Source: an uncultured Nitrososphaerota archaeon
GTDB taxonomy: Archaea > Korarchaeota > Korarchaeia > Korarchaeales > Korarchaeaceae
Assembly: GCA_964480775.1 (NCBI GenBank)
Contig: CAYZRF010000014.1
Location: forward strand, 1 to 32,000
DNA: 32,000 nucleotides
Direction of reading: 5' to 3'
Part shown: piece by piece, positions 1 through 32,000 of the stretch
How positions within the stretch are numbered: position 1 is the stretch's first letter
Layout: the number at the start of each line of letters is the position of its first letter
The notes under the pieces: generated by a model
What the model saw: the letters and a program-made list of their open reading frames with translations, nothing else
The model's database searches: none
What the model was told of the DNA's origin: nothing
Position numbers and translations under genes: made by a program

Positions 1-213
1 GGAGTCGTGTGCGGGCGGGCTGAACTGATAGGTGGGGAGGAATGTGAGGAGAAGAGGAGATAGGAAAGGACTTTCGCTTTTTTAATGAATCTTAATTTCA
101 ACTATTTGAAGTGATAACGTGATCTAAACTTTGATGAGAAGGGATCTCAAGCTAATTCTCCTTTATGACATGGAAAGCTAATAAGATAAAAGGAGAGAGG
201 ATTAAACTCGTAA

Positions 214-2064
214 TTAAAAGAGCTTTTCTATCCTATTCATAGCTTCCTTTATGTTTTCTAGCGAGTTAGCAAAAGATATCCTTATATTATTGTCATAACC
301 TCCAAAAGCCCTTCCTGGAGTTATTAAAACACCAGCTTTGTAGAGCATAGCTTCTGCCACTTGAGAGGAACTCATCCCCGTTCTTGATATATCTGGGAAA
401 ACATAGAATGCTCCTTTAGGCTTTACAAGGTCAAACGATGGGATTTTAGATAACCTTTCAACGATAAAATCTCTCCTCCTTCTAAATTCCTCTACCATCT
501 CTCTGACAAATTCACTGGTTGACTTTAGTGCAGTAATTGCAGCTTTTTGGATGAAAGCGGGGGCGCAAGAGACTGAATGTTGTTGTATCTTGTTCATAGC
601 AGAAATTATCTCCTTGGGACCTGCAGCATATCCTAGACGCCAACCTGTCATAGCGTAAGCCTTTGAAAATCCGTTAACAACTATTGTTAGGTCCTTCATT
701 CCGTCCATTGATGCTATACTTATGTGCCTACCCTCATAGATCAGCTTCTCATAAATCTCATCGGATATCACGTATACTTTCTTCTCACTTAGAATTTCTG
801 CCAGTTCTCTCAAGGATTTCTCATCATATACGGCTCCAGTAGGATTGTTTGGAGTGTTCAGGATCAAAACCTTAGTTCTTGACCCTATGGAATTTGCTAT
901 ACTCTCAATATCTAGCGAAAAGTCCTCTTTTGTTGGAACTGCTTTTAGCTTTCCTCCTGCTGCTTTAACTATCTCTTTATAGCTCACCCAATAAGGTGCT
1001 GGTATGATAACTTCGTCTCCGTCTTCTACCAAGGACATGACTGCTTCAAAGACCGCAAATTTAGATCCTGGCGTCACGATTATGTTTTCAGGGCTATAAT
1101 CTAACCCATTATCTTCTTTGAATTTCTCTGAAATTGCTTCTCTAAGCTCTAAAATCCCCTTACTAGAAGTATAATGAGTAAAACCTGATTTCATTGCATT
1201 AAATGCTGCCTCGATCACGTTCTTAGGAGTGTCGAAATCGGGTTCTCCAACGCTTAAATAAATCACTTTGATCCCTTTCTTTTCCACCTCTTTTGCCTTT
1301 TCTAGGGTTTTCATTGTAGCTGACTCCTTTATTCTCCTCACCATAGAGGATAGAACGCTTTTATCTGCATTACTCATTTCAAATGCCAATCTAACAGCCT
1401 CCTCCGCTAACATTTGAAGAGGATCTACCACAGGAACCGAAATATCTCCTTCTTTAAGCACCAAGGATATCTCGGTGCATCCACAAATGATTGCTTCGAC
1501 CCCCTTCCTGATTAGCTCGTTTGCCACCATAAGTACCTTTTTCCTGCCAGTGTTAAGGTCTCCAGCTTTTATATGATCGTATATGGCGCTCATTACTTCT
1601 TTTTGAAGGCTTTCTGAGGGAACAAGGACATTAATCCCTTCCTTCCCCAACGCATTCTGATACAGTCCTGTTTTAACCGTTCCATCCGTTGCAATAAGTC
1701 CAACTTTTTTGAAGTTCATGTTTTTCAGCCTTGAGGCCGTTACTTCTATCATGCTAACAACCGGAATTCCGATTTCTCTCCTCAACTCATCGATATAGTA
1801 GTGTGCTGTGTTACACGGAATAATCAAGAAGCTCGCTCCTGCCATTTCAAGATTCTTAGCTGTCTCTATCATCATTGGGAGAGGACTAGGTCCCCCGTGA
1901 AGAATTGCTGCCGTTCTGTCAGGTATCTTGGCATTACTATCAATTATGACCCTTAGGTGATCTTGATCCTTTTTCGCAGGGGTCGCTCTTATTATTCTAT
2001 AAAATAAATCAGCAGTAGCCTCAGGTCCCATTCCTCCTAGAATTCCTATGACTCCTTCCTTCAT
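214..2064 (-). CDS. Fusion ORF: aspartate/glutamate racemase domain (N-terminal) plus class-I aspartate-type aminotransferase domain (C-terminal)
   Basis: The frame is continuous with no stop. The first ~230 aa carry racemase hallmarks (GILGGMGPEAT and the two catalytic-Cys motifs IIPCNTAH and ICGCTE). The last ~385 aa are a complete aminotransferase (NTPNNPTGAVY, PLP-lysine region NGFSKAYAMTGWRLGY). I prefer the ATG at 2064 over the GTG at 2076. An in-frame ATG at 1377 lies exactly at the domain junction. Confidence 0.8.
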   Translation of the reverse strand: MKEGVIGILGGMGPEATADLFYRIIRATPAKKDQDHLRVIIDSNAKIPDRTAAILHGGPSPLPMMIETAKNLEMAGASFLIIPCNTAHYYIDELRREIGIPVVSMIEVTASRLKNMNFKKVGLIATDGTVKTGLYQNALGKEGINVLVPSESLQKEVMSAIYDHIKAGDLNTGRKKVLMVANELIRKGVEAIICGCTEISLVLKEGDISVPVVDPLQMLAEEAVRLAFEMSNADKSVLSSMVRRIKESATMKTLEKAKEVEKKGIKVIYLSVGEPDFDTPKNVIEAAFNAMKSGFTHYTSSKGILELREAISEKFKEDNGLDYSPENIIVTPGSKFAVFEAVMSLVEDGDEVIIPAPYWVSYKEIVKAAGGKLKAVPTKEDFSLDIESIANSIGSRTKVLILNTPNNPTGAVYDEKSLRELAEILSEKKVYVISDEIYEKLIYEGRHISIASMDGMKDLTIVVNGFSKAYAMTGWRLGYAAGPKEIISAMNKIQQHSVSCAPAFIQKAAITALKSTSEFVREMVEEFRRRRDFIVERLSKIPSFDLVKPKGAFYVFPDISRTGMSSSQVAEAMLYKAGVLITPGRAFGGYDNNIRISFANSLENIKEAMNRIEKLF

Positions 2065-2146
2065 GTGATAGATCACTGCTCGAAAAGCAAAGATAGAGTA
2101 AAAAGGTTACTGTTCAAGAAGAAGTTTATAGTAACAGTTTTTCCTT

Positions 2147-2761
2147 TCATTTTGATCCCTCCGCCATTTCAATTGCTTTAATAAGGGCTCTCTTGGTGAG
2201 GACAACTAACATCTCCTCTCTGTACCACTTAGATCCTCTTACATCGGATATTGGTGATATGTCCTTCAAGACAGCCTTGCTGGCCTCTTTGATCCTAGTT
2301 TCATCGAATTCCTTACCCTTAAGTAGATTCTCAGCATGTCTCGCCCTTACAGGAGTTGGCGCAACTGCTCCAAGCGAAATCTTCACATCTTCATTTCTTT
2401 TGCCTTCTAGAAGTACAAGCGCGGCAGAGGACACGATTGCAAGGGCATCTTCCCTCGGACTCAGTTTTTGGAAGGATGCTCCAGCATCTCTCTCCATCTT
2501 CATCAGAACGATCTCGGTGAGGATTTCATTTGGGCTCATTACAGTACTCCCAGGTCCTGTGAAGAAGTTTTCTATTGACACTGATCTTTTTCCCTCCTTT
2601 CCTACGACTTCAAGTCCGGCTCCAAGAACCTTGAGAGGAGTCGCCGTATCTGCGGCTGGCGATGCATTGCAAAGGTTTCCACCAATCGTTCCAGAGTTCT
2701 TGATGTGCCAACATGACATTTTTTCCACAGCCTGAAGAGCTTCTATTGGGCCATGGTTCAA
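2147..2761 (-). pseudogene. 5'-truncated FAD-binding medium subunit of a molybdopterin (CoxM/XdhB-type) dehydrogenase
   Basis: Only the C-terminal two-thirds of the family is present (IKNSGTIGGNLCNASPAADT and the C-terminal SDVRGSKWYR region). The only start is TTG, an in-frame stop lies just upstream, and 2762-2971 holds only broken frames. No large (Mo) or small (Fe-S) subunit genes are adjacent. Confidence 0.6.
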
Positions 2762-2971
2762 GGAAACTTAAGGGGTAAAGTGTTGATGATGCCTGGCTGC
2801 CCTCCGTTTGCAGTTCAGCAACAGGCAAAATGCCATAATAGAGAGATCTGGGGTAAAAATTAAAGGAAGAAGAGGCGTTTAAGTACGTTCCAACGTGATT
2901 AAGTCGAAAGTAGCAGGAAAATCTCCATGATTTATTGCTGGTCTCGAATCGGCGCATGAAAATAGGTTTTC

Positions 2972-3727
2972 CTATCCCACTTTCATCTTATCGATGAGAA
3001 ATCCAATCGCCCAGCCAATAGCTATAGCTAAGACAGCTAATAGTAAAGCATAAAGGGTTGGTTTGGCCACTTCTGGCGATGCCAGAGCGTGAAAGACGTA
3101 CATCTCGAGTAAATAGAGTGCTGCCACAAACCTCAGCTCTCTAATCTCTCTAAGATCCTTTTTTCCTGCCAAGAATCTGTATAAAAGAATAGATAGAAGC
3201 GAAACCATGAACCAACCCATGTAATTGGTCCAAGGTATGCCGTACCAGTTAATTTTGGTCTTAGTCACCCAAACCCAAGCTTTCCAACTTGTCATTATTG
3301 GATCCATCGCCAAGTCGAGCACTACCATCAAGGTAGAAGCCATTATGACTGCCTTAAATCCGCTAACCAAGGATCTTGCAGTCAAATAAGAGAGAAAAAG
3401 ATAAGTCCCCCAAGCTATTGGCACGAACAAGGCAACTCCAAGAACTTGAGGTCTAAGCTCTTGATAATAGTAGAGACCGAAGGGTAATCCTGTTCTCGTT
3501 CCAAAAAATTCGAATAGAAAGCCCATTACAATCCCGGACAGCAATAGAATCCATGCTCCCCTCCAGAAAGTTATTGAAGCTATAACTACGGCTGAGATGT
3601 ACAACGTAAAGTAAATCATAAGAATGCCAAACTCATGCCCTGCATAGGCCCTAGAAAGGGATTTTATGAAAATGGCAACCAAAATGAGAGTAATCGGTAT
3701 TAATTCTTTGGTAAAGAGTTTTTCCAT
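2972..3727 (-). CDS. Polytopic membrane protein, possibly DUF422 / CruF-like carotenoid-biosynthesis family
   Basis: The 251-aa ORF has an ATG start and about 7 hydrophobic segments. The motifs LDLAMDP and WYGIPWTNYMGW resemble what I remember of the DUF422 family, but the family call is tentative. Confidence 0.55.
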   Translation of the reverse strand: MEKLFTKELIPITLILVAIFIKSLSRAYAGHEFGILMIYFTLYISAVVIASITFWRGAWILLLSGIVMGFLFEFFGTRTGLPFGLYYYQELRPQVLGVALFVPIAWGTYLFLSYLTARSLVSGFKAVIMASTLMVVLDLAMDPIMTSWKAWVWVTKTKINWYGIPWTNYMGWFMVSLLSILLYRFLAGKKDLREIRELRFVAALYLLEMYVFHALASPEVAKPTLYALLLAVLAIAIGWAIGFLIDKMKVG

Positions 3728-3802
3728 GACCTTCCCTCCGAAGCTCCTTGTTCTCTTCTAAAAATAGAGTTCCGCTTGGTTTTTCCATCAATGACTCATC
3801 CT

Positions 3803-4261
3803 TCAATGTTTGCGCTCAAAGTTTGGTTTTTTAATCCCCTTTTTCGCCAAGAAGTTAGCGGCACAATGTTCGCAGCAAAACCTAAGTTTCTTACCCTCGA
3901 TTGTGATTTCAACCCCTCCTTCGTAGATCTTCACTCCACAGTTTGCGCACACATCCAGCTTAGACTCTACTATTGCTTCAACGATGGATGCCGTCCTGTC
4001 AACTGTGTCCTCAACTAGCTTAACTCCTTTTTCAGTTAGCTTGTAAACCTTCCTTCTCTTACACTCCTCTTTAACCTGCAAATATCCCTCTTCTACAAGC
4101 CTTTTTAGAAAAGGATATATCTCTCCTGCGCTCGGTCTGTGACCCGTTAGCCTTTCAATCTCATCCATTATCTGATAACCGTGGGTTGGACCCTTATGTA
4201 GCACCAAGAGTATTAGGGTCCTTACCAGCCCTCTGGGCTTAAAGGCGGATTCTGAGCTCAT
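3803..4261 (-). CDS. PadR-family winged-helix regulator fused to a C-terminal TRASH-type Cys4 metal-binding domain
   Basis: The N-terminal part matches PadR (LILLVLHKGPTHGYQIMDEIERLTG...IYPFLKRLVEEGYL...RKVYKLTEKG). The C-terminal part is CANC-x19-CCEHC, which fits the TRASH pattern C-x2-C-x19-22-C-x3-C. The start is ATG at 4261, or alternatively GTG at 4273. Confidence 0.8.
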   Translation of the reverse strand: MSSESAFKPRGLVRTLILLVLHKGPTHGYQIMDEIERLTGHRPSAGEIYPFLKRLVEEGYLQVKEECKRRKVYKLTEKGVKLVEDTVDRTASIVEAIVESKLDVCANCGVKIYEGGVEITIEGKKLRFCCEHCAANFLAKKGIKKPNFERKH

Positions 4262-4287
4262 CTTATGTAACACTTCGCTGCTTCGTT

Positions 4288-4437
4288 TTAAGACATATCA
4301 TCTTGCGTATGCCTACCTTTTCCACTTGTGAGCAATAGAAGTATGAGAAGACCTAGGAAACCAATGGCAAGAAGCCAAAGCAAAGGCCAGACCATAGTGC
4401 TTCCCCACCACCCCATACTCCAACCACATTGCCACAT
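4288..4437 (-). CDS. 49-aa small single-pass membrane protein (below the ORF-track length cut-off)
   Basis: I translated it by hand as MWQCGWSMGWWGSTMVWPLLWLLAIGFLGLLILLLLTSGKGRHTQDDMS. Its ATG overlaps the stop of the upstream PepSY-like gene as TAATG (4439-4435). It ends 12-24 nt before the PadR start. It has one clear TM helix with a W/G-rich N-terminus. Confidence 0.5.
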   Translation of the reverse strand: MWQCGWSMGWWGSTMVWPLLWLLAIGFLGLLILLLLTSGKGRHTQDDMS

Positions 4438-5126
4438 TAGAATCCCCTTCTCTCATCCATCTCAATCTCTGAAAGGAAGGTACCGTGCCATGAGTGATAC
4501 CAGATGTTCCCGGTAAATGCGTTCACACTTAACATGCCGTACATTTCCTCATCAAGCTTGAAATCCATTGTGTAGTACCCATAGAAGGAGATGGGTTCCT
4601 CTATCTCTATACCCCTGCCTGGAAACTTGTACTTCAGGTAGTTCTCAGCTATTCCAACGGCCTGAACCTCTTGTATCGAGGGATTATATCTTCCTTCCAT
4701 CAAAGTTGGGTGCATTCCGTATTTCAGGTTCCACATCATGTTTGGACCTGGCTCACGAGATATTCTCCCATTCGACTTCCAGAGAAGGATTTCAAAGGCT
4801 CCCATACCCGTGTCGCTTTCTACAACCACTGCATAGAAGTTATTCTGAAACTCCATGACCTCTTTTAGCTTGAAATTCTCACCAAGTGCTTTAACGTAAT
4901 CTTCAAGAGCCTTTATCCCATTTTCGGTTGAGATATATGATGTGCTAAAGTGATCACCTTGTGCGTTAGGTCCAATCAATGGTGTTTCATCGCAACAACT
5001 CCCTTTTCCTCGAATACTACCATATCCTCGTCCGTTCCCAAAGTTTACTTTAGTTGTATATACAAACATCCCAACTACGATGATTCCTAGTAGGAATTGT
5101 AGTTGGATTACAAGATTTCTACTCAT
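4437..5126 (-). CDS. Secreted or membrane-anchored protein with two PepSY-like repeats
   Basis: It has an N-terminal TM/signal anchor (LVIQLQFLLGIIVVGMFVY). Two repeats end in PepSY-like patterns (FYAVVVESDTGMGAFEILLW and YGMLSVNAFTGNIWY). The start is ATG at 5126, with a GTG at 5129 as the alternative. Confidence 0.6.
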   Translation of the reverse strand: MSRNLVIQLQFLLGIIVVGMFVYTTKVNFGNGRGYGSIRGKGSCCDETPLIGPNAQGDHFSTSYISTENGIKALEDYVKALGENFKLKEVMEFQNNFYAVVVESDTGMGAFEILLWKSNGRISREPGPNMMWNLKYGMHPTLMEGRYNPSIQEVQAVGIAENYLKYKFPGRGIEIEEPISFYGYYTMDFKLDEEMYGMLSVNAFTGNIWYHSWHGTFLSEIEMDERRGF

Positions 5127-5148
5127 CACAAAACACTCATGTATCTAT

Positions 5149-5169
5149 TATCGATATATCATATTTAAA
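5149..5169 (-). promoter_or_regulatory. Putative promoter of the PepSY/small-TM/PadR operon: a TATA-like box followed by an 8-bp palindrome
   Basis: On the minus strand, TTTAAATA (5169-5162) lies about 36 nt upstream of the ATG at 5126. The perfect palindrome TATCGATA (5149-5156) sits between the box and the start, where an autoregulatory operator could lie. Confidence 0.3.
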
Positions 5170-5267
5170 CATATTTGAAAGTTGCTATAGCTCTGTAATT
5201 AACTGATGTGTGAGCGCCAAAGGGAAGATATCTTCTTTTCTGGTATATTTGTTGATTTCTTGTTCTA

Positions 5268-6425
5268 TTAGCATTCTAATTTTTCATTGCCTTCGATAGC
5301 TCTGATGCATCGCTTGGATAAGATGTAAGCTATTATCGAGAACGTCAGAAAGGCCGAGGCAGAAATAAGGAACACAGGAAAGAAGCCAATTCTTGCGATG
5401 ACGAAACCGGCATAAGCTTGGGCTATCGTATTACCCGAATGAAGTCCTAACATGAGAAGGGCCACATCTGCTCCATATGAGCCCTCTTCTGGGAAGATGC
5501 TGAGCAAGGTCTCGTTAGTACCGTGGAATATCGATGCCGCTAACCCAGCAAATACTGGAAGTATAAAAGGAGGTAAAGGTGAGAAGGCAAGAACTAAGAG
5601 AGAAGAAAAGTAGATTACCCCAGCTAAGGAAAGAAATCTTGCAGAACTGAACTTTGTGGTAACGAAGTAAGCGAGCATTCCGGAGGTCATGGATTGAATG
5701 CTTAATGCTATCCCCACTTGGCTAGCTGTAAGTCCCTTCGAGGAATAGTAAAGAGGCATTACATACGAAAGAAGAGTACCAACCGCAAATCCTGCAAGCA
5801 TATAACTTGCTATAAGTTTTTGGAATCTTTTGCTCTTCTTCAGTGGATTTAAACCAGAGAAAATCGCTTTAAAGGAGACCTTTTTTCTTTGAACTTTATC
5901 GCGCATGGTCAGCGTAGTTATCAGGGCGGTAAGTGACAGCGGAAGGAAGAAAAGTAGGGTCGTATCTAAGAAAAAATGAGCTGAAATTATGCCTGCGGCA
6001 AGGCTCCCTATCGATGAAAATATCATGGTCATGCCTATCATACCAACAAGCGAGCCTCTTGCTTCTTCAGTATGTTCTAGTACAAAAGGCCTGTTTACAG
6101 CCCAAAGAGCGGAACCCCTCATAGAATCTAGTAAAGTACCGGCTGCAAACTGAATCTTTGACTTTGCAGTATAGTAGACGCCAAGAGTTATGGCCGATAA
6201 AGCCCCTGACAGGCCTAGAAAAGGAACCCTTCCTACTATATCGGAAACGGAGGCTATCAGAATCCTAGTGGATTGAAAGATAGCAGGGTTGAGAGATGCT
6301 ATTAGACCTATTTGCTCTGGCCTTATGCCCCTCGCTTTCATAAGGAGTGGTACAGTAGCTCCAAGAGCCCCCCCAAGCATCGAATTTGAAGTCTGAACTA
6401 TCAAGAGTTTTTTGACCGGTTTCAT
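5268..6425 (-). CDS. MFS-type transporter
   Basis: The 385-aa protein has an ATG start and about 10-12 hydrophobic helices in two halves separated by a basic loop (RDKVQRKKVSFK). The loop SDIVGRVPFLG resembles MFS motif A. Confidence 0.65.
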   Translation of the reverse strand: MKPVKKLLIVQTSNSMLGGALGATVPLLMKARGIRPEQIGLIASLNPAIFQSTRILIASVSDIVGRVPFLGLSGALSAITLGVYYTAKSKIQFAAGTLLDSMRGSALWAVNRPFVLEHTEEARGSLVGMIGMTMIFSSIGSLAAGIISAHFFLDTTLLFFLPLSLTALITTLTMRDKVQRKKVSFKAIFSGLNPLKKSKRFQKLIASYMLAGFAVGTLLSYVMPLYYSSKGLTASQVGIALSIQSMTSGMLAYFVTTKFSSARFLSLAGVIYFSSLLVLAFSPLPPFILPVFAGLAASIFHGTNETLLSIFPEEGSYGADVALLMLGLHSGNTIAQAYAGFVIARIGFFPVFLISASAFLTFSIIAYILSKRCIRAIEGNEKLEC

Positions 6426-6524
6426 CGGAAGAGTTTAAGGTCCCTTCTATAAATCCTTTCCTTCGTTGGTCAGCCCTATACAGCTCGTCTTATATCTAAT
6501 AAGCTCCTTGACCTAAGGGTCAAT

Positions 6525-7265
6525 ATGTCCTATGAGTGGAAAAAGAATGGCTTGTCTGTGAAAGTCATGTTTTCTCTTCCAGGGGTTGCAACTCAGATAT
6601 TGGTTTCAGCTATCAATGAGAAAACTGACCTTCTATTGGATTGTGGTAGTGGAACTCTTAGAGATTTATTACTAGACCAATATCTTAGTGAGAAAGGATT
6701 TAGTAACATAAGGGCTGTGCTGATTTCTCACGAACACTTTGATCATGTAGGTGGGCTCTATCCATTGTTAGATTTCATGCATATGATAGGTAGAAAGAGA
6801 CCGCTAGAAATCCTAGTTCCAAGACCTTCAATTGTTGCTAGGAGAATGGTTGATGCTTTAAAAGCCTTCAGAAAATCATCTTTGACGTACGAAATTGAGC
6901 TTTTAGAGGTCTCCGGTGGAGATAAGTTTGGCTACGGACCGATTATAGTAAAAGCCTTCGAAGTAGTTCATAGAGGTAGCACCGTAACGGAACCTATAGG
7001 GCCTTATCTACCTGCTGTTGGTTATTCCATTATGTACAATGGTATGAAGATCGTTTATAGCGGTGATACGGGAGTATGTGATTCTCTCGCTCGAGAAGTG
7101 AGTGGATCGGATCTAGCAATTCTAGAGGCAACCTGGGAGGATAGAAAGGGTTATGAGGAAGTTCATATGACCGAAGAGGAAGCCATTAAGCTTGGAAAAA
7201 CCGCCAAGGAACTCCTTCTAATTCACAAACTGAGGGATCTTTGGAAATCCTTGAAGCGAAAGTAA
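6525..7265 (+). CDS. MBL-fold metallo-hydrolase (RNase Z-like subgroup)
   Basis: It has the HxHxDH motif ISHEHFDHVGG plus downstream YSGDTG and H residues. A TTATATCT box lies about 30 nt upstream of the ATG. Confidence 0.8.
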   Translation: MSYEWKKNGLSVKVMFSLPGVATQILVSAINEKTDLLLDCGSGTLRDLLLDQYLSEKGFSNIRAVLISHEHFDHVGGLYPLLDFMHMIGRKRPLEILVPRPSIVARRMVDALKAFRKSSLTYEIELLEVSGGDKFGYGPIIVKAFEVVHRGSTVTEPIGPYLPAVGYSIMYNGMKIVYSGDTGVCDSLAREVSGSDLAILEATWEDRKGYEEVHMTEEEAIKLGKTAKELLLIHKLRDLWKSLKRK

Positions 7266-7314
7266 AATCTAAGCAAGTTGGTTTAAGCTAAAAGCGAACT
7301 AATGTTTCTTGCTT

Positions 7315-8754
7315 CTATTTCTTTGCTTTCTCCCATAAGTCTAGAGGAGGCTTTAGGTCTGGCGGTAAGGGAGATTTATACTTTCTGCCCATTAGCCTCT
7401 TCTCAAACTCGTCCCAAGCCTTCTTTAGTAATTCTTCATTCGTCATGAGGTCTATTGCCGTAGCAGCCATGACTTTTGCAGCGAATATAAGTGATTTGTG
7501 GCCTAAGCCTGTTCCGCTTTGAGCTACGATCTGCCAAGAATGGCCAGGTGTGCCAAGCACATAGGTGGCTGTGGAGAACTCCTTCGTGGGAGCCTGCCAG
7601 CTTACATCTGCAACATCAGTTGATCCTGGACTAACTTCTCCATCGCCCCAAGGATCAGGAACACTTCTATCAATCATAACGTCAACTAGCTTCTCCCAAT
7701 CAGGCCTTTTGCTCTTCCTTAGGGCTTCTCTCTTTTGCTCTGGCGTTATGGATTTAGCTATTTCCTTCGCAAACTCAAGATCTTCATCTGAATATTCCGG
7801 AGTCCCTATTTCTCTCATATTTTTCACTATTAGCTCGCTTAGAACCCTGTTCGGTATGACATTTGAGATGCCTTTTATGAACTCAACCTCTAGCCGAGTC
7901 CCTGTCATTAAGGCAGCTCCCTTCGCTATATCAAGGATCCGCTGATATATCTCATCGACCTGTTCTCTTTCCGGAGCTCTTACAAGGTACCAAGAGCGTG
8001 CATAGGCTGGAACAACGTTTGGCTGCCCGCCCCCTTCCTCTATTATATAATGGATCCTTGCTTCTTGAATCACGTGCTCCCTCAGGTAGTTTACACCTAT
8101 GTTCATGAGTTCAACGGCATCTAAAGCGCTTCTCCCTCTTTCTGGAGATCCTGCAGCATGAGAAGAGATTCCATGGAAGTGAAACTTCACCGAGTTGTTT
8201 GCAAGACTACTCTTGAGCGTTGCCGCATTCATAGAGCCAGGATGATGACTTATTACCGCATCAACCCCCTTGAACACCCCGTCCCGAACCATAAACACCT
8301 TTCCACTGGCGTTCTCCTCTGCGGGAGTTCCAAAGAACTTTATCGTACCTTTGAGTCCTGCTTCCTCCATCGCAATTCTAACGGCTATCGCTGCAGCCAT
8401 TCCGGAGGTTCCGTGTATGTTGTGTCCGCAACCATGACCAGGAGCCCCCTCCTCTATCGGCTCTTTCCAAGGAACTGCTTTTTGAGAAAGCCCAGGAAGT
8501 GCATCGTACTCACCCATTATCCCTATCACTGGCCTCCCAGAACCGTATGTTGCGACGAAAGCTGTGGGCATGCCAGCAACTCCTCTCTCAACTCTGAAGC
8601 CAGCCTTTTCCAGGGTATCAGCCAACAGTTTGGATGATTTATACTCAATCAGCCCTAGTTCTGCGTACTCCCATATCTTATCACTTATCTCAATTATACG
8701 AGACTCGTTCTGGGTTATCCAACTAAAAGCAACCTCTCTAGCTTTCTCTGACAT
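7315..8754 (-). CDS. M20-family amidohydrolase (AbgB / aminobenzoyl-glutamate-hydrolase-like), paralogue A
   Basis: It has the metal-binding GHGCGHN motif and M20 architecture. I place the start at the ATG at 8754 (MSEKAREV...) by alignment with paralogue B. The 51-codon upstream extension in the ORF track is an open-frame artefact. Confidence 0.85.
   Translation of the reverse strand: MSEKAREVAFSWITQNESRIIEISDKIWEYAELGLIEYKSSKLLADTLEKAGFRVERGVAGMPTAFVATYGSGRPVIGIMGEYDALPGLSQKAVPWKEPIEEGAPGHGCGHNIHGTSGMAAAIAVRIAMEEAGLKGTIKFFGTPAEENASGKVFMVRDGVFKGVDAVISHHPGSMNAATLKSSLANNSVKFHFHGISSHAAGSPERGRSALDAVELMNIGVNYLREHVIQEARIHYIIEEGGGQPNVVPAYARSWYLVRAPEREQVDEIYQRILDIAKGAALMTGTRLEVEFIKGISNVIPNRVLSELIVKNMREIGTPEYSDEDLEFAKEIAKSITPEQKREALRKSKRPDWEKLVDVMIDRSVPDPWGDGEVSPGSTDVADVSWQAPTKEFSTATYVLGTPGHSWQIVAQSGTGLGHKSLIFAAKVMAATAIDLMTNEELLKKAWDEFEKRLMGRKYKSPLPPDLKPPLDLWEKAKK
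8072..8711. repeat. 640-nt tract identical to 12554-13193 (copy 1)
   Basis: I compared the two copies base by base by eye at an offset of 4482 nt and found no mismatch. The track corroborates this with identical antisense ORFs at 8158-8637 and 12640-13119. Confidence 0.95.
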
Positions 8755-8942
8755 TCCAAGTTTGCCCACTGAAGTTTTCCCTATAAACATTATGAACCTA
8801 TGATCGCATAACGTCTCTTTTGTTGAATTTCCCCTCAAAACTTTAAGAGCTCGCAGAATTTTTCCTAAATTAGGCATCAAACACCAGATGTAGGTTACAT
8901 GCTTGTGCAAAATTTATATTAGTGATCTTTTAAGTCCAAGCA

Positions 8943-9908
8943 ATGGAGTATGTTAATTTAGGGAGGGCAGGAATTAAGGTATCGAGAATCTGTTTGGGAT
9001 GCATGTCGTTTGGCAATAGCGCTGAATGGATGCTCGAAATTGACGAAGTGCGTCCCATAATAAGAAAGGCTCTGGATCTTGGAATAAATTTCTTTGACAC
9101 AGCGAACGTATATTCTAGAGGTCGATCTGAGGAAATTGTCGGAGAACTTCTCAAGGATTACAGAGAAGACGTCGTTATTGCCACTAAAGTATACGGTAAA
9201 ATGGGAGAAGGACCTAATGACCGGGGTTTGTCTCGTCTCCACATTTTAAAGCAGATAGAAGGGTCCTTAAAGAGGCTTCAAACAGATTACGTTGATCTGT
9301 ATCAGATTCACAGGTGGGATTACGAGACTCCCATTGAGGAAACACTTAGGACGTTGGACGACCTTGTACATCAGGGCAAGGTGAGGTACATAGGAGCATC
9401 AAGCATGTGGGCCTGGCAGTTCGCAAAAGCTTTATGGACTAGCGATCGTCTAGGCTTGGAGCGATTTGTTAGCATGCAGAATCACTACAACCTTTGCTAT
9501 CGTGAGGAAGAAAGGGAGATGATTCCTCTGTGTAAGGAGGAGGGAATTGCCATAATCCCATGGAGTCCTTTGGCGAGGGGTTTTTTAACGGGAAAATATA
9601 AGAGAGATAAAGAGCCAGAGGGCGCAAGATATAGGTCGGATAGATGGCTTAAAGAACGCTTTTTCCATCCCGAGGATTGGGATGTTTTAGATGCTTTGCT
9701 TGAAGTTGCTGCTGAAAAAGGTGTCCCCCCAGCCGAGGTAGCTCTAGCTTGGTTGTTTGAAAAAGGAGTAACTGCCCCCATTGTGGGTGTCACGAAAGTG
9801 GAGCACGTGGAGCAGGCAGTGGAGTCACTAGAGGTTCGCTTAACTTCAGAGGACTTGAAAAGATTAGAAGAGCCATATAAACCTCATCCTGTAATGGGTC
9901 ACAAATAA
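8943..9908 (+). CDS. Aldo/keto reductase
   Basis: It has the AKR signature GINFFDTANVYSRGRSEEIVGE and the IGASS and PWSPLARG motifs. An AATTTATATT box lies about 25 nt upstream of the ATG. Confidence 0.9.
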   Translation: MEYVNLGRAGIKVSRICLGCMSFGNSAEWMLEIDEVRPIIRKALDLGINFFDTANVYSRGRSEEIVGELLKDYREDVVIATKVYGKMGEGPNDRGLSRLHILKQIEGSLKRLQTDYVDLYQIHRWDYETPIEETLRTLDDLVHQGKVRYIGASSMWAWQFAKALWTSDRLGLERFVSMQNHYNLCYREEEREMIPLCKEEGIAIIPWSPLARGFLTGKYKRDKEPEGARYRSDRWLKERFFHPEDWDVLDALLEVAAEKGVPPAEVALAWLFEKGVTAPIVGVTKVEHVEQAVESLEVRLTSEDLKRLEEPYKPHPVMGHK

Positions 9909-10040
9909 GGAACACGAAAGTTTGATAATACAACTATTTAGAATATAGATTGGCTAAAAGCAGATACATTATCAAAATCAGAAGGTAGACACAGGATTCA
10001 AAATTAAAAGATAGGTTCACAAGCCAAAAGTGGTGAGCCA

Positions 10041-11147
10041 TTGGGAGAGGTGTATGAAAAAGAGGTTCTGTATCCTCCCCAAGATTACATCAGGGTAAAT
10101 CATGAGGATCTAAAAGAGTTCGTTAAGAAGGTATTCGTAAAATTAGGTGTGCCAGACGAAGACGCTGAAATAACCGCTGATAACTTAGTCACTGCTGATT
10201 TGAGAGGGATAAGTTCTCACGGAGTAGCCAGGCTAAAGAGATACGTAGATGGCCTTAGAAATGGCGTAGTTAAAGCTAAGCCACAACTAAGGGTCCTTAA
10301 AGAAAGCCCTGTACACGCCTTAGTTGACGGAGGTTTCGGATTGGGTCAACCTGTTGCATATAGAGCCATGATGATAGCCATAGAAAAGGCCAAAAAGAAT
10401 TACTTCGGCATTGTAGGAGTAAAAAATAGCAATCACTACGGTATAGCTGGCTATTATGCGTTAATGGCTCTAAAAGAGGATCTTATAGGGCTTTCCATGA
10501 CTAATTCTCGTCCTTTAGTGGCTCACACCGGAGCTTTAGGGAGAACTATAGGGACGAACCCGATCTCATTCGCAGCTCCTTCTAAAGAAGAACCTGAGTT
10601 TGTCCTTGACATGGCAACTGCTGTAGTTCCCATAGGCAAGATAGAAGTCTATACTAGAAGAGGGAAGCCCATACCTGAAGGCTGGGCCATAGATGAAAAA
10701 GGAGATATAATTACTGACCCTTCGATTGCTCTCAAGGCTGGCACCTTGCTACCTCTTGGTGGACTAGGGGAGCTGTTAGGAGGCCATAAAGGCTATGGGC
10801 TATCCGTTATGGTGGACATATTGTCAGGCATTCTTACAGGGGCTAATTGGGGGCCGTTCGTCGGACCAACGCAAGGACCCGAGCCTAGCAACGTAGGACA
10901 TTTCTTCATGGCTATGAACGTTGAAGCATTCATGCCATTAGAAGAGTTCAAAGAGAGAATGGAGAAGCTCAAGAAACACCTAAAAACGGCCAAACTTCAC
11001 CCAAAATTCAAGAAGATCTGGATCCATGGAGAGAAATCGTGGCTTACAATGAGATATAGGATGAAACATGGCATTCCACTTTACATTAAGGTTGTAAATT
11101 CTCTGAAAGAGGTATCTAAGGAAGTAGGAGTGGAGCTCCCCTTCTGA
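10041..11147 (+). CDS. Ldh_2-family (malate / L-sulfolactate type) NAD(P)H-dependent 2-hydroxyacid dehydrogenase
   Basis: The motifs ADLRGISSHGVARLKRYV, NSNHYGIAGYY, GTNPISFAAP, DMATAVVPIGK and GGHKGYGLS closely resemble the Pyrococcus Ldh_2 malate dehydrogenase as I remember it. The start is TTG at 10041 (or GTG at 10050), preceded by GGTGA. Confidence 0.85.
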   Translation: MGEVYEKEVLYPPQDYIRVNHEDLKEFVKKVFVKLGVPDEDAEITADNLVTADLRGISSHGVARLKRYVDGLRNGVVKAKPQLRVLKESPVHALVDGGFGLGQPVAYRAMMIAIEKAKKNYFGIVGVKNSNHYGIAGYYALMALKEDLIGLSMTNSRPLVAHTGALGRTIGTNPISFAAPSKEEPEFVLDMATAVVPIGKIEVYTRRGKPIPEGWAIDEKGDIITDPSIALKAGTLLPLGGLGELLGGHKGYGLSVMVDILSGILTGANWGPFVGPTQGPEPSNVGHFFMAMNVEAFMPLEEFKERMEKLKKHLKTAKLHPKFKKIWIHGEKSWLTMRYRMKHGIPLYIKVVNSLKEVSKEVGVELPF

Positions 11148-11293
11148 AAGGTTAAACACCCCGATCACAGCAAGCTCTTCAGCTGATATTAATGAGAGTT
11201 TGGGGCTTTTCAGATCCGGAAATTACTGGGGATGTTTGCTTAGAGTATCTTAAGAAACCTTTAAACAAATTACGACATATTTACCTTGTAAGC

Positions 11294-11734
11294 ATGATAT
11301 TTACGATAAAACCCATTGGATTTTTCCGCTCGCCCTTCAAAAATATAAAAGAAGTTCCCAGTGACTGTAGTTCTGCGGTAGGCGAGATAATTGTGTTTAA
11401 AGAGTACGAATATGGGCTAAAGGACATAGAGGGCTTCTCACACATCATGGTTGTATGGGTATTTCATATGTACAGAGGCTACTCACTCATCGTAAGGCCA
11501 AGGCATGATACTGAGTTAAGAGGTGTGTTTGCCACTAGATCCCCACGCAGGCCAAATTCCATAGCTATAACCGTACTTGAACTCCTAGAGAGGAATCAAA
11601 ACATTCTGAAAGTTAGAGGGGTTGATGCAGTAGACGGGACACCAGTCATAGACATCAAACCTTACACTTACTCCGACAGGAAGGAATACATCAAGGCAGG
11701 GTGGGTAGAGAAGAGTCGACACAGGAAAACCTGA
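11294..11734 (+). CDS. trmO: TsaA/TrmO-family tRNA (m6t6A37) methyltransferase
   Basis: It carries IGFFRSPF, GFSHIMVVWVFH, RGVFATRSPRRPNSIAITV and DAVDGTPVIDIKPY. I prefer the ATG at 11294 (MIFTIKPIG) over the 34-codon longer track ORF. Confidence 0.85.
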   Translation: MIFTIKPIGFFRSPFKNIKEVPSDCSSAVGEIIVFKEYEYGLKDIEGFSHIMVVWVFHMYRGYSLIVRPRHDTELRGVFATRSPRRPNSIAITVLELLERNQNILKVRGVDAVDGTPVIDIKPYTYSDRKEYIKAGWVEKSRHRKT

Positions 11735-11793
11735 AATTAATTATAACTAATCCATAAGATCATTTCATAGCTCTTTGAGGCAGCTAATTTGGG

Positions 11794-13236
11794 TTATTTC
11801 TTGAAATGCTCTGACCAAGCATCTACGGGTGGCTTAATCTCAGGAGGTATCGCGCACTTGTACTTTCTGCCCATTAGTCTCTTCTCAAACTCGTCCCAAG
11901 CCTTCTTAATAAGCTCCTCATTCGTCATTAGGTCTATTGCCGTAGCAGCCATGACCTTTGCAGCAAATATAAGGGACTTATGACCTATACCCATACCACT
12001 CTGAGCTACGACCTGCCATGAGTGGCCTGGAGTTCCAAGCACCCAAGATGCTGTGGAGAACTCTTTCGTGGGAGCCTGCCAGCTTATGTCTGCGACGTCT
12101 GTGGATCCATGCATGACCTCACCTTCACCCCAAGGATCTGGTATGCTCGTGTCTATCAATACGTCAACTAGCTTCTCCCAATCAGGCCTTTTGCTCTTCC
12201 TTAGGGCTTCTCTCTTTTGCTCCGGAGGAATAGATTTAGAGATCTCCTTTGCAAACTCCATTTCCTCATCCGAGTATTCTGGGGCCCCTATTTCTCTCAT
12301 GTTCTTCACTATGAGTTCGCTTAAAACCCTGTTGGGTATAACGTTGTAGAGGCCATCTATCATTTGCACCTCCAACTTAGTTCCGGTCATTAAGGCAGCA
12401 CCTTTTGCTATGTCAAGTATCCTTTTTGTTATGGCCTCTACCTGCTCTCTCTCTGGAGCTCTAATGTAGTACCAAGAGCGTGCATAGGCTGGAACAACGT
12501 TTGGCTGCTCTCCTCCCTTTTCGATCACGTAATGGATCCTTGCTTCTTGAATGACGTGCTCCCTCAGGTAGTTTACACCTATGTTCATGAGTTCAACGGC
12601 ATCTAAAGCGCTTCTCCCTCTTTCTGGAGATCCTGCAGCATGAGAAGAGATTCCATGGAAGTGAAACTTCACCGAGTTGTTTGCAAGACTACTCTTGAGC
12701 GTTGCCGCATTCATAGAGCCAGGATGATGACTTATTACCGCATCAACCCCCTTGAACACCCCGTCCCGAACCATAAACACCTTTCCACTGGCGTTCTCCT
12801 CTGCGGGAGTTCCAAAGAACTTTATCGTACCTTTGAGTCCTGCTTCCTCCATCGCAATTCTAACGGCTATCGCTGCAGCCATTCCGGAGGTTCCGTGTAT
12901 GTTGTGTCCGCAACCATGACCAGGAGCCCCCTCCTCTATCGGCTCTTTCCAAGGAACTGCTTTTTGAGAAAGCCCAGGAAGTGCATCGTACTCACCCATT
13001 ATCCCTATCACTGGCCTCCCAGAACCGTATGTTGCGACGAAAGCTGTGGGCATGCCAGCAACTCCTCTCTCAACTCTGAAGCCAGCCTTTTCCAGGGTAT
13101 CAGCCAACAGTTTGGATGATTTATACTCAATCAGCCCTAGTTCTGCGTACTCCCATATCTTATCACTTATCTCAATTATACGAGACTCGTTCTCTGATAT
13201 CCACCCAAAAGCTACTTCCTTAGCCTTTTCAGACAT
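11794..13236 (-). CDS. M20-family amidohydrolase (AbgB-like), paralogue B
   Basis: This 480-aa protein starts at ATG and has the same motifs as paralogue A. Its residues ~15-228 are encoded by DNA identical to paralogue A. Confidence 0.9.
   Translation of the reverse strand: MSEKAKEVAFGWISENESRIIEISDKIWEYAELGLIEYKSSKLLADTLEKAGFRVERGVAGMPTAFVATYGSGRPVIGIMGEYDALPGLSQKAVPWKEPIEEGAPGHGCGHNIHGTSGMAAAIAVRIAMEEAGLKGTIKFFGTPAEENASGKVFMVRDGVFKGVDAVISHHPGSMNAATLKSSLANNSVKFHFHGISSHAAGSPERGRSALDAVELMNIGVNYLREHVIQEARIHYVIEKGGEQPNVVPAYARSWYYIRAPEREQVEAITKRILDIAKGAALMTGTKLEVQMIDGLYNVIPNRVLSELIVKNMREIGAPEYSDEEMEFAKEISKSIPPEQKREALRKSKRPDWEKLVDVLIDTSIPDPWGEGEVMHGSTDVADISWQAPTKEFSTASWVLGTPGHSWQVVAQSGMGIGHKSLIFAAKVMAATAIDLMTNEELIKKAWDEFEKRLMGRKYKCAIPPEIKPPVDAWSEHFKK
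12554..13193. repeat. 640-nt tract identical to 8072-8711 (copy 2)
   Basis: See copy 1. Both copies are in the same orientation (direct repeat), 4482 nt apart. Confidence 0.95.
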
Positions 13237-13407
13237 TTCATCGGATGCACGCAGTAATATCTTAAAAAATCGCCTATAATTTGCTTTTTACGTGCTAATT
13301 TAGTTTCTTTCCAAATGAAGCTTCCGCCCAGCTTTAATTTAATGGTGAAAAATTCCATGCCCTTATCATAATCCTCTTTAAATTGGAGATCTATCCAGCA
13401 CATGTAG

Positions 13408-15615
13408 ATGAGAAAGTTAGACAAGAAATTAATCTCCCTACTTTTGGTCGTACTTATTGCCTTATCCTTAAATTCCTCTAAACTCACAACTCAAGAGAAC
13501 GTTATCGTCGTTTTGGCAAATTCAATAGATTTTCCAATGGCCGAAGATTTCGTTTCCAGTTTAGAGACCAAGGGTTATAGAGTAATCCATGTCACTGCAG
13601 AGCAGTTCCAAGATTACAAAGAAATTCCAATAATAGTAATCTTAGGAGGGCATAAAGCACCAGAAGGTGTTGGATCCATCGTCAGCCAACTCTTATCCGA
13701 GGAAATTAAACAATACTTGGAGACGAGGGGAAATTACGGTATGTTCCTGGTATTTAATCCATATACCCAGGGACAAGTAGTCTGGATAATCGCAGGAAGT
13801 GATAGAAACTTAACTAGGCACGCTCACTCCACTTATGGAGAACTTGTGGGGCCGACGCCATTTCCACAACCAGATGTTAACATGTTTAGACCTGAAGGAG
13901 TGATCGTTGGCGGAACGGTTTACTTTGAGGTTTCAGACATAGGAGGTTCATTGCTTCCAATAGCAAAGGTAGAATATTTGGACGGGACTTCGTGGGTCTT
14001 GATAGGAGAAGATGATGGGTTCGATCCAGATTATGATGTGGAAAGATCCACTAGAACGATAATGTGGGACACATATGGGCTCCAAAGCGGGTGGTACACA
14101 GTCAAGATAACCCTTTATGATCTCATCGGGCAAACGGGTGAGATCGCTATTAGAATATACGTTGACCAGCCTCCTGTCCCGCAAGTTCAAGTTGTTTCTT
14201 ATGACCCCGAGACAGGTTACGTTTCATTTGACGCATCGGAATCTTGTGATCCTGACGGAGAAATCGTTGATTGGACGTGGGATTTCGGAGACGGTAAAAT
14301 AGCTGAAGGTCCTGCCGTAGAGCATCGATATGATCTAGAGTACCTTTCATTGCCCATAATTGTGTCAGTAACTCTTGTTGATGATAAGGGGATAAGTGAA
14401 AAGAAGGAGTACGTCTTTGCTAATGGCTCTATAAAGGAAGAGTTCGTTCCAGAGATAAAAGCAATAAAAGAGAAGATAGACAAGCTTCTGAATATGTATA
14501 AGGAATTGAAGGCCCTATCTGAGTCACAAACTGGCGAATTAAAGGAGACATTATCTAATGCCAGCAGTAGCGCGCTTGATGCAAGATCTGATCTTACCTA
14601 CCCTCTCACAGACTTGGTTGCTTTCAAGGACATAGACAAGGCCATAGAAGGAATTGAAAGAGTTAAATCGGAAATTAAGAAGCTGGTAAATACTCTAAAC
14701 AGGGCAAAGGACCTTGCAGCAACCCAGAGTCTCAAGGATCAGATTCAAAATCAAATAGATAAGCTGCATAAAATCTGGATCCAGCTTCAGTTCGTGTTCG
14801 CAAAGTTAAAACTCATCAAGATGATAGGAACTCAGGCACATGGAGCTGAAATAGACATTCCAGACGTAAGAATCGGAGACGGTTCTTACTACACGTGGTG
14901 CACCAGTACGATAACCTTGCTTAGATCCGATGTCTGGGATACAGACGTCATACTTCACGAGTTCGATCATTATGTTTGGCACGAGAAGGCTAAAAATGAG
15001 CTTGCTGGCGGAAAACATTGGATAGATGAGCACCTCGGTGACAGGAAATACAAGGAGTACCTTAAGGCGGCTGAGGATATGTTAAAGTCCGCGGGATTAC
15101 CGCCAAATGTGCCTCAAGCCCTCAAAGACCATCTAAAAGATCTTGCTGAGAAGGAAGGTAAGAAACTAGCACTATCTGAGGGATGGGCTCACTTCTCAAT
15201 GGCCGTAAAGCAGAAGGATCCTGAGTACTGGGACAAGGAGCCCGGAAACAACGATGACATCAGATTTGATATAGAAAAGTGCAAGTATTGGAAAGAAGGC
15301 GAGAACAAATGGGTAAACGCTACCAACAATGGCGAAGACGTCGAACTTTCCATAGCTGGGATTCTCTGGGACCTCTTCGATGGCACGGCAAACGGTGTAA
15401 ATGACCAAGACAATGACGAGGTTTCGATAGAATTTAAGCACATATGGTGTGCTATCAACGAGAAGAAGGATTCAAAAGGTATGGTGGTGAGGAGCCCTCC
15501 AAAGAACATAAAGGAGCTCTACAAGAACTTAATGGAGTGCCTTAAGGAGGCAGGTGTACCTTACGAAAAGGAAAAGATAGACAAAATATTCAAAAAGCAT
15601 GGGGTTATCCCCTAA
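13408..15615 (+). CDS. Large secreted multidomain protein: signal anchor, alpha/beta module, Ig/PKD-like domains, coiled coil and a C-terminal HExxH (gluzincin-like) domain
   Basis: It has an N-terminal signal/TM segment (LISLLLVVLIALSL) and a PKD-type motif (DPDGEIVDWTWDFGDGK). A heptad-rich helical stretch of about 130 aa follows (KEKIDKLLNMYKELKAL...). The C-terminal domain has HEFDH (HExxH) followed by LSEGWAHF. Confidence 0.75.
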   Translation: MRKLDKKLISLLLVVLIALSLNSSKLTTQENVIVVLANSIDFPMAEDFVSSLETKGYRVIHVTAEQFQDYKEIPIIVILGGHKAPEGVGSIVSQLLSEEIKQYLETRGNYGMFLVFNPYTQGQVVWIIAGSDRNLTRHAHSTYGELVGPTPFPQPDVNMFRPEGVIVGGTVYFEVSDIGGSLLPIAKVEYLDGTSWVLIGEDDGFDPDYDVERSTRTIMWDTYGLQSGWYTVKITLYDLIGQTGEIAIRIYVDQPPVPQVQVVSYDPETGYVSFDASESCDPDGEIVDWTWDFGDGKIAEGPAVEHRYDLEYLSLPIIVSVTLVDDKGISEKKEYVFANGSIKEEFVPEIKAIKEKIDKLLNMYKELKALSESQTGELKETLSNASSSALDARSDLTYPLTDLVAFKDIDKAIEGIERVKSEIKKLVNTLNRAKDLAATQSLKDQIQNQIDKLHKIWIQLQFVFAKLKLIKMIGTQAHGAEIDIPDVRIGDGSYYTWCTSTITLLRSDVWDTDVILHEFDHYVWHEKAKNELAGGKHWIDEHLGDRKYKEYLKAAEDMLKSAGLPPNVPQALKDHLKDLAEKEGKKLALSEGWAHFSMAVKQKDPEYWDKEPGNNDDIRFDIEKCKYWKEGENKWVNATNNGEDVELSIAGILWDLFDGTANGVNDQDNDEVSIEFKHIWCAINEKKDSKGMVVRSPPKNIKELYKNLMECLKEAGVPYEKEKIDKIFKKHGVIP

Positions 15616-15794
15616 GAATTAACGTGGAATACGGAGTACGGAGTATCTTAATGATTAAGGAGCAGCAGAGAAGGAAATATCCTATACTGCTTCCCATAGG
15701 CTTTACAATTAGCCTATCTTGAGTTAAGTCCTGTTTTTAGCTTTCTCAACATTTTAGAAGGATTTTTATATCTTCTCTTCTCTATGGTTCCTGT

Positions 15795-16037
15795 ATGCTG
15801 GAGACAGAACTCTATCGTCCTTTCACCATACTTGGACTGATCCTAATGCTATTAGGAGCCATATTTTTGCTTTTACCGCTGATACTTAGGTACATCCCAC
15901 AGATAGAGAGAGTTCCCTCGATTATAGTTTACATTTACAGGAGAGGTAATTTCGTTTTCGTAACATCACCGATTTTGATCATAATCTCGCTTATATCGCT
16001 TCTTTACTACTTAATTAGGGTGTCAACTAGGTCATAG
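15795..16037 (+). CDS. Small two-TM membrane protein (DUF131-like?)
   Basis: The 80-aa protein has two long hydrophobic helices. A TTTTTATA box at 15763-15770 lies about 25-30 nt before the ATG, so the transcript may be leaderless. Confidence 0.5.
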   Translation: MLETELYRPFTILGLILMLLGAIFLLLPLILRYIPQIERVPSIIVYIYRRGNFVFVTSPILIIISLISLLYYLIRVSTRS

Positions 16038-16061
16038 TGACCACGCTTATCTGAAAGCGAT

Positions 16062-16240
16062 GTGAAAAACTCGATGAGAAGACAAACTTTTAGGTTGATC
16101 GATCTTATTGTACCTGTGTCAACTGATCTCGATGAGATTGATTTAAAGATCTTGAATGCACTCAAAAAGAACGCAAGAGTGTCCTTCAGGAAGATCGCTT
16201 CTGACTTAGGAGTCAGTCCAATGACCGTGATAAAAAGAGA
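16062..16240 (+). pseudogene. Lrp/AsnC-family regulator, N-terminal HTH fragment only
   Basis: LDEIDLKILNALKKNARVSFRKIASDLGVSPMTVIKR is a typical Lrp/AsnC HTH. The expected continuation (I-x-K-L-E-x-x-G-V-I plus the RAM domain) is missing. After about 16240 the frame reads through unrelated sequence to a stop at 16274. Confidence 0.65.
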
Positions 16241-16243
16241 AAC

Positions 16244-16473
16244 TGGTGCTGTGGTGGGGGAGGTGGGCTTGTAGCCGTTCCAGAGCTAAAAGAGGTAAGG
16301 ATGAAGGCAGGAAAAAAGAAAGCAGATCAGATAAAGAGAAGCGGGGCCAAAGTCGTCGTCACAGCATGTGAGAACTGCATGCTTCAACTAAGGACCTTAA
16401 CGAACACTACGGGCTAGGCGTTGAAGTCAAAAGCTTGTTAGACCTTACGGCTCAAGCCCTTGAAGTGGACTAA
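16244..16473 (+). pseudogene. C-terminal fragment of a CCG-domain (HdrD/GlpC-like) Fe-S oxidoreductase, with a frameshift
   Basis: A different frame reads NWCCGGGGGLVAVPELKEVRMKAGKKKADQIKRSGAKVVVTACENCMLQLR, which gives CCG-x37-C-x2-C. After about 16398 the sense continues only in another frame (LNEHYGLGVEVKSLLDLTAQALEVD, stop at 16471-16473). There is no N-terminal part and no start codon. Confidence 0.65.
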
Positions 16474-16715
16474 AAGAGTTCATATCGAGGGTTTCCCATA
16501 CGATATATCTAAGGGCTTTCATAGAAGCTAAAATCCAGACAGGATAGATTGGCACCATGAGAGGCGAAAGTCTCAATAACCATCCGAAGTATGCCTAACA
16601 ATCAGTTTACCAGCGGGTAAGCCCCCTTTCCCTATTATAAGCAAGGCTGTTGAGCTCTCAGCTAGGGATTACGTGATGCCTTTAAGAATATAAGATGTAC
16701 TGACAACGTTTGACT

Positions 16716-18134
16716 ATGGATAGATCCAAGGTCTTTGAACAGATAGATCAAGATATAGACAAACACGTGGAAAGAGTTAGAGAGTTAGTTAGACAGATAT
16801 CTGTTTCACCAGAAAACAGAGGGATATTGAGCTGCGCAACTTTGGTTAAGAAATACATGGAGGAGATAGGCTGTAAAGCAAGATTAGTTGAGACGAAGAG
16901 AAACCCGGTGGTCTATGGGGAGTATGATGCTGGAGCCGATAGAACGGTACTAGTCTATATGATGTACGATACGATGCCAGCAGATGAACCAGACTGGCGT
17001 GTAGATCCGTTCAAGGGTGAAATAGTTGATATGGAGCCATTTGGCAAGGTAATGGTCGCTAGAGGGGTCTACAATACAAAAGGAGCCCTTGCAGGCTTCA
17101 TAAATGCAATTAAATCCATACAAGAAGCTGGCGAAGAGGTTCCAGTTAACTTGATATTTGTCGCTGAAGGGGAGGAGGAGCTTGGGAGCAGAAACCTGCC
17201 AGAATTTGTGGAATCTTACTCGAGTGAGCTCAAAAAAGCCGATGTACTATACTTTCCATGGCCTGGGGAGGACATAGATGGTAAGCCGATAATCTACCTT
17301 GGGGTTAAGGGCATAGTTTACTTTGAGCTTGAGCTGAGTGGAAAGGACTGGGGAAGAGGCCCAACTGAATTTGGGATTCATGGGAGCAACAAGGCTTGGG
17401 TTGACAGCCCTGTCTGGAGGTTCATTCAAGCCCTAGCTACTATGACATCAGAGGACGGAAATAAAGTGATGATCGAGGGGTTCTACGATAAAGTTGAGGT
17501 GCCAACGGAGGAGGACCTTGAACTCCTTGAAAGATTGAAGGAAACCTTCAACGACGACACCTTCAAGCAAGTGAACAAAATAGAGAGGTTCATAGGAGAT
17601 AAGAAGGGAGTTGAGGCCCTAAAGCTTTACTTGTTCTCACCAACATTGAACATAGATGGGATATGGGGTGGGTACACTGGACCTGGGACTAAGACGCTGT
17701 TGCCTCACAAAGTAACTGCAAAGGTGGACGTTAGGCTAGTTCCGAACATGAAAACAGAAGACATACTTCCGATGATCAGAGAGCACTTGGATAAGCACGG
17801 ATTCAAGGAAGTAAAGATAAGACCCCTTGAAATGGGCTATAACTGGGCAAGGATGAGCTATAAGCACCCGTACTCACAGGCCCTAATAAAGGCCATTAGA
17901 GAATTTGGAAAAGAGCCGGAGATCTGGCCCACGATAGCTGGAAGCGCACCATTTTCGGTATTTGTGGATAAGCTCAAGCTGCCTTTTGTTTGTGGTGGCC
18001 TAGGACATGGAGCCAGAGCTCACGCTCCCAACGAATATTTAGTAATTGGAGAGGGAGGGCCAACTGGTGGGCTTGCGACTATGGAGAAGTCCTTCATAGC
18101 GATAATTGATAACATATCCAAGGCTGAATTGTAA
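16716..18134 (+). CDS. M20-family dipeptidase / metallo-hydrolase (a different subfamily from the AbgB-like pair)
   Basis: It has VLVYMMYDTMPADEPDWRVDPF, ARGVYNTKG and FVAEGEEELGS. I prefer the ATG at 16716, which lies 25-35 nt downstream of TTTAAGAATATAA. The track starts at the TTG at 16710. Confidence 0.85.
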   Translation: MDRSKVFEQIDQDIDKHVERVRELVRQISVSPENRGILSCATLVKKYMEEIGCKARLVETKRNPVVYGEYDAGADRTVLVYMMYDTMPADEPDWRVDPFKGEIVDMEPFGKVMVARGVYNTKGALAGFINAIKSIQEAGEEVPVNLIFVAEGEEELGSRNLPEFVESYSSELKKADVLYFPWPGEDIDGKPIIYLGVKGIVYFELELSGKDWGRGPTEFGIHGSNKAWVDSPVWRFIQALATMTSEDGNKVMIEGFYDKVEVPTEEDLELLERLKETFNDDTFKQVNKIERFIGDKKGVEALKLYLFSPTLNIDGIWGGYTGPGTKTLLPHKVTAKVDVRLVPNMKTEDILPMIREHLDKHGFKEVKIRPLEMGYNWARMSYKHPYSQALIKAIREFGKEPEIWPTIAGSAPFSVFVDKLKLPFVCGGLGHGARAHAPNEYLVIGEGGPTGGLATMEKSFIAIIDNISKAEL

Positions 18135-18144
18135 GCTTAATGGT

Positions 18145-19074
18145 TTAAAGATCGATTATCTCTCCGTCCCTAACCACGTAGAATCCTTCGTCAAGAAGAT
18201 ACTTTCTTTCCTTTGAATTCTCTGGTATTAGTGGGTTTGTATTGTTAAGATGAGTGTAGAACTTTCGTTTGACGTTTAAATCACGTAACACCGCGACGCT
18301 CCCCGTATTTCCTACGATAGGTACGTGTCCCAATTCAATAGAGGTCTTACTTGAAATTCCAAGCTCAATAAGCTCTTCATCCCTGTAAAAGGTCCCGTCG
18401 AATATCAAGACATCTGCCTCTTCCATTTCTCTCAAAGCCAGAGGGGTTATTTCCCTTATGTCGGGGATGTAGACCAAGGTCTTGCCCGTGCTGTTCTCCT
18501 CTATCCTGTAGCCTACGGTGTCACCCTCCAACTCCTCATTGAAAGGTTCTTCTTTAACTGAAATCGGTCTGTGATGCACGCTAAATGCCTCAAAGATCAA
18601 ACCACTCGGCTTCTCAGCTTTTCCTAAGATCTCTTCCTGCTTGTTAAGCTTGATCTCAATCCAGTCGTCCTCATCTATCCCCTCCCTAAAGACCAAGTTG
18701 TTGTACAGGAGATACTCCTTTGTTCTTCTCGTGCCGTAGATCAAAGTCCTTGTTTCACCAACCACACCCCCCAATCCTATGGCGGGAAGACCTAACACGT
18801 GGTCAGGATGGGCATGTGTCAACAGCACGGCACAAATCTTGTTCTCACGAAGCTTTGAAGGATAAAGCTCCCTGGCGGCTTCTATCTGCCGACCAAGATC
18901 GGGGGACGCGTCTATTAGGTACCACTTGTTCCCATCGGGACTTATCGCAATACAGGACTGAGTTCTCCTACTAGCCTTAATTGTCCCTTCCCTAAAGCCT
19001 TTGCAGTTTGGGCACCCACAGTTCCACTGTGGAAAGCCACCAAGAGCAGCTGAACCAAGGATTATTATCCTCAT
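18145..19074 (-). CDS. PqqB-like MBL-fold protein
   Basis: The N-terminus ILGSAALGGFPQWNCGCPNCKGFREGTIKASRRTQSCIAIS closely matches the PqqB signature as I remember it (LGSAAGGGFPQWNCNC.NC...). It also has the HxHxDH motif LTHAHPDHVLG. Confidence 0.8.
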   Translation of the reverse strand: MRIIILGSAALGGFPQWNCGCPNCKGFREGTIKASRRTQSCIAISPDGNKWYLIDASPDLGRQIEAARELYPSKLRENKICAVLLTHAHPDHVLGLPAIGLGGVVGETRTLIYGTRRTKEYLLYNNLVFREGIDEDDWIEIKLNKQEEILGKAEKPSGLIFEAFSVHHRPISVKEEPFNEELEGDTVGYRIEENSTGKTLVYIPDIREITPLALREMEEADVLIFDGTFYRDEELIELGISSKTSIELGHVPIVGNTGSVAVLRDLNVKRKFYTHLNNTNPLIPENSKERKYLLDEGFYVVRDGEIIDL

Positions 19075-19180
19075 TTGCCTTCAATGGGCTCACAGGATAT
19101 TAGTTAAAAACCAATTTTAGGGTCCAAAAAGCAGATACTAAAGTCTCTTCCCAGATAAAGACCAGCTTGGTTACTTCCTA

Positions 19181-20236
19181 TTATAGGGAAAGCGCCTCTA
19201 TCTCCGCCTCTTTTGCTTTCTTTTCTTCTGTCTCTTCTTTCTCAAGCAAAGGCCTTACTTTCTCAACGAATTCGCGATACCTGTTCCTTACGGTTACTTC
19301 AGTAACGGAGACGGCCTGTGCTAGCTCCCTCTGGGTTCTGTGTATCCCCTCTTCCTGGGTAGCAAGATAAACTGCTCCAGCAGCCGTTCCAGCGGGCTCC
19401 CTTCCTAGGGTAACGCCTACCTCCCTAGCTATTCTTAATATCCTTATCGACTTCATAACAATTGATTGAGGGAGCTTTAGCTTCGAAACAATCCTCGAAA
19501 CGTATATCTCCGGTTTAGGTGGTGGTATTCTCACATCAAGCTTCCTGAAGAGGAACCTAAAGCTTCTGCCCACCTCTTTCTCCGAAAGTTCGAAGAATGA
19601 AGCTATCTCCTGTAAGAACCTCGGAACCTCCGTCCTACGGCAGGCTGCATAGATTACGGCTGCGACCATGGCATCCATGCTCCTTCCTTTAACTAGGCCA
19701 GCAGAAGAAGCCAACCTGTACAGTTTTGCAGCGTCCTCAACTGTATGAGACGGCAGGTCTAAGCGCTCTGCTATTGCTCTTATCTTGAACAATGCAGGCA
19801 TGACTCTTTTTTCCTTCCTACTCCTGACGTGCTTTTTAGTCCTTCTAAGGATCCTAATGGATCTTCCGCTAAGACCCTTAGAGTATGCGATTTTTGTGTC
19901 CAGCCCATATGCTGTTCTGGTAGGAGATACCGGTGCTCCAGACCTAGCCCTTTCCATAAATTCCTCGGTACTAAAAGCTCTCCAATCCTTTCCCTCTAGG
20001 AAAAGGCCCTTGGCCAAAACTAGACCACACTCAGAGCAGACAAGCTCTCCGCTCTCCTCGTCCACGATGATCTTGTTGCTACCGCACCTTGAACATATTC
20101 TCTTCCTCTCCACGATGTAGTGAGGATCATCGCCGCTTCTCTCATACTTAGAGCTGCGTTTGATCTCGTTTAGAGAGGATTCCGATTCAGACAAAAAGTA
20201 CAACTCCCAGAAAACTATCCCAATATAAGGTAACAA
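19181..20236 (-). CDS. tfb: Transcription initiation factor B (TFB), divergent paralogue; start codon unresolved
   Basis: It has a Zn ribbon (CSRCGS...CSECG) and two cyclin-like repeats (AAVIYAACRRTEVPRFLQEIA and AGAVYLATQEEGIHRTQRELAQAVSVTEVTVRNRYREF). No in-frame ATG precedes the Zn ribbon. Candidate starts are TTG at 20236, 20203 or 20194, or GTG at 20113. Confidence 0.85.
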   Translation of the reverse strand: MLPYIGIVFWELYFLSESESSLNEIKRSSKYERSGDDPHYIVERKRICSRCGSNKIIVDEESGELVCSECGLVLAKGLFLEGKDWRAFSTEEFMERARSGAPVSPTRTAYGLDTKIAYSKGLSGRSIRILRRTKKHVRSRKEKRVMPALFKIRAIAERLDLPSHTVEDAAKLYRLASSAGLVKGRSMDAMVAAVIYAACRRTEVPRFLQEIASFFELSEKEVGRSFRFLFRKLDVRIPPPKPEIYVSRIVSKLKLPQSIVMKSIRILRIAREVGVTLGREPAGTAAGAVYLATQEEGIHRTQRELAQAVSVTEVTVRNRYREFVEKVRPLLEKEETEEKKAKEAEIEALSL

Positions 20237-20243
20237 AGGGGGT

Positions 20244-20251
20244 ATTTAAAT
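20244..20251 (-). promoter_or_regulatory. TATA-like box upstream of the TFB gene
   Basis: TTTAAATA on the minus strand lies only 8 nt from the longest-ORF TTG. This argues that the real start is further downstream. Confidence 0.4.
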
Positions 20252-20338
20252 GAAATAACAAACGAGGAACATGAGTTCTACGAGCCTAAAGATTTAGCTA
20301 AAGGCGTTAATAAATGAGAAAAGCGATGTGCGTCGTTA

Positions 20339-21985
20339 TTAATAATACTCCCTGAAGATGTCCCTAAGCACCGTTTCCAGCTTCTCATCGATGAGACCCC
20401 TGCTATCCAAAAGACGCCTTAAACTGTCGAACTGGCTCTTTGTGATGTCTCCAAGCTGAGGCAAAAGCTCCATCTTGAAAGCCCCTGAGACCAACATGAT
20501 CGTGTCGTCAATTCCCTGAGATCTAAGTGAGCCAATTATAGAGGCTGCCTGCAGCAGTGTACCGGTGCCGATGGGCCTCCTCACAATACCTCTTATGTCC
20601 CTAACGAGCTCATTAAGCTCCTGAACAGCCTCCCTCAGCACTTCGTCCTCAAGGATGGCAGTTTTTATTGCAAAGCTCATGGCTTTGTCTTTCTCTCTCT
20701 CAAGGCATTTCCTACTCGATGGAGGCTCTATGAAGACGTGTGAGAAGCACCTAAGAAGCGCAAACCCCATTGAGCTTAGGCCTGATCTATCAAAGGTGTT
20801 CATAGTTCCCACTATTCTGAAGTCCCTTGGCAGTTTCAGATGATCTGGATCCTCAGCCTGATGCAAACCATCTTTCAGGATATCCAGTATCTCTCTGGCC
20901 TCCTTCACCATATCCTTGAGTTCAGGCTCCTCTGATAAATACAGGTAAGAGTACGCTTCCTCTATCAGGCTTTTAGGAAGCACCCTTTCATCAGGTACCC
21001 CTGAGAAGATTGTTACGAGATCCCCAAAAACTCCATATATGTCTGCTCTGTTGAACTCCTCAATCACGAGCAGTACTCCTCTGCCTTCCTTCTTCTTTTT
21101 GATGTGATTTGCCAGGGCTCTTAGTAAGAAGCCCGGCTTCCAAAGGGTCCGGCCTCCAACAGAACGTGGACCACCTATCACGTCCTTCCTAGTCCATTCA
21201 GAGGTTGCCGTGAGCAATATCGTCTCGAAGTTGAGCGCATCGGCAACCGCTTTAGCCAAGGAGGTCTTTCCACAACCAGGTGGGCCAACCAGAAGGAGAT
21301 GCCTGCCAGAGTCAAAGGCAGCGACGACCTCTTCAAGGATTCCCTTGTCAAAAATCAGGTCTCTTCTTGACACGGCTTCTTCCAAGTTCCTCGGATCCAG
21401 AAACAGGATCTCCCAGGTGGGCTCAGCGACAAGCGGAATAGTCTCTATTTTAGTGGCTTTTGTTATGATCTCCTCGATTATCCTTTTTGCTGCCTTGGAT
21501 CCAACTCTCATGAAACCTCTTGGAGCAAACTTCTCCTTGTAGCCAGCTTTAACGTTGAAATCACTTCTGGGCATGTTAAGAACACAAATGTCGTTGAGAA
21601 AGAAAAGCAGGCTCCAGGTTTTACCGTCCTTGTCCTTTCCCCAAACTTTTAGGGCTATTTCCTCATTTTCTAATTTGAAAGCTACCTGCGCAGAACACAC
21701 ATATCGGTTATCGTAGTAAAAGACTACGTAATCCCCTTCTTTGAGCGATTTCCAAGCCTCCTTCAACTCCTGCTTTAGACCCCACATCTTTACCTTTCTA
21801 TCCGGATAGAGATGCTCGAGTATCCTCTTCTCCTCTTCCTTAAGGAGGTCTGCAATATTATCGATAGAGACTAAGTTTTCAAAGCTTGTTAACGCACTCG
21901 CCTCTTCTAAGGTGCTAACAGAAATGACGCTTTTGTTGATGCGTTCTTTTGATCCTGTTGCTATGAAAACCTGCTTCTGGACCAT
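20339..21985 (-). CDS. McrB-family AAA+ GTPase with an unassigned ~190-aa N-terminal domain; no McrC partner gene
   Basis: It has Walker A LLLVGPPGCGKTS, the McrB-type Walker B / NRA motif LLVIEEFNRADIYGVFGDLV, the McrB signature RIVGTMNTFDRS, then ALLRCFSHVFIEPP and a helical lid. The N-terminal region (KMWGLKQELKEAWKSLKEGDYVVFYYDNRYVCSAQV...TWSLLFFL) looks like a small beta-barrel reader domain. The ATG start is clean. Confidence 0.8.
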   Translation of the reverse strand: MVQKQVFIATGSKERINKSVISVSTLEEASALTSFENLVSIDNIADLLKEEEKRILEHLYPDRKVKMWGLKQELKEAWKSLKEGDYVVFYYDNRYVCSAQVAFKLENEEIALKVWGKDKDGKTWSLLFFLNDICVLNMPRSDFNVKAGYKEKFAPRGFMRVGSKAAKRIIEEIITKATKIETIPLVAEPTWEILFLDPRNLEEAVSRRDLIFDKGILEEVVAAFDSGRHLLLVGPPGCGKTSLAKAVADALNFETILLTATSEWTRKDVIGGPRSVGGRTLWKPGFLLRALANHIKKKKEGRGVLLVIEEFNRADIYGVFGDLVTIFSGVPDERVLPKSLIEEAYSYLYLSEEPELKDMVKEAREILDILKDGLHQAEDPDHLKLPRDFRIVGTMNTFDRSGLSSMGFALLRCFSHVFIEPPSSRKCLEREKDKAMSFAIKTAILEDEVLREAVQELNELVRDIRGIVRRPIGTGTLLQAASIIGSLRSQGIDDTIMLVSGAFKMELLPQLGDITKSQFDSLRRLLDSRGLIDEKLETVLRDIFREYY

Positions 21986-22130
21986 CTACACACCTATGAG
22001 ATGTAACCTATGTGTTTTGAATTTTTCAAAATACTAAAAACATTGTTGTTAAAGGATTTTCCTTTATTAGGGTTCAGGAGTTAATTAGTAAGAACACCAC
22101 TGACTTGGCCTCTGATTCACTCAAGATGCA

Positions 22131-23132
22131 CTAGAAATTGCCTTTAAGAAGGCTGAGAATCCTTTGTTCTGCCCTAAACATTGGATGACTGGATGTATTC
22201 TTGTGAAGCTCGTCAAAAGAGGGATAGCCAACTTGGCGTTCCATCGCCCACTCTCGCGCGAACTCTCCACTCAATATTTCGTTCACTACGCCTTCAACGA
22301 CCTTCTTCAGCTTGTCCCTAAACAAGTTGCTCCTCGAAAGCTGTCCGTACTGGCTTGTGGTAGAGTGTAACCTCATCTGCTCATAAAAGCCCATCTCGCA
22401 TGCAGACTTCCATATCTCGATAATCTCTCCTGAGGCATAGAGTTCAAGCACCTCTATCTCTGGCCTGACACCCGCCTGTACAGCTTTTTCAAAGGCTAAA
22501 GTCAAAATTGCAATAAATGCAGCACCAACTACCTGCTCTGAGATAAGATCGCTTACAGTTTCCTCCTTAAAAGATGACTTAAAAGCCCCAGCACGTGTGA
22601 AGCCCAGTGCTTTTGCAAGAGCCAGAGAAATGTCCCATGCCATGCCGTTCGAGTCCTGACCAACACCGACCAATGCGGGAGCACCGCTTCCTTCCTGAAA
22701 TAGCTCCCTCACACCCCTGCCTATCATCCTCGGGGCTACTAAGACGACATTCACGTTTTCAGGTGGCTTTATGAAACCAAACGTGATGTTGTAGCCGCTT
22801 GCAAAGCACAGAGTCTTCCCAGATCTTAGCTGTCCATGAATATCAGAGTAATAAACTGCAGGCATTACCTCATCAGGGATGAGAAGACATATCACATCGG
22901 CGTTTGCAGCTGCTTCACCTATAGGATGGACTTCAAAGCCGTCTTCGATGGCCTTTTTCCAGTACTTGTCCTTAATATTGCCAACGATTACATTTAACCC
23001 ACTGTCCCTCATATTTAGGGACCATGCCCTTCCTTGATTTCCATAACCTATGATTCCTATCACCTTGTCCCCTAAAATTGAGAGATCTGCGTCCTCGTCG
23101 AAGTAAACCTTTACGGATCCAACCATCTTCAT
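22131..23132 (-). CDS. ilvC: Ketol-acid reductoisomerase (class I)
   Basis: It has VYFDEDADLSILGDKVIGIIGYGNQGRAWSLNMRDSG and the C-terminal knotted-domain motifs (SEQVVG, LHSTTSQYG). The start is probably ATG at 23132 or 23126; the track uses TTG at 23156. Confidence 0.9.
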   Translation of the reverse strand: MKMVGSVKVYFDEDADLSILGDKVIGIIGYGNQGRAWSLNMRDSGLNVIVGNIKDKYWKKAIEDGFEVHPIGEAAANADVICLLIPDEVMPAVYYSDIHGQLRSGKTLCFASGYNITFGFIKPPENVNVVLVAPRMIGRGVRELFQEGSGAPALVGVGQDSNGMAWDISLALAKALGFTRAGAFKSSFKEETVSDLISEQVVGAAFIAILTLAFEKAVQAGVRPEIEVLELYASGEIIEIWKSACEMGFYEQMRLHSTTSQYGQLSRSNLFRDKLKKVVEGVVNEILSGEFAREWAMERQVGYPSFDELHKNTSSHPMFRAEQRILSLLKGNF

Positions 23133-23295
23133 TTTAACCGATGACAAATCTGACAACAGAATTTAATCTCTGTCCTCCTTTTTCTTTTAATAGCTGAAGC
23201 CAGAAAGGTCAAATAAGTCTTTTCGACCGAGTTCGCTTAGCAGACCAGGGTAATGCTTTAAGTATGTATAAAGTGTAATTACTTTGGTAATGATC

Positions 23296-23520
23296 ATGGG
23301 TACTGTTACGATTAAAGTCGATGATGAGCTAAAGAGAAAGATGAAGACTGTCGAGATCAACTGGTCTGAGTATCTAAGAGAGGCAATTAGACAGAGGATT
23401 GAGTTGGAGGAAAGAAAGCATGCTGCTGAGAAGCTGTTAGAGAGCTTAAAGGGAAAGAAGCATGCTACCCCCCGAGGCTTCATAAACAAGACAATTAGGG
23501 AGATGAGAGAAGCCCATTGA
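23296..23520 (+). CDS. vapB: VapB-type antitoxin (same family as 28674-28895)
   Basis: This small protein (TVTIKVDDELKRKMKTVEINWSEYLREAIRQRIELEE) has a stop that overlaps the start of the downstream PIN gene. A GTATAAAG box lies about 25 nt upstream. The start is ATG at 23296 or 23290. Confidence 0.7.
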   Translation: MGTVTIKVDDELKRKMKTVEINWSEYLREAIRQRIELEERKHAAEKLLESLKGKKHATPRGFINKTIREMREAH

Positions 23521-23960
23521 AGGTTTACGTAGTAGATGCATCGGTTGCATCTAGGTTCTTACTGGTTGAAGAATTTTCTGATAAAGCCAGCTTGGTCTTA
23601 GAGGATTTCCTCTCTGGAACCATAGATCTGAAAGCCCCCGAATTAGTGGTTTACGAGGTGGGCAATACACTATGGAAAGCAGTCAAGCAAGGGTTCATTG
23701 GCATTGAAGAGGCTATTCAGAATTTTTCCTACTTTCTTAAGCTTAGAATAGGGTCCGTTAGGTTAGATGAAGAAGGCCATAAAGCGATCCTTGAGTGGAG
23801 CATTAAGAATAAGGCGACGTACTATGACAGCGCGTATGTGTTGTGTTCAAAGATATTAGAGGCAACTCTATTGACAGCAGACGAAATTTTGTATAAGAAA
23901 GCTCGAAAAGAGGTTTCAACCATGCACTTGAAAGACTATCGAGCCTTATCTAAGAGATAA
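23517..23960 (+). CDS. vapC: PIN-domain toxin VapC
   Basis: It begins VYVVDASVASRFLL and has conserved acidic positions (YEVGN, YYDSAY, LLTADE). The TTG start overlaps the vapB stop (ATTGA). Confidence 0.85.
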   Translation: MKVYVVDASVASRFLLVEEFSDKASLVLEDFLSGTIDLKAPELVVYEVGNTLWKAVKQGFIGIEEAIQNFSYFLKLRIGSVRLDEEGHKAILEWSIKNKATYYDSAYVLCSKILEATLLTADEILYKKARKEVSTMHLKDYRALSKR

Positions 23961-23978
23961 AGTCTTTTTGTAGAGGTA

Positions 23979-24428
23979 TCAGGTTCTTTTTACCTCCTTT
24001 CTTTTCTCTCCTAAGATCTCTGATTCATAATATTTCTTTAACCTCTTATATTCTGCGCCGCCGCCTTCTTCCAAAACAGCTATACCGTCCTTTATCATAG
24101 ATTTGTTAATGAATATTTTGTTTTCAAAGGTAAATAGCCGTAAACTGTTCTGCTTTCCACCGATTTGATAGTGGCGTCTATCCTAAGGAAGACTCCTTTT
24201 TTGCACGTATTTTCTTAAATACTCGATCGCTCGGTTTTCGTCAACTACTTTTAACCCCGTATCCAATTCTACCTCGTCTGGAGCTATATCCTCATAACTT
24301 TGTGGATACGCACCTTTTTGGGTATGAGCTTATTGATTCCCTTGGCCCTTGGTTCACAATATCACACCTTTTGCCAATCGAAAGATAATGCTCTTTTCAT
24401 TTATTCTTATTTCCTGTGTATAATCCAT
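23979..24428 (-). pseudogene. Decayed gene of unknown family (frameshifts plus an internal stop)
   Basis: My hand translation of the minus strand gives MDYTQEIRINEKSIIFRLAKGVIL, then a stop. The sense continues in another frame as ...QKGAYPQSYEDIAPDEVELDTGLKVVDENRAIEYLRKYVQKRSLP, then TAG, then DRRHYQIGGKQNSLRLFTFENKIFINKSMIKDGIAVLEEGGGAEYKRLKKYYESEILGEKRKEVKRT and a stop at 23981-23979. The composition is protein-like, but I recognise no family. Confidence 0.4.
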
Positions 24429-24752
24429 TTCAGCTTATTTTTTACAGCCCATTGCTAAAAATTTACTATTTCAATTCATAAAGAACTGTCACTTTTTCGA
24501 CGTTTACTGACCTTAAACAGAACTTCTTAATTTGAACGACTATGTAACAGCCTAAGATGGCCCAAACATGAAGTTGTCTGCTTACTATCATCTTAGTCTA
24601 AGGACATAAAATCCAGAGGATTCAAGACCAATATATGCAGCCACAGGAGCATAATGGGTTTATTATAAAACAGGGGATATGGAAATAATGCCCCATCATG
24701 TTATCCTGCTGATAGCCATCCCAACTTATGGATTTTGAAGGTTGGATGCCCG

Positions 24753-25613
24753 ATGATTAGAAGGGAGGGAAAGGTTTTCGGCTTTTTCTCTGCTCCGGGG
24801 GGAGTAGGAAAAACGACCATTGCCCTGCTCTTGGGATGGCTCCTTAGAAAAGGAGGAAAGAAAGTTCTTCTCGTTGATATGGATCCAAGCAGCGCCCTCT
24901 CGCTGACGGTAATGAGAGAGATGGCGAGCTTAATCATATATGAAAAGAGAGAGCTCACCCTCTCTCATATCTTCAGGAGAGTTATGGAGGATAAGCAACA
25001 CATAAGTTTGGAGGATTATCTTGTGTCAAAGGCCTTTCCTCCGGGCGAAGACCTTGAACTCGACATACTAACGTCTGACCTCAACCTCACCAAGGTTGTG
25101 GACTCACTATGGTTCAGCCAAAGAGCAAGAGGCGAGATCCTACTTAAAGAGCTACTTGACGTCTTAGGAGTGAGGAAAGGCTATGAGTGTACCATAATCG
25201 ACTCAATCCCCTTCTACGATAGAAAATACGTTGTTATGGTCATTCAAGGAGCGGATAAGTGCATAATTCCGCTAAGGCCTTCCATAATTGATGTCTACAG
25301 GACGGAAATGATGCTTAAGGAGTTACCGAAAATATTAGACATGAAAAAGGAAGAGTTAGTCTCAAAAATTGGCCTAGTATTCAACATGGTAAGGCGGGGA
25401 AGCAAACAAACGAGGTACATGAAAATGTACCTACACTTCTTTAGGAACAGAATTTCCCCAGACCTAAAGGTTTTTTCCTCGTATATTCCCCTAAAGGTTT
25501 CTTTCAGTAGAATAGGGACCGAGGAAGAGACTCCATTTGATAGAGAGGATGTTAGACGGGAGTTCTCCGGATTCTTTTCGGAGTTCTTAAACTGGGCAGG
25601 CTTAGAGAGCTAA
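24753..25613 (+). CDS. ParA/MinD-superfamily (SIMIBI) ATPase, orphan, with an atypical Walker A
   Basis: FGFFSAPGGVGKTTIALLLG is a Walker A with Pro where the deviant-Walker-A signature Lys normally sits (KGGxGKT). It also has A' KVLLVDMDP and Walker B CTIIDSIP. I prefer the ATG at 24753; the track starts at the TTG at 24735. Confidence 0.8.
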   Translation: MIRREGKVFGFFSAPGGVGKTTIALLLGWLLRKGGKKVLLVDMDPSSALSLTVMREMASLIIYEKRELTLSHIFRRVMEDKQHISLEDYLVSKAFPPGEDLELDILTSDLNLTKVVDSLWFSQRARGEILLKELLDVLGVRKGYECTIIDSIPFYDRKYVVMVIQGADKCIIPLRPSIIDVYRTEMMLKELPKILDMKKEELVSKIGLVFNMVRRGSKQTRYMKMYLHFFRNRISPDLKVFSSYIPLKVSFSRIGTEEETPFDREDVRREFSGFFSEFLNWAGLES

Positions 25614-25629
25614 ATTTTGATCAAAATTT
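25612..25629. repeat. 18-bp perfect palindrome AAATTTTGATCAAAATTT
   Basis: I read it directly from the sequence. It overlaps the stop codon of the ParA-like gene and lies between convergent genes. It could be a bidirectional terminator hairpin or a binding site. Confidence 0.6.
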
Positions 25630-25666
25630 CCACAGCCAAATTATTGGCGGGCGTGTAACTTACCTT

Positions 25667-25909
25667 TCAACCACCTTTAATATTGCAGGATCCCAGTACC
25701 TTTTTCTTTAGTACTAGGCGAAAAACACCTTGCGGGCAGTGTTCAACACAAAGACCGCATCCTATGCATTTTTCCTGATCAACTTCGACGTGGTGGCCCT
25801 CAATATCTTCATATATTGAGATTGCGCGCGCATAGCACCTCATAAGGCAAATTCCGCAGTCCTCACATCTATCAGCCCTGTACGGTTCCGACATTATAAA
25901 CGAGGGCAT
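25667..25909 (-). CDS. Small 2x[4Fe-4S] ferredoxin-type protein
   Basis: It has two Cys clusters, CEDCGICLMRC and CIGCGLCVEHCP. It is 80 aa with an ATG start. Confidence 0.85.
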   Translation of the reverse strand: MPSFIMSEPYRADRCEDCGICLMRCYARAISIYEDIEGHHVEVDQEKCIGCGLCVEHCPQGVFRLVLKKKVLGSCNIKGG

Positions 25910-26296
25910 GTTTACGCTCCTGATCTAGCCAGATCCTATGTTCTTGCCTTGGATAATGAAAAGGCAGTGAATAAGGCATATAACGTGGCCCAAAGGGAGA
26001 TCCTAACCCTGAAGGAGTATGTAGAATCGATATGTGAGGTTTTAGGAGCTGAGTTCAAGCCTGTTTTTGTGTCTAGTGAATTAGCCGAGAAATGTATAGG
26101 TTATGGGCCTCCTCACTTCAGGCGCAAGGTCCTAATACCTGAGATAGGAAGAGCTGAGACAGAATTGGGATTTACGAGTACTCCTTTTAAGAAGTGGTTG
26201 GAGAAAACCGTTAGGTGGTTTGTCGAAGAATATAAAGGTCCGGATTCGGCCCAATACGATAGGAGATCGTTGGAGGTTAAGTTTTCTCGAACTTAG
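25907..26296 (+). pseudogene. 5'-truncated copy (last ~130 codons) of the NAD-dependent epimerase/dehydratase gene at 30243-31265
   Basis: HVYAPDLARSYVLALDNEKAVNKAYNVAQREILTLKEY... aligns colinearly with residues 199-327 of the full gene, and roughly three-quarters of residues are identical by eye. It has no Rossmann N-terminus and no plausible start. Homology begins at the very triplet that is the ferredoxin start codon on the other strand. Confidence 0.85.
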
Positions 26297-26412
26297 CAGA
26301 ATAAGCTCATCTCTTAGCGAGATTATTCTCTTTTGTATCAACCTCCAGAACGCGGAAAATTTGAAAAAGGTTCAGATGTTGAGATCCAAAGATTAGAGTT
26401 TGCAAATCGGAT

Positions 26413-26835
26413 TCAATGGGTTTTAACGTATTTTCTTATGTATGTCACGAACTCTTCAAGATCGTCCAATCTCTCCCTAATGAACTTACACATCAGATCA
26501 ACGTCTATTTCGTTATATTGATGAACTAAGATGTTCCTGAACCCTGCCATGGGTGCTATCCTTTTTGCGAAATCCTTTGGGATTATGCCCGCCTTTCCCA
26601 AAGTAAGAAAAACGCCCTTATACTCCTCTGGTCTGGGCAAGTTCTCTTCAGCAATTATCATTTCTCCAATGTCTAAAGCAGCCTCAATAGCAACATGTAG
26701 ATTTCTTTCTAAGGCGCTCTTTAGCTCATAGTTATTTTCCACCTCTATAGGTTTGACGTTTGCTTTGGACCTGAGATAAGCAAGGGCTCTCTCTAGCAGC
26801 GCTATCTTCCTGGCTATCTTCTCAGAGAAATACAT
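26413..26835 (-). CDS. hepT: HEPN-domain (DUF86) toxin of a HEPN-MNT pair
   Basis: It has the Rx4-6H motif in MAGFRNILVHQYNEID. It is 140 aa and starts 4 nt downstream of the MNT gene stop. Confidence 0.85.
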   Translation of the reverse strand: MYFSEKIARKIALLERALAYLRSKANVKPIEVENNYELKSALERNLHVAIEAALDIGEMIIAEENLPRPEEYKGVFLTLGKAGIIPKDFAKRIAPMAGFRNILVHQYNEIDVDLMCKFIRERLDDLEEFVTYIRKYVKTH

Positions 26836-26839
26836 GTTA

Positions 26840-27214
26840 TCACCTAGACAAAATGGCTTTGGCCCACCTTAGATCGTAAAACCTCCTATCATGGTAGAGC
26901 TTGAGAGTCATGTAAACAAACTCTTTTAACGCATTTTCGTCTCTAATAAACAGAGGTTTTCCCCTTATCACCTCGAAAGCCAAGCTTGGAGAGGCTTCAT
27001 TTAAGAGCACCATATCGACCTTAATTCCTGGCTCAAGCTCGCTTGCAAGCTCTATGATTTTTTCAATCATCTCGTCTCTTGACAAGGACTTATCAAGATA
27101 CACGCCTATATCAATATCACTTAGCTTCGATGCCTTTTCCCTCGCAGCCGATCCAAAGATGTAGGCAAAGAGCACTTCCTCCTTTGACGATAAAAGCTTG
27201 ATGACCCTCTCCAT
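26840..27214 (-). CDS. mntA: Minimal nucleotidyltransferase (MNT) antitoxin
   Basis: It has the GSxxR...DxD motifs (IFGSAAREKASKLSDIDIGVYL). It is 124 aa and lies immediately upstream of the HEPN gene. Confidence 0.85.
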   Translation of the reverse strand: MERVIKLLSSKEEVLFAYIFGSAAREKASKLSDIDIGVYLDKSLSRDEMIEKIIELASELEPGIKVDMVLLNEASPSLAFEVIRGKPLFIRDENALKEFVYMTLKLYHDRRFYDLRWAKAILSR

Positions 27215-27278
27215 TTCCCAAATATTCCACAGAACACTTTAATATATGTTACATTTTAAGGGAAAGTTGAATGGTCCT

Positions 27279-27767
27279 ATGAGTATGGAACTTGAATTAG
27301 TACCTGTCACCAAAGACGAGGAAGAAAAGATCTCAACGTTCATAAGACTTGGAAGGGACTACTTTAAAGATTTGGATTTTGAAGAACGTGAAAGATTTCT
27401 TCAGAGCATTCTATCAAGGCTAGGAGAGCCTGACCGCTGGTTGTTTCTTTTGAAGTATAAAAATGAGTACGTGGGCCTTGGACACGTGAAGATAGATAAG
27501 AGCGAGCGGCCGGGCTGGGGTTTTATCCTAGAATTCTATATCGTACCGTCAAAACGAAGAATGGGACTGGGGCGTGGATTCTTTAGCCTCATCGCAGACA
27601 TGCTACAGTCTAAAGGGGTTAAGGATATTTGGTTACTTGCAACAGAGGCCATACCATTCTGGCGCTCACTTGGGTTTAGATTGACTGGAGAAATAGACAA
27701 AGAAACCGGTCAGATGATTCTAACGAAATCGCTGAGATTTTCCGATAACGCTTCGTTAGAAAGTTAA
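27279..27767 (+). CDS. GNAT-family N-acetyltransferase
   Basis: It has the acetyl-CoA-binding motif A (YIVPSKRRMGLGRGFFSLI) and a beta-strand pattern typical of GNAT. I prefer the ATG at 27279 or 27285, because the ATG at 27246 abuts the TATA-like CTTTAATATA. Confidence 0.75.
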   Translation: MSMELELVPVTKDEEEKISTFIRLGRDYFKDLDFEERERFLQSILSRLGEPDRWLFLLKYKNEYVGLGHVKIDKSERPGWGFILEFYIVPSKRRMGLGRGFFSLIADMLQSKGVKDIWLLATEAIPFWRSLGFRLTGEIDKETGQMILTKSLRFSDNASLES

Positions 27768-27948
27768 CCATTTAGCTCACGAGCTCTGGACGGTCTTTAC
27801 TTGCTATGAAGATAACCTCCTACTTGCTTCATTCTTATGGAAAAAGAACAGATGGATTCTTTTCCTGATTTTTCTGCTTAGATGTTTTCCTTCCCTCACT
27901 CCTCATTGCCCCTACCTAGAAGCTGCTTCCTACTCTCCTATTTACAAA

Positions 27949-28236
27949 TCACATTCTAAATTTTTTCATCTCTCCAAATCTATTTTTAACCAGAGAGCCC
28001 AGCTCACTAACCGCTTCCTCAGCATCTGGCCCCTCAGCGGTAATAACGATGGTGTGACCGCATTCCGCATGCAGAGACAGGACCTTATTAAGGTTCTTAG
28101 CGTCTGCTTTTTCCCCATCCTTTTGGACGATGATGTGTGATTTGAACTTCCTTGCAGTCTCCACAAATAAGGATGCTGGCCTACCACTTAGCCCAAGTTC
28201 GTTCATGAGTTTAACTGCGGTTCTTATCCTTGTCAT
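27949..28236 (-). CDS. HPr-fold (PtsH-like) protein lacking both canonical phosphorylation residues
   Basis: It aligns along its whole length with HPr as I remember it: NELGLSGRPASLFVE against N-GLH-RPA---V, ADAKNLNKVLSL against -A-KS------L, and TIVITAEGPDAEEAV against -V-I-AEG-DE--A-. His15 is replaced by Ser and Ser46 by Asn. Confidence 0.75.
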   Translation of the reverse strand: MTRIRTAVKLMNELGLSGRPASLFVETARKFKSHIIVQKDGEKADAKNLNKVLSLHAECGHTIVITAEGPDAEEAVSELGSLVKNRFGEMKKFRM

Positions 28237-28673
28237 TCTTACCCTCTTTCTGTTATCAGGCCTACTCTCCTATTTAACTTCCCATTTCAGTAGGATAGAG
28301 AATGAGAAGGGAGGTCCTTTCGATAATAAAGATATTAGACTGGAGCTCTCTTGCTTTTTTGTAGTTCTTAGATCGGGCTTGTTTAGGAAAATAAATGTCC
28401 CAAAAAAAGGCGCTCTTTTGGTGGCGATTTCAGGTAATTTCCCTCAGCTTTTCCTCGATAATCCCTCTTAAACACGTTTAGACACTTTGACTAGTTCTTC
28501 ATTCTCGCTCGTACATTCTGGTTATTCCAGCTACAAATCCTATGTCTGACATCTATTAAGTATACGATCTTTTCTTTTTGTCGAGTTGATATGTGATATG
28601 ATCCTATAATCCACCAAACGCTGAGATGGTTGACTACAAATTTATATACATTTCATATGTTTACAAACATGTG

Positions 28674-28895
28674 AAGTCCAAGACAACTGTTTACAGCATA
28701 AGGATTCCAGCGGAGTTAAGGAAGCTGATGGATAGCGTTGACGTAAATTGGCAGGAAGAAATAAGGAAGACCATAGAACAGCGTCTGAGGAAAGAGATTA
28801 GAAAGAAAATGTTGAAGGACGCAAGAGAACTAAGGGAGAGGACCAAGAGAATAAGCTCAGCAGAACTGATAAGGGCGGACAGAGATGCGAGATAA
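28674..28895 (+). CDS. vapB: VapB-type antitoxin (paralogue of 23296-23520)
   Basis: VYSIRIPAELRKLMDSVDVNWQEEIRKTIEQRLRKE has the same pattern as the first VapB. I prefer the GTG at 28674 because TTTATATA (28645-28652) lies inside the longer track ORF. It overlaps the downstream PIN gene by 11 nt. Confidence 0.65.
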   Translation, partial: KSKTTVYSIRIPAELRKLMDSVDVNWQEEIRKTIEQRLRKEIRKKMLKDARELRERTKRISSAELIRADRDAR

Positions 28896-29298
28896 AGCCG
28901 TACTTGATACCGGCATCATATCAGCGCTGTTCTTCAAGGAGGAGATATCAGAGGAGGCCGAGAAAATAGTTGAGACGTACGAAGATTTGATAACCGTAGA
29001 TCTAGCGATTCCAGAGTTAACTAATGTAGCATGGAAGAGAGTTCAATTCTTTAAAGAGCCTAAGGAAACGATAGAGGTTAACCTCAGGAAAGGAATTGAG
29101 TTCATAGTAAGGGCATGTAATGTAATTAGCTCATTCGAAATGTACGAGAAAGCTTTCGAAATAGCAATTAGGATGGAGATTACAGTGTATGATGCGTTAT
29201 TCCTTGCTGCCGCAGAAAAAGAAGGTGCTGACTTCATTACTTCAGATGGCAAACTGGTTGAGAAGTTGAAAGGGCTAGATTTCGTTAAGTTGGTGTAA
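28885..29298 (+). CDS. vapC: PIN-domain toxin VapC
   Basis: It has AVLDTGIISALFF, PELTNVAWK, VYDALFLAAAE and FITSDGKL, which supply the four acidic PIN positions. Confidence 0.8.
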   Translation: MRDKAVLDTGIISALFFKEEISEEAEKIVETYEDLITVDLAIPELTNVAWKRVQFFKEPKETIEVNLRKGIEFIVRACNVISSFEMYEKAFEIAIRMEITVYDALFLAAAEKEGADFITSDGKLVEKLKGLDFVKLV

Positions 29299-29320
29299 CT
29301 CTCTTGGTTTCTCTTGGTAG

Positions 29321-29413
29321 CCTCATACTATACAGCTACGGTTGAAAGAGAAAGTTCGAGCAGAGGTACCAACCTTACACATGAGGGACTATCGGGCTTT
29401 ATCTATGAAGTGA
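29321..29413 (+). pseudogene. Relic of the last ~30 codons of a VapC related to the one at 23517-23960
   Basis: My hand translation is PHTIQLRLKEKVRAEVPTLHMRDYRALSMK-stop. The end of VapC-1 reads LYKKARKEVSTMHLKDYRALSKR-stop. The DNA is also visibly similar (gaggtaccaaccttacacatgagggactatcgggctttatct against gaggtttcaaccatgcacttgaaagactatcgagccttatct). Confidence 0.5.
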
Positions 29414-29437
29414 GGGTTTGGCCAAAAATGCGTGCGC

Positions 29438-30148
29438 CTAGCACTGAAGGCTTTCAACTCCAGTGGCCTTGAAGAAGTTATCCAGCAGATTGTATGCTAA
29501 AGAAGCCATTATCTTTTCCCTAGTCCTATATTCGTGAATAACTTGGTCTCTGATTTTGTTCACCAACTTCAATTCATCTGAATACTCTTCAAGCCACCTC
29601 TCAAGTTGTTCTAAAGTGATTTCCAGATGAAATTGAAGGCCCAAGATGTTTTGGAATCTAAAGGCTTGGTTCTTGCAATCTTCTCCCTCAACCAAAAGCC
29701 TCGCCTGCCTAGGTACGTCAAAGGTGTCTGCATGCCAATGAAATACAGGAAAAACTGTTGGGAAGCTCGCAAAGAATGGATCCTCTTCCCCTTGGGGGGT
29801 AAGTTTTACTTCATAGCCCCCGATTTCAGCTAGAGGATTTCTCCTGACTGCTGCTCCCAGAAGATGTGCTAACAATTGGGCTCCAAAGCAAATGCCAAGA
29901 CAGGGCTTGTTGAATTCAATGACTTCTTCGATGTACCTGCTCTCCTTTATCAGAAAATCGTGTTTGTGAATCTCATTTACCGAAATAGGGGTGCCTCCGA
30001 TGAAAAACGCATCATACTCTTCTAGTGGTGGAAAAGAGCTGGATTTGTATGCATGTAAGATATCGTAGTCAATTCTGCGATCGATTAGATATCGTTCATA
30101 TAGGCCAATTCCCTCTATTTCACAATTCTGAATGACTAAGACCTTCAC
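29438..30148 (-). CDS. Class-I glutamine amidotransferase domain protein (GATase1, GuaA-N-like)
   Basis: It has the nucleophile elbow CLGICFGAQLLAHLLG and a downstream HWHADTF/E pattern. It is 236 aa with a GTG start. Confidence 0.8.
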   Translation of the reverse strand: MKVLVIQNCEIEGIGLYERYLIDRRIDYDILHAYKSSSFPPLEEYDAFFIGGTPISVNEIHKHDFLIKESRYIEEVIEFNKPCLGICFGAQLLAHLLGAAVRRNPLAEIGGYEVKLTPQGEEDPFFASFPTVFPVFHWHADTFDVPRQARLLVEGEDCKNQAFRFQNILGLQFHLEITLEQLERWLEEYSDELKLVNKIRDQVIHEYRTREKIMASLAYNLLDNFFKATGVESLQC

Positions 30149-30242
30149 ATCTCAGTTTGGCCCATTAAAGATTTAAATCCTATTCATCATGCAAGGTAGA
30201 ACTAGCTTAGGTTTTTGATTTACCTGATAATATGGGGTTGAG

Positions 30243-31265
30243 ATGAAGCTCCTTGTTATAGGGGGGACAAGGTTCTTCGGAAAGCTCATTGTGGAAAACC
30301 TACTTAGCGAGGGATTTGATGTCTCGATTTTCACGAGAGGAAACATAAACCCCCAGTTCTCGAGATCTGTGAGATATATTAAGGGCAACAGAAGGGATTA
30401 TCCCTCGTTCATAAGCAAGGTAGGAAAATATGAATTTGATGTGGTAATAGACAACATCGCGTACAACGGCAGAGATGTTAGGAGTGCAGTCCAAGCATTT
30501 AGGGGAAAAATTTCGAGGTACGTGTTGACGAGTTCTACGACTGTTTACAGGGTGATGAAGTACACCAACCCCGTCAGAGAGGAGGATGCGAGAATTGGCT
30601 CGCCTCCAGAAGTGGAGAGGGAAACAAAGGAGCTTCATCAATACAGCTTGGGGAAGAGAGAAGCGGAGGAGGTACTTTTCAGGATTACTGATGAGAATGA
30701 GTTCCCGCTCACGATAATCAGGCCTCCAGTGGTGCAGGGAGAAGGGGATCCTTCGCTAAGGGAGTACTTCTGGATCCAGAGAGTGATGGATGGAGGGCCC
30801 GTTCTCATTCCTGATGGAGGTCTGTATCCATTTAGGCATGTTTACGCTTCTGATCTGGCTAAAACATATGTTTTAGCCTTAGATAATGAAAAATCGGTAA
30901 ATAAAGCATATAACATAGCCCAAAGGGAGATCCTAACTCTAAAAGAGTATGTGCAATCGATTTGTGAGGTTCTGGGGGTTGAATTTAGACCTGTTTACGT
31001 GCCTAGCGAGTTAGCTGAGAGGGGTATAGGTTACAAGCCTCCCTATTTCAGGCGCCAGGTTTTGATACCGAATACGAGCAGGGCTGAAGCAGAACTGGGA
31101 TTTAGAAGCATACCTTTTGCGAAATGGCTAGGAAAGATGGTAAGATGGTATATTGAAGAGTATAGGGGTCCAGATTCCCCTAGATATGACAAAAGAGGGT
31201 TAGAGATAAAGCTCTCTGAGATTTGGCAGAAGAAGAAATTAGAAATCAAATCTCCGCTTTCTTAA
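30243..31265 (+). CDS. NAD-dependent epimerase/dehydratase (extended SDR)
   Basis: It has the Rossmann motif MKLLVIGGTRFFGKLIV and a YxxxK-type region (YSLGKREAE). It is 340 aa with an ATG start preceded by GGGG. Confidence 0.85.
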   Translation: MKLLVIGGTRFFGKLIVENLLSEGFDVSIFTRGNINPQFSRSVRYIKGNRRDYPSFISKVGKYEFDVVIDNIAYNGRDVRSAVQAFRGKISRYVLTSSTTVYRVMKYTNPVREEDARIGSPPEVERETKELHQYSLGKREAEEVLFRITDENEFPLTIIRPPVVQGEGDPSLREYFWIQRVMDGGPVLIPDGGLYPFRHVYASDLAKTYVLALDNEKSVNKAYNIAQREILTLKEYVQSICEVLGVEFRPVYVPSELAERGIGYKPPYFRRQVLIPNTSRAEAELGFRSIPFAKWLGKMVRWYIEEYRGPDSPRYDKRGLEIKLSEIWQKKKLEIKSPLS

Positions 31266-31294
31266 TTAAAATAAGTCGTTAGAAGAGAATAGAA

Positions 31295-31438
31295 ATGTTA
31301 AAGGCTATGGGCACCGACATTCATTTTATCCTAGGAAAAAGAAGAGATCCGACCTTCCTTCTAAGCATTATTCTGTGTGGAATAATTCTGGCTGTAATGT
31401 TTTACATTAACTTCCGGCTTTTCAATGTTTTATGGTGA
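31295..31438 (+). CDS. Possible 47-aa small membrane protein
   Basis: My hand translation is MLKAMGTDIHFILGKRRDPTFLLSIILCGIILAVMFYINFRLFNVLW, which has one TM helix. There is no other support. Confidence 0.25.
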   Translation: MLKAMGTDIHFILGKRRDPTFLLSIILCGIILAVMFYINFRLFNVLW

Positions 31439-31554
31439 TTTTAAGACAAGAAAGTCGTTTTTATATACCCCCTTCCTTTGCTGTTATTCGTGTCTGATGT
31501 TCTAGAAGACTGATAAGCAAAGCTTTAAATAAAGTTAGCTGTAAATCCACATCA

Positions 31555-31791
31555 ATGGAGGAGCGTATAAAGACTAGTTTTGTATTGCCAAAAAGCCTAT
31601 ACATTGAGCTAAAGAAGAGAGCGATTGAGGAAGGTAGAACTGTTAGAGAAGTTCTCATTGATGCGATTCTGAATTACCTCAGTTCAAAGGGCTCAAGCAG
31701 GGAGAGATTGGTAAAGCTCATTCTTTCCGAGGTTCCAGGTGCTGGACCAGATGACTTGAAGGAGTACGATTACAGTGACTTAGGTGAGTAG
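31555..31791 (+). CDS. vapB: Ribbon-helix-helix (CopG-like) antitoxin
   Basis: FVLPKSLYIELKKRAIEEGRTVREVLIDAILNYL shows an RHH pattern. A CTTTAAATAAAG box lies about 25 nt upstream. A PIN ORF follows directly. Confidence 0.7.
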   Translation: MEERIKTSFVLPKSLYIELKKRAIEEGRTVREVLIDAILNYLSSKGSSRERLVKLILSEVPGAGPDDLKEYDYSDLGE

Positions 31792-31801
31792 ATTGTGTGC
31801 C

Positions 31802-32000
31802 ATGGTCGATACCGAACTATGGAGTATAGCCAAGAAGAAGCCATTAGAAGAACGCTTCTCATCGAAAGAAGAGTTCGAAAAAGCGATGAAAATGCACTTA
31901 AAGGCAAGAGAATTCTTTTCCAATGAGTTCCCTAGTTTGAGGGTTTACATGTCTAATCATCAGCTTGCAGAGATATTTCACGTTTTAGCCCTAAGAGGGC
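31802..32000 (+). CDS. vapC: PIN-domain toxin VapC, partial (runs off the window)
   Basis: My hand translation is MVDTELWSIAKKKPLEERFSSKEEFEKAMKMHLKAREFFSNEFPSLRVYMSNHQLAEIFHVLALRG. It has a PIN-type N-terminus (VDT). The ATG lies 11 nt after the antitoxin stop and GGTGAG is upstream. The frame is still open at position 32000. Confidence 0.6.
   Translation, partial: MVDTELWSIAKKKPLEERFSSKEEFEKAMKMHLKAREFFSNEFPSLRVYMSNHQLAEIFHVLALRG

What the first reader, a model, noticed from the sequence alone, without database searches (positions are those of the whole stretch)
20339..21985. Stand-alone McrB-family GTPase with an unassigned N-terminal reader-like domain and no McrC nuclease
The ORF carries the motifs that define McrB-type AAA+ GTPases: GPPGCGKT, the EEFNRA Walker-B/NRA element and GTMNTFDRS with its NxxD. 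In every described McrBC-type restriction system, McrB works with an adjacent McrC nuclease. Here the downstream same-strand gene is a TFB with its own TATA box and the upstream one is ilvC. No PD-(D/E)xK-like ORF lies within several kb. The first ~190 residues (GDYVVFYYDNRYVCSAQV...KTWSLLFFL) look like a small beta-barrel (PUA/EVE-like?) module, which in this family usually reads modified DNA, but I cannot place it in a named family. The segment that is ALRRRF in classical McrB reads ALLRCF here. This could be a single-gene or re-partnered defence/sensor module, or a decayed McrBC.
Basis: partly seen in the sequence, partly recalled or inferred. Interest (0 to 1): 0.7.

Follow-up and report, generated by a model that had tools for sequence, protein, structure and literature searches.

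The report
Orphan McrB motor without its nuclease
This archaeal gene is a relative of the McrB restriction motor that still has its methylated-base reader domain but has lost its nuclease partner and one catalytic arginine, yet selection keeps it intact, so it has probably been put to a use other than cutting DNA.

Summary
The ORF at 20339-21985 (-) encodes 548 aa with all the quoted motifs, and lies between ilvC and a TFB gene.

- **Family:** the AAA+ half belongs to the McrB family. A profile of its 41 closest relatives hits E. coli McrB best among solved structures, not MoxR.
- **N-terminal domain:** the "unassigned" domain can now be assigned. A confident AlphaFold model matches the YTH-like N-terminal domain of Thermococcus gammatolerans McrB best.
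- **Partner in relatives:** 75 of 84 related loci have an adjacent ~450-aa PD-(D/E)xK nuclease gene. This includes 17 loci with the same two-domain architecture.
- **No partner here:** there is no partner and no remnant of one in the window, nor in 74 kb from five orthologous Korarchaeota-like contigs. Where downstream flank is available, these keep the order AAA-TFB-MBL-M20.
- **Not recent decay:** dN/dS is about 0.04 against an 84% orthologue, and the intergenic gaps are compact.
- **Lineage-specific changes:** residues invariant in partnered relatives are replaced. The main one is the arginine finger (RRF to RCF in all six orthologues), along with D317 and D360.
- **GTP preference:** not shown.

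The best reading is an exapted, nuclease-free reader and nucleotide switch, in parallel with S. aureus PcdA. I rate it a new variant of a known kind, of moderate interest.

The parts
20339..21985 (-). Orphan McrB-family gene, 548 aa plus stop codon
   Evidence: ORF. Pfam AAA_5 2.4e-17. Profile of relatives hits E. coli McrB best in the PDB at 1.1e-32. dN/dS 0.04 against the orthologue in L086.
21431..21985 (-). N-terminal YTH-like (PUA/EVE superfamily) reader domain, residues 1-185
   Evidence: AlphaFold2 with a 21-sequence alignment gives pLDDT 87.1 and pTM 0.84. Foldseek against the PDB puts the TgMcrB N-terminal domain 6p0f/6p0g first (E 1.6e-6 and 5.5e-6, TM up to 0.69), then MJECL36, YTHDF2, Mmi1 and ASCH. 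The sequence profile also hits 6p0f at E 0.014. W68, F89, W115, W124 and F129 are invariant in the family. No Pfam model matches.
20696..21400 (-). McrB-type AAA+ core, residues 196-430
   Evidence: phmmer and profile hits to E. coli and T. gammatolerans McrB chains. Boundaries verified.
21263..21286 (-). Walker A / P-loop GPPGCGKT (K240), followed by Ser242 rather than an aromatic residue
   Evidence: The role of the aromatic residue after the P-loop is described in PMC7680126 and bioRxiv 10.64898/2026.08.31.748284.
21044..21061 (-). Walker B region EEFNRA (E309-E310, N312)
   Evidence: E310, N312 and R313 are invariant in 41 relatives. Position 309 is D in 33 and E in 8.
20786..20803 (-). 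McrB consensus loop MNTFDR (N396, D399), which replaces sensor I
   Evidence: N396 and D399 are invariant in 41 relatives. MNxxDR is the McrB signature according to PMC7680126.
20744..20752 (-). R412-C413-F414: the sensor-II-like arginine is kept and the arginine-finger position is Cys
   Evidence: 39 of 41 relatives have RRF. Only the window protein and its orthologue have RCF. The codon is TGC in all orthologues checked. The roles of Tg R425/R426 are from PMC7680126.
20342..20695 (-). C-terminal helical region, residues 431-548 (lid/helical bundle of the family)
   Evidence: Aligned across relatives to about residue 530. dN/dS 0.018.
21986..22053 (-). Conserved 68-nt upstream block: A/T-rich TATA-like element (about 22021-22040) and AGGTG 6-10 nt before the ATG
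   Evidence: Homology between L089 and the window starts exactly here. Sequence shown. Promoter function is inferred.
19181..20194 (-). Neighbouring TFB gene (context, not shown to be a functional partner); TTTAAATA at 20243-20250
   Evidence: Pfam TFIIB 3.5e-41 and Zn_Ribbon_TF. The order AAA-TFB-MBL-M20 is conserved in L087, L089, L090 and L092, and as far as the contig reaches in L091. The TFB gene survives the deletion of the AAA gene in L088.

Best explanation
The gene encodes an orphaned McrB homologue.

**Origin.** It descends from a two-gene archaeal McrBC-like restriction module, consisting of a YTH-like reader fused to a McrB AAA+ motor plus an adjacent PD-(D/E)xK nuclease. A Korarchaeota-like lineage lost the nuclease gene long ago. 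That lineage kept the motor gene under strong purifying selection.

**Likely mechanism (inferred).**
- The YTH-like domain flips a methylated base, probably in DNA, into an aromatic pocket.
- The AAA+ domain still binds nucleotide, since the P-loop lysine, Walker B glutamate, MNxxDR loop and one arginine are intact. It probably still forms rings.
- The trans-acting arginine finger is now Cys, and D317 and D360, invariant in partnered relatives, are replaced. Hydrolysis is therefore expected to be slow.
- The protein would then act as a nucleotide-gated binder or switch on modified nucleic acid, not as a translocating motor that delivers a nuclease. It cannot cleave DNA by itself.

**Shown:** family, fold, absence of a linked partner, selection, and the substitutions.
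**Inferred:** ligand, oligomeric state, slow hydrolysis, and the cellular role.
For: - **Family.** The profile of 41 relatives hits E. coli McrB at 1.1e-32 and TgMcrB at 7e-23; no protein named MoxR is among the 60 matches listed. The MNxxDR loop is present.
- **Reader domain.** The model has pLDDT 87 and the top Foldseek hits are the TgMcrB N-terminal domain, followed by YTH domains.
- **Ancestral partner.** 75 of 84 related loci have an adjacent partner with a GRPD...ExK motif. 17 partner-bearing proteins share the same N-terminal domain plus AAA+ architecture. In a neighbour-joining tree the orphan nests among partner-bearing Thermoproteota proteins.
- **Partner absent.** Nothing was found in the window or in 74 kb of orthologous loci. 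The intergenic gaps are only about 145 nt on each side.
- **Old and selected.**
  - Six contigs carry orthologues at 84-100% identity.
  - The downstream gene order is the same wherever the contig extends far enough.
  - dN/dS is 0.04 overall and 0.016 in the AAA+ part, with dS saturated.
- **Functional shift.** 7 of 46 highly conserved columns deviate, including R413C (39/39 R), D317Y (39/39 D) and D360V (38/39 D). All are shared by the orthologue.
- **Literature.** R426A in TgMcrB impairs GTPase activity and hexamer formation (PMC7680126). PcdA is a precedent for a partnerless McrB that lost one of the two arginines and became a weak NTPase (PMC10602043).
Against: - Only 32 kb of this genome and about 74 kb of related contigs could be searched, so an unlinked nuclease partner is not excluded.
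- No biochemical data exist for this clade. A Cys at the finger position might be compensated by another basic residue.
[quoted passage not shown] The C-terminal helical region is retained, unlike in PcdA. Both are also compatible with a still-active motor.
- A deletion variant (L088) lacks the gene, so it is dispensable at least in some populations. That fits an accessory defence gene as well as an exapted one.
- dS is saturated, so the dN/dS value is approximate.
Confidence: 0.6

Rival explanations
1. It is still the motor subunit of a working Type IV restriction enzyme. The nuclease, either the family's ~450-aa PD-(D/E)xK partner or a different effector, is encoded elsewhere in the genome and joins it in trans.
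For: - The nucleotide-binding and water-positioning residues are all intact.
- The reader domain is of the kind used by a characterised restriction McrB.
- The gene is present or absent among close relatives, as expected for defence genes (L088 deletion).
- McrB and McrC homologues are occasionally separated, or the operon order is reversed (PMC10542128).
- Only part of the genome could be searched.
Against: - In 75 of 84 relatives the partner is immediately adjacent, often overlapping.
- None was found in 32 kb plus 74 kb here.
- The arginine finger and two other residues invariant in partnered relatives are lost specifically in this lineage. That is unexpected if the same motor-nuclease cycle were kept.
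Confidence: 0.2
2. It is a decaying remnant of an McrBC operon after recent loss of McrC, and has no function.
For: The partner is missing, and a catalytic arginine plus several conserved residues are replaced. One related contig has deleted the gene.
Against: - The reading frame is intact at 548 aa in all five full-length copies, and the 5'-truncated copy in L087 is also open. Together they span two lineages that differ at 22% of nucleotides.
- dN/dS is 0.04 overall and 0.016-0.018 in the AAA+ and C-terminal parts.
- The upstream 68-nt block is conserved.
- The substitutions, including Cys413, are themselves fixed in all copies.
- There is no space for, and no trace of, a degraded partner.
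Confidence: 0.03
3. It is a housekeeping MoxR/AAA_5-type chaperone ATPase, not a McrB relative.
For: - The only Pfam hit above threshold with wide coverage is the generic AAA_5.
- Some distant relatives are named 'MoxR-like ATPase' by their sources.
- The single-sequence phmmer search puts midasin AAA domains first.
Against: - The profile search puts E. coli McrB first and T. gammatolerans McrB high. The midasin score is a sum over six repeated domains.
- The MNxxDR loop and the (R)RF helix are McrB signatures.
- The N-terminal domain matches a McrB reader domain.
- Relatives pair with a PD-(D/E)xK nuclease, not with a VWA protein.
- There is no VWA gene in the window.
Confidence: 0.03
4. It works with the adjacent TFB as a methylation-sensitive regulator of transcription initiation.
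For: The AAA gene is directly followed by TFB in every orthologous contig that extends that far.
Against: - The whole block AAA-TFB-MBL-M20 is syntenic among close relatives only, so the adjacency carries little information.
- Each gene has its own promoter-like element.
- TFB and its promoter persist unchanged in the L088 deletion variant.
- No partner-bearing relative is next to a TFB.
Confidence: 0.08

Closest known systems
Thermococcus gammatolerans McrB (TgMcrB; PDB 6p0f/6p0g N-terminal domain, 6ut3/6ut5 AAA+)
   Same: It has the same two-domain plan: a YTH-like modified-base reader followed by a McrB AAA+ domain. It is the best structural match for the N-terminal domain and a significant profile match for the AAA+ half. 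The MNxxDR loop is shared.
   Different: TgMcrB has an adjacent McrC, a tandem R425/R426, and a Trp after the P-loop that stacks on guanine. The window protein has no partner, R-C at the tandem-arginine position, and Ser after the P-loop. Sequence identity in the N-terminal domain is only about 15%.
E. coli McrB (PDB 6hz4, 6ut6, 7vsr)
   Same: It is the best PDB sequence-profile match for the AAA+ domain (1.1e-32). Walker A, Walker B, NxxD and the ALRRRF-type helix are all alignable.
   Different: E. coli McrB has an unrelated N-terminal DNA-binding domain, works with McrC, and prefers GTP. In the window protein ALRRRF reads ALLRCF.
PcdA of Staphylococcus aureus (McrB-derived cell-division protein, PMC10602043)
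   Same: It is a partnerless McrB-family protein with N-terminal PUA-like (EVE) reader domains. One of the two successive arginines is lost, and it is retained by selection for a non-restriction role.
   Different: PcdA also has a degraded Walker A, has lost the Walker B glutamate and lacks the C-terminal helical bundle. The window protein keeps all three. PcdA is bacterial and its role with FtsZ and DivIVA is known, whereas nothing is known here.
Partner-bearing archaeal relatives (e.g. Natronomonas L023, Nitrososphaerales L019, Methanodesulfokora L009)
   Same: They have the same AAA+ subfamily. In 17 loci the YTH-like N-terminal domain is also the same, and the proteins are of similar length (511-593 aa).
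   Different: They keep RRF, D317 and D360. They are followed by a ~450-aa gene with a GRPD...ExK nuclease motif.
LlaI.R2 / BsuMI.R2 non-canonical McrB motors (bioRxiv 10.64898/2026.08.31.748284)
   Same: They are McrB-family motors without the canonical guanine-specificity determinants. They show that the family is not uniformly GTP-specific.
   Different: They lack a fused reader domain, work in three-gene systems with a nuclease, and keep the catalytic arginines.

Membership tests
McrB family of AAA+ NTPases | The AAA+ domain is most similar to McrB rather than to MoxR, midasin or classic AAA proteins | tested here: met
   The profile of 41 relatives against PDB sequences gives E. coli McrB 1.1e-32 and TgMcrB 7e-23. 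No protein named MoxR is among the matches listed. The best NCBIfam hit is McrB PRK11331, but it is far below the equivalog cutoff.
McrB family of AAA+ NTPases | Consensus loop MNxxDR(S) in place of sensor I | tested here: met
   M395-N396-T-F-D399-R400-S401. N and D are invariant in 41 relatives. The definition is from PMC7680126.
McrB family of AAA+ NTPases | Intact Walker A lysine and Walker B acidic pair | tested here: met
   GPPGCGKT (K240) and E309-E310. An E-E pair also occurs in 8 of 41 relatives.
McrB family of AAA+ NTPases | Two successive trans-acting arginines (sensor-II-like plus arginine finger; Tg R425/R426, Ec R348/R349) | tested here: not met
   R412-C413. 39 of 41 relatives have R-R. 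Cys is fixed in all six orthologues.
McrB family of AAA+ NTPases | GTP preference: an aromatic residue after the P-loop stacks on guanine, plus N-linker contacts | tested here: not met
   Ser242 follows GKT. The whole subfamily lacks a conserved aromatic residue there. The actual nucleotide preference cannot be tested with these tools.
McrB family of AAA+ NTPases | N-terminal modified-base reader domain | tested here: met
   The model of residues 1-185 matches the TgMcrB N-terminal domain and YTH domains.
McrB family of AAA+ NTPases | Helix-2 insert and pre-sensor-1 beta-hairpins of the clade | not tested
McrBC two-component Type IV restriction system | Adjacent McrC-type partner (N-terminal finger domain plus PD-(D/E)xK nuclease) | tested here: not met
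   No hit to three partner HMMs in the six-frame window (best E 0.14-0.3) or in 74 kb of orthologous loci. No nuclease was found by Pfam in any window ORF. The rest of the genome was not available.
McrC family (for the partner found next to relatives) | DUF2357/McrC N-terminal domain plus PD-(D/E)xK nuclease | tested here: inconclusive
   The GRPD...ExK motif is conserved. DUF2357 matches only 3 and PDDEXK_7 only 2 of 61 partners. There is no NCBIfam hit. The profile hits only the Cas4 4ic1 nuclease motif at E 0.013. The AF2 model (pLDDT 79.5) gives only weak Foldseek hits to restriction-endonuclease folds, and McrC is not among the 50 matches listed.
YTH / EVE (PUA-like) modified-base readers | PUA-like beta-barrel fold with an aromatic cage for a flipped modified base | tested here: inconclusive
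   The fold is met (Foldseek probability 1.0 to TgMcrB-NTD, YTHDF2, Mmi1, ASCH). Five aromatic residues are invariant in the family, but they were not mapped onto the cage. No Pfam YTH or EVE model matches the sequence. Ligand binding cannot be tested here.
MoxR-type AAA+ chaperones | MoxR AAA+ core with an associated VWA-domain partner | tested here: not met
   The bpMoxR Pfam model reaches only E 0.015 over 40 residues around the P-loop. There is no VWA gene in the window. Relatives pair with nucleases.
PcdA-like exapted McrB derivatives | Partnerless McrB with a degenerate active site (Walker A degraded, Walker B Glu lost, one Arg lost, C-terminal bundle lost) | tested here: inconclusive
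   Partnerless and one arginine lost: met. Walker A, Walker B Glu and the C-terminal region are intact: not met. It resembles PcdA in kind and is not a homologous subgroup.

The most novel reading that the evidence does not exclude
This is an archaeal case of McrB domestication. A nuclease-free hexameric reader of methylated DNA, with its arginine finger replaced by Cys, has been recruited from a restriction system into a chromosomal role. Possible roles are marking or remodelling methylated sites, or gating transcription near the co-conserved TFB. This would be analogous to PcdA in staphylococci and CTTNBP2/NAV in animals.
Probability: 0.25. Interest if true: 0.65.

Novelty: new variant of a known kind. 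Interest (0 to 1): 0.45.

Why it matters
McrBC is a textbook motor-nuclease pair, and very few cases are known where the motor survives alone.

- **A natural experiment.** This lineage allows a direct comparison. Close relatives carry the nuclease and keep the RR arginines plus D317 and D360. The orphan lacks the nuclease and has replaced exactly those residues, yet evolves under strong constraint.
- **What it could reveal.** The replaced residues may be those that couple the McrB ring to its nuclease. The case also gives a testable example of how defence proteins are converted to other uses in archaea.
- **By-products.** Two unannotated families emerged. One is a YTH-like reader domain with no Pfam model. 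The other is a ~450-aa nuclease partner annotated everywhere as hypothetical.

Tried and rejected
1. PADLOC gave only P-loop-level hits and no defence-system assignment.
2. The word-indexed homologue search found only 2 close and 5 distant relatives. The exhaustive search was needed.
3. Pfam and NCBIfam scans of the partner family were almost empty.
4. The partner profile against the PDB hit only a Cas4 nuclease motif.
It was repeated with database hits. The fold search did not recover McrC, so I do not call the partner McrC.
6. Two attempts to extend the contig beyond the window, using the end genes, failed because there was no exact product on record. The look-up with the TFB gene returned only short Logan contigs, so the rest of the genome could not be searched.
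7. The metagenome scan found one more orthologue. The viral scan found none, and the N-terminal-domain alignment was too variable for a viral scan.
8. The paper on the TgMcrB N-terminal domain (PMC6970917) is not held, so the cage residues could not be mapped from the literature.
9. The bacterial-type promoter and terminator scan gave no enrichment and does not apply to archaea.
10. A GEVED-domain gene lies divergently upstream in L089-L091. I rejected it as a partner because it is absent from the window.
Full report
**1. Observation**

The ORF at 20339..21985 on the minus strand starts with ATG and encodes 548 aa. Their coordinates were checked by translation:

| Motif | Residues | Nucleotides |
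|---|---|---|
| GPPGCGKT | 234-241 | 21263-21286 |
| EEFNRA | 309-314 | 21044-21061 |
| MNTFDR | 395-400 | 20786-20803 |
| R412-C413-F414 (within ALLRCF) | 412-414 | 20744-20752 |

Downstream on the same strand lies a TFB gene (TFIIB repeats 3.5e-41, zinc ribbon). It is preceded by TTTAAATA at 20243-20250. Upstream lies ketol-acid reductoisomerase.

The remaining window genes are mostly housekeeping. They include aminotransferase, MFS, M20 peptidases, aldo-keto reductase, Ldh_2, TrmO and a PKD protein. A few toxin-antitoxin pairs are also present: VapBC, HEPN/MNT and PIN. G+C content is even across the locus.

**2. What the C-terminal two thirds are**

- Pfam gives only the generic AAA_5 (2.4e-17, residues 229-414).
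- The best NCBIfam model is McrB, far below its cutoff. PADLOC gives nothing specific.
- A single-sequence search of PDB sequences gives midasin (six summed AAA domains), then E. coli McrB (2.4e-10) and T. gammatolerans McrB.
- An exhaustive phmmer search finds 5483 relatives at E<=1e-3, 68 of them at <=1e-30.
- A profile of the 41 closest relatives (A2) hits E. coli McrB best (1.1e-32) and TgMcrB at 7e-23. No protein named MoxR is among the 60 matches listed.
- The McrB signature loop MNxxDR, which replaces sensor I (PMC7680126), is present with N396 and D399 invariant in the family.

I therefore place the domain in the McrB family. The MoxR refutation condition is not met.

**3. What the N-terminal third is**

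No Pfam model matches residues 1-190. The exhaustive search shows that this segment is a mobile module:

- It occurs alone in proteins of 175-222 aa.
- It is fused to several McrB subclades, including classical ALRRRF-type ones.

A 21-sequence alignment (A6) has W68, F89, W115, W124 and F129 invariant. AlphaFold2 with this alignment gives pLDDT 87.1 and pTM 0.84.

Foldseek against the PDB ranks the hits as follows:

- The N-terminal domain of T. gammatolerans McrB comes first (6p0f E 1.6e-6; 6p0g, the DNA-bound form, TM 0.65/0.69).
- Next come MJECL36, eukaryotic YTH domains (YTHDF1-3, Mmi1, YTHDC1), PH1033 and ASCH.

The sequence profile independently picks 6p0f as its best PDB hit (E 0.014, two colinear segments).

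It is the YTH-like reader type of TgMcrB. That domain is reported to prefer N6-methyladenine DNA and to hold the flipped base in an aromatic cage (PMC7544203). Which modification is read here is unknown.

**4. Do relatives have a partner?**

A genome scan returned 80 loci, mostly archaeal: Thermoproteota, Korarchaeota and haloarchaea, plus some bacteria. Gene maps show an immediately downstream, often overlapping, same-strand gene of about 400-475 aa in most of them.

These partner proteins share a GRPD...(I/V)xExK(Y/F)S...RFKxLAYxYE motif, which is a PD-(D/E)xK nuclease signature. HMMs built from them find an adjacent partner in 75 of 84 loci. Two more loci have too little flank, and L028 has a hit just outside the distance rule I used.

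Seventeen partner-bearing proteins carry the same YTH-like N-terminal domain. These come from haloarchaea and a Nitrososphaerales MAG. They therefore have exactly the architecture of the window protein.

I could not show that the partner is McrC itself:

- Pfam DUF2357 matches 3 and PDDEXK_7 matches 2 of 61 partners.
- NCBIfam gives nothing.
- All database homologues are 'hypothetical' with no Pfam domain.
- The profile hits only a Cas4 nuclease motif.
- An AF2 model (pLDDT 79.5) gives only weak matches to restriction-endonuclease folds (BsaWI, Can2, BamHI).

It is an McrC-like partner by position, size and nuclease motif. Family membership is inconclusive.

**5. Is the partner missing here, and since when?**

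The partner HMMs find nothing in the six-frame translation of the window (best E 0.14-0.3). The gaps flanking the gene are only about 145 nt on each side.

Orthologues at 84-86% identity occur on five further contigs: L086, L087, L089, L090 and L091. Three short Logan contigs hold sequence identical to the window.

- Wherever flank is available the order is AAA - TFB - MBL-fold - M20 peptidase.
- Homology between L089 and the window begins 68 nt upstream of the ATG. Further upstream the window has ilvC, whereas L089-91 have a divergent GEVED-domain gene.
- No partner is found in these 74 kb.
- The TFB cluster carries the NCBI name 'Candidatus Korarchaeota archaeon', which suggests the source lineage.
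- Between the window gene and L086, nucleotide identity is 78% and synonymous sites are saturated (dS about 2.2).
- dN/dS for the same pair is 0.04 overall: 0.10 in the N-terminal domain, 0.016 in the AAA+ part and 0.018 in the C-terminal part. The exact value is approximate because of the saturation, but constraint is clearly strong.

So the condition 'recent deletion, simple decay' is not met. One related contig (L088) has a 4.13-kb deletion with 8-nt microhomology. It removes most of the gene together with two neighbours, so the gene is dispensable in some populations.

**6. What changed in the orphan?**

Among 46 columns conserved in at least 85% of the 39 other relatives in that alignment, the window protein deviates at seven:

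| Position | Relatives | Window protein |
|---|---|---|
| 317 | D in 39/39 | Y |
| 322 | E in 34/39 | D |
| 323 | F in 37/39 | L |
| 324 | F in 34/39 | V |
| 360 | D in 38/39 | V |
| 404 | F in 36/39 | S |
| 413 | R in 39/39 | C |

Five of these residues are identical in the 84% orthologue; at 322 and 324 the orthologue has E and I.

Register with E. coli (ALRRRF) and the family (ALxRRF) makes R412 the sensor-II-like arginine and C413 the charge-compensating arginine finger. These correspond to Tg R425 and R426. [quoted passage not shown] The Cys codon is fixed in all six copies.

Walker A K240, Walker B E310, N312, N396, D399 and R412 are all retained.

The residue after the P-loop is Ser, not the Phe/Trp that stacks on guanine in canonical McrB. 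Non-canonical McrB motors are also known to be nucleotide-promiscuous. 'GTPase' is therefore unproven.

In a neighbour-joining tree the orphan nests among partner-bearing Thermoproteota proteins, with short internal branches and no overall rate acceleration.

**7. Interpretation**

The data fit an ancestral two-gene module of reader-motor plus nuclease. The nuclease was lost in a Korarchaeota-like lineage, and the motor was retained and remodelled.

I infer that the protein binds modified nucleic acid through the YTH-like domain and binds nucleotide. With the arginine finger gone, it would act as a slow switch or clamp rather than a translocase, and it has no nuclease activity of its own.

The closest described parallel is PcdA of S. 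aureus. PcdA is a partnerless McrB with EVE domains that lost one of the two arginines and became a weak NTPase in cell division (PMC10602043). PcdA is more degenerate than this protein.

The rivals are:

- Restriction in trans with an unlinked nuclease. This is not excluded, because only part of the genome was available.
- A functional link to the neighbouring TFB. The evidence is weak: the synteny is shallow and TFB persists in the deletion variant.
- Decay. Rejected.
- MoxR. Rejected.

**8. Novelty**

YTH-like McrB reader domains, McrBC diversity and McrB orphans are all known. What is new is a conserved archaeal orphan with a specific loss of the arginine finger and two other residues invariant in partnered relatives, sitting next to partnered relatives that allow direct comparison. 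I rate it a new variant of a known kind, of moderate interest.

Noticed in passing
window 21431-21985 (-); proteins P0025-P0030, P0039-P0041, P0068, P0087, P0130, P0134: The YTH-like N-terminal domain forms a family with no Pfam model. It occurs as a stand-alone protein of 175-222 aa. It is also fused to several different McrB AAA+ subclades, sometimes with a second ~200-aa middle domain (motif FxFxxxDFxxCTGKKEDAxYLxxRFKxLL ... VQFQVSI).
   Followed up: partly
L009 8962-10314 and the equivalent genes in about 75 loci (alignments A4, A5, A7): The ~450-aa nuclease partner of this archaeal McrB clade (GRPD...ExKYS motif) is annotated everywhere as hypothetical. It has no Pfam or NCBIfam match and is not recognisably McrC by fold search.
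   Followed up: partly
L088 about 9528-9535, compared with L089 5483-9612: A closely related contig carries a 4.13-kb deletion with 8-nt microhomology. It fuses the start of an ornithine-cyclodeaminase-like gene to the last ~250 nt of the AAA gene and removes the GEVED-domain gene in between. It may be a real population variant or an assembly artefact.
   Followed up: partly
window 23284-23960 (+), 26413-27214 (-), 28885-29298 (+): Toxin-antitoxin modules lie within a few kb upstream of ilvC: a VapBC-like pair (small ORF plus PIN), a HEPN(HepT)/MNT pair, and another PIN protein.
   Followed up: no
window 214-2076 (-): A 620-aa ORF that fuses an Asp/Glu racemase domain to a class I/II aminotransferase domain.
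   Followed up: no
window 7315-8910 (-), 11794-13236 (-), 16710-18134 (+): There are three M20/M25/M40 peptidase paralogues within 11 kb.
   Followed up: no
window 27949-28236 (-): A PTS HPr-like protein (PF00381, 2.6e-24) in an apparently korarchaeal genome.
   Followed up: no
L089 6274-7830 (-), also in L090 and L091: A GEVED-domain protein of 518 aa is divergently transcribed from the orphan McrB gene in the sister lineage. It is absent from the window, where ilvC takes its place.
   Followed up: partly
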